Assembly: GCA_963811165.1 (NCBI GenBank)
Contig: CAWEQH010000010.1
Location: forward strand, 960,001 to 1,024,000
Direction: 5' to 3'
Source of the DNA: an uncultured Nitrospiraceae bacterium
GTDB lineage: Bacteria; Nitrospirota; Thermodesulfovibrionia; Thermodesulfovibrionales; UBA6898
Length of the DNA: 64,000 bases
How positions within the stretch are numbered: the first letter of the stretch is position 1; every line of letters starts with the position of its first letter. Position numbers and translations under genes: made by a program. Below the pieces are notes generated by a model, which was not told where the DNA came from, searched no databases, and saw only the letters and a program-made list of their open reading frames with translations. Below, one piece after another: positions 1-64,000 of this stretch.

Positions 1-737
1 GGCGGAAAACCAGAAACCCATACAGGGTGCTGGTCTCTGAGATCATGCTCCAGCAGACACAGGTCGGGCGCGTGCTCGATAAATACGGGCTTTTCATCAA
101 TGCCTTCCCTGATTTTGCGGCCCTGGCAGAGGCCCCAATTTCAGAAATCCTGAACGCATGGCAGGGACTTGGCTATAACAGACGGGCCATTTCACTGAAG
201 AAGATTGCGGAAACGGTGGTGCAACAGTATAGGGGCAGACTCCCTTTAGACCCTGAGGTCCTTATTACACTTCCGGGCATCGGCAAATATTCAGCGTATG
301 CGATCTGCACCTTCATAACCGACAAGCCGTCTCTCTTTATCGAGACGAACATCAGAAGGGTATATATCCATTTCTTTTTCCGGGACAGACAGGGTATCGG
401 GGACAAGGAGATACTCCCGATCCTGGAAAAAACCATCGACGCCAAAGATCCCCGTCAATGGTATTATGCGCTCATGGACTATGGCGTCAAATTGAAGGCT
501 GAAGTCGAAAACCCTAACAGGAGGTCTTCCGGTTACCGGAAACAGTCGCCATTCAAGGGCTCCGCAAGGCAAGCGAGAGGCGCAATACTAAGGGCGCTGA
601 TAGGGTCGCCGGGCATGACAAAAAGTCAAATAAGAAAAGAGGTCCCCGGACACGCCGGCGATATCGACATGATACTCGCATCTCTCGTCAGGGAAGGGTT
701 CCTCGAGAAAAAGGCTCAACGGTTCAGGGTCCCCTGA
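1..737 (+). CDS. mutY: A/G-specific adenine glycosylase, short form without Fe-S motif (5' end outside window)
   Basis: Frame open from window start (RKTRNPYRVLVSEIMLQQTQV); WQGLGYNRRA; HhH LPGIGKYSA; ALMDYG with no downstream Cys cluster. Confidence 0.88.
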   Translation, partial: RKTRNPYRVLVSEIMLQQTQVGRVLDKYGLFINAFPDFAALAEAPISEILNAWQGLGYNRRAISLKKIAETVVQQYRGRLPLDPEVLITLPGIGKYSAYAICTFITDKPSLFIETNIRRVYIHFFFRDRQGIGDKEILPILEKTIDAKDPRQWYYALMDYGVKLKAEVENPNRRSSGYRKQSPFKGSARQARGAILRALIGSPGMTKSQIRKEVPGHAGDIDMILASLVREGFLEKKAQRFRVP

Positions 738-882
738 GAAAAAACATATCGTGTTTTCTACAGTCGAAATATCGTGCATATCGCTTAAGAAATGATCCCG
801 CTAATTGTGTTAAGATAGTCTGCCCTGAAGGCAAATTACCAGCAATAAAGTCTAACTTTTCAGAGGAACTGGAGGCAACGAA

Positions 883-2889
883 GTGAAGAAGACCAACATT
901 GACGAGCTCTCTATCAACACCATAAGGATGCTTGCGGCCGATGCCGTGCAGAAGGCCAATTCAGGACATCCGGGGATGCCGATGGGAGATGCGCCCATGG
1001 CATACACTCTTTGGTCTAAGTTCCTCAGGCACAACCCCAAAAACCCATTCTGGCATAACCGCGACAGGTTCGTTCTTTCTGCGGGTCACGGGTCCGCTCT
1101 CTTATATAGCCTCCTGCACCTTACAGGTTATGACCTGTCTTTGGATGACATCAAGAACTTCAGACAATGGGGGAGCAAGACCCCGGGCCATCCGGAATAC
1201 GCGCCGGAATGCGGGATAGAAACCACCACCGGTCCGCTCGGCCAGGGGTTCGCAACGGGCGTCGGCATGGCCATGGCCGAGAGATACCTCTCTGAGATGT
1301 TCAATAAACCGGGGTTCCCCGTAGTCGATTACTCTGTCTTCGGCATCGTCTCAGACGGCGACCTGATGGAGGGCGTTTCATCAGAGGCGGCGTCTCTTGC
1401 GGGACATCTGAAACTCGGAAAGATAGTGTATCTCTACTCCGACAACAAGATCACGATAGAAGGTCCTACCGGCCTTTCCTTTACGGAAGACGTGGCAAAG
1501 AGGTTTGCAGCCTACGGCTGGCAGGTCCTCCGGGCGGGCGGCAATGACGTAAAACAGATAGAAGAGGCGATAAAGAATGCAAAGAAGGAAAAAAACAGAC
1601 CTTCGCTTATAATGGTCCGGACGAACATCGGGTTCGGAAGTCCCCACAAACAAGACACTCCGGATGTCCATGGTTCTCCCTTAGGTGAAGAAGAACTCTG
1701 CCTGACCAAAAAAAATCTCTGCTGCCCTCCTCAGAAGAAGTTCTGTATCCCCGGGGCCGTGGCAGCCCATCTAAAAAAGGCGGTAAAAAAGGGAAAAGTC
1801 GGGGAGACCGCCTGGCATGCCCTCATAAAGAGATACTCAAGGAAATATCCCGATCTCGGGAAAAAATGGGATGATCTTTCGAAGGGCAAGCTTCCCTCGG
1901 GATGGGAGAAAAAGATACCCGTCTTCAAGCCTGCCGACGGACAGGTTGCAACGAGAAGCGCCTCGGGCAAGGTATTGAACTCAATAGCCGATACGCTGCC
2001 CCAGCTGATCGGCGGGTCAGCGGACCTTGCGCCATCCAATAATACCTACCTGAAAAAATATCCCGACCTGGGTCTCGCAAAGCACGGGAGAAACATTCAC
2101 TTCGGCGTGAGGGAGCATGCGATGGGGGCCGCCCTAAACGGCATGGCGCTTAGCAAGATGCTGATACCTTACGGCGGCACGTTCTTCGTTTTTGCCGACT
2201 ATGTAAAGCCGGCGATACGGCTCTCTTCTCTTATGAAACAGCATGTCATCTACGTGCTCACCCACGATTCAATAGGCCTTGGCGAGGACGGGCCGACCCA
2301 CCAGCCGATAGAACACCTCACGGCGTTGAGGGCGATGCCGAACCTGTCGGTAATAAGGCCCGCGGACGCAAACGAGACGGCCGTTGCATGGAAGGCGGCC
2401 ATCACCGATACGGCCAGGCCGCACGCACTCATACTAAGCAGGCAGAACCTTCCGGTCCTGGACAGGCAGAAATACGCGCCGGCCGAGGGCCTCTTGCAGG
2501 GAGGCTTCATACTCTCGGACTCAAAGGGGCTTCCCGATATAATCCTTCTTTCATCCGGCTCCGAGATACACCTTGCGCTTGCCGCCGCCGAGTCCTTAAG
2601 AAAAGACGGGGTGAAGGCGCGTGTCGTCAACATGGCCTGCTTCGAGTTTTTCGATGCCCAGCCCGAAGCATACAGGAATAAAGTCCTTCCGCCTGCCGTC
2701 GAAACGAGACTTGCAGTCGAGGCAGGCGCGACACTCAGCTGGCATAAATACGTCGGCCTGAAGGGAGAGATTATCGGCATCGACCGTTTCGGCGCCTCGG
2801 CTCCTGCGAAAGTGCTTTTCGAGAAGTTCGGGTTCACCGTAGAAAACATCGTCGGCAGGGCAAAGAGGTTGTTGAAGAAAAAACGCTGA
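883..2889 (+). CDS. tkt: Transketolase
   Basis: [25 protein letters not shown] motif [32 protein letters not shown] before GTG. Confidence 0.98.
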
Positions 2890-2990
2890 TCGGTAATTTA
2901 TAAATAGACGGTCAGACAGTCAGCAAGTAAAGAGCAGGGCTTCCCCGCACACACACTGATTCCACGGTCCCGTCAAGGCAGCCCCTAGTT

Positions 2991-3080
2991 TGTCGTTCCT
3001 GCAATCTTGATCCCCTCCTCCGGCGGGTCGACGAGGAGACCGGATCTGCCTACCGGACAGGCAGGCAAGCCGGAATGACA
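2991..3080. repeat. Intergenic nested palindromic (REP/RPE-like) element
   Basis: Ends TGTCGTTCCTGC/GCCGGAATGACA complementary at 10 of 12; internal stems GATCC/GGATC, CTCCTC/GAGGAG, CTGCCT/AGGCAG; single copy in window. Confidence 0.5.
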
Positions 3081-3111
3081 GAGAAAAAGTCAGTCCTGTA
3101 TAATAAGGCAT

Positions 3112-4977
3112 ATGTCTAACCTTGATCAGGAACTTGAAAAGGCCGAGGGGAAGGCCCCATCGAGAAAATTCATCTATATCTTTGTCTTTGTATGCGCACT
3201 TTTCGGAGCTACCGGGGGGTTCGTCTATTGGGCGCTTTCGGACCTGCCGAGGGTAAACGCCATAGAAGAATACGTTCCGGCCGAATCGTCCAAGATCTAT
3301 TCCAGCGACGGCAAAATCCTGGCGGAATTTTATTATGAGCGCAGGACCTTCGTCCCGCATTACAAGATACCCGATCATGTCAAAAAGGCGTTTATCGCGA
3401 TCGAGGACGTCCGCTTTTACAGCCATCCCGGCGTCGACTTCATCGGGATAGTCAGGGCGATGGTGCAGGACGTCAGGGCGCGCGGAATGGTCCAGGGCGG
3501 CAGCACGATTACTCAGCAACTTGCGAAGATGCTTTTTTTTAAACCGGAAAAATCCATCACGAGAAAGATCAAGGAGGCGGTAATCTCGCTCCAGATCGAG
3601 AAGCGTTATACAAAAGACGAGATCCTCGGCATATATCTCAACCAGGCATATTTTGGTACCAGGGCCTTCGGCATAGAGGCCGCGTCCCAGGCATACTTCG
3701 GGAAATCCGTGACGGAGTTGTCCGTCGGAGAGGGTGCCCTCCTTGCAACGCTGCCGAAGGCGCCGACACAATATTCCCCCTTCAGGAACCCGGAGAAGTC
3801 AAGGGAGCGCCGCACAGCCGTCTTGAACATCATGCTGAAACAGAAGTTCATCACCCGCGACCAGTATGAGAGTGCGCTTCGGGAGCCGATCCCCTCCTCC
3901 CCTCATTTCAGGAAATACGAGGCGCCCTATTTCGTAGAGCTCTTGAGGCAGCAGATGGAACACAAATACGGAACTGCGATCTATACCTCCGGATACAAGG
4001 TCCGTTCCACGATCGACTCCTCTATGCAGCGCATTGCGGAAGAGGCCCTCGAAAGAGGCGTAAAAAATATCGAAAAGAGGGTCAGGCCCGGCATTCAGGC
4101 ATCTCTTATCGCGGTCGATATCCGCACCGGGCATATCAAGGCGATGGTCGGCGGTTTCGATTTTTGGCAGAACCAGTTCAACAGGGCCACCCAGGCACTA
4201 AGGCAGCCGGGGTCTGCGTTCAAGCCCTTCGTATATTGCACCGCACTGGAAGACGGCATGTCGCCCGAAGACGTCATCGCAGATGCTCCGATATCGTTCA
4301 GAGGCGCCCGTCCCGGTCAGAGGTGGTCTCCAAAGAATTATGACGGAAAATACCATGGCACTGTCACGCTGAAGACCGCCATCGCCAAGTCGTTAAACGC
4401 CGCAACGGTGAGACTCGCCAGCAAAGTAGGGATAGAGAATATCATCGATACCGCAAAAAAACTGGGGATAACGGCTGAGCTCCAGCCCTACCTGCCGATT
4501 GCCCTGGGCGCTTCGGACGTTACCCTGATCGAAATGGTCGGAGCGTATTGCGGGTTGGCCACTGGGAAGAAGATGAGGCTCATACCCTATGAACGCATAG
4601 AAAACAGGGACGGGATCGTTATCGACGAGGTATACCCTCATTTCGAGGAAATCCTGAAAGAAGACACTGTCGATAAACTGAAGGTACTTCTCGGGGCCGT
4701 GGTCCGGGAAGGGACCGCAGTAAAGGCGAGGGAACTGGGGAGGCCGGTCTATGGAAAGACCGGGACAACAAACGATTTTACGGACGCATGGTTCATAGGG
4801 TTCGACGACGGACTCGCCGTCGGCGTATGGGTCGGAAGGGACAACCACAAACCTATCGGCAATAAAGAGACGGGGGCACAGGCCGCGCTACCCATATGGA
4901 TTGAATTTATGAAAAGGGCCGTTCCTGAAGCGCCGCAGCAAGACCCTATAGGCAAAACAACTGGCAAGACGAACTGA
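3112..4977 (+). CDS. Class A penicillin-binding protein (PBP1A family)
   Basis: N-terminal TM; transglycosylase EDVRFYSHPG and GGSTITQQLAK; transpeptidase SAFK, SLN, KTGT. Confidence 0.95.
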   Translation: MSNLDQELEKAEGKAPSRKFIYIFVFVCALFGATGGFVYWALSDLPRVNAIEEYVPAESSKIYSSDGKILAEFYYERRTFVPHYKIPDHVKKAFIAIEDVRFYSHPGVDFIGIVRAMVQDVRARGMVQGGSTITQQLAKMLFFKPEKSITRKIKEAVISLQIEKRYTKDEILGIYLNQAYFGTRAFGIEAASQAYFGKSVTELSVGEGALLATLPKAPTQYSPFRNPEKSRERRTAVLNIMLKQKFITRDQYESALREPIPSSPHFRKYEAPYFVELLRQQMEHKYGTAIYTSGYKVRSTIDSSMQRIAEEALERGVKNIEKRVRPGIQASLIAVDIRTGHIKAMVGGFDFWQNQFNRATQALRQPGSAFKPFVYCTALEDGMSPEDVIADAPISFRGARPGQRWSPKNYDGKYHGTVTLKTAIAKSLNAATVRLASKVGIENIIDTAKKLGITAELQPYLPIALGASDVTLIEMVGAYCGLATGKKMRLIPYERIENRDGIVIDEVYPHFEEILKEDTVDKLKVLLGAVVREGTAVKARELGRPVYGKTGTTNDFTDAWFIGFDDGLAVGVWVGRDNHKPIGNKETGAQAALPIWIEFMKRAVPEAPQQDPIGKTTGKTN

Positions 4978-5122
4978 CCGGCGTCGATGAGACCTGATTA
5001 AGAACCAGGGACGGAACCGGGTTGTTTTGCTGGGTTGAGACGACACAATGAGCAAGAATTAGGACACTGGGTGAGCAGCCTGAGATTGGTTTCCTCATCA
5101 TCTACGATACGTATCTTTTCCC

Positions 5123-8100
5123 TCATCTATCCAGTATCTCTCTCACCTTTATCAAAAGGTCTTGCGGCCTCATAGGTTTATGGATAAAGTCAAAGCCGGA
5201 TTCTGCCAGTTCCTTGCCTTTGATAATGTCCATTGTATACCCGCTCACAAAGAGTATTTTTATCCCCGGGCTCGCTTCCCTGAGCACCTCACCGACCTCT
5301 TTCCCGTTCTTCTTCGGCATGATCATGTCAAGCATGACAAGGTGGATCCTCTCCCTGTTTTCCATGAATTTTGCGATCGCATCTTCTCCGTCCACGGCGA
5401 CAATGACACTGTAGCCGAGGGACTCCAGGACCATCCTTGTCAGGTCCCTCAGGGAAGCGTCGTCCTCGGCGACGAGGACAGTCTCATTTCCGCCCTTGAT
5501 AGCGTCAGGCGTCTGCCTTCTTGCCGATAATGCCGGCTCTTCAGTGAGAGGCAGATATATTTTAAATACAGTGCCTTGTCCCGGTTCGCTGTAGACCTTG
5601 ATAAATCCACTATGCTGTTTGATTATTCCGTAGGAGATTGCAAGCCCGAGCCCTGTTCCTTCTCCGAGACCTTTCGTTGTAAAAAAAGGCTCAAATATCT
5701 TCTTCTGAGTTTCAGCATCCATTCCGCGCCCTGTATCAGAAACCGTAATAGCCGCATATTTTCCCGGTATTCCATATCCATTTACGGCTATAAATTCATA
5801 ATCTATTTCCTGAATACCGGTGCCTATCGTCAGCCGTCCGCCGTTGGGCATTGCGTCCCTGGCATTTGTCGCAAGGTTCATAAGTGCCTGTTCTATCTGC
5901 CCGGCATCTGCCATCACTACCAACCTTCTTTCCGCTAGATCAAAATTAAAATCGATATCCTCGCCGATGATTCGGACAAGCATTTTATGGATGCCGGTGA
6001 CAGTATCATTGACGTCAATCGGCTTCACTTCAGTAATCTGTTTTCTGCTGAAGGTAAGGAGTCTTTTGGTGAGATTCGCGGCCCTCTCGGCGGCAGCGAG
6101 CACTTCATTCATCTGTCCCTTTAAAAAAATATCGGCTTCCAGCCTGTCGAGCACCATGGAACCATACCCTATGATCACATTGAGGATATTATTGAAATCG
6201 TGCGCAATTCCCCCTGCCAGCGTGCCGACCGCCTCCATCTTCTGGGCGTGACGGAGTTGGGCCTCAAGTTTCTTGCGTTCCGTTACGTCCCGCAGAATTC
6301 CCTCCATACCGAGAAAAGCGCCTTTTTCATCCTCTTTTACAGTGCTCGATGTTTCAATCTCTATCGGTTCCCCGTTTTTCTTCTTAAGCCTCATCTGGTA
6401 ACCGCTCACAGATTTCTTAATCTTCAGCTCCGCCCTGAAGGCATCTCTGTCCCCGGGGTCTCTCCAGTATTCCAGGCCCTTTCTGCCGATTATCTCATCG
6501 GGACTTTCGTGGCCGAACATCTTTGCCCCTGCAGGATTCATCAGGATGAAGACACCGTCGGCATCTATTTGATAGATGCCATCGAGGGTTGAGTCAAAGA
6601 GGTCTCTGTATTTCTTTTCGCTCTTCTGCAGCGCCGATTCCGCCTCCGCTTGCGCGGCATGCAGCCTGATAGCGGCGATGCCGTAAGACAGGTCCGCAGC
6701 CAGATCATTTAGCAGTTGGACCTCTTCATCTGAAAATGGGTCCTCGTGCCGGGAATAAATGTTAAGGGAACCGAAGGCTTTTCCCTCTGCCAGGAGTGGG
6801 ACGGCGATTATCGCGGCATATCCACGCTTGAAGGCCTCCTCGCGCCAGAGTGCGAATGCAGGATTGCTGTGGATGTTTCGAATTACGGAAGGTTTGCCCG
6901 TTCTGATGGCCGTCCCGACAGGACCGCGGCCGCTTTCCCTGTCCGACCACGTGATATGAATAAAATCAAGATAGCCATCCTCAAAGCCTGAGTGGGCCAC
7001 CGGCCTAACGGTTCTGCCTTCATCGTTTTCGGCGAAACCGATCCATACCAGGGCATGGCCGCAGTCCTCGACGATGATCCGGCAGACTTCATTGAGATAC
7101 CATTGTTCATCCCTGGCGCTCATCATGGCCCGGCTGCTATTGCTTTTCGCCAGTAATGTCCGGTTCAGCTTCCGGAACTCCTCCTCCTTCTGCCTGCGCT
7201 CGGTAATGTCGCGGATATTGCACTGGATCACCTTGCGGTGGCCTGCCTGATAGACATTGCTGACGAACTCCACGTCGATCCGCCGGCCATCGGCGGTTTC
7301 GAGCGGCATATCTCCGTAACGGGCGAATCCTTTCTGTTGCAATTCCTCAAAATTGGCCTTATTGGCGACGATATTCTTGAAGAATCCCAGTTCCCAAATC
7401 TTCTTCCCGAGGAATGCCTCGTGCGAGAAACCCAACTTCTCGATGAGAAACGGGTTTACGTCCATCACCATCCCTGTCCCGGCATCGAGGATCAGAATAC
7501 CGTCTTTGGCCGCCTCGAAGAGTCTCCGATAGCGTACCTCCGAAGCCCTCAGCGCCTCAGCCGCCTCACATTTCTCCCGGTAAAATTGAGTGCGCTGCCA
7601 CCTCCAGACGAGCCCCACGCCGCCGCCCGCGCTTGTGAGCAGGGCCATTACAAGAACGACTGTCATCCACAGTTTTTCCCTCATCGGTGCGTGTATTTCA
7701 GAAAAATCCATGTGAGAAACCAGAAACCATGAAGAACCGGGGACAGCACGCACATCGGCTATTACCGGAACACCCCGGTAGTCTATGCCCTCCATTATTC
7801 CCTGGCGGCCCAGGGCCGCTTGAGCGGCAGGCAATTCTTTTTGGTCCAGCGATCTGCGCAGGTTGAGGGCCGCGGTTTTCCGGAATCTGAGTTCATTCAG
7901 ATAGACGACTTCATTTCCTTCCCGCCGGACGAGTATAGTTTCGGCCGTCTTGCTCGGCGTCCGCCAGCGGTTGAGAAACGGATAGAGATACTGTTCGGGA
8001 TCGATGCGCAAGACAAGGGTCCCCACTGCGCTTCCGTTGCCACTTCCGTCGAGGATGGGGACAAGGACCGCCAAATAGACACGCCCGTCATATTCATTCC

Positions 8101-9271
8101 GGTAGAAATCCTCCAAGGCCACCTGTTTTGTACGCAGTGCTTCGGCAGCGCCCAGAACCCTACGCTGTGAGGTCGGCGGCCTCACCCCAGGCACTGACAT
8201 CAGTTCTTTTCCGGCGGCATCAAGCAGGTAGACCCGGTCGTATTGATCGCCTTCCCGAACATGGCGCAGCCACATTCGAAGCCTCATCTCCGTTTCTTTG
8301 TCCTCAGGCTTTTGCAAATAGCGCTGGACTAATCCCGAAAAATTCAGGTTCTTATAGAAAAGCGCGGCATCTCCCAGCCGCTCTTTTCGCCAATGAACAA
8401 GTTCTTCCACTTTCAGATCGGAGACGGCGGTAAGCTGGAGTTCCACCTCTGTCCGGTAGCGTATTTCGTAGTTCCGGGAATACAGGAACCCCGCAGTCAC
8501 AATGCCGGCGGCGAGGAGGACAAAAACCAGGAGGAACGTGTATGAGGCGCGTGTGCCGGATTCGGCATTCGGGCGGGCTGGCCAGGCATGGGGCGCCGCC
8601 AAAGCAAGCAGCGCTGTCCCAAGGGCAATGAACGCCAGGCCGGTAAGCGCCGCCGGAGGGACAAAGGCGCTGCCATAGAGCATCGGCGTTCCATAGAGAT
8701 AAGCCAGAAAGAGTGCAGAGCCGGTCGCAATTACGCAACAGGCAAGCCACCAGGCGATGCCGGCCGTCCGGCGTCGGTCGCGCGGCGACGATAGCGACAT
8801 CAGATACGACAGGGACGAGAGCAGAAAACAGAAGGCCGTGACCGGCGACATATACCCCGCCTGCAGTTCACCCGGTTTATTCACGACCACGAAGCCAAGG
8901 TGTTCGGCCTCAATTCGTATGCCGAGCAAGGCCAACACCAAGAGCAGCGCCGAGATCAGTGCTCCCGCGGCATTGATAACCAGGCCTGTCCGGTACGTCG
9001 AGCGGAGAAACGGCATGTGTGTGCGGAGAGATATCATAACGGCATACATCACGAATAGCACCGCCGTGCTCGGGGCCACCGGTATTTTGCCGGGGCCAAG
9101 GCTTGCAAGAACCGGAAGTCCGAGCACCCATCCGAGAAGTGCGACGAGGCCGATTCCGGCGGCAAGCGCTGCGCAGATATTGATAAGGAGCCGGAAACGG
9201 ATTGGTCCCCACCCGTTTGGCAACGGCCCCGAGGCGCCGTTTTCTTTTTTTTCCGGCATTTCAGCTACCAT
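5123..9271 (-). CDS. Membrane hybrid sensor histidine kinase (multi-TM, Cache-like, PAS, GAF, PAS, HisKA, HATPase, REC)
   Basis: H-box AHDFNNIL, N-box NARDAM, DTGRG, FFTTK, GTGLGL; C-terminal receiver (AEDD, DMIMP, SGY, KP). Confidence 0.93.
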   Translation of the reverse strand: MVAEMPEKKENGASGPLPNGWGPIRFRLLINICAALAAGIGLVALLGWVLGLPVLASLGPGKIPVAPSTAVLFVMYAVMISLRTHMPFLRSTYRTGLVINAAGALISALLLVLALLGIRIEAEHLGFVVVNKPGELQAGYMSPVTAFCFLLSSLSYLMSLSSPRDRRRTAGIAWWLACCVIATGSALFLAYLYGTPMLYGSAFVPPAALTGLAFIALGTALLALAAPHAWPARPNAESGTRASYTFLLVFVLLAAGIVTAGFLYSRNYEIRYRTEVELQLTAVSDLKVEELVHWRKERLGDAALFYKNLNFSGLVQRYLQKPEDKETEMRLRMWLRHVREGDQYDRVYLLDAAGKELMSVPGVRPPTSQRRVLGAAEALRTKQVALEDFYRNEYDGRVYLAVLVPILDGSGNGSAVGTLVLRIDPEQYLYPFLNRWRTPSKTAETILVRREGNEVVYLNELRFRKTAALNLRRSLDQKELPAAQAALGRQGIMEGIDYRGVPVIADVRAVPGSSWFLVSHMDFSEIHAPMREKLWMTVVLVMALLTSAGGGVGLVWRWQRTQFYREKCEAAEALRASEVRYRRLFEAAKDGILILDAGTGMVMDVNPFLIEKLGFSHEAFLGKKIWELGFFKNIVANKANFEELQQKGFARYGDMPLETADGRRIDVEFVSNVYQAGHRKVIQCNIRDITERRQKEEEFRKLNRTLLAKSNSSRAMMSARDEQWYLNEVCRIIVEDCGHALVWIGFAENDEGRTVRPVAHSGFEDGYLDFIHITWSDRESGRGPVGTAIRTGKPSVIRNIHSNPAFALWREEAFKRGYAAIIAVPLLAEGKAFGSLNIYSRHEDPFSDEEVQLLNDLAADLSYGIAAIRLHAAQAEAESALQKSEKKYRDLFDSTLDGIYQIDADGVFILMNPAGAKMFGHESPDEIIGRKGLEYWRDPGDRDAFRAELKIKKSVSGYQMRLKKKNGEPIEIETSSTVKEDEKGAFLGMEGILRDVTERKKLEAQLRHAQKMEAVGTLAGGIAHDFNNILNVIIGYGSMVLDRLEADIFLKGQMNEVLAAAERAANLTKRLLTFSRKQITEVKPIDVNDTVTGIHKMLVRIIGEDIDFNFDLAERRLVVMADAGQIEQALMNLATNARDAMPNGGRLTIGTGIQEIDYEFIAVNGYGIPGKYAAITVSDTGRGMDAETQKKIFEPFFTTKGLGEGTGLGLAISYGIIKQHSGFIKVYSEPGQGTVFKIYLPLTEEPALSARRQTPDAIKGGNETVLVAEDDASLRDLTRMVLESLGYSVIVAVDGEDAIAKFMENRERIHLVMLDMIMPKKNGKEVGEVLREASPGIKILFVSGYTMDIIKGKELAESGFDFIHKPMRPQDLLIKVREILDR

Positions 9272-9426
9272 AACATATCCAAATGGCTTGGTTCATATAA
9301 AATGGGTTACGGGATTCCGGTAACGACTGGTCTGCCAATAAAGGAAACCTTGGCTGGGCAATGTCTGCTCCCTTGATCCATATATCCATAGGCTATCAAC
9401 CGATTAAAGGCACTGTCAAATATGGA

Positions 9427-11055
9427 CTAAAACCCTCTTTTATTTCTTTTTTGGGCATACATCAATGAATCCGCCGCAGTTACTAGTTCATCGATCGTGA
9501 CAGGGTGTTCCGGGTCGTAATATGCTACGCCGACACTTAGGGACAGTTTGTGCTGGCGATCAATTTTTTCGTTTTGTCTGGCGATATTCCTTTGCAGGCG
9601 CGAGGTGATCACATCCAGGTTATCGCCGGCGGTGCCAATAGGGATAATCACAAACTCATCTCCTCCGATGCGTCCAATGATATCGGAATTTCGGAAAGTC
9701 TCTTTTAGGATAACGGCGGCCTCTTTTATGACCCTGTCGCCTTCCTCATGACCCAGTGTATCATTGATTACCTTTAGCCCGTCTAAATCGGCATAAAGTA
9801 TAAATATTCCTCTCCTCAGGCGATCGGCCATTTTCAACTCCTGTACTGCCAGGGTCATAAAGCCCCGCCGGTTGTAAAGGCCGGTGAGTTCATCTCTCAA
9901 TGACATGGACCGCAACTCTTCTTCCATATGCTTGCGCTCAGTCACGTCCCTCAGTATCCCTTCGATCCCTAAAAAATTGCCGCTCTCATCTTCTATTATC
10001 CGGCTTGATGACTCAAGCTCTACGGGTTCTCCGTCTTTCTTCCTGGCCTTCATCGGATACGCACTCACGGATTTCCTGATTTTCAATTCCGCCCGATACA
10101 CGTCCCGGTCCTTAGGGTCTCTCCAATACTCCAACGCGTTCCTTCCGATTATCTCCTCAGGAGTCTCATAGCCGAAGATTCCCGCCCCTGACCGGTTCAT
10201 CATCGTGAAAAAGCCTTCAGCATTTACCTGAAAGATTCCATCCCGGGTGGAATCAATAAGAGTCTTATATCTCTCTTCGCTTTTCCGAAGGGCCTCGTCG
10301 GCTTGCTTCCTTTCGGTTATGTCGCGTGTAACGTGAACGACTTGCCGAATGCTCCCGTCGGGGTCCTTGATGGGGGAGGTGGATACCTCGGCATAAATCT
10401 TTCTTCCGCCTTTGTCATAGTGTATATGCTCCGACATAGCGAACCTACCGGTGGTATCCACGGTTTCCAAAAGAGGGCAAAGATCGTGCGGAGGGGAGCA
10501 GATGTCAGTCCTGTTATGCGTGACCTCGTAACAAGTCTTACCAATCACTTTATCCAGGGTCAATCCATATCGCGCAAGAAAGGGTTCGTTCGCATCTTGA
10601 ATTTTGTAAGTATTCGTATCGATGATCAATACCTCGTCGTTGAGACTGTCGAGGGCGGTCCTCAGGAATTCACGGGATAGCTGCAGGTCTCGAGTGCGCT
10701 CGATAACACGCTTCTCAAGAGACTCGTTTGTTAATCTCAGCTCCTCTTCAGCTGACCGCATCCTTATGATTGTGCCGCGAGTGAGGCTAATCACGATGAA
10801 AACGAAGAAGGCGCCACCTATAAATACGGGGCCCGTGATCAGTTCGACGGGTAACGGTATGCGTTTGACAAGAATAATGACAAGGCAAATATAACCGGCG
10901 AGAAAAAAGAGCATCAAAACGATCATCATACGCCATCGGCGCTTCAGTTCGGGAGGAACAAAACTCTGGATCTTCCTGCCCCTCAAGATGGCAGCGAACA
11001 TGAGCGCAGCGCCAAACAGAACAAGTCCGCTGGTTGCAAGCGCTAGGGCAGACAT
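9427..11055 (-). CDS. Membrane diguanylate cyclase with two PAS domains
   Basis: About 3 N-terminal TMs; two PAS/PAC ending DITERK/DVTERK; DELTGLYNRR; intact GGDEF with RNSD I-site. Confidence 0.94.
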   Translation of the reverse strand: MSALALATSGLVLFGAALMFAAILRGRKIQSFVPPELKRRWRMMIVLMLFFLAGYICLVIILVKRIPLPVELITGPVFIGGAFFVFIVISLTRGTIIRMRSAEEELRLTNESLEKRVIERTRDLQLSREFLRTALDSLNDEVLIIDTNTYKIQDANEPFLARYGLTLDKVIGKTCYEVTHNRTDICSPPHDLCPLLETVDTTGRFAMSEHIHYDKGGRKIYAEVSTSPIKDPDGSIRQVVHVTRDITERKQADEALRKSEERYKTLIDSTRDGIFQVNAEGFFTMMNRSGAGIFGYETPEEIIGRNALEYWRDPKDRDVYRAELKIRKSVSAYPMKARKKDGEPVELESSSRIIEDESGNFLGIEGILRDVTERKHMEEELRSMSLRDELTGLYNRRGFMTLAVQELKMADRLRRGIFILYADLDGLKVINDTLGHEEGDRVIKEAAVILKETFRNSDIIGRIGGDEFVIIPIGTAGDNLDVITSRLQRNIARQNEKIDRQHKLSLSVGVAYYDPEHPVTIDELVTAADSLMYAQKRNKRGF

Positions 11056-11140
11056 CCGTTGATCCCCTGATTGTCGCTATGCTGCTCAGTTCGCTTGTTC
11101 ACTTTTGCGCATCCAATGGGGTCGATTATGTATATCATGC

Positions 11141-12850
11141 CTATTTATGAAAAACGGGACTAAAAGGGATCTTTGAAATAACCTCTTCGACAGTAGTTAT
11201 CCCTTCTGCGACCTTCTGCCATGCATCTTCAAAGAGCGTCACCATGCCGGATTCCCGTGCCGCCTCCCACACATCATCTTCAGAGGCATTCTTGGCAACC
11301 AGCCTCCTGATCTTAGCGTTCATGGGAAGGAACTCGAAAACACCGGTTCTGCCTTTATACCCCGAATTGTGGCACTCTTTGCATCCGATGCCCTTATAGC
11401 ATTTCTCCAGCGGCGGGAATTCCTGTCTTATGTCGTCAGGCACTTCCACCTCTGTCAAACAGGCCGGACATATCTTCTTAAGGAGTCTTTGGGCAAAGAT
11501 GCCCGAAACAGAGGAAGTCACGAGAAAAGGTTCCAGCCCTATATCGACCAATCTGGTAATAGTTGAGACGGTATTGTTGGTATGCAGTGTGGTTAGCACC
11601 AAATGGCCCGTCATTGCGGCCCTCACCGCAATTTCCGCAGTCTCCGAATCTCTTATTTCACCTACCATGATGATGTCCGGGTCCTGCCTGAGTATTGAGC
11701 GCAGTACCGCGGCGAACGTCAGCCCTATGGGCTCGTTGATCGCTACCTGGGTTATGCCGCGGAGCTTGTATTCAACCGGGTCTTCCGCAGTAATGATATT
11801 TTCAGTCTCCGTCCTCAGATGCTGCAGGAACGCGTACAGTGTAGTCGTCTTTCCGCTGCCCGTCGGACCGGTGACGAGAAGCATGCCCTGAGGCTGATTG
11901 AATATCTCTATCATGGGCTTGAGGAGACTATTGGGGATCCCCATTTGGGTGATAGGGATAAGACCTGTGGAACGGTCCAGCAGCCTGATTACGATCTTTT
12001 CGCCATACACTGACGGGAGTGTCGATATCCTCAGGTCAATGACATTATCGGTGAGTCGGAGGGTGCTCCTGCCGTCTTGCGGGAGTCTCCGGTTCGTGAT
12101 GTCAAGGTTGGAGATGATCTTTATCCTCGATATGACAGACTCCTGGATATGCTTCGGATACTGGATAATGTTCCTCAAGTCCCCATCTATCCTATATCTG
12201 ACCTGCACATAATTGTCTTCCGGCTCGATGTGGACGTCGCTTGCCCTCAGTCTCACCGCATCCGCAAGCAGCATGGATACAAGTTTGACTATTGGAGGGG
12301 CCTCACTCAGCTGGTAGAGCGACTGAACATTTATCTCCTGGGGCGAATCCGGAGGCTCCCCTCTGAGGAACTCAACCCCGTCATACTGGGGCATCTCTTT
12401 CATGAGGTCCCACACTTTATCGCCGGTCCCGTAATTTTCTTCAATAGCGCCCAGGATCTCGGACTCGGCAGAGACGGCCACCGATATATTCAGGCCGGCG
12501 TTGAATGCGAGTTTGTCAATGGTTTGCATGTCCAGAGGATCGGCCATTGCAAGCAGCAGCTTTTTCCCTTTCAGTTCAAGGGGCAGCACGATTTTCTGTT
12601 CTGCCATTTCCTTTGGCACTATGGTAAGCAATTCCTTTGTCAATGTGTATTCGCCGCACTTGACAAGGGGGAGGGAAAGCTGCCGGGAGAGGGCCTCTGC
12701 GATCTGGAGCTCATTTGCGTAGCTAAGTTCGACGAGGACCTTGCCGAGTCTCTTGTTTCGCCCCTTCTGTGCGGTGAGTGCGGCATCGAGTTGTTCGCTG
12801 GTTATAAGCCCGGCTTCTACCAATATCTGACCTATTTTTTTCTTTAACAA
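11141..12850 (-). CDS. PilB/GspE-family secretion ATPase with N-terminal MshEN-like domain
   Basis: KIGQILVEAGLI...LTAQ and RLGKVLVEL...LSRQ; Walker A GPTGSGKTT; EDPVE; LRQDPD; CPAC/CKEC. Confidence 0.93.
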   Translation of the reverse strand: MLKKKIGQILVEAGLITSEQLDAALTAQKGRNKRLGKVLVELSYANELQIAEALSRQLSLPLVKCGEYTLTKELLTIVPKEMAEQKIVLPLELKGKKLLLAMADPLDMQTIDKLAFNAGLNISVAVSAESEILGAIEENYGTGDKVWDLMKEMPQYDGVEFLRGEPPDSPQEINVQSLYQLSEAPPIVKLVSMLLADAVRLRASDVHIEPEDNYVQVRYRIDGDLRNIIQYPKHIQESVISRIKIISNLDITNRRLPQDGRSTLRLTDNVIDLRISTLPSVYGEKIVIRLLDRSTGLIPITQMGIPNSLLKPMIEIFNQPQGMLLVTGPTGSGKTTTLYAFLQHLRTETENIITAEDPVEYKLRGITQVAINEPIGLTFAAVLRSILRQDPDIIMVGEIRDSETAEIAVRAAMTGHLVLTTLHTNNTVSTITRLVDIGLEPFLVTSSVSGIFAQRLLKKICPACLTEVEVPDDIRQEFPPLEKCYKGIGCKECHNSGYKGRTGVFEFLPMNAKIRRLVAKNASEDDVWEAARESGMVTLFEDAWQKVAEGITTVEEVISKIPFSPVFHK

Positions 12851-12899
12851 GTTGTTCCCTCCCCTATTGACTTAGTTATGAGGTAACTGTTTATTAAAA

Positions 12900-12926
12900 A
12901 TATCGGTATTTCCCCCTAAAAACTTA
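12900..12926 (-). promoter_or_regulatory. Putative sigma28 (FliA) promoter
   Basis: Minus strand TAAG-N15-ACCGATAT versus consensus TAAA-N15-GCCGATAA; 50 bp upstream of the ATPase start. Confidence 0.6.
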
Positions 12927-13119
12927 AGGCGGCAATATGAAGCTGCGACTTCCTGTGAGAAAGCGGCATAGGCATCGCCTCTTCGTCTCTGAGGGATCGT
13001 CGGTATTTGTGGTATCGGACAATTAGGGAAAAGGCAGTCTTTCTTTACGAAATGACCGGCTCACTTGCCGTTACGTCGGATCAAATCGATAGACGGGATT
13101 TTTCTGACAGCTTGTAAGC

Positions 13120-13150
13120 AAAAAAGGCAGGCCCGACGGCCTGCCTTTTT
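13120..13150 (-). terminator. Intrinsic terminator after PPIase gene (bidirectional shape)
   Basis: AAAAAAGGCAGGCC-CGAC-GGCCTGCCTTTTT. Confidence 0.85.
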
Positions 13151-13177
13151 CGTCTTCGACCGGCAGTGACTTCTTCT

Positions 13178-14092
13178 TTACTTCTTCTTCACGCCAGAGG
13201 GTTTCTCCGGGGCAGCCTGGGGCATTTCGGCCTTTTTCGGCTCCGGTGAAATCTTTGCGAGTACGTCTTTGTTGATCTCTACCTTATAATTTTTTCTGAT
13301 TTCAGCTATATAGTTGTCGAAAGCCTCTTTCTGCTTCTCTCCCGTAAGTCTCTGGTAAATGACGTCCTTCACCCTGTCGAACTCAACAACGGGTCCGGTC
13401 TTCCTGCCGGTGACCTTGATGATATGATATCCATACGCTGTTTTGACGGGACCGCTCAATTCTCCGACCTTAAGGCCGGCAGCTGCCTTCTCAAATTCCG
13501 GCACGAGCTGTCCCCGCGCGAAGAACCCGATGTCCCCGCCATTTACCGCCGACTTAGCGTCGAGGGATTCCTTCTTTGCGATCTCTTCGAACTTCTCTCC
13601 CTTTTTGAGCCTCGCCAAAACCTTGTTCGCCTCGGCCTCCGTCTTTACCAGGATATGGCTCGCCCTTATCTGGCTCGTTGTCGTGAAGTCCTCCTTGTGT
13701 TTATCGTAGTAGTCTTTCACTTCCTGTTCCGTCACCTTGCTTTTGGACATTATCTCTTTCTCGAGAAGTTGCGAGGCGAGGGTCAGTTTCTTGAATTCTT
13801 CGAGCTTCCTGTCGAAGTCAGGGCTCTTGTCTATGCCCTTTTTCAGGGCCTCCTGGTAGAGGATCTCCTTCTTTATTATCTCGTCAAGGAACTTCTCCTT
13901 GCCTGCCTCACCCTCGAACAACTGCTGCGCGTAGTCGGGCAGAGACTTCATTTCCCTCTCGAAATCGGCCTCCGTGATGTTTGCACTTCCGACCTTCGCA
14001 ACAACGGGCCCCTGCGCAATCTTATCGGCCGTCTTTTGCGTGCAGGAAAAAAGTAGCCCCGCAAATAAGATGCTCACCATAATCCTTTTCAT
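13178..14092 (-). CDS. PpiC/parvulin-type peptidyl-prolyl isomerase lipoprotein (PrsA/SurA-like)
   Basis: Start moved to ATG 14092 (GGAGG RBS); signal ending LLFSC; ASHILV, GGDIGFF, PEFEKAA, YGYHII. Confidence 0.9.
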   Translation of the reverse strand: MKRIMVSILFAGLLFSCTQKTADKIAQGPVVAKVGSANITEADFEREMKSLPDYAQQLFEGEAGKEKFLDEIIKKEILYQEALKKGIDKSPDFDRKLEEFKKLTLASQLLEKEIMSKSKVTEQEVKDYYDKHKEDFTTTSQIRASHILVKTEAEANKVLARLKKGEKFEEIAKKESLDAKSAVNGGDIGFFARGQLVPEFEKAAAGLKVGELSGPVKTAYGYHIIKVTGRKTGPVVEFDRVKDVIYQRLTGEKQKEAFDNYIAEIRKNYKVEINKDVLAKISPEPKKAEMPQAAPEKPSGVKKK

Positions 14093-14236
14093 TACTATAT
14101 CCTCCAAGTATATTTTTTGCTGCATCGTCCTATTGTATATCAAATAGCACAATATTTGTCGTAGTGTCCTAAGGACACTACCATATTTTTCGCCCTTTTG
14201 ACAGGGAAAGTTTCTTTATGATAAATTAAATAGATT

Positions 14237-15532
14237 ATGGGCACAATGAGAAAATTTGACCGATCAAAAGACCTTTTTAAGAAGGCGTCGGCACTCATCC
14301 CCGGCGGGGTAAACAGCCCTGTCCGCGCATTCAAGGCCGTCGGGGGGAATCCCCTCTTCATCGAAAAGGCGCGAGGTCCCAGGATCTATGACGCCGATGG
14401 AAACTCCTACCTTGATTATGTGCTGTCCTGGGGACCGATGATACTCGGTCACGCACATCCCCGGGTTGTAAAGGCCCTCAAAAAGGCCGTTGAAAAAGGC
14501 ACAAGCTTCGGCGCTCCCACCGCGCTCGAAATCGAACTCGCGGAACTGGTGCTTAAGGCGTATCCCTCTATGGACAAGGTGCGCATGGTAAATTCAGGCA
14601 CCGAAGCGACCATGAGCGCCATCAGAGCGGCAAGAGGTTTCACCGGAAGAGACAAGATCATCAAATTTGAAGGGTGCTACCATGGCCACGCCGACGGTCT
14701 CCTTGTAAAGGCGGGGTCGGGCGCAATGACGTTCGGACTGCCTGACAGCCCCGGGGTGCCGAAGGCTTACGCGAAAAACACCATCACCCTTCCCTATAAC
14801 GACGTCAAGGCATTGAAGGCCATGATAGAAAAAGAATGGCGCTCCGTCGCCTGCGTTATCGTTGAACCGGTCGTCGGCAACATAGGCTGCGTGCTTCCGA
14901 GACCCGGCTTCCTTGAGGCGCTGCGGAAACTCACCCGCAGACACGGCATCGTCCTTATATTCGACGAGGTGATGACCGGCTTCAGGGTCTCATTCGGCGG
15001 TGCGCAGGCATCTTACGGCATCGACCCGGATATGACCTGCCTCGGGAAGGTAATCGGGGGAGGCCTGCCGGTAGGCGCCTACGGGGGCAAGAAGAAGATC
15101 ATGTCGATGGTGTCTCCGGAAGGCCCGGTGTATCAGGCCGGCACGTTATCGGGTAATCCTCTTGCTATGACCGCAGGCATCGAAACGATCAAGGAATTAT
15201 CCATTAAAGGCAGTTACCGGCAACTGGAAAATAGATCGGCACTTCTCGAAAAAGGGCTTGTCGATGCAGCCCGGAGGGCCGGCGTCAAGACCCGTTTTTA
15301 CAGGGCGGGAAGCATGTTTTGCACGTATTTTACAGATACCGAGGTGGTTGACTATGCGACTGCAAAGACCTCCGACACCGGGAAATTTTCGAAGTTCTTT
15401 GCAGAGATGCTGCAAAGGGGCATAAACCTGGCTCCCTCTCAGTTTGAGGCGGGCTTCATGTCTCTGGCGCATACCGATAAAGACATAGAAACTACCGTAA
15501 AAGCAGCATACGAAGCGTTTAAAAAAATATAA
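14237..15532 (+). CDS. hemL: Glutamate-1-semialdehyde 2,1-aminomutase
   Basis: [39 protein letters not shown] Lys in [18 protein letters not shown]. Confidence 0.97.
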
Positions 15533-15567
15533 AAAAAGATTCAAAAAGATTTAGGGGAGGCTTTTAA

Positions 15568-16566
15568 ATGTTTAATCCGTTCAGCCTTATAGGAAGGCTC
15601 TATAACTGGTTCAGTGAAGGTATCTCGGCAAAGGCGAAAATCATCATTGCGGTAATAGGACTGGCCATGATGGCCGGTATGGGTTTTACCGCTTACAAGA
15701 TCAACGACTATTTCGAACACGACCCCAACGCCTGCATGACCTGCCACGTCCATGACGAGCAGAACAAGAAATGGGCACACAGCGAGCACAAGACAGTCAC
15801 CTGCCACGAGTGTCATCACGCGACAAAGAAGGAGCAGATGGTGCAGATGTACCGTTTCGCATTCCTCGGAGTCAAGTCGGTTTCGCCGCGCCATGGCGAA
15901 ATACTCGTCGCATGGAAGGTCTGCTATCAGTGCCATTGGGAGAGGAACCCGAAATATCCTCAAGCCAAGAACATCAGCCATTCGCGGCTTCATGCCAGGC
16001 ATTATTACATGGAGCAGATCGAATGCATTAAGTGTCACGGGTACAACATCCACCAGTTCACGGCTGAGCCGCGTTTCTGCGTGAGATGCCACGAGGGCAG
16101 GGAGGTCCACGGGGCCGGCATGGAGGGTCTGGCGTGTCTGAACTGCCATACCGACAGGACAGTAGACCTAAAGCCCGGGCGTGCGAAATGTCTCTACTGT
16201 CATGGTGGGGAGAAAGTAAGAAAGGAACTCATCGCCGGAGGAACTCTGGATGTGACCCATTACCAGCCCGACGAAAACACGATCAAGAGGGCCATCAAGA
16301 TCAATGTCCCCGACGATGCTCCGATGCAGTTCTACTGCTACGAATGTCACAAGCCGCACAAGACCGCGCGTCCGAACTGGGGCAACTGTACGACTTGCCA
16401 CAGGAACATCATGAGTGTGGGCAAACATTCGCTGCATATCCAGGACATGAATATGAAGTGCAAGAACTGCCACAAACCGCATGTCTGGAGGGTCTCTCCG
16501 GAGCAGGCAAGGAAGGACTGCGTCAAGTGTCACGAATACAGGGACCCCAAGAAGTTCCTGTCTTAG
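15568..16566 (+). CDS. Membrane-anchored 11-heme c-type cytochrome (NapC/NirT-like N-terminus)
   Basis: One N-terminal TM; 11 CxxCH: CMTCH, CHECH, CYQCH, CIKCH, CVRCH, CLNCH, CLYCH, CYECH, CTTCH, CKNCH, CVKCH. Confidence 0.92.
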   Translation: MFNPFSLIGRLYNWFSEGISAKAKIIIAVIGLAMMAGMGFTAYKINDYFEHDPNACMTCHVHDEQNKKWAHSEHKTVTCHECHHATKKEQMVQMYRFAFLGVKSVSPRHGEILVAWKVCYQCHWERNPKYPQAKNISHSRLHARHYYMEQIECIKCHGYNIHQFTAEPRFCVRCHEGREVHGAGMEGLACLNCHTDRTVDLKPGRAKCLYCHGGEKVRKELIAGGTLDVTHYQPDENTIKRAIKINVPDDAPMQFYCYECHKPHKTARPNWGNCTTCHRNIMSVGKHSLHIQDMNMKCKNCHKPHVWRVSPEQARKDCVKCHEYRDPKKFLS

Positions 16567-16580
16567 AAAAATAATCACAC

Positions 16581-16614
16581 AGGGCCGGGGAAGGATTTCC
16601 CGGCCCTTTTTTTT
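16581..16614 (+). terminator. Intrinsic terminator
   Basis: AGGGCCGGG...CCCGGCCCT stem followed by T run. Confidence 0.85.
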
Positions 16615-16820
16615 CGTTTATCCCTGATCCCTTGGACAAAATGTCGCGCCTTTTATAATGGCCTTTCGGGTTTAGTGCGGCGGGAAATCCCGATGTCACG
16701 ATGCCATCCGTCACGTGCACTTGCACCGCAGCACAGATTCTCTGCAGGTCCAAAAAGATAGAGCACCCTATCCACAATAATAACTGCAATTTTAAAGTTT
16801 TTACTTATTGAAACTTCAAA

Positions 16821-16850
16821 TTGACACGCTGCTCGCGCGGATGATAAGTT
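16821..16850 (+). promoter_or_regulatory. Putative sigma70 promoter
   Basis: TTGACA, 18 bp, then TAAGTT with extended TGn; AT-rich upstream. Confidence 0.45.
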
Positions 16851-17024
16851 CATATATGGTAACTACGCCACGTCAATATCTTCAGAACCGGAACTATGAC
16901 GTATAGACAGGAAAAAGCCCCCCCGATGGAGATTCACAAAAAATCGCTTAGGAGAGGAGGTATCGAGGGGCGTTTAGTTTGTTAGTGGTACGGCAGATTA
17001 TTCTTAAAATAACGGGAGAACCGA

Positions 17025-17339
17025 ATGACAAGGACGGCAAAGCTTAGAATCATCATCGCAACATGTTTCCTATATGCAAGTCTTTTTTTTGTATCCGGCG
17101 CTTTTGCAGTAACGGAAAACGAGTGTATAAACGGAGGCGGCTCTGTCTCTGAGGGCAGCGGGTGCAAATTCTGTGTTGGAGGAAAATTCGACCTTACCGA
17201 GATCACGTACTCCGGAAAAAACGATGTCCAACTCCCCGGCGCGGCTTCTAAAGGAAGAGACAAGAAACCCTCCAAGACCTCTTCCGGAACAGCCGCCGGG
17301 CCGGACGCAGCCGACCGAAAGCAGCCTTCTTCCCCCTAA
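17025..17339 (+). CDS. Small exported hypothetical protein with three Cys
   Basis: GGAG RBS; signal peptide ending AFA; ECINGGG...GCKFCVGG; low-complexity tail. Confidence 0.6.
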   Translation: MTRTAKLRIIIATCFLYASLFFVSGAFAVTENECINGGGSVSEGSGCKFCVGGKFDLTEITYSGKNDVQLPGAASKGRDKKPSKTSSGTAAGPDAADRKQPSSP

Positions 17340-17496
17340 AGAAATGTCAGAACGCAAAGTTGGCGCGAAGCGCCTCGAGTGTGAATGAAGAAATGTTCAT
17401 CGGCCAATATAATCGCGTTTTTTTTCGTCCATTTGCGTGCATGCCGAATAGGTGATACTATGGAAAAATATATTGATCAAACCGAGGTACTACTGA

Positions 17497-17970
17497 ATGA
17501 AAAGTCACGTCTTTCGTCCGCTGGTGGTTGTAGTCGGTCTCGTCTGTCTCATCCTGATTTTCCGAATGTTCTATGTGCCGAAGGATTTCGGCGTTCATGG
17601 AAGGGGGTACATGTACGGGTGGTACCGGAAAAATAATATCCAGTTCTGGAAAGATTTCAAGGTCAAGTATCAGGGCACTGAATACTGCAAGGACTGTCAT
17701 TCCGACAAGTACGAGAGCATCATGACAACGCCCCATGCGATCATCCCGTGCGAAGACTGTCACGGTCCGGCAATCGAGCATCCCTCGGAGCCCCAGAAAC
17801 TTGCAATCGACAAAAGCAGGGGACTCTGTCTGAGGTGTCACAGTTCGTTGCCCTATCCGACAAGCGGCAGGTCGGAGATCAGGGGAATAGATCCCGACAC
17901 CCATAACCCGGACGTTGAATGCGTCATGTGCCATAACCCGCATAAACCGTCTCTGGAGGGACTGAAATGA
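17497..17970 (+). CDS. Membrane-anchored tetraheme cytochrome c (resembles Geobacter Cbc4 subunit CbcS)
   Basis: N-terminal TM; CKDCH, CEDCH, CLRCH, CVMCH; 4-bp overlap with FeS gene. Confidence 0.88.
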   Translation: MKSHVFRPLVVVVGLVCLILIFRMFYVPKDFGVHGRGYMYGWYRKNNIQFWKDFKVKYQGTEYCKDCHSDKYESIMTTPHAIIPCEDCHGPAIEHPSEPQKLAIDKSRGLCLRCHSSLPYPTSGRSEIRGIDPDTHNPDVECVMCHNPHKPSLEGLK

Positions 17971-18749
17971 ACAGAAGAGACTTCCTGAAAAAATCGGTCG
18001 TAGTCGCGGGAGGGCTGGTCCTGCCGCTTACTGCCTTCAAGATTCTGACCCCGAAAGAACTATTCGCCTCCATGGGAGACAAGGCAAAGGTGAGGTGGGT
18101 CTTCCTTGTCGACACCTATAAATGCGTCGGCTGCGGCATGTGCGTAAAGGCGTGTAAACTCGAAAATGAGATCCCCTACGACGCCAATGTGACGCGGACG
18201 TGGGTGGAACGATATGTCATCACGAAGGAAGGGAAGACCTTCGCCGATACCCCCAAAGGGGCGAGGGACGGCTTCATTACATCGAAGATAGACCTCGGTG
18301 AAGGCAGGTATCAGGACATAAAGAAGGAAGACATCGACAAGGCGTTTTTCGTGCCGAAACTCTGCAACCAGTGCGAAAACCCTCCCTGCGTTCAGGTCTG
18401 CCCTGTGGGGGCTACGTACCAGACGGATGACGGCATCGTCCTGGTCGACAGGACGTGGTGCATCGGCTGCGGCTATTGCATCATGGGTTGTCCTTACGGG
18501 GTGCGTTTCTTTCATCCGGTATACCACACCGCCGAGAAGTGCAATTTCTGCTACCACAGAATAACGAAGGGCCTGAAGACGGCGTGTGTCCAGGCCTGCC
18601 CGTTCGGTGCGCGACAGATCGGAAACATCAAAGACCCCAACGACCCGGTGGCGAAGGTCATCATGAAAGAAAGGGTCGGCATACTGAAAGAAGAATACGG
18701 CACAAAGCCGCAGGTCTATTATATCGGTCTTGACAGGGAGGTGAAATAA
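17967..18749 (+). CDS. Tat-exported 4x[4Fe-4S] protein (NrfC/DsrO/CbcT-like)
   Basis: RRDFLK; CVGCGMCVKAC, CNQCENPPCVQVCP, CIGCGYCIMGCP, CNFC...CVQACP. Confidence 0.92.
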   Translation: MNRRDFLKKSVVVAGGLVLPLTAFKILTPKELFASMGDKAKVRWVFLVDTYKCVGCGMCVKACKLENEIPYDANVTRTWVERYVITKEGKTFADTPKGARDGFITSKIDLGEGRYQDIKKEDIDKAFFVPKLCNQCENPPCVQVCPVGATYQTDDGIVLVDRTWCIGCGYCIMGCPYGVRFFHPVYHTAEKCNFCYHRITKGLKTACVQACPFGARQIGNIKDPNDPVAKVIMKERVGILKEEYGTKPQVYYIGLDREVK

Positions 18750-18750
18750 G

Positions 18751-20004
18751 ATGGTCCACGGAGAACTTTGGACAGTAAAGGAACTTTTTGTCTATCCGAA
18801 TGAGTACATTTACTGGAGCATACAGATCGTCATGTACCCATTCATGACGGGACTCGTCGCCGGGGCCTTCGTGCTCTCGTCGCTTTACCACGTCTTTGGG
18901 ATAAAGCAGCTGAAGGAGATGGCCCGTTTCGCGCTCGTCTTCTCGTTTGCCCTCCTCTTTGCAGCGCCTATGCCGATCGTGCTGCATCTGCAGCATCCCT
19001 TCAGGGGGATAAACGTATTAATGACCCCGCACTTCACCTCGGCCATAGCCGCCTTCGGTATCGTCTTTTTCACCTATGGGGCGATCGTCGCATCCGAACT
19101 TTGGTTTCTTTACAGGAAACACTTTGTCGAGATCGCGCTGCCGCTTAAAGAGAAACAGGACAAGACCTTCTCAGAGTGGCTGAAATTTTTCCTCTTTTGC
19201 ACACTCACCCTCGGCGTTTACGATGTGAGCGAGGAGGCGCTAAAGAAGGACGAGAAGGCGATCAAGGTGCTCGCCGGAGTCGGCATCCCTGTGGCCTGTT
19301 TTCTCCACGGGTATGCGGGCTTCATCTTCGGCTCGGTCAAGGCAAACGCACTCTGGATGACCCCCCTTATGCCGGTCATCTTCATTATGTCGGCCATCGT
19401 CTCAGGCATAGCTCTTTGCATGCTCACCTACATCGTGACGATGGAGATAAGAAAGTTCCTTGCGTCGCGGAAGAAAACACCGTATCAGCTTTACCAGTCG
19501 AAGGAAGAAATAAAGGGGGTAGAGGTGAGCGTGATACGCATGACTGCGCGATATCTCCTGTTTTTCTTTGTCTTCGCCATAAGCCTCGAACTCCTCGATC
19601 TTATCTTCAGAGGGTATACCGCGGTGAAATCCTGGGACGTCCTTCGGAGCGTCATCTACGGAAGGGACTTCACGGACATATTCATTCTCCAGTACGGCAT
19701 CGGCAACCTCATCCCCATGATCCTTTTCCTGATCCCGGGCCTGACGATAAGGAGAGCGGTCCTCGGGGTGATACTGGTGCTCTTCGGGGTCTTCATGATG
19801 AGGTGGAACGTCGTGATCGGGGGACAGGCCTTCTCCCTCTCTTTTGCGGGCTACATGCATTACAAGATGCCGATTATCCCTCATGACTGGGAGACTTTCA
19901 AGGAGGGGCTCTTCGGCGCCCTGTCGATCTTGGTTATGCCTTTTGTATTGTTCTGGATAATTGCAAAGATATTCCCTGTTTTCGAGTTGAAAGAATCCCA
20001 TTAG
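18751..20004 (+). CDS. NrfD/PsrC-family quinone-interacting membrane subunit (CbcU-like)
   Basis: Many TMs; WSIQIVMYPFMTGLVAG, HLQHPFR, YAGFIF, MRWNVVIGGQ. Confidence 0.9.
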   Translation: MVHGELWTVKELFVYPNEYIYWSIQIVMYPFMTGLVAGAFVLSSLYHVFGIKQLKEMARFALVFSFALLFAAPMPIVLHLQHPFRGINVLMTPHFTSAIAAFGIVFFTYGAIVASELWFLYRKHFVEIALPLKEKQDKTFSEWLKFFLFCTLTLGVYDVSEEALKKDEKAIKVLAGVGIPVACFLHGYAGFIFGSVKANALWMTPLMPVIFIMSAIVSGIALCMLTYIVTMEIRKFLASRKKTPYQLYQSKEEIKGVEVSVIRMTARYLLFFFVFAISLELLDLIFRGYTAVKSWDVLRSVIYGRDFTDIFILQYGIGNLIPMILFLIPGLTIRRAVLGVILVLFGVFMMRWNVVIGGQAFSLSFAGYMHYKMPIIPHDWETFKEGLFGALSILVMPFVLFWIIAKIFPVFELKESH

Positions 20005-20009
20005 CCCTT

Positions 20010-20052
20010 AAGTGTGAAGGGCCGGCTGAATCCGCCGGCCCTTCACACTTTT
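20010..20052. terminator. Terminator hairpin between convergent genes
   Basis: 17-bp perfect stem AAGTGTGAAGGGCCGGC / GCCGGCCCTTCACACTT then TT. Confidence 0.8.
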
Positions 20053-20384
20053 TACCGGATTTCCGAGGCCCCCTCTTCCCCCCTGGAAAGCACTTTGTAT
20101 CCTTTTTTTTCAAGTTGGCTTATGCCTTTCTCCAAGCTTCCATATTTTTTGATAAGTTCATCCGCATCGAAAAATTCGGGCAGCCGCTCATATTTGATAT
20201 CGGTAACAACTTCTCTCTTCCCTTTCCTTCCGATGAGGGGTTGTATTAAGCGAACGGAATACTTTTTCCCCAGCCGGTTGATTTCCCTTAGTTGCTCCCT
20301 GAGGCTTAATTCAGCTCTCAGGAACTCATCCAGTTCGGCGTCAAGCGCTTCTATAGGGTCCTGGTTGCGTACCTTAATTTTCAT
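20052..20384 (-). CDS. Hypothetical cytoplasmic protein (about 110 aa)
   Basis: ATG at 20384 with GAGGAG RBS; charged helical sequence; no motif recognised. Confidence 0.55.
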   Translation of the reverse strand: MKIKVRNQDPIEALDAELDEFLRAELSLREQLREINRLGKKYSVRLIQPLIGRKGKREVVTDIKYERLPEFFDADELIKKYGSLEKGISQLEKKGYKVLSRGEEGASEIR

Positions 20385-20820
20385 GGGCAAATGACTCCTC
20401 AATTGATAGTATTCCTGTCCCCTTACCTCAGCGGATATTTTTACCCCTTTCACGATCCCGTCTGAGTTCCGCATCCCACTCTTCGTTCTCCCCGAGGGAA
20501 GCGGATATTAATCGATTTACAAAAATTACAATTAAGAAACGAGACCTGACAGCTCCCGGATTTGTAGGAAAAAAATCTTTTATCAACACTTCTTAGTAAC
20601 CTGTTAGTAACGTATCGAGGGTCCCTGACGGGTCTTGCATTATCACGACAGGGACCATTTTGCACAATAAATAGGCACAACAAATAATGAATAAGATCAA
20701 ATTGTTATGGCCTCAAAAAGCCATTCTTACATCCCGGGTCCTCCAATAGCTTCGCCAACCGTTGAAGGAAAAGGTTTACAAATATAAATATTATAAATTG
20801 CTAATGCCTTGAGGGACCAC

Positions 20821-21783
20821 TTACTTTAATTTCGCCCCGCTTATCTCGACAATCTCTTTCTCTATCTCGCCGGGCATGCCCATATTTTTCATGAACGCCC
20901 ATTTGCCGGCATCTTCAAAATATACCTTCATCCTGTACATCTCATCGAGCGTCACGACTTTTACCATGCCGTTTTCCCTTAACACAATGACCTCCACAGG
21001 AAATGCCGGGGAGTGATCTATCCCCGGACATGGATTGTACTTCGATTCTCTCTTTTCTCCGGCGATCTTGAAGGCCCGCGCCTCTGTCTTTTGTTTGTCC
21101 AGCCCGTACAAGATCGCGTTGTTGCCTAGTTCAAGGGAATAGACAAGACGCCAACCCTTGCTGTTGCCGGTAATCCCGTCCTTGACCTTCGCCGCGATAT
21201 CGTGGAAATTTGAACCTTTGTCCTCCTTTTTGTATATCTCCGTAATCTTGCCGCTAAAAGCTCCACCGCCCATCCCTCCGACATACCCCTTGCTCCTTAT
21301 CTCTCCTGACTGCTGGTTGACTATGGCGCCTTTTATCGCCGATGCCAAAAGAGCAGACAATTCCTTCATCTCGGCGACCGAGAGGTCCTTCTCAACCGTA
21401 TCTCCCAATACCGTCCTATTCAGAGACGCCGGATTCAGAAACGATATGCTCGTCCCCTTTTCATCCGTAAAAATTCCGACCCTTAGGGGCAGTGCAAACG
21501 CTGAGTACGGACCATGGGACATGATTTTCCGCGTATAGTCAGGAGAATTGACGACGATTGTATGGGCCTTGAACCCGCATCCTTCAGGCACAGCTGCCGC
21601 ATAAGAAGCAAGCACATGCCACCCGTTTTTGGCGAGGACGCCTTCAGTATTTTTTATGGCCTCGTCGAAGGTACCGCCCACTTTTTCCGCGACCTTCACA
21701 TACACGCCATATTCTTCGGCATGGACTCCAAAAGACATGGCCAGAGAAAAAAAGAGTATTAAGAAACCACACAGCCTTTTCAT
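20821..21783 (-). CDS. Exported protein, possibly tandem DUF302-like fold
   Basis: Signal peptide (VHA-E); two similar halves (FALPLRVGI / PAFPVEVIV); GGGGAG RBS. Confidence 0.6.
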   Translation of the reverse strand: MKRLCGFLILFFSLAMSFGVHAEEYGVYVKVAEKVGGTFDEAIKNTEGVLAKNGWHVLASYAAAVPEGCGFKAHTIVVNSPDYTRKIMSHGPYSAFALPLRVGIFTDEKGTSISFLNPASLNRTVLGDTVEKDLSVAEMKELSALLASAIKGAIVNQQSGEIRSKGYVGGMGGGAFSGKITEIYKKEDKGSNFHDIAAKVKDGITGNSKGWRLVYSLELGNNAILYGLDKQKTEARAFKIAGEKRESKYNPCPGIDHSPAFPVEVIVLRENGMVKVVTLDEMYRMKVYFEDAGKWAFMKNMGMPGEIEKEIVEISGAKLK

Positions 21784-21943
21784 CGTCTCCCCCTTTGTTG
21801 CTTTGTTTAGTTATTTAGACTTTTATTAACTGTAAAATATTTTCCCACTGCAGTCAACATAAAAACTGAGAGGCGGGCATTTATGCTTCTTGAGAAAATA
21901 GAAACTTTCCTGCATAGTAGTATGATAATTTTCGTTACTTGCT

Positions 21944-23341
21944 GTGGGAGATATAACCGGGATGAATGAAGAGGTCGTAGAGAAGCGGCAGATGCTCCGG
22001 CTCGGTCTGCGGCTGTTCAATACGCTGACCACTTTGAATGTATGGCATTTCCTCTGGATTTCAATCGTCTTATCGGAATTACTGACCTCGCTCATGGGGC
22101 TGCTGCTCAAAGGCTCGGTCACCTATGATTATCTCGTTACGGGCGGTGTGGTTTCATTGATCGTTGCCGGCATCGTCATTTTTTTCCTCAAGGTCACGAT
22201 GCAGGTCAGAGTGGACAATAAAATTCTCCTCGCAGAGATCGAAACGCAACGCGAGACAACGGAAGGCCTTACGAAGGCGTTGGATTTCCAGTCCCTCCTC
22301 ATGGAAACAATTCCCGACCTGCTGTACGTGCTAAATCCTGCAGGCAATCTTATCAAATGGAACAGGCTTGCAGAGGAAACCACAGGGTATAGTCACGACG
22401 ATTTGGAGGGGAAACAGGCGTTGACTTTTATTGCGGAAGAAGACAGGGATGAGGCGGCGGCAGGACTTGAAGAGGCCTACTCAAAAGGAAGGGCCTCGCG
22501 TGAGGTCCGACTGCTTACCAAGGACGGCAGAAAGGTCGTCCATCTCTTCAGCGGCGGGTCGATACGGGATGCCACGGGAAGGTTCATGGGTTTCATCGGC
22601 ATCGCCAGGGATATCTCGAAACTGAAGAAAATGGAAGAGGAGATGCACAGGGTCCAGAAACTCGAATCATTGGGCATCCTTGCAAGCGGTATCGCCCATG
22701 ACTTCAATTTTCTCCTGTCCGCAGTTTTAGAAAACATCCACATCGCCGTACTTAATGTGGACCGGCGGGACGTAATGCGGGAAGCTCTTCAGAAGGCCCA
22801 GAAGGCGTCGGTCCGGGCAAAGGACCTGACCAGACAATTAATCACCTTTTCCCGCGGGGGGTTTCCGGTAAAGAGATTGACGGCGATCGGAGAAATCATC
22901 AGGGAATACTCCGACCTGGCGATACGAGATTCTAATATCGGATGCACCTACCACATCGCGCCTGACCTTTGTCAGGTCGATGCAGATGGGGAACAGATCG
23001 GGCGGGTGATCAATACAATCGTCCTTAATTCCATCGAGGCGATGCCGGGTTGGGGAATGCTTATGATATCTGCTGAAAATACACAGGTCTTATCGGATGA
23101 GCTGCCGCCATTACCCGAAGGCAGGTATGTCAAAGTCTCTGTTGCGGACCATGGTCCGGGCATCCCGCAGGAGCTCCTTCCGAAGATATTTGATCCGTAT
23201 TTCACCACGAAACAAAACGGGAGGGGCCTTGGGCTTACGATTGCATACGCGATTATCAGGAACCATAGCGGCCATATCCGGGTGGAATCGGAACCGAAAA
23301 AGGGGACCGTCTTTCATATCTATCTTCCCGCAGGCAGTTGA
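21944..23341 (+). CDS. Membrane PAS sensor histidine kinase without receiver (start may be ATG 21962)
   Basis: 2 TMs, PAS, H-box AHDFNFLL, DHGPG, YFTTK, GLGL. Confidence 0.9.
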   Translation: MGDITGMNEEVVEKRQMLRLGLRLFNTLTTLNVWHFLWISIVLSELLTSLMGLLLKGSVTYDYLVTGGVVSLIVAGIVIFFLKVTMQVRVDNKILLAEIETQRETTEGLTKALDFQSLLMETIPDLLYVLNPAGNLIKWNRLAEETTGYSHDDLEGKQALTFIAEEDRDEAAAGLEEAYSKGRASREVRLLTKDGRKVVHLFSGGSIRDATGRFMGFIGIARDISKLKKMEEEMHRVQKLESLGILASGIAHDFNFLLSAVLENIHIAVLNVDRRDVMREALQKAQKASVRAKDLTRQLITFSRGGFPVKRLTAIGEIIREYSDLAIRDSNIGCTYHIAPDLCQVDADGEQIGRVINTIVLNSIEAMPGWGMLMISAENTQVLSDELPPLPEGRYVKVSVADHGPGIPQELLPKIFDPYFTTKQNGRGLGLTIAYAIIRNHSGHIRVESEPKKGTVFHIYLPAGS

Positions 23342-23369
23342 CCAAATCAGATTAAAGGAGGACCGGAAT

Positions 23370-24002
23370 TTGATCGGGAGGCTTCGTAAACACCAGTTGA
23401 TGGTCGCGGTCCGGACGGAAACGCCCGAACAGGCCTACAAGGCGGCAGCGGCGTGCATTGAAGGAGGGATCAGGTTCATCGAGATCACCTTCTCGGTCCC
23501 CGATGCGGAGGAAGTAATACGGAAATTGAGCGCTGACCCCAGGGTTGAGGTGGGCGCCGGGACCGTCTTAAATACCGCAGACGCAAAGAAGGCCCTTCGG
23601 GCAGGCGCCATGTACATAGTGAGCCCGAATTTCGATGAAGAAGTGGTCGCCCTCACGAAGAAAGAGGGCGCGGTCTCGGTCCCGGGGGCATGTACACCTA
23701 CAGAGATCTATCGGGCTTACAAGGCCGGCGGCGACGTAATAAAACTCTTTCCATTTGTGGAGATCGGGGGCCTTGATTTCCTGAAGGCGATCAGGGGCCC
23801 GTTTCCCTATATACACTACATGCTCTGCGGGGGAGCGAAACTGGAAAACATTTCGGGATACCTCTTAGCGCGTGCAACCGGCATCCTTGTAGGCTCTGCG
23901 ATAATCAGGCGCGATCTCGTCGAGGCATCTGACTGGCCTTCAATTACCGGGATTGCGGGGAAGTTCGTTGCGAAGGCCGTAGAGTTTTCCAGGGGGAAAT
24001 GA
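23370..24002 (+). CDS. eda: KDPG/KHG aldolase family protein
   Basis: TTG start after AAGGAGG; EIT, VGAGTV, IVSP, TPTE, KLFP Schiff-base Lys. Confidence 0.88.
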   Translation: MIGRLRKHQLMVAVRTETPEQAYKAAAACIEGGIRFIEITFSVPDAEEVIRKLSADPRVEVGAGTVLNTADAKKALRAGAMYIVSPNFDEEVVALTKKEGAVSVPGACTPTEIYRAYKAGGDVIKLFPFVEIGGLDFLKAIRGPFPYIHYMLCGGAKLENISGYLLARATGILVGSAIIRRDLVEASDWPSITGIAGKFVAKAVEFSRGK

Positions 24003-24147
24003 AGGTAATGGTGCAGTTATACCATTGCCACAATGAACGTACGCTTCACGGGCAGTCCATGAATTGTGTATAATTGCATGGCAGTGTTTTTCCCTGCATC
24101 TTAAGGATTAACAGGGATATGAATATCCCTATGAGGAGGTAACATAT

Positions 24148-25098
24148 ATGTTTCGCCCGCAGATTAAGGTTCTGGATTGCACCGTCCGCGACGGCGGTCT
24201 GATAAATAATTGGCAGTTCAGCGATGATTTCGTAAGGAAGGTATTTCTCGCCCTTTCGCACGCCGGAGTGGACTATATGGAGATAGGATACAAGTCTTCC
24301 GAGAAGTATTTTTCCCGTAATGACAACGGCGACTGGAAATTTTGCACCGAAGAAGACCTCAAAAGAATTATCGGCGGGACCGAAAGCCGCATGAAACTAT
24401 CAGCCATGGCCGACATAGGCCGTATCGACCAGGAAGATATTCCCCTAAAGAAAGATAGTCTCCTCGATATGATCAGGGTGGCCTGCTATGTGAAAGAGGT
24501 GGACAAAGGTATTCGCCTGGCCCACGAGTGCATCGACAAAGGCTATGAGGCTACCATCAATCTTATGGCTGTTTCAAAGGTGCTCGAAAGAGACCTCGAC
24601 GAGGCCCTCGACGACCTCTCTAAGAGCCGGGTGGAAACTGTCTATATCGTAGACAGTTTCGGTGCTATGTATTCCGAGCAGATCCATTTCCTCGCCAAGA
24701 AGTACCGCGAGGCGCTGACCGGAAAGGAACTGGGCATCCATGCACACAACAACCAGCAACTGGCCTTCGCCAACACAATAGAGGCGATAATCGCCGGGGC
24801 CAACCGTATCGATGCCACCCTATACGGCATGGGCAGGGGTGCGGGGAATTGCCCTCTGGAGCTTCTCCTTTCGTTCCTGAAAAACCCGAAGTTCGACATA
24901 AGGCCCATCTTTGAGGTCATACAGGAATTGTTCATCCCTCTAAAGACCGAGGTCGAATGGGGCTATCACATACCTTATATGATCACGGGCGTACTGAACG
25001 AGCATCCCAGAAGCGGGATGAAGGCTATGGCAGAAAAAGCCCTGCCCGACATGAGGAAATTTTACGAAGACCTCCTCGACGATACACCCCTCGAATGA
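24148..25098 (+). CDS. DRE-TIM metallolyase (HMGL-like / 4-hydroxy-2-oxovalerate aldolase-like)
   Basis: LDCTVRDGG, VDSFG, HAHNN, GMGRGAGN. Confidence 0.85.
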   Translation: MFRPQIKVLDCTVRDGGLINNWQFSDDFVRKVFLALSHAGVDYMEIGYKSSEKYFSRNDNGDWKFCTEEDLKRIIGGTESRMKLSAMADIGRIDQEDIPLKKDSLLDMIRVACYVKEVDKGIRLAHECIDKGYEATINLMAVSKVLERDLDEALDDLSKSRVETVYIVDSFGAMYSEQIHFLAKKYREALTGKELGIHAHNNQQLAFANTIEAIIAGANRIDATLYGMGRGAGNCPLELLLSFLKNPKFDIRPIFEVIQELFIPLKTEVEWGYHIPYMITGVLNEHPRSGMKAMAEKALPDMRKFYEDLLDDTPLE

Positions 25099-25108
25099 AA
25101 TATCGTCC

Positions 25109-25648
25109 TCACAGCTCGACCATGAAGCCCTCTCTCCGGTGAAAATCCGGCTTTGGACCGGGATGCGTAAGTGCCCAGTAGTTGATCTTGCCGCTCCTCT
25201 CTTTGATGACGGCGCTGAGCGCAATCTGTAAAGCCTGTCCGGCCGGGACTATCTTTTTCAGGTCGAGTTCCAGAGAAAGCTGCAGACCGTCCGGAGGGGT
25301 GTATATGCTAAACGGCAGAGAAGTAAAGGCCTGATCTTCCTGCATCCCCTGCCGGTATGAGGTAAAGAGATAGACATTCCAGTTACCGGCGGGGGAGAGG
25401 TTGAATTCCCAGTATTTATCAGAATTTCTCGTGCCGATGAAGAATTCGAAACATGTCTCCTCCCAAAGACCATATTTCCTGGACGGCACATCTGCAAGTG
25501 CCGGAATGACAATTTCCGCAAGGGGGCCCAAAAGCAAATAGCTGAAGGAAAGTGTATCGGTTCGCCTTCCGACGCTGCATGTTAAATTCAGATGTGGCTG
25601 GGGTCTGTCTGAAGGGAACGGCTTGAGGGAAAAGCTCCGGCCCTTCAT
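25109..25648 (-). CDS. DOMON-like domain protein
   Basis: LWEETCFEFF, YWEFNLSP.GNWN, YWALTHPGPKPDFH; 4-bp overlap with kinase. Confidence 0.75.
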   Translation of the reverse strand: MKGRSFSLKPFPSDRPQPHLNLTCSVGRRTDTLSFSYLLLGPLAEIVIPALADVPSRKYGLWEETCFEFFIGTRNSDKYWEFNLSPAGNWNVYLFTSYRQGMQEDQAFTSLPFSIYTPPDGLQLSLELDLKKIVPAGQALQIALSAVIKERSGKINYWALTHPGPKPDFHRREGFMVEL

Positions 25649-26814
25649 CCGATGTCCCGGATGATGTTTCGTATGACGTTCTCCTGTGATTCTATCCCCT
25701 CGGTGAGTTTGAACTGGACAAGGGCCCTGGCAAGATTTTGTTCCGGCCGACTGACCTTAAAGTATAGGTCGCCTTCGAGGTGATCCGTAAAGAACCTGAG
25801 GCCGAGCTCAAAGGCCATCAGGCGGATCGAATCGTAGAGATATCCAATATCCTGCCCGCTAAGGAACCCTCTTGCCATAGGGAGGTAGCCCTGCAGGATA
25901 GCGCGGCAGAGGTCAGGGTCAAAACGGACAGCCTCCCATTCTTCGGTTTCTTCTCCGAGGCGATTACAGCCGGAGCGGAGGCAATCACCGATATCATAAT
26001 GGACCAGCCCGGGCTTTACCGTGTCAAGGTCGACGATGCCGACGGCCTGTCCTGTCGCCGTGTCCATCATGATGTTGTTCACCTTCGGATCTCCGTGGAT
26101 CGTCCTCAGATGCAACCTGCCCTGCTCCCTGGCGTCCTCAAGGACGTGTGCCCAGCCCTTTCGCTTCTCGATAAACTGAACACAATACTTTACTTCAGAG
26201 GATCCGGCCGCGCTATGTGTAGCCAGGGCCTCGTCATAGAGCCGCAGGTAGCGGGGCGTAATATGGAACCCTTCCAGCGTATCTGCCAGCCTTTCCGGAG
26301 ACAGATCGCTGAGGAGGGTGTGGAACATGCCGAGCGCATAGCCGACTTCTACCGCGTGATCAGTGTCCTTGATAGTGTCAAAAGCCTGGGAGCCTTCAAT
26401 AAAACTGATCACGCGCCAGAACGACCCATCGGAATCAATCCAGTAGTCCCGGCCGTCCTCTGTCGTTTGCACGGCCGGAACTTCCCACCTCCGGCCCGCA
26501 GGCAGGGGCTTATGACTGAGACGCCGGCGAATATGCTCGGTGGAAACGCGCATATTCTGCATAAGAAGTTCCGGCCTGCGAAACACATGGGTGTTGATGC
26601 GTTGCAGGATAAAATGTTTTTCCCCTTCGGAATCCACTGTAACAAGGAACGTAGTATTGATATTGCCGTTGCCGTATTCCGAAACATCGGTGACCCGGCC
26701 TCCCAGTTTGAACTGTTCCGCAACCGAGAAGAGACCGCCCAAGACTTTACCTCCGGGAAGTGCGCATACACATGGGTCAGGATTGCCTGGTTCCCGCTTT
26801 ATGCGCCTCGACAT
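25645..26814 (-). CDS. APH/choline-kinase-like phosphotransferase (N-acetylhexosamine 1-kinase-like)
   Basis: GNGNINTT, LQRIN, HGDPKVNN, DLDTV, RFFTDHL; true start may be downstream of 26814. Confidence 0.85.
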   Translation of the reverse strand: MSRRIKREPGNPDPCVCALPGGKVLGGLFSVAEQFKLGGRVTDVSEYGNGNINTTFLVTVDSEGEKHFILQRINTHVFRRPELLMQNMRVSTEHIRRRLSHKPLPAGRRWEVPAVQTTEDGRDYWIDSDGSFWRVISFIEGSQAFDTIKDTDHAVEVGYALGMFHTLLSDLSPERLADTLEGFHITPRYLRLYDEALATHSAAGSSEVKYCVQFIEKRKGWAHVLEDAREQGRLHLRTIHGDPKVNNIMMDTATGQAVGIVDLDTVKPGLVHYDIGDCLRSGCNRLGEETEEWEAVRFDPDLCRAILQGYLPMARGFLSGQDIGYLYDSIRLMAFELGLRFFTDHLEGDLYFKVSRPEQNLARALVQFKLTEGIESQENVIRNIIRDIG

Positions 26815-27727
26815 AATGGGCTGCCGCCAGGGCCGCTATGCATCCGTCTGCGGCGGCAACCACGATCTGGTTTGCAAACTTTTGCCTGACGTCGCCGATC
26901 GCAAAGATGCCCGGAACGCTCGTAGCACACTTCTCATCGGTAATTACGAAGCCCTGTTCATTCATGCGGACCCCCGATGGGATCAACTGATTATTGGGCG
27001 AATACCCGATAAAGATAAAGACTCCGTCGGTCGCCAATTCTCCTTTTTCTCCGCTTACGGTATTTTCTAAAGAGACGGATTCAACCGCGCTTCCGCTTCC
27101 CCTGATTTCCGTAATCATCGTATTCCAAAATATTTCTATCATGGGCTCACTCATCAGGCGGCTTTGGAGTATCTTGCTCGCCCGGAGCGTATTTTTTCTG
27201 TGAACGAGATATACCTTCCTCACCAGCCTGGAGAGATAGAGCGCCTCTTCTACGGCCGTGTCTCCCCCGCCGACGACAACGACCGTCTTGTCCCTGAAGA
27301 AGAAACCATCGCAGGTAGCACAATAGGAAACGCCGAGTCCGAGGTATTCGCCTTCTCCGGGGACGCCGAGCTTCCGCACAGACCCGCCCGCAGCGAGGAT
27401 CAGGGCAACCGCTCTGAGCACCTGACCGCCGGCAAGCCTGACCGAGTGAAGATCGGACCCCGCACTGACCTCTGCGACCTCCTGCTGGACCACATTGAGG
27501 CCGAATGAACGGGCGTGACTGACCATTCTTTCGGCCAGATCAAATCCCGTTATGCCCTCTACCCCGGGGTAGTTCTCCACGTCTTTTGATATGGCAATCT
27601 GACCTCCGAGCAAACCTCTCTCAAAGAGGACCGTTTTTAGTGCGGCCCTCTGACAGTAAAGCCCGGCGGCGAGCCCTGCAGGCCCTCCCCCCACAATGAT
27701 CACTTCATATGTCTCATTACTTGCCAT
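26777..27727 (-). CDS. trxB: Thioredoxin reductase
   Basis: GGGPAG, VENYPG, CATC, GGGDTA, HRK, GDV; ATG 27727 with GGAGG RBS. Confidence 0.93.
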   Translation of the reverse strand: MASNETYEVIIVGGGPAGLAAGLYCQRAALKTVLFERGLLGGQIAISKDVENYPGVEGITGFDLAERMVSHARSFGLNVVQQEVAEVSAGSDLHSVRLAGGQVLRAVALILAAGGSVRKLGVPGEGEYLGLGVSYCATCDGFFFRDKTVVVVGGGDTAVEEALYLSRLVRKVYLVHRKNTLRASKILQSRLMSEPMIEIFWNTMITEIRGSGSAVESVSLENTVSGEKGELATDGVFIFIGYSPNNQLIPSGVRMNEQGFVITDEKCATSVPGIFAIGDVRQKFANQIVVAAADGCIAALAAAHYVEAHKAGTRQS

Positions 27728-27953
27728 ACCACTTCCTCCAGGATGATTGCGGATGTATAAATTTTTCCAATTATATATTAGCATAAGGCAGCGACTGTCA
27801 TAAGGGCGCACCCGGCAAGGACGCGGACAAAAAAGAGGATGTCTCTGATAAAGACATTAGTTGGTAAAAAGTATACAATAGTAGCAGCCTTGATTTTGTC
27901 CGGAAGGAGATTTTTCATGGCCGGAAATAACCCGGAGAGTTTGGAGAGCAGCG

Positions 27954-28271
27954 GTGAATAAAAACTATCGCAGGTACCAGAGGTATTCAATCTGCGCCCA
28001 AGCGGTGCTCATAAGGCAGGGGGGCGTATCCCCGGAGAGATTGACCGTGCAGGTAAACACCATCTCCCAGGGAGGGATGGGGTTTTACACCAGCGTGCTT
28101 CTCGATAAAGCCACTCCTGTCTCCGTTGAGCTTGTGGTTGATTCATCCGGGAGACCGGACGTCTTTGAGGGGAGGATCGCCTCGGTCTCCTCACAGGGAA
28201 ACGATTATTTTACCGGCATCGCCTTCACTAACGATATCTCTTATGACCACTTTGTCGGGCTCATCGGCTGA
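27954..28271 (+). CDS. PilZ-domain protein
   Basis: RRYQR and TISQGG (RxxxR / [D/N]xSxxG-like). Confidence 0.75.
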   Translation: MNKNYRRYQRYSICAQAVLIRQGGVSPERLTVQVNTISQGGMGFYTSVLLDKATPVSVELVVDSSGRPDVFEGRIASVSSQGNDYFTGIAFTNDISYDHFVGLIG

Positions 28272-28423
28272 GTCATTCTGTTGAGCCTCTCACCGCTTCG
28301 CGTCCTCTGATTGTTACGCCTTTGTGACCGGCTTTTTACCTGATATACTTATACTCATATGAAGCATAATTGCGCGACGGCGTGAACCCCGGCCGGAGAG
28401 GGACGAAAGCGAAAGGACATTTA

Positions 28424-30106
28424 GTGAAAGACCCTGTGAAGACTAAACAACAGCTTCTGCATGAACTTAAGGAGATGCGCACCAAGCTTGAGCAACTGGA
28501 AGCGTGCAGGAGGGAGTTCGAGGGTGCACGCCACCGGTACGAGAGACTCCTCGATGCCGCTCCCGACGCGATGATCTTTGTAAACCGCTCCTACGAGATC
28601 GTCCTTGTGAATCCGCAGATGGAAAGACTCTTCGGATACACCCAGGAAGAAGTGGTCGGGAAGGAGTTGGATATTCTGATCCCTGAGCGATTTCGGGGTC
28701 AGCACCGGAAATTTGTCGAGGGATACTTTTCGAACCCCAGAGTACGCGCCATGGGTGGGGACCTGAAGATTTTCGGCCTGAAGAAGGACGGTACTGAGTT
28801 CCGCGGGGACATCAGTCTCAGCCCGATACGGATCGAAGGGGAATTGCTCGTTACCGCGGCGATAAGGGACATTTCGGAGCGGGTAGAGGCCCAGGAGCAG
28901 ATCGAGCGAAACTTTCACATACAGCGGGTAATAAACGTCCTCCTAAAAACATCCCTCGAACCCGTATCCCTTGAGGCGCAGCTAGGCGGCGCACTTGACC
29001 TGATTCTTTCCGTGCCTTATCTGTCACTTCAGTCAAAGGCCGCCATCTACCTCGTTGAGGGCGAGCCGAAAGAACTCTCTTTGAAATCGGAGCGGGGACT
29101 GACCTTGCAGGAGCGAAACTCATGCGGGAAAGTCCCCTTTGGAAAATGCCTCTGCGGCCGCGCCGCCGCCGCATGCGAAGTCGTTTTCGCGGAATGCGTA
29201 GGCGAAGGCCATGAGATAACGTTTGAGGAGATGTCTCCCCATGGACATTACTGCGTGCCTATCGTCTCCGGCGGAAAGTCCCTCGGCCTGATCAACGTCT
29301 ATCTTCAGCGATGGCATAAAAGGAACCCGGCAGAAGAGGCGTTTCTGTCGGCCGTTGCAAATACCCTGGCAGGTGTCATCGAGCGCCGCAGGACCGAAGA
29401 GGAGAAAAAGCAGCTTCAGGAGCGGCTCCTGCAGAGTGAAAAGCTGGCGGCACTCGGCAGGATAACGGCCAACGTTGCTCACGAGATACGCAACCCTTTG
29501 ACTTCGGTCGGCGGGTTTGCCAGGAGACTGCAGAAAAAGGTCCCCGAAGGTACGGCGGAGCGGCAATACGCAGATTCAATTGTATCGGAAGTCGCTGCTC
29601 TTGAAAATATCCTCAGGGCGGTCCTCGGTTATTCCCGGGTTTCTGTTCCCATACTCGTCAGGGAAGATGTCCGCGAGGTACTCGATGACGTTCTACAGAC
29701 GTATGAAGAGATGTTGACGAAGCACGCGATAAGGATCGAAAGGGCATACGGCGACGTACCCGAGGTACGGACCGACAAGGAACAGGCGAAGGAGGCAATA
29801 GGCAATATCATATTGAATGCCGTCGACGCCATGCCAGCCGGAGGTACGCTCACGGTCGCCGTTTCCCGGGAACGGGTGAACGATATATCTCATGTTGCAG
29901 TGCACATCAGTGATACAGGCGAGGGCATCACGGAAGAAAACCTGGATAAGATTTTCGAACCCTTTTTCACTACGAGGGTTGCAAAGAGAGGAATAGGCCT
30001 GGGGCTTCCGATAAGCAAAAAACTCATGGAAGAACTTGGCGGTTTCATTTCTGTCAAGAGCCTTCCCGGGAAAGGTTCGACCTTCTCTGTCTTCTTCCCT
30101 TCATAA
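28424..30106 (+). CDS. Cytoplasmic PAS-GAF sensor histidine kinase
   Basis: GTG after AAGGA; PAS (LIPERFRGQH), Cys/His-rich GAF, H-box AHEIRNPL, NAVDAM, DTGEG, GLGL. Confidence 0.9.
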   Translation: MKDPVKTKQQLLHELKEMRTKLEQLEACRREFEGARHRYERLLDAAPDAMIFVNRSYEIVLVNPQMERLFGYTQEEVVGKELDILIPERFRGQHRKFVEGYFSNPRVRAMGGDLKIFGLKKDGTEFRGDISLSPIRIEGELLVTAAIRDISERVEAQEQIERNFHIQRVINVLLKTSLEPVSLEAQLGGALDLILSVPYLSLQSKAAIYLVEGEPKELSLKSERGLTLQERNSCGKVPFGKCLCGRAAAACEVVFAECVGEGHEITFEEMSPHGHYCVPIVSGGKSLGLINVYLQRWHKRNPAEEAFLSAVANTLAGVIERRRTEEEKKQLQERLLQSEKLAALGRITANVAHEIRNPLTSVGGFARRLQKKVPEGTAERQYADSIVSEVAALENILRAVLGYSRVSVPILVREDVREVLDDVLQTYEEMLTKHAIRIERAYGDVPEVRTDKEQAKEAIGNIILNAVDAMPAGGTLTVAVSRERVNDISHVAVHISDTGEGITEENLDKIFEPFFTTRVAKRGIGLGLPISKKLMEELGGFISVKSLPGKGSTFSVFFPS

Positions 30107-30162
30107 TTGCGGTCCCGCTCCTTTCTTTGCTATTCCCCTCCCAAATATAATAAGATTTCAGG

Positions 30163-30669
30163 ATGGCATTTTTTGAAGATGACAAAGAAAGGGCCGAGTC
30201 TTACCGCGTTCTCGCAGATATTTTCTTCGCCCCTCCCGACGCGGAAAACATGGAGAGTATAAGGGAAGACCTTGGGCTTGAATCGAAGGAAACGCAAGAA
30301 GAGGTCCTCGCCGATTTCAATTCCCTCTTTATCTACCCCGGGGGAGAACTGCCGCCGCTTGAGTCACTTCAGGCCGAAGGCCTGAACATCGCCGATTCCG
30401 TAACAGGGTTCTATTACGGCACAGGACTCACCTTCGACGAGGAATACGAGACCCTGCCCGACCATATCTCCCTTGAATTCCTGTTCATGAGTTATCTCAT
30501 CGATATCGACAACCGGGAACTTCAGCAGAAATTTCTTGAACAACATATCGCCAATTGGGTACCCTATTATTGTGAAAAAGTGATGAACCGGGCAAAAACG
30601 CTCTTTTACCGGGAGATCGTGCAGATCGCGAAGGATTTCATCGACTATGAATTCGAAGGCATAGGATAG
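30163..30669 (+). CDS. TorD/DmsD-family redox enzyme maturation chaperone
   Basis: PPLES, PDHISLEFLFM, FLEQHIANW, FY; acidic. Confidence 0.85.
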   Translation: MAFFEDDKERAESYRVLADIFFAPPDAENMESIREDLGLESKETQEEVLADFNSLFIYPGGELPPLESLQAEGLNIADSVTGFYYGTGLTFDEEYETLPDHISLEFLFMSYLIDIDNRELQQKFLEQHIANWVPYYCEKVMNRAKTLFYREIVQIAKDFIDYEFEGIG

Positions 30670-30682
30670 CACGGGAGAGACA

Positions 30683-30913
30683 TTGGCAAACCTGTACTCA
30701 AAGGATTTTCTCAAGGCGTGGTCGGTAGGCCTGAACCTCGTCTTTTCAACTTTTATCGGTCTGGCCATCGGCTACGGACTCGACAAGCTCTTTAAGGTCA
30801 CCTTTCCCTGGCTTACGATACTCTTTCTGGTACTGGGCATCGTCTCAGGGTTCAGGGACCTTCTGAGACTCGCAAGAAAACAAGACGATGGACCTGATAA
30901 AAAGGATATATAG
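30683..30913 (+). CDS. AtpZ/AtpI-family two-TM protein
   Basis: IGLAIGYGLDK, PWLTILFLVLGIVSGF. Confidence 0.82.
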   Translation: MANLYSKDFLKAWSVGLNLVFSTFIGLAIGYGLDKLFKVTFPWLTILFLVLGIVSGFRDLLRLARKQDDGPDKKDI

Positions 30914-31250
30914 AAAATCATTCCTGGTCCTTATCCCCCTTGCCCTGCTTTCGGCGTTTTTAGAATGGAAGAAACTCCCTCTGAGCGTCGTCATAGGCGG
31001 GGCGCTCGGCCTTGCCAACATAAAGGGTCTTGCCTGGGGTGTGAGGGGGCTCATCGGGACCGGAAGGGCAACGGGAAGGATGATCTTCTTCAGCATGTTC
31101 CGCCTCTTCCTTCTTTTTGGGATACTCTCTCTTTTGGTCTACCTGAGAGTCGTAAATGTCTTCGGGATCCTCGCGGGCTTTACCGTAATATTCGCTCTTC
31201 TGATGATAGAGGGCCTCAAATACGCAAAAGACTCAGACAAGACAGAGTAA
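30888..31250 (+). CDS. atpI: ATP synthase subunit I-like four-TM protein
   Basis: Four hydrophobic segments, GGALGLAN, FRLFLL; overlaps atpZ-like gene. Confidence 0.7.
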   Translation: MDLIKRIYRKSFLVLIPLALLSAFLEWKKLPLSVVIGGALGLANIKGLAWGVRGLIGTGRATGRMIFFSMFRLFLLFGILSLLVYLRVVNVFGILAGFTVIFALLMIEGLKYAKDSDKTE

Positions 31251-31351
31251 ATTGGAAGGGACGACGGTTCGAAAAAATCAGACAGAAGATATTGTGCGCG
31301 GGAGGGGACTGTCTTTGAGAGGTTTCATTTTCTCGTATTCCCGGCCTTTTC

Positions 31352-31903
31352 TTATTCCGAGATCAGTTTCGCCAGTTTCCTGAAATCGAGGATGAACCCC
31401 TTTTTCCCTTCGGGGAAGCGCATGGCGTAGGCCGGATGAAAAGTAAGGAGATAGGACCTCCCGCCTTCGCATATAACGTTTCCGTGTTCCTTCGTCAGCT
31501 CGACCTTCCTTTCAAGAAGGGCCAGGCATGCAGAGCTCCCCATAAGGACGACGATCTCGGGACGGATGATCGACAGCTGGCTGAAAAGATGGGTCTTGGC
31601 GTGGAGGATGTTTTCCCGCGACGGCGTACCCCGAAGCGGAAGATACTTCACGGGGCTGGTGATGTAGACTTCTTCTTCCGAAAGGCCGGCCTCCGAGATC
31701 ATCAGTCTCAGGAGTTTACCGGACCTTCCAATAAAAGGACGGCCGGTCTTGGCCTCCTGCTTGCCGGGGGCCTCTCCGATAAAAACTATTCTCGCATCCG
31801 GGTTGCCCTCACCCGGCACGGGCTTGCCCGTGCCCCACTTTTTGCACAGGGAACATTTCTCTATCTCTTCGGCTATTTTCAACAGCTCTTTTTTCTTGTT
31901 CAT
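31352..31903 (-). CDS. Uracil-DNA glycosylase, family 4-like
   Basis: CSLC, PGEG, GEAPG, GRPFIGRSG, TFHPAY. Confidence 0.9.
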   Translation of the reverse strand: MNKKKELLKIAEEIEKCSLCKKWGTGKPVPGEGNPDARIVFIGEAPGKQEAKTGRPFIGRSGKLLRLMISEAGLSEEEVYITSPVKYLPLRGTPSRENILHAKTHLFSQLSIIRPEIVVLMGSSACLALLERKVELTKEHGNVICEGGRSYLLTFHPAYAMRFPEGKKGFILDFRKLAKLISE

Positions 31904-32055
31904 TCTTTTCATAGTATAATTGATGCGCGGACTTAAATTTATTAAATCAGAGATTGTTTCGAGAAGATTTCTTTTGGGTTGGAAGTGCTATTGCATCTTT
32001 GTTTCCAAAAAATGAATTCAGGCAGATTTGATCCGGAATATTCTAAAATAGACGT

Positions 32056-32418
32056 ATGAAGGCAAAGAAGAACCTTATCGCCGTCGGGGACCGGGTGCTC
32101 ATAGATCCCGACGAGAGGACGGACAGGACCACTTCCGGTCTCTATCTGCCGCCCACGGTCAGGGAAAAGGAGAAAGTCATCGGCGGCTACGTCATAAGGA
32201 CCGGCCCGGGGTACGCGATCCACGACCCGGTTTCCGAGGAGTCCTGGTCCGCCGACAGGAAAGCACTTAAGTACATACCGCTTCAGGCGGTCGAGGGCGA
32301 CTACGCGATCTTCTTAAAAGAGTCGGCGATAGAGATTGAATTCGAAGGAAAGAAATACCTTATTGTCCCCCATTCCGCCATACTCGCCCTGGTGAGAACG
32401 GATTTGGAAGAAACGTAG
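32056..32418 (+). CDS. Stand-alone GroES/Cpn10-family co-chaperonin
   Basis: GDRVLI, TTSGLYLP mobile loop, GPG, EGKKYLIV...ILA. Confidence 0.85.
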   Translation: MKAKKNLIAVGDRVLIDPDERTDRTTSGLYLPPTVREKEKVIGGYVIRTGPGYAIHDPVSEESWSADRKALKYIPLQAVEGDYAIFLKESAIEIEFEGKKYLIVPHSAILALVRTDLEET

Positions 32419-32420
32419 CC

Positions 32421-32816
32421 TTAGCCGTATATATATTTTCCAACAAGACTGAACAAAAGCGCTGCCAGAACAATCGCGGTAACAAAAACATATGTTCGGT
32501 CATGCTGTTTCGCAAAGGCAAACAGGAGAAAAGCCACCCAGGCAACCGGGGTAAACATCAGAAGGAGAAGCCCGAACTGAATTATGCCGCGGCTCCGCAG
32601 AGAGAAAGCATCTTTTACTATTCCATGCACGGTGCGCAGGTCCGCGGGTTCGCCTGAAAAGATTTTGTACTCGGGGGCGACTGTCCCATATTTTATCAGA
32701 TAGAGAACGCCTCCGATAATCACAAAAAAAGAGGCAATGATAACACCGGCCCGCAGGAAATTGCCCACGATTAATTCGATATGCTCGTCTGTCCAGGCGT
32801 ATTTCCCCCGCACCAT
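32421..32816 (-). CDS. DUF1634-like membrane protein
   Basis: LRAGV, GLLLLMFTP, DRTYV; abuts TauE gene. Confidence 0.75.
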   Translation of the reverse strand: MVRGKYAWTDEHIELIVGNFLRAGVIIASFFVIIGGVLYLIKYGTVAPEYKIFSGEPADLRTVHGIVKDAFSLRSRGIIQFGLLLLMFTPVAWVAFLLFAFAKQHDRTYVFVTAIVLAALLFSLVGKYIYG

Positions 32817-33653
32817 TCAGATTTTTCCCGTCAAGCCGTTGTATATCATTTGGAGAGCAAGAATAAGTATGACTATGCTGAACACCGTTCTCAAAAGACG
32901 GGTCCTTGCCTTTACAAGTATGCGCGCTCCGGTCATAGCCCCCATAAGCACGCCAAGCATCACAGGCATCGAGAGCCCTGGATCAACGTACCCGCGATTG
33001 AGATATATTCCGACACTGGCGGCCGCAGTTACGCCGATCATAAAGTTACTCGTGGTCGTCGAGACCTTAAAGGGGATGCGCATAAAGTGGTCCATCGCAA
33101 GCACCTTTACCGCGCCTGAGCCGATGCCCAGCAGGCCAGATAGGGTGCCGGCCGAAAACATCAGGCCAAAGCCCGTGGGTACTGCGTGTACATGATATGC
33201 TTGCCGGCCTTCGGCGGAGGGAAAACTTCCGTCCAGCCTCAGCCGGGTTGACAGCGGGTCGGGACGGTCGGTGCCGCCGTCCTCTCGTGGCGGTCGTGAG
33301 GAGAGATACGCAGAATGTATAAGTACGACACCAAAGATTACCGCAAGTAAAGAGGTGTGTATGCGTGACGCCATGAAAGCTCCGCACAGGGCGCCCAGCG
33401 TAGTTGCTATTTCAAGAAACATCCCGATGCGGATATTGGTATAGCCCTCCTTGACATATGCGGAAGCGGCCCCCGCGGAAGTTGCGATCACGGAGACCAG
33501 TGATGCACCGATTGCATACCTTATATCGACACCGAAAGCCAGGGTAAGTAACGGCACAATAACAACTCCTCCTCCGAGTCCCGTCAGTGAACCTAAAAGA
33601 CCGGCCAAAAAAGAACCCATCCAGACAAGGGATGTAAACTCAGCGATATTCAT
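32817..33653 (-). CDS. TauE/SafE (TSUP) family permease
   Basis: GSLTGLGGG and SGLLGIGSG repeats, TTSNFMIG. Confidence 0.9.
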   Translation of the reverse strand: MNIAEFTSLVWMGSFLAGLLGSLTGLGGGVVIVPLLTLAFGVDIRYAIGASLVSVIATSAGAASAYVKEGYTNIRIGMFLEIATTLGALCGAFMASRIHTSLLAVIFGVVLIHSAYLSSRPPREDGGTDRPDPLSTRLRLDGSFPSAEGRQAYHVHAVPTGFGLMFSAGTLSGLLGIGSGAVKVLAMDHFMRIPFKVSTTTSNFMIGVTAAASVGIYLNRGYVDPGLSMPVMLGVLMGAMTGARILVKARTRLLRTVFSIVILILALQMIYNGLTGKI

Positions 33654-33874
33654 TGCCTCATTGTCTCCGTAATTATCTTCCCTGAATTACTATGTCGAAC
33701 TATCCTTTAAATTCTATTTCAGATTATGGCCGGACGCAATAAAAGAAGGCTGAACAACCGGACTCCGAAGATAAAACAGAGGGATACTGCGAGAAAGACC
33801 AGACCACCTCTCAAAAGTATTCAGCAGCCACTTAGCCCTTCACGATGTGAAGGGCCAAGATGTTTGGACTCAAC

Positions 33875-34090
33875 CTAACACTGTTCGGAAATGTTCCTGG
33901 CAATAGCGACTCCGCCAAGTTCGTGATACGTAACAATTGCGTTACGGTCAACGCTCACGTCTTTCACCGGTTCTCTCGCGTTACACACATTAAGCTTTGT
34001 ATCTTTATTCAGAAATATGTTCTACGTGTCGTTCGGAAACTGCCTCTTTTGTCGAAAGTCGTGTTCGGGCACCGCAATGTGGATTGATAC
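33875..34090 (-). pseudogene. Possible degraded gene remnant
   Basis: Minus frame reads ...QKRQFPNDT*NIFLNKDTKLNVCNAREPVKDVSVDRNAIVTYHELGGVAIARNISEQC*; no start found; hairpin at 33835-33855 downstream. Confidence 0.3.
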
Positions 34091-34157
34091 TTTCTGCGTC
34101 CCCTTCCTTCTTGTATTCGCCCCCTTTAAAGGTTATATTGTTAAACAGGACAATAAT

Positions 34158-34814
34158 ATGATCCCTTTAGGCGATATTGATCGAAGGCCCATAAGCTTCC
34201 CCGTCATTACTGCAATTATTATTTCAGCGAATGTCTCTATCTTTCTGCTTGAATTATTCAATGGAGATGCATTTATCCTCCGGTGGTCGTTAATTCCTGC
34301 AGAGATTGCAAGAGGACGAAATCTGATCACGATCCTCAGCGCCATGTTCATGCATGCCGGCTGGCTGCATATAATCGGTAACATGGTATATTTCTGGGCT
34401 TTCGGGCCGGAGATGGAGGATGTGATGAATAAAGGCGGCTTCCTGATTTTCTATTTATCAGGCGGACTGGTGGCATCACTGGCACAGGTCGTAGTAAATC
34501 CGAAATCTACAGTCCCCAACCTTGGAGCGAGCGGCGCTATTGCAGCGGTTATGGGAGCCTTTCTCATCACCTTCCCCCGCGACAGAATTCGTACGGTGAT
34601 TTTGCTCGGCTGGTTTTTCTTTATTCGTTTTATCCCTGCAATAATACTGGTGGGATTCTGGTTTGTCATACAGCTATTCAGCGAGGTCGGAGTAGGAGCA
34701 CAAAGGCAGACCGGTGGGGTAGCTTATATGGCACACATCAGCGGGTTTATATTCGGTATGGCGTCAGCACGTCTTTTTGAGTCCCGTCAGAGGCGTGCCA
34801 AGCTGGGGATCTGA
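34158..34814 (+). CDS. Rhomboid intramembrane serine protease
   Basis: MIPLGD start; HAGWLHIIGNM, GASG, AHISG. Confidence 0.92.
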   Translation: MIPLGDIDRRPISFPVITAIIISANVSIFLLELFNGDAFILRWSLIPAEIARGRNLITILSAMFMHAGWLHIIGNMVYFWAFGPEMEDVMNKGGFLIFYLSGGLVASLAQVVVNPKSTVPNLGASGAIAAVMGAFLITFPRDRIRTVILLGWFFFIRFIPAIILVGFWFVIQLFSEVGVGAQRQTGGVAYMAHISGFIFGMASARLFESRQRRAKLGI

Positions 34815-34881
34815 AATGGACGCAGCGGTGTTTCATGCTTTTTCTTAAAATCCCGAGATACATGGAGGACGGAAATTTGAG

Positions 34882-35853
34882 ATGAAAAGAACTACACTTT
34901 TCTTTATCCTCTGTGTTGCAATACTTTCGGGATGCACCGGACTTCATGTATCCCTTCTGCCCGAGACAGAACCGCTTGTGGAGAAAATCCTTGAAGGCGA
35001 TGGAAAGCAAAAAATACTTCTTATTGATCTGGACGGTGTGATCTCTTTCAAGGAGGAAAAAGACATTCTGAATTTTAGGACGGGACCCTCGAAAGTCGCC
35101 TTTTTCAGGGAGGCCCTCCTCAAGGCCGAGGCAGACCCCGAGATCTCGGGTGTGATCCTGAGAATAAACTCGCCAGGCGGCACCGTTGCCGCAAGCGATG
35201 CGATCTACCATGAGATCATGAGCTTCAGAAAGAAAAGGAAAGTACCCGTTCATGCCTATATTATGGAGGTGGGCGCTTCGGGGGGATATTATGTGGCCTC
35301 GGCAGCCGACCGAATCATTGCAAGTCCCACTGCCATAGTGGGCAGCATAGGCGTCATCGCCATGAAATTCAATATCGAGGGGCTTATGTCGAAGATCGGG
35401 GTCTCTGAGGAGACCTACAAATCAGGCCCGAAAAAGGACTTCTGGTCGCCCTTCCGACCCACCACGCCGGAGGAGAAGAAGATGTTCCAGGACATCATCG
35501 ACAGGCTTTATGCCCGCTTTACCGAAGTCGTCTGCGCAAACAGGCAGAAGCTCCTCGCCGAACAGGAGATCATGGCCCTTGCCGACGGCAGGGTGTTTGT
35601 CTCAAACGAGGCCCTCGCGGCAAAACTGATCGACCGGGTGGCATATCTGGATGAAACGATCACCGATATGAAAAACGATCTCAATATTAGGCAAGCGAAG
35701 GTGATCACCTATGTCAGACCCAAGACCTACAAATCGAACATATATTCGGAAATGCCTCTGCCTGGCCCCCAGGTGATAAACCTGATCTCGGTAAACGCCG
35801 AGGATCTTTCCCTTTTGTCAGGGGTGCAGTTCATGTATATCTGGAACCCCTAG
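34882..35853 (+). CDS. sppA: Signal peptide peptidase SppA (S49), lipoprotein
   Basis: ILSGC lipobox; INSPGG, ASGGYY, GSIGV. Confidence 0.92.
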   Translation: MKRTTLFFILCVAILSGCTGLHVSLLPETEPLVEKILEGDGKQKILLIDLDGVISFKEEKDILNFRTGPSKVAFFREALLKAEADPEISGVILRINSPGGTVAASDAIYHEIMSFRKKRKVPVHAYIMEVGASGGYYVASAADRIIASPTAIVGSIGVIAMKFNIEGLMSKIGVSEETYKSGPKKDFWSPFRPTTPEEKKMFQDIIDRLYARFTEVVCANRQKLLAEQEIMALADGRVFVSNEALAAKLIDRVAYLDETITDMKNDLNIRQAKVITYVRPKTYKSNIYSEMPLPGPQVINLISVNAEDLSLLSGVQFMYIWNP

Positions 35854-35870
35854 ACGGGCGAATCGGAACG

Positions 35871-38276
35871 TTACTCTATCCTTACCTGAAAGTCCCTCCC
35901 TTCCCAGAGGCCTGCGTCCGGCCAGTAGAAAGTAAATGCAACAGAAGTCCCCGCAGAAAGCTTTTCTGCAGGCAGGTCAACATAGTGCAGTCCGAACCCG
36001 CTGTCTTTTGTCTCGGCGTCATGAACGTCATTCCATCCGTCAGGACTCCAGTGGACAGTCGCCCGGCTTAGCACCTCTACACGGAGTGTCTTTGTCGGGG
36101 GCATAGTTCTGCATTTATGGTTGAACCTCCAGATACTGAGCGACGATTCAGTCTTTTTCCTTACATATCGTTCCACAGTCTGGGAAGGAGTATCGAAAAC
36201 ACGACCATCTCTAAGGGAACGGAGAAGTTTTATATATTCCGCATGGGCCCAGACAAGCGGCATCGCAGAACCTGAAGGTCTTCCAAAAAAGAGTTCCCTC
36301 TCGGGTATGTCGCGGGAGTCCCAAATCTGCTCCGGGATCATCCCTCCTTCATTGGCAAAGGCGGCCATCACCTTCATCAGTCTTTCCGCCTCTTCCTTGT
36401 TTCCGACCGCAAGTTCATAATGGGCGCGCTCGCCAGTGAGAAGCGGCCAGAGTCGTCCCACGCCTGTGCCGTCGAACGGCGAGCCGTCATCGTGTTCTCC
36501 GTAGCCATCGTCGTTATATCGGTGCCATGCCGGGCCAAAGGGCGTTTCGACTCTGAGAAGCGCATCGATTACCCTTATGGTATCGAGTATCCGCTGGTCG
36601 TCCGGCGCGCGGAGACCGAACCGCACAAGCGCCAGGGCATCGGGACTTACTATCTGCGATGCCGGCATACTGCTCTGTCCCGCAGGCCTGTTCTTTATAG
36701 GAACGAACCCGTTTGCAGGAGATGCAGCATCGGCTGTTTCCGGCGGAGCTATACGCACGTAATATCCGTCAACGCCTGCCTTTTTGGCGATCTCACCCCC
36801 CCTCGTATAAATCCAGCGCTCTATACCTGAATTCCAGGCATCCGCAGTCTCACGGAGAAAGGCTGCCGGTCCGGGCTCATCATTTACTTCCGCGAGGTCC
36901 GCTGCGGCCAGCAGCGCGGAGATTTCCACTGCAAGGGTAAACGGCGAATAGCCACCGTCCTCTTCCCATCGGTCCTGCTGCGTCACCGGACCATTCCGCA
37001 CGATAAACCCTGCAGCAGTTTTCACCATCTGCCAGAGCTTTTCCATGTCACCGCCAACCAAGGCACGTTCCCGTCTCGCGAGATCAACGAGCAGGATAGG
37101 AAATGCCGTTTCGTCTATCTGTATACCCGACCAGTATTGAGAGCCGTCGAGCCACATGTTCTGAGGCCAGTGGCCGTCCTCTTCCTGAGTCGTCAGCAGA
37201 TAATGAAGTATGCGGTGCACATCATCAAAGGCGCCCGCCGCCAGAAACCCACCGGCGGCCTCTGCAAGGTCACGCGGCCAGACGAGATGGTACCCGCCGA
37301 GGTCGTCGTCTCCCTTGGCAAAGCCCCAGGGGATCGCAAGACTCGCGATAACGCCGCCCGGGAAGTTATTGGCCTCGTGCGTCCTGAGGACCGCGGTGCT
37401 CACACTGCAAAGGTCTCGGCTGCCGGAGCTTGTTCCGCCCTTGAGAGAAAGGGTCCGCTGCCACATCAGCCACTCGCGGATATAGTCATCTTTCGCAGCG
37501 TCGAATCCGTCGATAAGACTCGCACGGGCGCGGTTGCCCGCCTCGGCCGCGTTTCTTCCGAAGCCCAGTGCGAGGAGGAAACCGCCCTTGCCGGAAACAA
37601 TGTCTATCTCTGCGGTCAGGGCAACGTTGCCGTTTTCAGCTCTCTCGTATGTCCATGTCATCTCTTTGTGCTGCATCAGATCATGCCAGCCGTCGGACAC
37701 CCCGACAAAGCCCGCGGAACGCTTCAACCAGGGGGCTGAGCAGGCAAGTGCGAGGGTAAAAGAGTCTCGTTGCGCAAAGAGCATCGGGATTCCCTTATAA
37801 TCGCCCATCCATGCGGTGTTTTCGTCGCCCCTGTTTCCAAGGTGGGGAGTGAGAAGGACATGGAGACGATAGTCCTTTAACTCTCCCTGCACCGGGGTAA
37901 AAAGGGTCTGCTGGAGCACGACGTCCCGCCTCGGGTCCGCCACGATCTCTTTTTCGATCCTGTAACGGCCCTGTTTGCAGGTATTTTCGAGACGAAAGGC
38001 CGGGACCCCTTCTGCCAGGTAAGAAACTGAGGATGCCGCATGACGTTTCTCCTCGGAGAAAAAGTCCCGTCCGTCCGTAACGATCAGTCCCATGTCTCGA
38101 GTGCACGCAAGGTCTAAACGAGGGAAATAGATCTCGTTGAAGATACCGTGGCTGATCGTGAACCAGACGCGGCTTAAGGGGCTCAGAGACGTGCCGACGC
38201 CGCTCTTTGCGCTCGAAGTCCATCGTGGTTCGGAACCAGGCCGGCCCGGTGCATTAGAATTGACGATCATATCCAC
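35871..38276 (-). CDS. Glucoamylase/glucodextranase (GH15)
   Basis: APGRPG..PRWTSSAK, YHLVWPRD, QDRWEE, IPEQIW, MPLVWAHAEY. Confidence 0.92.
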   Translation of the reverse strand: MDMIVNSNAPGRPGSEPRWTSSAKSGVGTSLSPLSRVWFTISHGIFNEIYFPRLDLACTRDMGLIVTDGRDFFSEEKRHAASSVSYLAEGVPAFRLENTCKQGRYRIEKEIVADPRRDVVLQQTLFTPVQGELKDYRLHVLLTPHLGNRGDENTAWMGDYKGIPMLFAQRDSFTLALACSAPWLKRSAGFVGVSDGWHDLMQHKEMTWTYERAENGNVALTAEIDIVSGKGGFLLALGFGRNAAEAGNRARASLIDGFDAAKDDYIREWLMWQRTLSLKGGTSSGSRDLCSVSTAVLRTHEANNFPGGVIASLAIPWGFAKGDDDLGGYHLVWPRDLAEAAGGFLAAGAFDDVHRILHYLLTTQEEDGHWPQNMWLDGSQYWSGIQIDETAFPILLVDLARRERALVGGDMEKLWQMVKTAAGFIVRNGPVTQQDRWEEDGGYSPFTLAVEISALLAAADLAEVNDEPGPAAFLRETADAWNSGIERWIYTRGGEIAKKAGVDGYYVRIAPPETADAASPANGFVPIKNRPAGQSSMPASQIVSPDALALVRFGLRAPDDQRILDTIRVIDALLRVETPFGPAWHRYNDDGYGEHDDGSPFDGTGVGRLWPLLTGERAHYELAVGNKEEAERLMKVMAAFANEGGMIPEQIWDSRDIPERELFFGRPSGSAMPLVWAHAEYIKLLRSLRDGRVFDTPSQTVERYVRKKTESSLSIWRFNHKCRTMPPTKTLRVEVLSRATVHWSPDGWNDVHDAETKDSGFGLHYVDLPAEKLSAGTSVAFTFYWPDAGLWEGRDFQVRIE

Positions 38277-39370
38277 TCGATCACCCCCTTTATTTCATCC
38301 GCGGGATGACCCTGCAGCGCCCTTTCAAATTCTTCAGGACGATAACGGTGGGTGATCAGTCTTTCAACATGATCTCCCCAGCGATGTCTTGCATCCACAA
38401 GGTCGCCGACCGCCATCTGAAAATTGCCGCGAGAAGCATTGACGCTGCCGAGCATTACCTGATTGCCGAGCACAAGCCTTCTCACCAATTCGGCTCCCGG
38501 TATCTGTAAAGGACGGTCTCCGCCGGGGATCCCGGTTAGTACATAGATGCCGTTTATACCGAGCGCATCGAGGAGGTTGAATTCGAGCGAGGCGACGCCT
38601 GTGGCCTCGAAGATGAGGTCCATCGCCCCAAGCTCCTGCGGCACGCGGTCCGGCGTCACCTTTCTTCCATCGACATATCTGCCGCCGATGAATTCAAGCC
38701 ATATAGGTCTTGCCGTGCCGGGGTCGACAATATCGGTCCCGTATACCTCTGCCCCCCTGAGGCTGAGCACCATCGCGGCAAGCAGGCCGACAGGGCCGAG
38801 TCCGGCGACAAGACATCGTCTTCCCCGAAGCCAGAGAAGACTGGCAGGCGCATCGGGCAGGCGTGCGGCCTGGGCCCTCACCGCTTCATCTATCGCCTTC
38901 TCGGCAATCGAGAGCGGCTCGGTAAGAACGCCAACCGCCTCAAGTTCATCCGGCAAATGCACCGCATGGATCTCCCGGTCTACCACGAATCCGGTCTCGT
39001 ACCCGTCGAGCCCCTTGATACCACGCTCCCTATAATCTCCGGTACTGCACATATCGGCCCGGTCCATAATACAGGCAGGACATCTTCCGCATCCGCGCCG
39101 CACGGTAAAGACACAGTAATCGCCGGCCTTCACACGCGTGACACCACTGCCCGTTTCCACGACCTGTCCGAACATCTCATGTCCGATAACAAGTTCGCTG
39201 CTTCCCTTCGGAGCGTCCGCCCGTCCTCCTGATGCTTCTTCCCTGTCGGTGCCGCAGATACCAACGCGAAGCACGCGCAATTTGATTTCGTCAGTCGCCG
39301 TAATAGAGGGCTGGGGCCGGTCGACGAGCCGGAGGTTTGTCGTTCCAGTGACAATGGATATCGCCTTCAT
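38267..39370 (-). CDS. Zn-dependent (MDR) glucose 1-dehydrogenase-like protein
   Basis: GICGTD, GHE, CGRCPAC...C, ERGI, GLGPVG, GSVNA; overlaps GH15. Confidence 0.85.
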   Translation of the reverse strand: MKAISIVTGTTNLRLVDRPQPSITATDEIKLRVLRVGICGTDREEASGGRADAPKGSSELVIGHEMFGQVVETGSGVTRVKAGDYCVFTVRRGCGRCPACIMDRADMCSTGDYRERGIKGLDGYETGFVVDREIHAVHLPDELEAVGVLTEPLSIAEKAIDEAVRAQAARLPDAPASLLWLRGRRCLVAGLGPVGLLAAMVLSLRGAEVYGTDIVDPGTARPIWLEFIGGRYVDGRKVTPDRVPQELGAMDLIFEATGVASLEFNLLDALGINGIYVLTGIPGGDRPLQIPGAELVRRLVLGNQVMLGSVNASRGNFQMAVGDLVDARHRWGDHVERLITHRYRPEEFERALQGHPADEIKGVIEWI

Positions 39371-39417
39371 GTTATATATACACCCCCTGTCAATTTTCCT
39401 GCATGTTCACAGTCGAC

Positions 39418-42400
39418 TCATAAGGGGACATTGAATTCGAGCTGCCGTTCTCCGAAAAGGAATCTTTTCCTCTTCACCTTTATGTGCGCCGACTCATAGG
39501 GCTTCTTGTCGGAAAGGGCGATCCTGACATCGTCGGTCGTCTCTATTTTCCAATCATCTACCGATATAATCGCATCCCCTTTTGTCAGCCCTGCTTTTGC
39601 TGCTGCGCTATCACGAGAGAAGTCTTCGATGACCACCCCGTCATCCCTTTTTTGAAGAATGACCCCAAGCTTTGCGCTGAACGGGGGACTAAGGGGGTTT
39701 GAAAAAACAACATAGTTTCCGATGCCCCCATCGAAGTCACCGTTGATGATCGTGGCATATTCCCGACCGGTAAGCCTCTTTAGTCTCTGAGGTATCCCCG
39801 AATCGTACATGACGTGTTCCTGTCCCGCAAACACTACAAGCTGGTACCCCGGCTTTTCCTTCAGAAAATCCGCCGCAGAATGGGCCATTGTCTCGTCCCA
39901 GAGTATCTGCGACTGATAAAAATTATCGAATGTTGTCCCGGGGGGATGGTCTTCGAATACAGCCCGTAACCTCGTCCTGTAAGCGGCGTCGGACATGTCC
40001 ATGTCCTGAGGTATCTCCTTCCTCTCCTCCTCCGAAAGGGCATCGATTCCCCCGGCGGACACTTTGTCAATGATCTCCGTCCTGAGGTTAAGTGCCACAA
40101 CAGGAATTCCCTTCGCCTTCGCAAACTCAAGTATCTCCCTGTAGAGGTGATAATCAAAGCCCCATCTTCTGAAGTATTCGGACCTCTTCAGGAACTCCTT
40201 CTCGCCGATCGCACCGGAGAGGTATTCGTCCATCACTTTCTGGAAAGGACGCTGAAACATCTCCATTCCTACGGCGAATTTTCTGCCCTTTTTGTGCAGA
40301 TTCATGATGACAGCGAGTTCCACTTTATGGTCCTCGTAATTCGCGTGTCGTTCCCCGACGAATATTACCGGCTCGTAGGAGATATTGTCGATAATCTTGT
40401 CAAGAGCAAGTGATTTCTCCGGCGCCACCCCTTCCACTGGTTCCACAAGATTGAATCTCATGCCGCGGTCTGTTTCCGCGGTCTCCTTTGACACGTTCAC
40501 CCCCTTTTCGAACCGTATGGTTGTGTATTTTCCGTAATGGAAGATTTTTCTCACGGCAAGGCTTACCTCCTCCCGGGAGTCACTGTTTGCATAGGCCACG
40601 ACCCTTGCGGTATTCAGGGGATTATTTCTCACTGTAAGTACAAAGCCTGGTCCCGGCTTCTTCACCCCTCCGAAGAGTCTCTTGAGCACCGGGCTTTCAT
40701 GTCCCAGGACAAAGAGGGAAGAAGTCCGGATATCCTCGTCCTTAAGATCAGTTACTTCCTTTGCCGCAAACCCCTCATCCTTGAAAATTTCGATCAAATC
40801 CCCGTATATGCCTTTTTCTTTTTCTGAATAGACAATCAATCTTTTTTCATCTCCAAGGAGCCTTGAAATGACCGGGGGATATTCGCTTTCCTCAAGTCTC
40901 CTCATGACATCATAGTTTCCGTCAAGGATCAAGGTACGCGGATCGTCACCGGAGGCAATATCGAAATACTGTCTCTCTTTTTCTGCGTCGATGATCTGAT
41001 CTGTCCCTTTTTCCCTTCCGCCGACAATGTGCAAGGGGATCTTCAGCTTATATGTTTCTTTTTTTTGAAGAAGCCTGAACGAAACGGCAGGCGCCCCATT
41101 TAGAATCGACGTCCCGGCATCCTCGACCTGGAGGGAGGGGATCCCTCCCCGGTCGAGCCACTGGTTGAAAAACCATCCCAGGTCCCTTCCATACGTTTCT
41201 TCAAAAGATCCTCTGATGTCTTCCCATGTCGCGTCACGAAATTTGTTTTTCCCAATGAGCTTTCTCAGTGACCCGTAGAACGTTTCCTCTCCTACAAGCT
41301 TCCGGAGCATATGAAAGAGCATCGCACCTTTTCCGTAACCGATCGCCATCGATGCAAAACCCGTCCTTCCCGAAAAAGCCCTCAGCGGAAATTCTTTTTC
41401 GGGGGTGACGTAGCTCTGGTAGTCGGCAAGGATCTTCTTTCTGTATTCCCATCCCTTGCCTTTCTGCTCCTCGTAAAGGTGGTCCGAGAGATAGGTAGTG
41501 ATCCCTTCGAGCCAGTTGCCCTTGGCAAAGTCCGCGTACACATAGTTGCCGAACCACTGATGGGTGATCTCATGTCCCAGGGAAGTTTGCACGATGAAAG
41601 GAAGGCGGACCACTTCGCGGCCCAGGAGCGTGAAGGTCGGCATCGAATATCCGGTGGGCAGAAAGTTCTCGACAACGGAGAACCTTTTGTACGGGTAGGG
41701 AACCAAAAGCCTATTGTACATCTCAAAATACTTTTTGCTGTATTCGATGTAGGTTTCGGCAAGCGAAATGTCTTCAGGAAAAAAGTATGCATAGATGTCT
41801 ATGCCGTCGATAGTGCCTTTTGCTTCCCTGTACTTACCGGCGACGAAATCTACTCCGTTGAGCGGATGGGGGAACGAGAATGTATATTCCCCGCCCGTGG
41901 ATGTTTCTTTGTGCATAATTTCATCCGCCTCGGATATCGCAGTGAAGCCGGCAGGTACCAGCGCGGTGAGCCTGTAATAAAGAGGCCCTTTTAATGAGGG
42001 GTACCAGCTGCCGGTGAGGGATATCCCCTCCGGGCTGATCACGTCTCCCTGAACGACGCCGGCATTCTCAAGGTTTTCAGTCCTCCGCCGGCCTCCGCTA
42101 AAGATACCCATATATGTTATTACCAGCTTGCCTTTGCCGGATGCCTTTATTACACCTTCCTTTTTGTCGTACTCAACCGTATGGCCGTTCAGACCCGCGG
42201 ACATAATAGCGAGATTGCCTGTCGATACAACGATGTCCGTTAATTCAGGGAATACAATCTCAGCGGTGCCCTTAAGTGAGTTTGCCTGCAGATCGAATGA
42301 GATATAGAGATTATAGGTTGGGGTCAATCTCTTTTGGTCTTCCGCGAACCCCGGACGTGTCATGATTGTCATGACCGCAGCCAGTGAAAGAAAAAAGAGT

Positions 42401-42423
42401 TTCATGCTATTTCTTGTTATCAT
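39418..42423 (-). CDS. Exported M1-type metallopeptidase / ChaN-like / PDZ fusion
   Basis: Signal peptide; HEITH...WLEG and YGKG; FVGERH, GMEMF, WDETMA, AGQEHV (ChaN/EreA-like); C-terminal PDZ (AGLTKGD). Confidence 0.82.
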   Translation of the reverse strand: MITRNSMKLFFLSLAAVMTIMTRPGFAEDQKRLTPTYNLYISFDLQANSLKGTAEIVFPELTDIVVSTGNLAIMSAGLNGHTVEYDKKEGVIKASGKGKLVITYMGIFSGGRRRTENLENAGVVQGDVISPEGISLTGSWYPSLKGPLYYRLTALVPAGFTAISEADEIMHKETSTGGEYTFSFPHPLNGVDFVAGKYREAKGTIDGIDIYAYFFPEDISLAETYIEYSKKYFEMYNRLLVPYPYKRFSVVENFLPTGYSMPTFTLLGREVVRLPFIVQTSLGHEITHQWFGNYVYADFAKGNWLEGITTYLSDHLYEEQKGKGWEYRKKILADYQSYVTPEKEFPLRAFSGRTGFASMAIGYGKGAMLFHMLRKLVGEETFYGSLRKLIGKNKFRDATWEDIRGSFEETYGRDLGWFFNQWLDRGGIPSLQVEDAGTSILNGAPAVSFRLLQKKETYKLKIPLHIVGGREKGTDQIIDAEKERQYFDIASGDDPRTLILDGNYDVMRRLEESEYPPVISRLLGDEKRLIVYSEKEKGIYGDLIEIFKDEGFAAKEVTDLKDEDIRTSSLFVLGHESPVLKRLFGGVKKPGPGFVLTVRNNPLNTARVVAYANSDSREEVSLAVRKIFHYGKYTTIRFEKGVNVSKETAETDRGMRFNLVEPVEGVAPEKSLALDKIIDNISYEPVIFVGERHANYEDHKVELAVIMNLHKKGRKFAVGMEMFQRPFQKVMDEYLSGAIGEKEFLKRSEYFRRWGFDYHLYREILEFAKAKGIPVVALNLRTEIIDKVSAGGIDALSEEERKEIPQDMDMSDAAYRTRLRAVFEDHPPGTTFDNFYQSQILWDETMAHSAADFLKEKPGYQLVVFAGQEHVMYDSGIPQRLKRLTGREYATIINGDFDGGIGNYVVFSNPLSPPFSAKLGVILQKRDDGVVIEDFSRDSAAAKAGLTKGDAIISVDDWKIETTDDVRIALSDKKPYESAHIKVKRKRFLFGERQLEFNVPL

Positions 42424-42584
42424 GTTCCGCTCCTCTCGGACAAAAAGACTTCCTTCGCGTCTTTATTTTTAAATTCTATGTCAGATTATGGCCTGACGCA
42501 ATGAAGGCGGGCTTGCAGATGATTCATTTTCGTGATAAATGGTAGATATACTTCAAAAAGTCGGGAAGTCATAAGGAGGCTGTC

Positions 42585-43634
42585 ATGAACATTACGGTAT
42601 TCAAAGAGAGAGGGATACGGTCTTTCACGCTTTTGATACTTTTGCTCGTAATCCCGTTGGCCGCATTCGCCGCTGACGACGGGGCACTGATAAAGAGGGC
42701 TTCGCAGATACTCGGTCCTTTGCCGGCATCTATGCCGTCGGAGGAAAACCCGATTACCCCTGAAAAGGTAAAACTCGGGAAGGTCCTCTTTTATGAACAG
42801 AGGATTTCCGTAGACGAAACCGTGAGTTGTTCGAAGTGTCATCCCCTCGCACTTTATGCGGCCGACGGCCTCAGAAAGTCGGTCGGGCACAACTGTAAGG
42901 AAAACCCCAGAAACGACCCCACTGTCTTTAATGCGGCAAGTCAGATATCCGAGCACTGGATAGGAAACAGGACGAGTGTCGAAGACCAGGCAAAACAGGC
43001 CGTCACGGGGCCTCCGGCGTTCGGTATGCCCTCTTATGAGTCGGTAGAAAAGATACTCAGGGCATATAAAGAGTACGAAACCATGTTTAAGGCCGCATTC
43101 CCCTCCGACAAAGAGCCGGTAACCATCGACAACTTTGCGAAGGCCATCGGCGCTTTTGAGAGGACATTGATTACCCCCGCTCCTTTCGATACATTCCTCA
43201 AAGGGGACCAAAATGCATTGACGGAACAACAAAAAAAGGGACTCGGGATGTTTATGGATCAGGGATGCGTAGGTTGTCATTTCAGTCCTTATGCGGGTGG
43301 ACAGATGTACCAGAAGTTCGGGCTTTTCGAGCCGTATCAGAAATACACGAAGAGCCAAAATGTGGATGAGGGAAGATACGCTGTCACGAAGAAAGAGAGC
43401 GATAAATATGTCTTTAAAGTTCCCGTCCTCAGAAACGTGGCGATGACGCCTCCTTATTTCCATGACGGCTCGGTCGACAAACTGGCGGACGCGGTCTGGA
43501 TCATGGGGAAGATCCAGTTAGGCAAGGACCTTCCAAAAGATCAGGTTCAGGACATTGTCGCCTTTCTGCACGCGCTGACAGGGAAGATTCCCGAGGACGT
43601 TATGACCGTTCCGGTGTTGCCTTCGCTTGAGTAG
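42585..43634 (+). CDS. Di-heme cytochrome c peroxidase (CcpA/MauG family)
   Basis: Signal peptide; CSKCH, CVGCH; PTVFN, FKVPVLRNV, PYFHDG. Confidence 0.93.
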   Translation: MNITVFKERGIRSFTLLILLLVIPLAAFAADDGALIKRASQILGPLPASMPSEENPITPEKVKLGKVLFYEQRISVDETVSCSKCHPLALYAADGLRKSVGHNCKENPRNDPTVFNAASQISEHWIGNRTSVEDQAKQAVTGPPAFGMPSYESVEKILRAYKEYETMFKAAFPSDKEPVTIDNFAKAIGAFERTLITPAPFDTFLKGDQNALTEQQKKGLGMFMDQGCVGCHFSPYAGGQMYQKFGLFEPYQKYTKSQNVDEGRYAVTKKESDKYVFKVPVLRNVAMTPPYFHDGSVDKLADAVWIMGKIQLGKDLPKDQVQDIVAFLHALTGKIPEDVMTVPVLPSLE

Positions 43635-43741
43635 TGTAAAGTGAGCGCCTTGGTCGACAAACTAAGTGGCAGATAAGCTGATTAAGTAAGGGGAGTAAGA
43701 GATAGCAGCGCAAATCATTTTTTCGGCCCTGGGCAAAAGGA

Positions 43742-45103
43742 CTAACGCTCCGGCCCCTCCGAGGCCATGCCGGCTTCCGCCAGGTCGCCTACTACAATCA
43801 AGGTATAGTCTTCCGGGTGCAGATAGGTCGCCGCTACCCTTCGGACATCATACCGACCCACCGATCTTATCAGGGTAGGGTATAATTCCGGATAATCGAG
43901 CCCGAGTCCGTAATACTCCTCCTGAACCATGAAATTGGCAAGCTTCGCCTGGGTATCTATCCGCAGAGGAAAACTGCCGATAAGATATTTTTTTGCCCCT
44001 TCCAGTTCCTTATCTGAAACCAGCTCTTCTTTAATTCTCTTCATTTGTTGCAGTACCAGAGAGATCGCTTCCCGGGCAGATGAATTTTTTGTCTGAAGGA
44101 CCACCTGAAAGGAGCCCGGATACTTTCCCGGGTCAAAGAAACTCGTCACTGAATAAGCAAGCCCCCTCTTATCGCGGACCTCTTCGAGCAGTCTGGATGC
44201 AAAACCTCCCCCGCCAAGGATATAATTCATTACGCTCAGTGCATAGAAGTCGATATTTTCCCTGTTTATCCCCGGGTTGCCCAGAATGATATTTGCCTGG
44301 GTGATCTTCCGGTCGATCTTGATCGTTACAGGCCCTTTGGAAAAGACAGTTTTGACGGGAACCTTTGGAATTTCGCCAACGGGCAATTTTTCCAATAACG
44401 GGATGAGTTTTGTCTTCACTTCTTCGGCAGTAATATCTCCGACTACGGCGAGGATGCAGTTATTTGGGTGATAGTATGTCTCATAAAACGTGAGGACCCC
44501 CTCCCTCGTGATTCTCGGAAGCGAGTCCTTTGTCCCTATTGCTGGATACCGGTAAGGGCCGGAAAGAAAAAGCGTCTTGAGAAACTCCTTTTCTGCAATT
44601 TCTCCCGGTTGGTCCTCCTGCGACTGTATGAGGGCCAGCGTCTTTTCCACTTCCTGTTTAACTTCTTTCTCCGGGAAGGTCGGTTTCGCTAGCACCTCCA
44701 TGAAAAGCGAGAGCCCCTTATCCAGATCTTTCCTCAGAACACGAAGACTCAATGTGGTATAGTCCCTTCCAGAGGATGAGTCGAGGGATGCTCCAAGAAA
44801 ATCCAGTTCTTCGCTAAGCGCAGAAGCAGTGTGTGCGGACGTGCCGAGAAGAATTCCCCGGGCGGTAAGATGCGACAGGCCTTCCATCCCGGAAGGGTCT
44901 TTGCCGGACCCCGCGTCAATAAGGAGTTGCAGGGTCACAAAGGGGAGGGAATGGTCCTCGCTGTGGAGCAGTACCAGTCGATTTGAAAGGACGGTCTTTT
45001 CAACGGATGGCGCCGCATAAAGAGTACTTTCACGCATGAAAAACGAAAAAATTAATACCGTAACTGCCATGAGGACCTGCTTCCGCATGTTTCGCACCAT
45101 CAT
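43742..45103 (-). CDS. M16 peptidase, non-catalytic subunit
   Basis: LSNRLV, RLLEEVRDKRGLAY; HxxEH absent. Confidence 0.88.
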   Translation of the reverse strand: MMVRNMRKQVLMAVTVLIFSFFMRESTLYAAPSVEKTVLSNRLVLLHSEDHSLPFVTLQLLIDAGSGKDPSGMEGLSHLTARGILLGTSAHTASALSEELDFLGASLDSSSGRDYTTLSLRVLRKDLDKGLSLFMEVLAKPTFPEKEVKQEVEKTLALIQSQEDQPGEIAEKEFLKTLFLSGPYRYPAIGTKDSLPRITREGVLTFYETYYHPNNCILAVVGDITAEEVKTKLIPLLEKLPVGEIPKVPVKTVFSKGPVTIKIDRKITQANIILGNPGINRENIDFYALSVMNYILGGGGFASRLLEEVRDKRGLAYSVTSFFDPGKYPGSFQVVLQTKNSSAREAISLVLQQMKRIKEELVSDKELEGAKKYLIGSFPLRIDTQAKLANFMVQEEYYGLGLDYPELYPTLIRSVGRYDVRRVAATYLHPEDYTLIVVGDLAEAGMASEGPER

Positions 45104-45110
45104 GCCTCCT

Positions 45111-46490
45111 CTACCTTATTGCCCGTCCATTGACCGTGTTTGCCGCCGGAGGGGGCTTCCCCTTCCCGATCGGAAGCGGAATGAGTATTCCTGCTGTCCG
45201 GTTGTCCGGAGTAAGATAACGGGTTGCCACTCGCATAAGGTCTTCCGGAGTAACTTTCCTTATGGAGGGGATGTAATCGTCGATGGACCTCCAATCCAAG
45301 GCGATCTCGTACCTCGCCAGCAGCATGGCCTGATAAAAGAGTGAATCCTGTCCGTATATGAAGGCGGATTCCAGTTGGTTTTTCGCCTTTTCGAGTTCGT
45401 GCTTCCCGATCTGCTCTTTTTGCATGCGCCCGATCTCCTGATTTAATGCCTTTTCTACTTCACCTATATCTTTACCCGGAAGAGGCTCCACAGTGAGATA
45501 AAAAAGGCCTGGATCTCTTGAGACGAGGGGATAATCCGTATCGGCACTCAGCGCCAGCCGCTTTTCCCGGACGAGGCCTTTATAGAGTCTCGAACTTTTG
45601 CCGCTTGAGAGGACCGCCGAAAGAACTTCGAGAGCATAACTGTCAGAGCCCCGCAGGTTGGGTACGTGATATGCCATTGCAAGGAACGGAAGTTGTGCCT
45701 CCTTTTTCACCAGAATCCTTCTCTCCCCATCCTGGGACTGCTCCACGTCTTTATTCTGATCAGGGGCCTCCCCTTTGGGAATTGAGGCAAATGCCTTCTC
45801 AATCAGGGGAATAATTTCCTCTTTCTTAAAGTCCCCCACCACAACGACAAAGGCGTTGACCGGGTTGTAGTAAGTCCCATAATATGCCTTCAGGTCCTCA
45901 AGGGTAAACCGCCTGATATCCGCCATCCATCCTATGGTAGGCCAGTGGTATGGCTGGATCTGAAATGCGGTTGCCTCTACCTGTTCAAAAAGACAGGCCT
46001 TTGGATTATCATCTGTCCTGAGTCTCCGTTCTTCCATCACGACCTGCCGCTCGGTAAGGAAATCGTTTTCCCTGAGGATGAGATTCTGCATCCGGTCCGA
46101 CTCGAGTCCTATAGGTATTCGTACACGGTCAGCGCTGATAGTTTCAAAGTATGCGGTATTGTCGGTGGAAGTGAAGGCATTGTCATTCCCTCCGTTTTCC
46201 TGAATGATTCGGGAGAATTCTTCAGGGGGGACGCTTTTTGTTCCCTTAAACATCATATGTTCAAGCATATGAGAAAGACCCGTTTTTCCCCAGCCCTCAT
46301 TTCGCGAGCCCACCCGGTACCATACCTGAAACGTGACCACAGGTGCTTTGTGATTTTCCAGGAGGAGCACCTTCAGGCCATTGGGAAGGACCTTCTCGTA
46401 AACGCTCTCCCTCATCAGTGCCTCCGCAGACGGGTACAGAAGAAGGGAATACAGCATTAATGAGAGAATCCCTGCTTTGACCGGTCTCAT
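45111..46490 (-). CDS. M16 zinc peptidase, catalytic subunit
   Basis: LPNGL, HMLEH, NAFT, EERR. Confidence 0.92.
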   Translation of the reverse strand: MRPVKAGILSLMLYSLLLYPSAEALMRESVYEKVLPNGLKVLLLENHKAPVVTFQVWYRVGSRNEGWGKTGLSHMLEHMMFKGTKSVPPEEFSRIIQENGGNDNAFTSTDNTAYFETISADRVRIPIGLESDRMQNLILRENDFLTERQVVMEERRLRTDDNPKACLFEQVEATAFQIQPYHWPTIGWMADIRRFTLEDLKAYYGTYYNPVNAFVVVVGDFKKEEIIPLIEKAFASIPKGEAPDQNKDVEQSQDGERRILVKKEAQLPFLAMAYHVPNLRGSDSYALEVLSAVLSSGKSSRLYKGLVREKRLALSADTDYPLVSRDPGLFYLTVEPLPGKDIGEVEKALNQEIGRMQKEQIGKHELEKAKNQLESAFIYGQDSLFYQAMLLARYEIALDWRSIDDYIPSIRKVTPEDLMRVATRYLTPDNRTAGILIPLPIGKGKPPPAANTVNGRAIR

Positions 46491-46491
46491 T

Positions 46492-47964
46492 TCACTGCCC
46501 GGGCCCCTCAGATTGTTTTATCGTGACATATATATGCCCGCCATTTCGGAACAGCAAAAGGAGAACCGTATCAGAGGGTCTGATTTTAGAGACGATTACT
46601 TCATACTCTTTTATATCTTTCACCGGTTTGCGGTCCACTTCCTCAATAACATCATTCTTTGCAACAAGGCCATACGAAGGACTTTCCTCACTGACATCGA
46701 CAACAACAACACCTTCCACATCTGCCGGTAGGTTCAGGCCCGCCCTCAGATCCGGGGTAAGTTCCTGGACCTGCACGCCCTTTAGTACATTGTTGTGTTC
46801 CACCGCTTTGGCCATTGTCTTTACCGGCAACTCTCCAAGGGTCACGGTAAGCGTCTCTGCCCTGCCCTGTCTGATCACTTTTATCTCCACCGCTTTTCCA
46901 GGAGCAGTATTGGCCGCCATGTTCCTTAGACCCGTTGTATCCTCCACTGGTTTGCCGCCGAACTCCACAATCAGATCTCCCCGCTTCAATCCTGCTTTGC
47001 CTGCAGGACCGGTTTTTATCACGTCTGTAACAAGCACTCCTTTTTCCTCTTTCAGACCAAAAGATTTTGCGAGTTCTGGCGTGAGATTCTGTATTGTCAC
47101 CCCGAGCCAGCCGCGGATGACCTTACCATGTTTGAGAATACTTTGTGCTACCGAGTTTGCCATGTCGGAGGGTATGGCGAATCCGACACCCATGTACCCT
47201 CCGCTTGTCGAAAATATCGCCGAATTTATGCCTACCAACTCGCCATTGGCATTGACCAGTGCTCCTCCTGAGTTTCCGGGATTGATTGCCGCATCAGTTT
47301 GTATGTAGTCTTCGTAGGCTGAGATGCCGATATTGGCCCTGCCTACCGCGCTCACGATACCCATGGTTACCGTTTGATTAAGGCCAAACGGGTTGCCTAT
47401 GGCAATCACCACATCGCCCGCCTTTAACTTGCCGGACTCTCCCATCTTGATTGCCGGCAATTCCTTGGCATCGACCTTTATTACCGCAATATCCGTCTGC
47501 GGGTCGTCGCCGATTACCTTTCCCTTAAACTCCCTCTTATCGTAGAGTATTACCTTTATCTCCTCTGCGTCTTTGATCACGTGGTAATTGGTAAGGATGT
47601 AGCCGTCCGATGAAACGATCACGCCGGAGCCCAAGGCGGAAGACTTGAACTTCCTGGGCATGCCGGGGTGGTCGGAGCCGTCGCCAAAGAATTTCCTGAA
47701 GAAAGGATCATTAAAGAAATCGCCCATCGGGTGTTCCTTCATGCTTACCAAGGTGGTGGTGGATATGTTTACCACAGACGGCCTTGTCACCTCCGCAACC
47801 TCCGCCAAATAATTGCTCATTTTGTTGAGGAATTCTCGCGCCTCAGGTGATACCTCCCTGGCTAAAGCGGTCCCTTGAAAGAGAAGTGCGGCGAAGACAA
47901 GAAAACTGAACATACTAACCATAGGTGCGCTGAAAATACTTTTTCTTGAACCAAAATCTTTCAT
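46492..47964 (-). CDS. HtrA/DegP-DegQ serine protease with two PDZ domains
   Basis: ATG 47964 with AAGGAG; TNYHV, DIAV, GNSGG; two PDZ. Confidence 0.94.
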   Translation of the reverse strand: MKDFGSRKSIFSAPMVSMFSFLVFAALLFQGTALAREVSPEAREFLNKMSNYLAEVAEVTRPSVVNISTTTLVSMKEHPMGDFFNDPFFRKFFGDGSDHPGMPRKFKSSALGSGVIVSSDGYILTNYHVIKDAEEIKVILYDKREFKGKVIGDDPQTDIAVIKVDAKELPAIKMGESGKLKAGDVVIAIGNPFGLNQTVTMGIVSAVGRANIGISAYEDYIQTDAAINPGNSGGALVNANGELVGINSAIFSTSGGYMGVGFAIPSDMANSVAQSILKHGKVIRGWLGVTIQNLTPELAKSFGLKEEKGVLVTDVIKTGPAGKAGLKRGDLIVEFGGKPVEDTTGLRNMAANTAPGKAVEIKVIRQGRAETLTVTLGELPVKTMAKAVEHNNVLKGVQVQELTPDLRAGLNLPADVEGVVVVDVSEESPSYGLVAKNDVIEEVDRKPVKDIKEYEVIVSKIRPSDTVLLLLFRNGGHIYVTIKQSEGPGQ

Positions 47965-48022
47965 TATTACACTCCTTCCGGGCCGGATATCCCAAAGCGT
48001 TCCGGCGCGAGACGTCATCCTG

Positions 48023-48544
48023 TTATTGTTCGCCGTGGTGCAAGGTCACCTCAGCTGCATCGGTCCTATCCAGTATTTTGTGCGCCCGGTCCACTTCATC
48101 CGGGGTGCCATGGACTACCAGCAGATATTTATTTGCTTTGAGAAAGGTCTCGTATTTAAGCACTTTTTCCTTAGGTATGCCGAGACTGTAAAGCGCAACC
48201 CCTACGGCGCTCAACCCTCCTATAATAACTGCTCCTTCCAAGGCAGCAACGATCCAGGATACCATAGGCCCCGCCACGATCACTTGTCCGAGTCCAGGCA
48301 CAAAAAACAGCGCCGAGCCGATGAGAAATATCCATAAGCCTGACCAGAAGGCGCCGAGTCTGCCCATGTAGCCGGCCCGTTCTCCCGTATAGTAATAGCC
48401 GACCACCTGTTCTTTGTCGGCATCTTCCCGTCCGATTATGGATATTCTCTTTTCGTCAACGCCATATCTGCGGAGTTCTCCCACCGCTTTTTCCAACCTG
48501 GTATGGCTGTCGTATACTGCAACCGCTGAATTTTTCTTATCCAT
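48023..48544 (-). CDS. General stress / DUF1269-YflT-like membrane protein
   Basis: VAVYDSH, SIIGR, Gly-rich TM hairpin, SLGIPKE, LLVVHG; GGAGG RBS. Confidence 0.72.
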   Translation of the reverse strand: MDKKNSAVAVYDSHTRLEKAVGELRRYGVDEKRISIIGREDADKEQVVGYYYTGERAGYMGRLGAFWSGLWIFLIGSALFFVPGLGQVIVAGPMVSWIVAALEGAVIIGGLSAVGVALYSLGIPKEKVLKYETFLKANKYLLVVHGTPDEVDRAHKILDRTDAAEVTLHHGEQ

Positions 48545-48682
48545 CAAATCCTCCTTATGCACTGCAAGTCTCGGGCCCCTGAAAGTTTCCCGTTATCAAA
48601 ATCCCAAAGGAAAGAAATTCAGATCTTGGTCACCCTTCAAGAGTTCTTGCCCGGATACATGCCGTTCGACATGACGCCGGAG

Positions 48683-49015
48683 TTATTTGAAAGTCTTCAA
48701 AATATATTCAGCAATCGCCTTCGCGTCCTTTTCAGAGATGACCTCTTTGCCGAACTTCACCATCCCAGGTCCCGGGTTTCTCATGAGTCTGATGATGTCT
48801 TTTTCCGTTTTTACGTTATTCGCCCCCCGGTCCTGAGGATTGAGTGACTTGGTGACAGTGACTACGTTGCCTCCGCTGGGATGGCATTTGCTGCAGTGCT
48901 TCATGAACAACCCTTCGCCACGGCTTTCTTTGGAGGTCCCTTTTGCTGAAACTCCTGCAGCGGTGAAAGAATACACGACCGCAAAAAAAAGAAATAAAAG
49001 CGCAATCTTTTTCAT
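48683..49015 (-). CDS. Monoheme class I cytochrome c (c6-like)
   Basis: Signal peptide; GEGLFMKHCSKCHPSGGN; distal Met in GPGM. Confidence 0.9.
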   Translation of the reverse strand: MKKIALLFLFFAVVYSFTAAGVSAKGTSKESRGEGLFMKHCSKCHPSGGNVVTVTKSLNPQDRGANNVKTEKDIIRLMRNPGPGMVKFGKEVISEKDAKAIAEYILKTFK

Positions 49016-49029
49016 ACTTCCTCCTTCAT

Positions 49030-50466
49030 CTAACTAGTTTGAATCGTGACATAGAATGTCTGGCCGCCCCTCTTTACCAGGAAAAGTACCGGCTTGTTTC
49101 TTCCGGACTTTGTCACGGCAGAATCGTAATCGGTGAGGTTTTTTATGGGGATACGGTCGACCTCCCTGATCACATCTCCTACCTGTATCCCGGCGTCGTC
49201 GGCAGGACTGCCGGGCTGGACATTGACGACAACAACTCCGTTTTTGTCTTTTAGCTGAAGCTCTCTCATTACCTGAGGAGTTATATTGTCGGCCGTAAGG
49301 CCGAAGCCTTCAGGAGAAAGCTGCCCTGCTGCAGGGATTTTGCCGGTCGGCATTTCAGCCACCGTTACCGTAAGGGGCAGTTCTTTAGAGTCGCGTATGA
49401 CCTTCACATCGATTTTCTTCCCGGCGGGGGTTTCAGCGACGAGAAGCGGGAGGTCGGCAACCTTTTTGATCTCTTTCCCGTCAAAAGATACGATCACGTC
49501 CCCACGTTTTATTCCGGCGGCACTAGCAGGCCCTCCGGGGACCACCTCGCCTACGAGAACGCCTTGTGGCTCTTTCAGCCCGAGGGCCTGGGCGATCTCC
49601 GGCGTCATGGTCTGCACAGACACTCCTATCCACCCCCTGCTTACCCGTCCCTTCTCCTTTAACTGGGGGGTAATTTTCTTTGCCATATTGCTTGGGATTG
49701 CGAAACCGATACCCTGTCCCGACTGGATAATGGCCGAGTTTATCCCAATCACCTCTCCGCTGAGATTTATAAGCGGCCCTCCGCTGTTGCCGGGGTTGAT
49801 CGGCGCATCCGTCTGAAGAAAATTATCGTAGGGTCCGGATCCGATGACGCGTCCGGTAGCGCTGATTATTCCCTGGGTCACCGTCTCTTCAAGACCGAAG
49901 GGGTTGCCGATGGCGAGCACCCAGTCGCCCACCCGCATCTTGTCCGAATCTCCCAAAGAAAGGGCCGGCAGGTCTTTAAATAAGGAAGAAATCTTGATCA
50001 GCGCCAGGTCGGTTTTGGGGTCCCTCCCTATTACCTTCGCCTTATACTCTCTGCCGTCGGCGAGTTTGACTTTGATCTCGTCTGCCCCATCAACGACGTG
50101 ATTATTCGTGATGATGTATCCGTCTTTGTCGATAATGAACCCTGATCCGAGGCTTTGCTGTTTCAGTTCCTGGTCCGGTATCTCGCCGAAGAACTTATGG
50201 AAGAAATCTCCGAAGGGTTCTCCCCCTTCATCAGGACCGAAGAAATGTCTGAAAGGGCTGCCCGGTATCTTCACTGTCGTAGTAGTGCTGATATTCACAA
50301 CGGCAGGCTTCACCTTTGCCACAAGGTCGGCGAAAGATTGTGGAAAGCCGACAACCGTATATCCTCCCTTCATTTTTTCGCATCCGGGTTGAAGGGCGAT
50401 CGCGCAGAACAGCAAAGTCGAACAAAGAACCACTGCAGTTGTGTAAGCGACATACCGTGTCTTCAT
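49030..50466 (-). CDS. Second HtrA/DegP-DegQ serine protease
   Basis: TNNHV, DLAL, GNSGG; two PDZ. Confidence 0.94.
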   Translation of the reverse strand: MKTRYVAYTTAVVLCSTLLFCAIALQPGCEKMKGGYTVVGFPQSFADLVAKVKPAVVNISTTTTVKIPGSPFRHFFGPDEGGEPFGDFFHKFFGEIPDQELKQQSLGSGFIIDKDGYIITNNHVVDGADEIKVKLADGREYKAKVIGRDPKTDLALIKISSLFKDLPALSLGDSDKMRVGDWVLAIGNPFGLEETVTQGIISATGRVIGSGPYDNFLQTDAPINPGNSGGPLINLSGEVIGINSAIIQSGQGIGFAIPSNMAKKITPQLKEKGRVSRGWIGVSVQTMTPEIAQALGLKEPQGVLVGEVVPGGPASAAGIKRGDVIVSFDGKEIKKVADLPLLVAETPAGKKIDVKVIRDSKELPLTVTVAEMPTGKIPAAGQLSPEGFGLTADNITPQVMRELQLKDKNGVVVVNVQPGSPADDAGIQVGDVIREVDRIPIKNLTDYDSAVTKSGRNKPVLFLVKRGGQTFYVTIQTS

Positions 50467-50725
50467 GTCTTGACTCCTTCATAGTTTACAGTCGCTAAAG
50501 CGTGACAAAGATTTTGGCGGCACAGACTTCTCTCAAAGGAAATCCGATGAGGACCCCGCCTCTTAACAAAATGATATCTCTTTGGGGAAGGTTGTCAAGA
50601 AAGAAAAAGGGCGAAAAATATCTTACTTTCTCTCAATTATTGAGCGAGGACTATAAAGGCTGGCGAAACGAATGTAGGAGGCGGGGAGAGCGGAAGTCCG
50701 GTGAACTGCGACGGGGACAGGATAT

Positions 50726-51442
50726 CTATCCTCCACTGTATCTCGTCATTTCCCGAACGAGATTTTCGTAGAGTTCCGGGAGCCATGGGGGACCTTTTTC
50801 CCCGTCAATCTCAGGTGTTCTTTTTCGAAAGTCGTAAGGCACGATGACTACCTTTGTATTCTCCGTGCCCGTCCTTGCGGCAAGGACGAACAATTCTTCG
50901 ATCGCTTCGTCGCCGACGGCAAGGCATCCTTTTGATTTCGCTTTGCCGTGAATATAGATGTCCCCGCCGAGCTTGGACCTGCCGTCATAACGGGCCATCA
51001 GGCGGTCATACTCGTTGGGATAATCAAGCCTCATCGACAAGTAAAAACGGCTGTTTGGATTTAACTCGGTGATCCGGTAAACCCCCTCGGGCACCTGACG
51101 GTCGCCTGCCGTTTGTTTCGGGCCGCCGGTTCCGCTTGCGGCGTAAATCTCATACGTGGCGATATGGACCCATCTTCCGTCTTTCTCGGCCCAGATTTCA
51201 AGCTCCATCTCATCCTTCAATCCAATCAGGGTCAGACGTGATGGAGGATAGTGCACCCCGGCCCGCTCGAAATAGGCTCTCAGGCGCGACTCGGCACGGG
51301 TACTAATTTTCTTTATGACACCCGGCACAGACCTTTTTTCCGGGAAAAGGGAAGCCTTCATCTGCCCTTTCTGGAGTGCGGAACCATCCGCGGCAAATAC
51401 GAATGTGATCAGGAAAAACGCAGTGACAGTTGACAGTCTCAC
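50726..51442 (-). CDS. YkuD-family protein, YafK/DpaA (LdtF)-like
   Basis: GPK..AGDRQVPEGVY, LNPNSRFYLS, YPNEYD, IHG...SKGC; start uncertain (GTG 51442 or upstream). Confidence 0.8.
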   Translation of the reverse strand: MRLSTVTAFFLITFVFAADGSALQKGQMKASLFPEKRSVPGVIKKISTRAESRLRAYFERAGVHYPPSRLTLIGLKDEMELEIWAEKDGRWVHIATYEIYAASGTGGPKQTAGDRQVPEGVYRITELNPNSRFYLSMRLDYPNEYDRLMARYDGRSKLGGDIYIHGKAKSKGCLAVGDEAIEELFVLAARTGTENTKVVIVPYDFRKRTPEIDGEKGPPWLPELYENLVREMTRYSGG

Positions 51443-51564
51443 GATGGCACCGTCGTTTTTTTTCTGAAAGTAAATCGAAAATATGGATATAATAAAACTA
51501 ACGGAGTACAACAAATTGTTGAGATTCGTATAATAAAATTTTTCTCTACCATGGCGGTAACCAC

Positions 51565-52449
51565 ATGAAAAAAGTTGCTGTTATCTTAACACTTCTGCTG
51601 CTGATTTGTCGCGGGGCTGATGCGGCACCCCAGGTGTTTTGTCATAGCAAGGGTGATTCGGTGATAGGTTCAGTCACTTCTTACACTCTTAAGCCGGGAG
51701 AGTCCCTGATAGAGATCGCCAGGAAATTTGACCTCGGGTACAACGAGATTGCTGCGGCGAATCCGGATCTGGACCCTTTTGTTCCGGGCAAGGGCAATAC
51801 GGCCGCTATTCCGACCTCATGGATACTGCCCGATGTCGGAACGCGTGAGGGGATCGTCATTAATCTGTCCGAACTCAGGCTATATTATTTTTACAAGACC
51901 GGTCAGGCAAAGTTCGTCCGCACCTTTCCCCTAGGCATAGGGAGCGAAGGAAACGATACCCCTACCGGTCAATTTGCCGTGATTGAAAAGATCGTCCGGC
52001 CCTCATGGCATGTTCCCGAATCGATCAGAGAAGGAAAAACCCTTTCTGCCCGACGTCGTTCCGCCGGGGCCGAAAACCCGCTTGGCTCTCATGCAATGCG
52101 GCTCTCTCGTCCGACTATCCTTATCCACGGCACGAATAAACCATGGGGTGTCGGCAGGCGGGCCACCCACGGCTGCATCAGGCTTTACCCTGAGGATATC
52201 CCCGTGCTGTTCAGTTCAGTTCCAAAGGGCGTGAAGGTAATGATCGTGAGACAGCCGGTAAAAGCAGGCCTTAAAGATGAAAGGGTATACCTGGAAGTAC
52301 ACGGAGAAGATGGAAGAAATGACTCCGAATTATTCTCGGAAGCAGCTATCAGTTTTGGCGAAGAAGCGACTTTTGGGCCGCGTGGATACCAGAAACTTCA
52401 TCATGCTATTGAGGAGAAAATTGGGATGCCGGTCGATATTTCGGGATGA
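51565..52449 (+). CDS. LysM L,D-transpeptidase, ErfK/YbiS/YcfS-like (two compensated frameshift segments)
   Basis: Signal peptide; LysM (ESLIEIARKF...AANP); INLSELRLY; IHGT...THGCIRL; canonical LPDVVPPGP is in another frame. Confidence 0.9.
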   Translation: MKKVAVILTLLLLICRGADAAPQVFCHSKGDSVIGSVTSYTLKPGESLIEIARKFDLGYNEIAAANPDLDPFVPGKGNTAAIPTSWILPDVGTREGIVINLSELRLYYFYKTGQAKFVRTFPLGIGSEGNDTPTGQFAVIEKIVRPSWHVPESIREGKTLSARRRSAGAENPLGSHAMRLSRPTILIHGTNKPWGVGRRATHGCIRLYPEDIPVLFSSVPKGVKVMIVRQPVKAGLKDERVYLEVHGEDGRNDSELFSEAAISFGEEATFGPRGYQKLHHAIEEKIGMPVDISG

Positions 52450-52533
52450 CGGTAACTTTTCGCGAGCCCTAGCCCTGGGAACTGAAGGACCCGGATAACA
52501 TCCGATGGATATCCGGGTCCCTGCATCTCATGG

Positions 52534-52875
52534 TTATTTCCTTTGTTCGAGTTCAAAGGCCTTCTTGGCTTTTTCAGCTGCTGCCTCAGCTCTCTTGGCA
52601 GCCGCCTCGGCCCTCTCCGCGGCAGCATCTCCCTGGCCGCAGCATTTCTTTGCCTCCGCTGCCAATGCCTTTGCCTCCTGCGCCTCCTTCATGGCCTGTT
52701 CAGCAGAACCTGCTGTCGGTCGTGCTTCGAGTGCGGAAACCCGCGCCTCGAGCTTGCTTATCCTGTCATTCAGAGGTTCGATCTGCTGTCTGACATAATC
52801 CCTCGATGCGCAGCCGACGACAAATAAAGTCAGGAAAACACTGATCAGGGTCAACAATGGTAACGATCTTCTCAT
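52534..52875 (-). CDS. Lpp/OprI-like alanine-zipper lipoprotein with C-terminal Lys
   Basis: GGAGGT RBS; lipobox VVGC; heptad coiled coil; Ala-rich zipper; ends EQRK. Confidence 0.82.
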   Translation of the reverse strand: MRRSLPLLTLISVFLTLFVVGCASRDYVRQQIEPLNDRISKLEARVSALEARPTAGSAEQAMKEAQEAKALAAEAKKCCGQGDAAAERAEAAAKRAEAAAEKAKKAFELEQRK

Positions 52876-53019
52876 CCTTCTCACCTCCCTTTCTATAGTT
52901 GAGTTACCCCCATCCTACCTCCTAATCCCTCGGTGTGCAACCAGGCCCCCTGTTGTCGGATTTCCCGCCACTGCCGAGTCTTCATCGGAAACGGCTTGAC
53001 GCACCGGATCGGTCTGCAC

Positions 53020-53676
53020 TTATGACTGTTTGCGTATCATCGACAATGCGATAAAGGCTTCCCTTCTCAGAAGCGGCTCGCCGGCATCACCGGCTATTTT
53101 TTCGAGGGAGGAAACCGCCCTCGCATCTCTTAACATGCCGAGTGAGCGAATTGCGCTAATCTTTATCACAAAACGGATGTCTTTCAGTTGAGCAATGAGA
53201 TAAGGGACCGCAGTCACATCTCCGACCCTTCCCAGCGAGACAATGGATGCCTCCCGCACCGGAAGCTCAGGGTCGTCCAACCCTTGGATAAGGGCCCCGG
53301 ATACCCTCGGCCCGGAAAAATTTCCAAGGGCAAGGGCAAGGCTGCTTTTAAGAGCCGGGCATCCCTGATGAAAAAAAATATCGGAAAACAGCTGCAGTAA
53401 AACATCTTCCACCCGGGGAGTATGTATCCGGGCCAACAGGCCAATACCCCGCATCTGGAGTCTCCAGTCAAGACCCCGATTCCTTATCACCTCGATAAGC
53501 GCCTCCGTTGCTTGCCGATTGTTCATTCCTTCCGGTGCGTCAAGAAGAAAGGCCTCCCCCTCGTTTTTTTGAAGTTGCCTGATAATGGAGTCCGGGCCGG
53601 ACGCAGACACGGGCATGCTTGCGGCAAGAGAGAAGATGAGGAGAATAGCGGGCTCTATTTTTCTGCGAATATTCAA
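53020..53676 (-). CDS. Exported HEAT-repeat protein
   Basis: TTG after AGGAGG; signal peptide; repeats ALALG, VREASIVSLG, SAIRSLG. Confidence 0.78.
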   Translation of the reverse strand: MNIRRKIEPAILLIFSLAASMPVSASGPDSIIRQLQKNEGEAFLLDAPEGMNNRQATEALIEVIRNRGLDWRLQMRGIGLLARIHTPRVEDVLLQLFSDIFFHQGCPALKSSLALALGNFSGPRVSGALIQGLDDPELPVREASIVSLGRVGDVTAVPYLIAQLKDIRFVIKISAIRSLGMLRDARAVSSLEKIAGDAGEPLLRREAFIALSMIRKQS

Positions 53677-53954
53677 TAGTCGACCTCCTGTGAATTCATA
53701 CCGGAGTGATGTTACAATCTTATCATCCGTATTGCCGCGTGACAACCTCGGCCTCTTTCTTTTTTTAATCATCACACACTCGGGGGAGGTTGACTTCAAT
53801 CAGTCGTCTAAACGGCCGCCGGCTGTCCAATTCGGCATTTTAATCGATACATTTCAACTTTGCATTAAAGACTTTACATTGAATTTCGCAAACCTTCAGT
53901 GCCTATGAAGAATGAGGTACCGGTGGTACACTTTTACAAAGGGAGGCAAAGATT

Positions 53955-54191
53955 ATGCACTGGCACATTGTTGAACGCGGAATGGAGTTTGGCTGGCTGT
54001 TTATTATCATCTTTTCCATTTTTATTGTCCTTGGCGTGATCCATCTGGCAAATTTGATTTCCGGAAGCAGGGGGAGGGAAACTCACGGAGAATCGCCTCT
54101 TCATATTCTCAAGAGACGGTATGCAAAGGGAGAAATAACCAGGGAGGAGTTTGAAAAAATGAAGGATGAGATTACAGGGAAGATATGCTGA
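53955..54191 (+). CDS. SHOCT-domain membrane protein
   Basis: One TM then ILKRRYAKGEITREEFEKMK; GGAGG RBS. Confidence 0.85.
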   Translation: MHWHIVERGMEFGWLFIIIFSIFIVLGVIHLANLISGSRGRETHGESPLHILKRRYAKGEITREEFEKMKDEITGKIC

Positions 54192-54206
54192 GGGAAAACG
54201 ACCGCA

Positions 54207-55211
54207 ATGTTTAGAAGGAGATATGTTTCCTTTATCATCGGCATCTTTGTCTTATTTATCACCTACCTGCACTACTCGACCCTCCCGGAGATCTATTCCT
54301 TTCACAATGTGTACAAGGAATTTTACTATATACCAATATTTCTCGGCGCTCTTGCGTTCGGTCTGAGGGGGGCCCTCCTGATTTATCTTTACGTTTTTAT
54401 TTTCGAGCTCCCTTTTGTTATTGAAGGCTGGACAGGGGCTTTTGCATCTGAAGTGAGCCGATTGTTTCATCTGGGGCTGCAGGGGCTTTTTGCAATTTTT
54501 GCCGGATATCTCGTCGACAGAGAAAGGAAAACAAGGAAACAGACAGAAAAAGAGAGGGACCTTGCCAGGATCGGACAGGTCGCGACTGCAATCGTGCACG
54601 ATCTGAAAAATCCTATTATCACCATCCTCGGATTTTCAAAGCGCATCAAAAATGGGAAGGGAAATGCCGACGAGTCGATAGACATTGTCATGGATTCAGC
54701 ACTTACCATGCAAAAGATAGTCCAAGGCGTGCTGGATTTCTCAAAACCTCTTCAGTTGACACTAAATAAGGAGGACATAAGAGAAGTAATCGCTAAAGCA
54801 TGCCACATCTGTAAAGAAAAGGCAGAAGAAGGAGGCGTGAACTTATTGACAAGCGTTCCTGCCTCTCCGGTTTACGTGGAATTAGACAGCTTCCATATGG
54901 AAAGGGCATTGATAAATCTCCTCAGCAATGCGATTGAAGCCTCCGGCAGGGGTCAAGAAGTGAAAGTCGGTACTGCACCCGGTAAAGACACCCTGGCTAT
55001 CACGATAGTGGATCAAGGGCCTGGCATGGACCGGGAGACCATTGAAAATGTATTTACCCCCTTCTATACAAAGAAGAAAGAAGGGACCGGACTTGGGATG
55101 CCCATTGCAAAGAAGGTGGTAGATGCGCACAAAGGTGAAATATCTGTCTTCTCTAAACCCGGCGAAGGGACGGAAGTCAGGATAAAATTGCCTTACAAGG
55201 CTGATAAGTAA
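54207..55211 (+). CDS. Membrane sensor histidine kinase
   Basis: About 4 TMs; H-box VHDLKNP, NAIEA, DQGPG, GTGLG. Confidence 0.9.
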   Translation: MFRRRYVSFIIGIFVLFITYLHYSTLPEIYSFHNVYKEFYYIPIFLGALAFGLRGALLIYLYVFIFELPFVIEGWTGAFASEVSRLFHLGLQGLFAIFAGYLVDRERKTRKQTEKERDLARIGQVATAIVHDLKNPIITILGFSKRIKNGKGNADESIDIVMDSALTMQKIVQGVLDFSKPLQLTLNKEDIREVIAKACHICKEKAEEGGVNLLTSVPASPVYVELDSFHMERALINLLSNAIEASGRGQEVKVGTAPGKDTLAITIVDQGPGMDRETIENVFTPFYTKKKEGTGLGMPIAKKVVDAHKGEISVFSKPGEGTEVRIKLPYKADK

Positions 55212-55341
55212 TAAGGGATTATCTTATAATGGGAGAAGATCTCTTTTGTTGTATTCCCCGGATGTATTTCTTAAAGGAAAAGGAAGATATAATTAGACTT
55301 GATGCATTACACCAAAAAGCGGTAAGAAAGGAGAAATTGTC

Positions 55342-56184
55342 ATGAGCACCGAAAAGTTTTGCCCCATGGGAAAAATTGAAAAACTGCTTTTAGCGACGGA
55401 CTGGTCGGACTATAGCGAAGGCGCGGTAACAGAGGCCATAACCCTTGCCAGGCAATGTGCAACCGAACTCTATGCCATTTCAGTCATTGAAATAAATCCT
55501 GAATATGAGACTTTCGGTACCGACGTCATCGAAAAGGAAGAAAAAGAAGTCGTAACATATTTCGAATCGTTAAAAGCCAGGGCGTTGAAAGAAGGAGTGA
55601 CTTGTAAAACCATCCTCCGGGAGTCGGGAGAGCCTTATCGTCTCATAGTCGAGGAAGCTGAAAAGAAGAAGGTTGACATGATAATTTTAGGCAAGCACGG
55701 CCGCAGGGGACTGGCAAAGGTTTTAATGGGAAATGTGGCAGCAAAAGTTATCGGTTACGCACCTTGCAACGTGTTGGTGGTCCCAAAAGCGGCGGTGATC
55801 GAATTCAGAAATGTACTGGTAGCAACAGACGGCTCCGGGCATGGTGACGCGGCAGTCGCGGAGGCGGTTGGAATCGCGAAACGCTGCGGGAGTCATATTA
55901 TTGCGGTGTCCGCATTCCTGATGGACGAAGAACGGGAAGAGGCAAGGACGATAGTAGACAACGTTATCAAGGCGGCGCAGAAGGAAGGGGTGTCGGCGGA
56001 AGGCGTTACCCCCAGAGGCAAACCTTACGAGGCAATAGTTGAAACAGCAGGCGGCAGGGCGGTTGACTTAATAGTGATGGGCGCTTATGGCAAAACCGGG
56101 CTGAGAAAACTCCTCATGGGGAGCTCAACTGAAAAGGTTGTCGGACTTGCCGGCTGTGGCGTCATGGTTGTCAAACATGGCTGA
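55342..56184 (+). CDS. Tandem universal stress protein
   Basis: Two USP domains: LLATD...GKHGRRG...MGNV and VATDGS...GAYGKTG...MGSS. Confidence 0.92.
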   Translation: MSTEKFCPMGKIEKLLLATDWSDYSEGAVTEAITLARQCATELYAISVIEINPEYETFGTDVIEKEEKEVVTYFESLKARALKEGVTCKTILRESGEPYRLIVEEAEKKKVDMIILGKHGRRGLAKVLMGNVAAKVIGYAPCNVLVVPKAAVIEFRNVLVATDGSGHGDAAVAEAVGIAKRCGSHIIAVSAFLMDEEREEARTIVDNVIKAAQKEGVSAEGVTPRGKPYEAIVETAGGRAVDLIVMGAYGKTGLRKLLMGSSTEKVVGLAGCGVMVVKHG

Positions 56185-56192
56185 GGCATCCC

Positions 56193-58617
56193 TTGAGTCT
56201 GAGAGTCAGAAACACAGCTGAATACAAGAAGCTCTCGATTGAAGAGTCCCTGAAGATCCTGGAGACTTCGACAGATGGTATTGCGGAATCAGAAGCAGAA
56301 AAGCGCCTTGAGATATTCGGGTATAACGAAATCACAGAGAAAAAGAAGAACCCCTTTCTTGAATTTTTGCTGCGTTACTGGGGTCCCATGCCGTGGCTGC
56401 TGGAGCTTGCAATGGGGCTTTCGTTTATATTGAGGCATCATATCGAGGGATTCATAATCTTTGCGTTGCTCACGGTAAATGCCGTCATTGGCCAAGTGCA
56501 TTCACGCGGCTCGCAAAAGGCCGTAGAACTCCTTAAGAAAAAGCTGGCGGTCAAAGCGAAAGTATTGCGCGATGGCAAGTGGGTCATTAAAGAGGCCAAG
56601 GAAATTGTACCCGGAGACATCATCGCCGTTGGGCTCGGAGATATCGTTCCTGCAGATGCCAAAATTATAAGCGGCGGGCTTTCCATTGATCAATCAGCCC
56701 TGACCGGAGAATCCCTGCCCATAGAGACACAGCAGGCAGACATACTCTATTCGAGTTCCGTAGTGAGGCGTGGAGAGGCCAGGCTGCACTGTAGTCAATA
56801 CCGGAGCAAACACATACTTCGGCAAAACAGCGGAACTCGTCAGAACAGCAAAGCCGAAGTCCCACCAAGGGGAAGTGATGATGACTATGGTCAGATATAT
56901 GATGTATCTGGCTATAGCCGCACTGGTCTTAATTTTGGCATACGGTGTGATTATGAGATTAGAAGAACATATCGTCACTGTACTGACCCTGGCGGTAATC
57001 TTCCTTATGGGCGCGGTCCCTGTGGCCCTTCCGGCAGTGCTCACCATCGTCCAGTCCGTCGGAGCAATGGAGCTTGCAAAAAAGGGAGCGCTCGTGACCA
57101 GACTCGATTCGATCGAGGATGCCGCTTCGATAGATGTCCTCTGCTTCGATAAGACAGGTACGATAACTCAGAATAAATTATCGGTTGCTGAAAGCATACC
57201 GTTCTCCGGATATACGAAAGAGGATGTTGTCCTTACAGCCGCCTTGGCCTCACAAGAGGAAGGGATGGACATCATAGACCTTGCGGTCATCGACTATGCG
57301 AAAAGCATGAGAGTTGATTTTATCCCCTACAAACGGATATCCCATACCCCCTTTGATCCATCGACTAAGAGGAGCGAGGCGATAATAGGGATCGGCACAA
57401 AGCATTTTAAAGCGGTCAAAGGCGCAGCCCATATAGTCTTATCCATGTGCCGGGGAATCGACAAAAAAGAGATGGAGAAGGCAAACGGGACCATAGAAGA
57501 GTTTTCCCGGAAAGGATACAGAACGATAGCAGTTGCCCGTTCGGAAGGCGACGCGGATAATCTTAAACTTGCAGGATTGCTTTCATTGGCCGATCCACTC
57601 AGGCCGGACTCAAAAAGCATGATAGAACAGGCAAGAAAGCTGGGAATAAAGCCTATAATGCTTACCGGCGATAGTATGGCCATAGCGAAAGAGATAGCCC
57701 TTCAGGCCGGGATAGGCGGAAACATTATCCGTATGGCGGATATCGGTGGCTTACGCGGGGACGAGCAGATGAGGGTCGTAGGAGAAAGCGATGGGTTTGC
57801 CGAGATATATCCGGAAGACAAGTATAAGATTGTGAAACTTCTGCAGTCCAGAGGGCACATGGTAGGGATGACTGGAGACGGTGTGAATGATGCCCCTGCG
57901 CTTAAACAGGCGGAGATGGGGATAGCGGTGAGCAATGCGACCGACGTGGCAAAGGCGGCTGCGAGCGTAGTACTGACCGAAGCGGGTATAAGTGTGATAA
58001 TCAATGCCGTCACAATAAGCAGACAGACCTATCAACGGATGCTGACATGGGTCATTAACAAAGTCACGAAGGTAATAGAATTCGTCGGTCTGCTGACCCT
58101 GAGTTTCTTCTGGCTCCATGACATTGTGCTCTCTCTCCTGGGGATGTCGCTCCTGGTGTTTGCAAACGATTTCGTGACCATGTCCCTTGCAACCGACAAT
58201 GTAAAACATACTCCTAATCCCAACATGTGGAATGTAAAGAACATTACTCTTGCGTCACTCGTTCCGGGCATGCTCTTGGTTGTGGAGGGCATGCTCGTTA
58301 TTGCGGCGGGCATGAAATATTTTCATCTTGAATGGGAGAAACTGCGCACCCTGGTAATGTTGAACCTGATATTCAACAGCCAGTTCAGGGTCTTGATCGT
58401 TCGGGAGAGAAGGCACTTCTGGTCGTCGCTTCCGGGCAGGGAATTACTGGTCCTGAGCGCGGCGACCATAATCGGATTTGCACTGGCGGGTGTATATGGA
58501 ATCTTTGTTCCGCCCCTTAAGCCCTATCAGGTTTCCGCTGTTTTGATATTTTCGGCAGTGTTTACGCTCGGTATTGATTTCCCGAAGTTCTATATATTCA
58601 AAAAATTCAAATTATAA
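56193..58617 (+). CDS. Type IIIA (plasma-membrane H+-efflux type) P-type ATPase, +1 frameshift near 56784
   Basis: FGYNEI, WGPMPW, VPGD, LTGES in first frame; PVALP, DKTGT, MTGDGVNDAPALK, NDFV in second frame. Confidence 0.9.
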
Positions 58618-58774
58618 TTCGGAAGCGTACAAGTCTTTCTATATCAACAAACCCTTTGACTGTCGCGTGTGATGCGATTGTCGGAAATAATCCTGGCAAT
58701 GAAATATTGCACTGCAAGATTTATTTGCAGCAAAAAATGTGCAAATCCGTTTTGCCCACAAATTTACCTCGATA

Positions 58775-58817
58775 TATCAAGTAGTTATCAAAGGCCCGGA
58801 AATGGCATGCTTATTGT
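58775..58817 (+). promoter_or_regulatory. IHF site plus putative sigma54 promoter upstream of MFS pair
   Basis: TATCAA-GTAG-TTA fits WATCARN4TTR; TGGCAT-GCTTA-TTGT at 58803-58817 has -24/-12 spacing with GC changed to GT. Confidence 0.5.
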
Positions 58818-58883
58818 ATATATTGCTATCGAAACTAGGAATTAAGAATAACAACTAAACATTTTTGTATTCGAGGTAGATTC

Positions 58884-60783
58884 ATGAACGCTAAGTTAGA
58901 GATGATAAACGAACACATTTCCCTGCATCCGAGCTGGAAGTGGTCTATTCTTTCCACTGTTTTGTTGGGTGCCACTATGTCGGCCCTTGACGTAAGCATC
59001 GTAAACGTAGCCATGCCGACCCTCAAGAACACGTTCGGCGTCTCTATGGCGGTCATCGAGTGGATAGCAATGGCGTATATGCTTGCGCTGACCATTTTCC
59101 TGCCGTTATTTGGGAGACTGGCAGATATTTACGGAAGATCCAAGCTTTACACTATAGGGTTTGTAGTTTTCTCCGTGGGTTCGCTGTTTTGCGGAATGTC
59201 GTCCACCGCGGGATTAATGATCGCATCCCGTATTATTCAGGGTATCGGGGCCGGGCTTCTGCAGGCCAACTCCGTTGCTCTCATTACGCAAGCATTTCCG
59301 GCCAAAGAGAGGGGCAAGGCCATCGGCATCCAGGGGGCTGTGCAGGCGATTTCGATGTCGGTCGGTCCTTTTGTGGGCGGTATCCTGATAGCCACGGTAG
59401 GCTGGAAGGCCATCTTCTACGTCAATATCCCGATAGGAATACTGGGGACACTGGCCGCTCTTTTCATCCTGCCGCCAAACCGGAAAGTCGAAAAGAAGGA
59501 GAAAATCGATTATCTTGGGACCGTGCTTTTCGCCTCCGGGCTTGCTTCTATCGTGCTGGCCTTCAACGAGGGAGTAAAGCTCGGCTGGGGCTCCCATACT
59601 ATAATGATGTATTTCGTCTCCGGCATAGTGCTCCTGACCCTTTTTATCGTTACGGAACTGAAGGCCAAGTACCCGCTGATAGACCTCAAGCTATTTAAGG
59701 ACGTCAACTTTTTCCTGGGGAACCTGACCGGCATGCTGTCGTATTATGTCCTGTTTGCGGTCATGTTCCTGATGCCTTTCTATCTCGAAAAAGTGCTTGG
59801 GTACGGTGTTGCCCTTACAGGCACACTACTGACTCCCCTTCTTCTTGCGATGGCGGTAGTCGCTCCCCTCTCCGGGCATGTCTCGGACAAGTACGGGCCG
59901 AGGATTATGACTACTTCCGGAATGCTTATTTCGGCGCTGGCATGTTTAGCTCTCATGTTCATGGGAGCGGCGGCGCAACTGCCCCTGCTGGTGGCTGTGC
60001 TGGTCTTTTTGGGGATTGGGATGGGATTGTTCACCCCGTCAAACAGCAGCGCAATCATGGGCTCAGCCCCGCAAGACAAACTGGGGGTGGCAGGAAGCGT
60101 ATTGAACATGACACGCTCTCTTGGGCTTATATTCGGGGTAAACATATCCGGAGTTATATTCACCACCCTTGAACACGGATACCTGGCCGAAAAAGGTTAT
60201 CCCAATGCTCAGCATGTATTCAGCAACAGCACTATTCCCATGCCGGTCAAAGCCGATGCCTTTATGCACGGGTTCCTTGTCGTCATAGGGGTCCTTTTGG
60301 CAATCAATGTTCTGACGGCATTTCTTTCAGCCGCCGGGAGGGTCAAAACAACCGCGATCATAGATCATGAATCGACGGGTACGGTTGTTATTTCTTCAGG
60401 TTTTTTCAATGGCTTTGGTCAGGAAGCAAGGGGAATAGCGCTTTTCATAATGCTTCTGCTTTTTACCGGCGTCGTCGGCGCTTTTGCCTCTTCCAGAATC
60501 AGGAACGAAAATTCTTTCGGCTATCAGGCGGCCCAAAGGTGTGTATCCGGGCAGAGACCAAAGCGTTTCAGACGCACAGAAGCTTGCCATGGCGTATTAT
60601 GTCAAAAAATACAATGATGCGGATGTCCGCATCGAAGTAGTACCGCACGGTGACCACATGGAAGCCGATGTGGTAAAAAACGGCATGCTGGTAAGAAGAC
60701 TCTCTATCGAGGGCAATACGATCAAAGAACACGGAACGGGTTTGAGGGCATGGGGCCTTGAACTCTTGACCAATGTAAATTGA
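58884..60783 (+). CDS. DHA2 (14-TM) MFS transporter with extra C-terminal TM and small domain, +1 frameshift near 60536
   Basis: LDVSIVNVA, GRLADIYGR, WKAIFYVNIPIG; removing one A joins ...YQAAQ to GVYPG...LTNVN*. Confidence 0.85.
59307..59593 (+). repeat. 287-bp segment near-identical to 61263-61549
   Basis: 8 mismatches in 287 bp by manual comparison; last 111 bp identical. Confidence 0.9.
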
Positions 60784-60839
60784 GAAACCGGAATTTTTCA
60801 GATTCCTGAAATCAAATTTTTTAAAGGAGTTATTTTAGA

Positions 60840-62354
60840 ATGAGCAAATTACAATTTCCGCATCCAAACATTTCTTCACGCCCCAGCTGGAAGTGGTTTA
60901 TTCTTTCCACTGTTCTGCTTGGCGCCACCATGTCGGCCCTTGACGTAAGCATTGTTAACGTTGCCATGCCGACTCTCAAGAACTACCTTTGGGGTCTCCA
61001 TGGCGGTCATCGAGTGGATAGCCATGGCCTATATGCTTACCCTCACCATTTTTCTGCCGTTCTTCGGAAGGCTGGCCGATATGTTCGGAAGGTCAAAGCT
61101 CTACAATATCGGTTTTGTGGTCTTCTCCGTGGGTTCGCTGTTTTGCGGCATGTCTATCTACCGCCGGCATGATGATCGCCGCCCGGGTCATCCAGGCAAT
61201 CGGGGCCGGGTCTTTTGCAGGCCAACTCGGTCGCTCTCATCACGCATGCGTTTCCGGCGAACGAGAGGGGCAAGGCCATCGGCATCCAGGGGGCGGTGCA
61301 GGCGATTTCGATGTCGGTCGGTCCCTTTGTGGGAGGTATCCTGATAGCCACGGTAGGCTGGAGGGCGATCTTCTACGTGAATATCCCGATAGGGATACTG
61401 GGGACACTGGCCGCTCTTTTCATCCTGCCGCCAAACCAGAAAGTCGAAAAGAAGGAGAAAATCGATTATCTTGGGACCGTGCTTTTCGCCTCCGGGCTTG
61501 CTTCTATCGTGCTGGCCTTCAACGAGGGAGTAAAGCTCGGCTGGGGCTCGAATACGATTATCATGTATTTTCTGTCCGGCATCGTTTTGATGGCGCTTTT
61601 TATTCTCACGGAACTTCGGGTCGAACATCCGCTGATAGACCTCAAGCTCTTCAAGAATGCCACCTTCCTCATAGGGAATCTGACCGGCATGCTGTCTTAT
61701 TACGTCTTGTTCGCCATCATGTTCATGATGCCCTTTTATCTCCAAAAGGTGTTGGGCTACAGTATTGCGCTCACCGGTTCCTTGCTGACCCCTGTCCCGC
61801 TTGCAATGGCCCTGGTCGCTCCATTTTCCGGTCATATCTCGGATAAGTACGGACCAAGGATCATGACCACCTCGGGGATGCTTATCTCCGCCCTGGCCTG
61901 CTTCTCCCTCATGTTCATGGGGGCCTCGGCGCAGCTCCCCGTACTCGTGGCCGTGTTGGTCCTCCTGGGGATTGGTATGGGATTATTCACCCCCCCAAAC
62001 AACAGCGCTATCATGGGCTCAGCCCCGAAGGAAAAACTAGGCGTGGCTGGCGGCGTCCTGAATATGATGAGGTCTCTTGGACTTATCTTGGGCGTGGACA
62101 TCTCCGGTGTCATATTCACCACCCTGGAGCACCGCTACCTGGCTGAGAAAGGATATCCCAACGTCCAGCACATATTCAACAACACCAGCATCCCCGTGTT
62201 GGTCAAGGACAATGCTTTCATGCACGGCTTCCTTGTCGTAATAGGGGTTCTCCTGGCCCTCAATCTCCTCGCCGCCTTCTTTTCAGCCGCGAACAAGTCG
62301 GAAATTGACGCTGAAGCTGCCGAGGCAGCCAGGGAATTTGTGGATGCAGCATAG
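60840..62354 (+). CDS. Second DHA2 MFS paralogue with three +1 frameshifts (near 60981, 61155, 61209)
   Basis: Colinear with first MFS across ORFs 60840, 60952, 61115, 61215; AAGGAG RBS. Confidence 0.85.
61263..61549 (+). repeat. Second copy of the 287-bp MFS segment
   Basis: Matches 59307-59593. Confidence 0.9.
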
Positions 62355-62387
62355 GTAATCTGAAACAACAGCAGAGATAGGCTTCTT

Positions 62388-62420
62388 AAGAGGGCTGCTA
62401 TGGCAGCCCTCTTTGCTTTC
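62388..62420 (+). terminator. Intrinsic terminator after MFS pair
   Basis: AAGAGGGCTGC-TATG-GCAGCCCTCTT then TGCTTT. Confidence 0.75.
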
Positions 62421-62541
62421 AACTATAATAGGGAGAATAAGAGAGAAGGGAGTAATTTTGTCTGAGTAATTATAGGATGCCCCTGTTTAATCAACAAGGA
62501 AGGCCGGATAAGAGCCGCCGGTCAGGGACTGGGAAAGATAC

Positions 62542-64000
62542 TTGAAAGACCGGAAAATCATTCCCCCAACAGGTGGCAACGCCGGGGAGGCGTCTTCAAA
62601 GACGGTGAGGGTGGGTGCAAGAGGCGCCCTAAAGTCGGGAGGTTCAACGCTTACGGCAAAATTCATGCTGGGGTTGGGCGTTATTTTGCTTTGCGTCATA
62701 TCAGTTTTTTCCTATCTCACCTATGAGTATCTGAAGAAAATTTATATCAGGGAAGCCTACGAGAAAACGGATATCGTGCTGGGGCATATCGACGCCACAA
62801 TGGAATATGTCCGCGATGAGCTTCGCCCCCGGATATTCCATGCACTGCCCGAAGATGTATTCATCAAGCAGGTCATGTCCAGCTCGTTTATTAACAAGGG
62901 GATCATGAAGATATTCATACAGAAGTTCCCCCGCTACCTGTACCGGAGGGTCGCCATCGATCCCATGAACCCCGCCAACAAGGCCGATGCCTTTGAAGAA
63001 GGCTTTATCAGACAGTTTCAAAACGACCGAACGCCGAAGAAGGAATGGAGGGGCCTCGTCACCAGAAACGGGGAGGACTACTTTCTGCATCTCAAGGCGA
63101 TTATCGTGGAGGAGCAATGCCTCCTTTGCCACGGAGACCCCGATTCTTCACCCGAGTCCATCACCCTTCATTACGGAAGGGTGCACGGACGCCACCGGAA
63201 AGTAGGCGAGGTAATCGGCGTCGAGTCGATCGCGGCTCCCGGTGAGCGACACCTTCCGGCAGTTGCGTCATGTGGCACTCTCTTTTTTCCTTTTCGGGAT
63301 TGCCGGCATGGCGGCCCTTTTTGCCGGCCTCAATTATTTTCATTACCGGCTTGCGGTGGTCCCCCTGAAGCGGGTCAGCTCCTTTTTCAGGGAAGTCGTT
63401 GACGGACACCGCGGACTCGACATCCATTTCGACGCGCGCGTCTATGATGAAGTGTACGAGCTGGCCGAATCCTTTAACCGGATGATGGGATACCTGAAAG
63501 AATCCGAAGAGGAAAGAAAAGAGATGGAGGAGCGGATGCTGCAGGCCGACAAGCTCGCCTCTATAGGCAGACTTGCCGCAGGCGTGGCCCATGAGATCAA
63601 CAATCCGCTCAGCCTGATCCTGGGCTACACGAATATGCTGCGCAAGACATGCCCTGACACGGGACAGACGAAGGAAGACCTCGATGTGGTATACAACAAC
63701 GCCCGGCTTTGCAAGAAGATCGTTGAAGATCTTCTCAATTTTTCACGCCAGACAAAAGCCAACCGTGTCCCTACCGACATTAATGCCGCGGTCGAGTCGG
63801 CGGTGGTTTCGATGGCGGAAACATATCGCGGCGGGAAGGTCAATATCATCCGCGACTATGATCCTGAGTTGCCTCTTCTGACGGCGGATGAGGACAAGCT
63901 GAAACGGGTTTTCACGAACCTGATGCTGAACGCCTTTCAAGCCATGCAGCCGGGAGGAAGCCTCACGGTCATGACCGCTTACGACAGAGAGAGAAACGGC
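62542..64000 (+). CDS. Sensor histidine kinase with periplasmic c-heme (DUF3365-like) and HAMP domains; +1 frameshift near 63237; runs off window
   Basis: TM; PMNPANKADAFE, CLLCHG, G.KVGEVIG; after shift TM2, HAMP (DEVYELAESFNRM), H-box AHEINNPL, N-box NAFQAM; start uncertain. Confidence 0.88.

Follow-up and report, generated by a model that had tools for sequence, protein, structure and literature searches.

Does a bacterium outside of the Gammaproteobacteria encode, in one place, a Braun-type lipoprotein together with the enzymes that attach it to and release it from peptidoglycan? The locus that raises this question lies in a 64,000-nucleotide stretch of DNA from an uncultured Nitrospiraceae bacterium (the window, referring to this whole stretch). 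The original prediction described it as a candidate self-contained tethering module. Our analysis indicates, with a probability of roughly 0.7, that the locus encodes an OprI/Lpp-type covalent tether linking the outer membrane to peptidoglycan, with a LysM-YkuD protein as the predicted attaching enzyme and a DpaA-like protein as the predicted releasing enzyme.

The locus and its surroundings

Four genes were identified, and their coordinates and strands among the window ORFs agree with the arrangement first described. These comprise a YkuD hydrolase of DpaA/YafK-like type that probably carries a signal peptide (50726-51442, minus strand), a LysM-YkuD L,D-transpeptidase (Ldt; 51565-52449, plus strand), an Lpp/OprI-like alanine-zipper lipoprotein (52534-52875, minus strand), and a HEAT-repeat protein (53020-53676, minus strand; Pfam HEAT_2). 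The lipoprotein and LysM-YkuD genes are positioned tail-to-tail with an 84 bp gap, and the LysM-YkuD and DpaA/YafK-like genes are head-to-head. A 7.1-kb contig from another public run (X1) covers positions 50629-53759 with the same gene order at 90-95% identity. The gene order on this single contig shows that the arrangement did not arise through misassembly. The relatives of the source DNA are Nitrospirota (Thermodesulfovibrionales), consistent with the earlier impression of a non-gammaproteobacterial lineage. The host genome encodes LolA, Lnt, DapF, and a MurE with a DNPR-type motif, as well as five OmpA/Pal-domain matches that are possible non-covalent tethers. It also contains five YkuD matches and, on contig C4, a further trio in another order (ldt>lpp>dpaA), the Ldt of which carries SPOR.

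The lipoprotein gene is preceded by a near-perfect ribosome-binding site (52880..52889, minus strand); the motif AGG[AG]GGT precedes 66 of 76 lipoprotein homologues and 15 of 304 control ORFs. A sigma-70-like promoter (TTGCAC-17-TAGGAT; 52912..52940, minus strand), recognized by consensus match only, lies between the lipoprotein and HEAT genes, and a similar element occurs upstream of 53 of the 76 homologues (shuffle mean, 12; control ORFs, 64/304). A six-codon upstream ORF was dropped because its start codon (ATG) falls within the -10 element here and is not kept in relatives. The one RNA run yielded just one contig, of 281 bases, within the dpaA-like gene and provides no gauge of transcription or its level. 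A hairpin between the converging stop codons (52484..52521; -30.2 kcal/mol) is a weak candidate for a shared terminator and is no better than shuffled sequence (z = -1.66, 12 of 200 shuffles as good, terminator scan silent).

The HEAT gene, which starts with TTG after an AGGAGG ribosome-binding sequence and whose hydrophobic N-terminus was taken as a signal peptide by eye, had been noted upstream of the lipoprotein on the same strand. Membership in the module is not borne out: only 9 of 80 loci have a HEAT gene close to the lipoprotein (five of them a close orthologue), the host genome has about six HEAT loci, and the lipoprotein gene has a promoter-like site of its own. The HEAT gene is probably incidental to the tether system.

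The lipoprotein as a predicted tether

The lipoprotein comprises 113 residues (92 in the mature form), carries a Leu zipper in addition to the Ala zipper, and ends in RK. The lipobox (VVG-C22-A-S, with Cys22 at 52810-52812, minus strand) has a Gly-Cys that is invariant in all 37 aligned family members. The residue at +2 after this Cys is Ala in the window protein and in 133 of 136 homologues; under the E. coli +2 sorting rule, a non-Asp residue here is a criterion for an Lpp/OprI-type tether. The terminal Lys113 (52537-52539, minus strand) has a counterpart in 130 of 136 unique pooled homologues and in all 77 parsed GTDB loci (three of the 80 were not parsed), and it is near-invariant in two separate subfamilies (130/136 and 106/114). 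Of the six homologues without it, three have lost the C-terminal motif altogether and seem to be truncated or frameshifted. The residue before the Lys varies, and Arg occurs in only 21 of the 130 homologues. The RK ending is thus no shared signature, as the Lys stands and the Arg does not. Homologues in Thermodesulfovibrio end in QQKK, and Lys-Lys ends can be attached in Dickeya (PMC12274547).

The window lipoprotein falls just under the cut-offs of NF040598 (Lpp/OprI family alanine-zipper lipoprotein; 37.8 bits versus 43) and PF11839 (16.5 bits versus 23.1). Among the 37 aligned relatives, NF040598 matches all at E <= 0.001 and PF11839 matches 27 at E <= 0.01, and the family cut-off is passed by the paralogue on C4 and by two family members in genomes G033 and G040. 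Automated database annotation already names relatives as Lpp/OprI-family. PF04728 (Braun lipoprotein Lpp) has no match in the host genome or among the 37 aligned members and is above cut-off in one of 41 genomes; a BLAST comparison of the window lipoprotein to E. coli Lpp gave no match at E <= 1. A published survey placed Lpp only in a subclade of the Gammaproteobacteria (10.1101/2021.05.31.446380). That survey and Winkle et al. (10.1101/2021.02.21.432140), who conclude that DpaA-like enzymes elsewhere must act on other substrates, both used PF04728, a profile that fails to pick up these proteins.

A parallel three-copy coiled coil is predicted (score, 0.61; best of three controls, 0.00; in calibration, 20 of 30 true cases and 1 of 23 single-chain cases attained the score mark), with contact agreement of at least 91%, pLDDT of at least 77, and like-with-like contacts at positions 28, 32, 35, 39, 42, 46, 49, and 68. 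The modelling covered three copies only, and the pass may stem from resemblance to solved Lpp-type coiled coils. The monomer model consists of three helices with two short breaks, and a fold search with it against the PDB returned nothing at E <= 0.001, with generic helical matches only. The nearest ESM Atlas clusters are Nitrospirota Ala-zipper lipoproteins, a weak result given a recognition value of 2233, below the mark of 2300.

A Cys78-Cys79 pair (52639..52644, minus strand) sits where the last helical segment begins and is found in 110 of 129 homologues. In 89 of these 110, the pair is separated from the terminal Lys by a distance of 27, 34, 41, 48, or 62 residues, indicating a fixed heptad register; chi-square values for this register overstate it because kin are not independent, and the counts alone were used. 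Both cysteines are listed within the predicted trimer interface, and the pair could possibly lock the trimer through inter-chain disulfides. We did not find a conserved CC pair in fixed heptad register in an Lpp-type tether in the published literature searched. The closest case is Salmonella LppB, in which a cysteine makes inter-chain disulfides while the last Lys is still linked (10.1101/2025.11.13.688167). LppB, however, has one Cys near its C-terminus and lowers tethering, whereas most members of the family described here have two adjacent mid-rod Cys at whole heptads from the Lys.

The two YkuD enzymes and their association with the lipoprotein

The LysM-YkuD enzyme (Pfam LysM + YkuD) carries the catalytic motif HG...THGCIR, which fits the (S/T)xGChR, or transpeptidase TxGChR, pattern. 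It shares 33-40% identity with E. coli LdtA, B, C, and E, with only a short match to LdtD, and its NCBIfam matches (LdtE as the best, PRK10190, and PRK10260) are all below cut-off. Two pairs of compensating single-base indels interrupt the gene (52028..52074 and 52346..52390, plus strand), which the original prediction overlooked. All four are absent from X1, the sole contig covering the second pair; the first pair is also absent from contig X4, and the indel at 52028 from contig X3. As a result, the reading frame is shifted over two segments of roughly 15 codons, most likely due to sequencing error, and the catalytic His and Cys lie outside of both.

The enzyme thus belongs to the ErfK/YbiS/YcfS/YnhG lineage, but its predicted attaching role is not readable from its sequence or position. 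E. coli lpp is likewise tail-to-tail with a LysM-YkuD gene, ldtE (63-bp gap, with dpaA distant from lpp), and this convergent neighbour is a 3-3 cross-linker that does not attach Lpp. Anchoring and cross-linking Ldts are reported to form no separate lineages (PMC10434034) and were not separated in our quick 86-row tree, which has LdtD on a long branch and includes only about one third of the Ldt rows of the 80 loci. The argument for anchoring comes from gene content.

The DpaA/YafK-like enzyme has a GTG start and the motif HG...SKGCLA (hydrolase pattern SxGChA). With the catalytic His and Cys and an Ala, rather than Arg, two residues after the Cys, it fits the description of DpaA-type enzymes by Winkle et al. 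as YkuD proteins with Ala or Asn at this position (10.1101/2021.02.21.432140). Its sole NCBIfam match is NF040599 (LdtF/DpaA/YafK; 84.2 bits versus an equivalog cut-off of 365) and its sole PDB sequence match is 8IKR (E 3.8e-15); ElsL, Csd6, and Pgp2 were matched in neither search. In the quick tree, which included no L,D-carboxypeptidase and in which DpaA is a long branch, 23 DpaA-like rows including the window enzyme and E. coli DpaA fall on one side of a branch (SH-aLRT 94). Residues K83, R108, H135, C143, and A145 of E. coli DpaA are kept, and Y109 is Phe, Q86 is Ala, and K130/Y131 are Gly/Asp. In the E. coli cleft, K83, Y109, and Y131 are needed (Y131A retains 4% activity) and Q86, R108, and K130 are helpful. 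Collectively, these observations uphold the YafK-type placement, and the enzyme is best described as DpaA-like, its score being far under that expected of DpaA itself.

Association of the genes was evaluated in two partly overlapping sets, 41 genomes and 80 lipoprotein loci. A convergent Ldt adjoins the lipoprotein in 60 of the 80 loci, across many genera (60 of the 77 with enough downstream DNA; absent at the other 17), and the full trio of lipoprotein, Ldt, and dpaA-like gene is present in four of the 80. Among the 41 genomes, all 18 with a lipoprotein match have a YkuD gene and none of the eight without YkuD has a lipoprotein match, although related genomes are not independent cases. In the phylum to which a Smithella-labelled genome belongs, an Ldt is within 1.5 kb at 12 of 17 such lipoprotein loci, a DpaA-like gene also at three of 17, and the terminal Lys is present in all 17. 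Three gene orders join the three kinds of gene: that of the window, ldt>lpp>dpaA (C4 and five relatives), and another in G046. In all seven genomes that possess the orthologous dpaA, this gene and the Ldt are divergently oriented, although no lipoprotein was found beside this pair in four of six relatives with the pair. In G003, G004, G007, and G019, the pair and the lipoprotein are on separate contigs, and at least ten ErfK-type Ldt loci of relatives lack an Ala-zipper lipoprotein within about 3 kb. Conservation thus extends to the lipoprotein-Ldt pair and the Lys and not to the trio, and the rarity of the trio, the missing lipoproteins, and the second trio in the genome weaken the notion of a self-contained module. 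On the two computational points where the original prediction exposed itself to failure, the YafK clade and the conservation of Lys and synteny, the results did not go against it.

Foremost among the alternatives is that the lipoprotein is a tether while the Ldt next to it is a 3-3 cross-linker of LdtE type, retained through old synteny, such that another paralogue, for instance the SPOR-bearing C4 Ldt, attaches the lipoprotein and the locus is not self-contained. We regard this as unlikely. It would fit the E. coli lpp-ldtE order, the fact that LdtE is the best NCBIfam match of the window Ldt, and the quick tree, where the sister of the E. coli LdtA/B/C/E group is the C4 Ldt and not the window Ldt (support 88). 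No LdtD-like gene was found among the five YkuD matches of the host genome, and therefore an ErfK-type enzyme may make 3-3 cross-links here. However, in G009 and G027 (both rated 100% complete) the neighbour is the sole YkuD match, and G029, a single-contig genome, has just one further match, which is DpaA-like. Moreover, G033, G005, and G013 retain the neighbour despite having a dedicated LdtD-like gene; the three YkuD matches of G033 are the neighbour, a DpaA-like protein, and an LdtD-like protein, the same split as in P. aeruginosa (PMC10434034).

That the lipoprotein is instead an abundant structural or non-covalent envelope protein, never linked to peptidoglycan, we consider quite unlikely. 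The Ldt would then cross-link or edit stems, and the DpaA-like enzyme would strip other adducts (glycine, beta-barrel proteins) or act as an L,D-carboxypeptidase, in line with the proposal by Winkle et al. that, outside of Lpp-bearing species, DpaA-like proteins have different substrates or act as carboxypeptidases (10.1101/2021.02.21.432140). The loss of Y131 and the six homologues without a terminal Lys are compatible with this. Yet half of those six look damaged, NCBIfam and PDB sequence searches with the enzyme gave no ElsL, Csd6, or Pgp2 match, and the near-invariant Lys in two subfamilies, the repeated Ldt pairing in two phyla, and the recruitment, in three gene orders, of DpaA-like genes next to the pair would be difficult to account for without a covalent link. 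That the three genes adjoin by chance or through shared transfer of envelope genes, as the rare trio and the 17 loci lacking an Ldt neighbour might suggest, is very improbable given the recurrent pair, the independent trios, and the consistent dpaA-Ldt divergence.

Under the favoured reading of a covalent tether, the lipoprotein would be produced at high level from its own promoter, lipidated at Cys22, and transported to the outer membrane (the Lnt and LolA genes and Ala at +2 are consistent with this), where it is predicted to assemble into a parallel three-stranded coiled coil. By family chemistry, a tetrapeptide stem would acylate the Cys of the TxGChR enzyme, and meso-DAP would then be joined to the epsilon-amine of Lys113. 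The SxGChA enzyme, by analogy with DpaA, would hydrolyse this amide. Speculatively, neighbouring chains might also be disulfide-joined via the CC pair.

Known tethers and the reach of the finding

The predicted system resembles that of E. coli Lpp in its convergent LysM-YkuD gene, terminal Lys, DpaA motif, and K83 (10.1101/2021.02.21.432140, PMC10653827), and a trimeric coiled coil is formed by E. coli Lpp and predicted here. In contrast to E. coli Lpp, with 58 mature residues, the window lipoprotein has 92, an Ala zipper, and no PF04728 match. In P. aeruginosa, oprI and an Ldt gene are probably adjacent. OprI is anchored there by LdtPae2 and tentatively released by the YafK-like LdtPae3 (PMC10434034), and the two systems have in common a Lys-ended lipoprotein, an anchoring enzyme of the ErfK/YbiS/YcfS/YnhG lineage (predicted here), and an SxGChA hydrolase. 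The system predicted here differs in its phylum, its longer and variable mature length (53-126 residues), its conserved internal CC pair, its DpaA-like gene within the locus, and the presence of two trios in one genome.

Long Lpp-like proteins, at least 99 residues in length, that occur outside of the Gammaproteobacteria, and the idea that they widen the periplasm, were raised already for Geobacter (Mandela et al. 2022, PMC8824477); the available portion of that paper discusses no Nitrospirota, gene neighbourhood, enzymes, or cysteines. A wider periplasm had likewise been proposed for the window lipoprotein. As stated, this is not supported, because homologues span 53-126 mature residues and paralogues of differing length co-occur in single genomes; lengthened Lpp, moreover, partly tilts (PMC8824477).

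A broader reading, which we hold as possible if on balance doubtful, is that Nitrospirota and Desulfobacterota possess a complete reversible Braun-type cycle, in which the CC pairs form a ring of three disulfides and the heptad-stepped lengths serve as envelope rulers. If the ring exists in Thermodesulfovibrionales, a single peptidoglycan-linked Lys would secure the three lipid anchors by covalent bonds, and the strength of the tether would track the redox state of the periplasm. The tether chemistry and the names of relatives in automated annotation are already known, which limits the surprise. If the reading is true, covalent lipoprotein tethering would extend to at least two more phyla, and some orphan DpaA-like enzymes would gain a substrate. 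The compact three-gene set suits reconstitution, and the lipoprotein family, with culturable hosts (Thermodesulfovibrio), offers a natural length series for the question of how tether length relates to periplasm width (PMC8824477).

Gene layout and the proposed tethering cycle

The four genes of the original prediction were confirmed at their positions: a DpaA-like YkuD gene (50726-51442, minus strand), a LysM-YkuD gene encoding the window Ldt (51565-52449, plus strand), a gene for a 113-aa lipoprotein (52534-52875, minus strand), and a HEAT-repeat gene (53020-53676, minus strand). An identical gene order on a 7.1-kb contig of another public run, covering 50629-53759, indicates that this layout is real. 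The window Ldt gene contains four single-base indels (52028, 52074, 52346, and 52390) that cancel in pairs, scrambling two short stretches and leaving the catalytic residues unaffected. None of the four occurs in the other-run contigs that cover these sites, and sequencing error is their most likely source. Frames are similarly broken in a P-type ATPase gene and in one member of a tandem MFS transporter pair (56193-58617, 60840-62354). Single-base indels seem frequent in this assembly, and disrupted genes here should therefore not be read as pseudogenes. Just past the dpaA-like gene, positions 43742-50466 form an envelope quality-control neighbourhood of two DegP/HtrA-like proteases, a small cytochrome c, and two M16-type peptidase genes (the latter recognised by eye); the adjoining degP is kept only in genome G006 among 20 regions examined.

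We favour, with a probability of about 0.7, an OprI/Lpp-type cycle in which the lipoprotein would be exported to the outer membrane, form a trimer, be linked through Lys113 to meso-DAP by the neighbouring Ldt, and be released by the DpaA-like enzyme. This reading draws on observed genes, motifs, and conservation, on a predicted trimer, and on inferred enzyme activities, and leaves the original interpretation partly supported. LolA, Lnt, DapF, and a DNPR-type MurE motif are present in the window's genome.

The two YkuD enzymes

The protein encoded at 50.7 kb carries the motif SKGCLA, with Ala in place of Arg, a pattern described for DpaA (Winkle et al., 10.1101/2021.02.21.432140). DpaA/YafK was its sole NCBIfam match (84 bits; cut-off 365), and 8IKR, which the DpaA structure paper (PMC10653827) cites, was its sole match in a PDB sequence search. 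In a quick tree built without any carboxypeptidase, it clustered with E. coli DpaA (SH-aLRT 94); this grouping and the NCBIfam match support the predicted YafK likeness. Among the DpaA residues tested in PMC10653827, K83 and R108 are conserved in the protein, Y109 is replaced by Phe, and Q86, K130, and Y131 are not retained. Judged by sequence, it is DpaA-like, with a putative amidase role.

The window Ldt has the motif THGCIR and 33-40% identity to E. coli LdtA, LdtB, LdtC, and LdtE. Anchoring and cross-linking Ldts form no separate lineages in the account given in PMC10434034, and the convergent neighbour of E. coli lpp is ldtE; these two activities are therefore not separable from sequence for the window Ldt. 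Gene content aids this question. The lipoprotein's neighbour is the sole YkuD match in two 100% complete genomes (G009 and G027), the only other match in a single-contig genome (G029) is DpaA-like, and the YkuD set of G033 comprises the neighbour, a DpaA-like protein, and an LdtD-like protein. Counting against this argument, the five YkuD matches of the window's genome included no LdtD-like gene, and relatives encode an ErfK-type Ldt at ten or more loci with no Ala-zipper lipoprotein nearby. Attachment by another Ldt paralogue is unlikely when set beside the genomes with a sole YkuD match. Three relatives (G011, G020, and G012; loci L177, L178, and L179) share a conserved adjacent YkuD pair, one hydrolase-type (GCIS) and one transpeptidase-type (THGCIR), near which no Ala-zipper lipoprotein was found.

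The lipoprotein and its predicted trimer

Starting from its lipobox (Cys22), the window lipoprotein runs through a Leu zipper and a short linker to an Ala-rich zipper that contains a Cys78-Cys79 (CC) pair, and terminates in AFELEQRK. It scored 37.8 bits against NCBIfam NF040598, 'Lpp/OprI family alanine-zipper lipoprotein' (cut-off 43), and 16.5 against PF11839 (cut-off 23.1). All 37 aligned family members match NF040598 and none match PF04728. A C-terminal Lys was identified in 130 of 136 unique homologues; of the six exceptions, three lack the entire C-terminal motif, two terminate in Lys-Gln, and one runs on. Arg precedes the terminal Lys in only 21 of the 130, such that the Lys of the predicted RK ending is conserved and the Arg is not. 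Alongside this conservation, a lipoprotein that is never attached is quite improbable.

The window lipoprotein gene is preceded by a promoter-like element of its own and by a near-perfect ribosome site. Such an element lies upstream of 53 of 76 homologues (12 in shuffles; 64 of 304 control ORFs) and such a site upstream of 66 of 76 (15 of 304 controls). These consensus matches fit a stand-alone, potentially highly expressed gene.

The AlphaFold2 monomer model (pLDDT 82.7) consists of three helices separated by two short breaks. The prediction with three copies, the only number tried, scored 0.61 versus 0.00 for the best control (contact agreement at least 91%, pLDDT at least 77); the mark was reached by 20 of 30 true and 1 of 23 single-chain cases in a calibration on two copies only. 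This model supports a parallel, in-register trimer, although likeness to solved Lpp-type coils may have helped the score.

The CC pair, found in 110 of 129 homologues, is located in the predicted trimer interface. In 89 of the 110 it lies 27, 34, 41, 48, or 62 residues from the last Lys, so that this segment varies by whole heptads. A disulfide between adjacent Cys within one helix is strained, and the pair, if oxidised, would thus more likely join separate chains of the modelled trimer. Alternatively, it may bind metal or comprise free thiols. Salmonella LppB is a reported precedent for disulfide-linked Lpp (10.1101/2025.11.13.688167). Bearing on whether the pair can be oxidised, a VKOR domain fused to a thioredoxin-like domain (G000:C10:188444-189286, in the window's genome) is a possible periplasmic disulfide-forming route; DsbB had no match in this genome.

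The shortest mature homologue has 53 residues and the longest 126. Assuming a rise of 0.15 nm per residue, the 92 residues of the window lipoprotein would extend about 13.5 nm versus 8.5 nm for the 58 of Lpp; the proposal that the longer tether could set a wider periplasm is so far unsupported. A long Geobacter Lpp has been noted, and the periplasm question raised, in PMC8824477. Several genomes encode two to four paralogues of unlike mature length, some in tandem, as seen in G040 (L182-L184; 40, 66, and 70 residues, beside the Ldt-linked copy), in G033 (L017, L186; 84 and 98), in G106 (L152; a tandem pair of 95 and 59), and at loci L052, L060, and L063. Such sets could form mixed trimers or serve as condition-specific tethers.

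Distribution of the gene order and its significance

By record title, the best 80 related loci from GTDB genomes were nearly all labelled Nitrospirota or Thermodesulfovibrionales (the remainder being one Smithella, one Chloroflexota, one delta-proteobacterial, and two unclassified), consistent with the non-gammaproteobacterial lineage proposed. Downstream of the lipoprotein, 60 of the 80 encode a convergent Ldt (in three of the remaining 20, too little sequence is available), and the full trio with a divergent dpaA-like gene occurs in four; synteny is thus common for the lipoprotein-Ldt pair and rare for the trio. The HEAT gene, originally included in the locus, is near the lipoprotein in only nine of the 80 (a close orthologue in five) and is treated as a local neighbour, probably not a system member.

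Orthologous dpaA was identified in 7 of 41 genomes (the window's, G000, included), head-to-head with the Ldt in all seven; the lipoprotein is beside this pair in G000, G005, and G006 and on a separate contig in G003, G004, G007, and G019. All 18 lipoprotein-matching genomes among the 41 have a YkuD gene, and the eight without YkuD yielded no lipoprotein match. Next to these counts, a neighbourhood due to chance is very improbable.

Across the phylum, 26 of 121 sampled genomes match the family profile, mostly with the same gene order; a few weak hits represent other coiled-coil proteins. In the phylum of the Smithella-labelled record, 16 of 101 genomes match NF040598 (E <= 1e-7), and 17 loci there have a terminal Lys (17/17), an Ldt within 1.5 kb (12/17), and a DpaA-like gene within 1.5 kb (3/17). 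At two loci of this other phylum (L201, L202), the lipoproteins carry additional Cys residues, a CC at the lipobox itself among them, and one has a long tail rich in Lys and Val.

The window's genome encodes a second trio (G000:C4:45095-48068; L001, L004), on one strand throughout and with a different order and lipoprotein subfamily: an ErfK-type Ldt (439 aa, SPOR-like C-terminus, TNGCIR), an Ala-zipper lipoprotein (87 mature residues, no extra Cys, ending MKK), and a DpaA-like enzyme (TKGCIA) whose N-terminal helical region is long. This type is complete in five relatives (G001, G004, G011, G020, and G035), and its lipoprotein lengths step by 7 residues (80, 87, 94). G046 has a third gene order. 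In G026 and G038 (L141, L142), a distinct Ala-zipper lipoprotein, tail-to-tail with an ErfK-type Ldt, ends in KKH, such that attachment would require a sub-terminal Lys or trimming.

Lpp/OprI-type tethering chemistry is reported as established in E. coli, P. aeruginosa, and Dickeya (PMC10434034; PMC12274547; PMC12729407), and NCBI and JGI annotations already name Nitrospirota and Syntrophaceae relatives as Lpp/OprI-family or murein lipoproteins, which lessens the novelty. A literature search covering few subscription journals found no paper on this system in Nitrospirota, on the three-gene locus, or on the CC pair. Two surveys using PF04728, as they describe it, restrict Lpp to some Gammaproteobacteria (10.1101/2021.05.31.446380; 10.1101/2021.02.21.432140); PF04728 exceeded its cut-off in 1 of the 41 genomes here. 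What makes the system worth a bench test is its clash with these reported distributions, together with the recurring trios, the CC pair, and the series of natural lengths.
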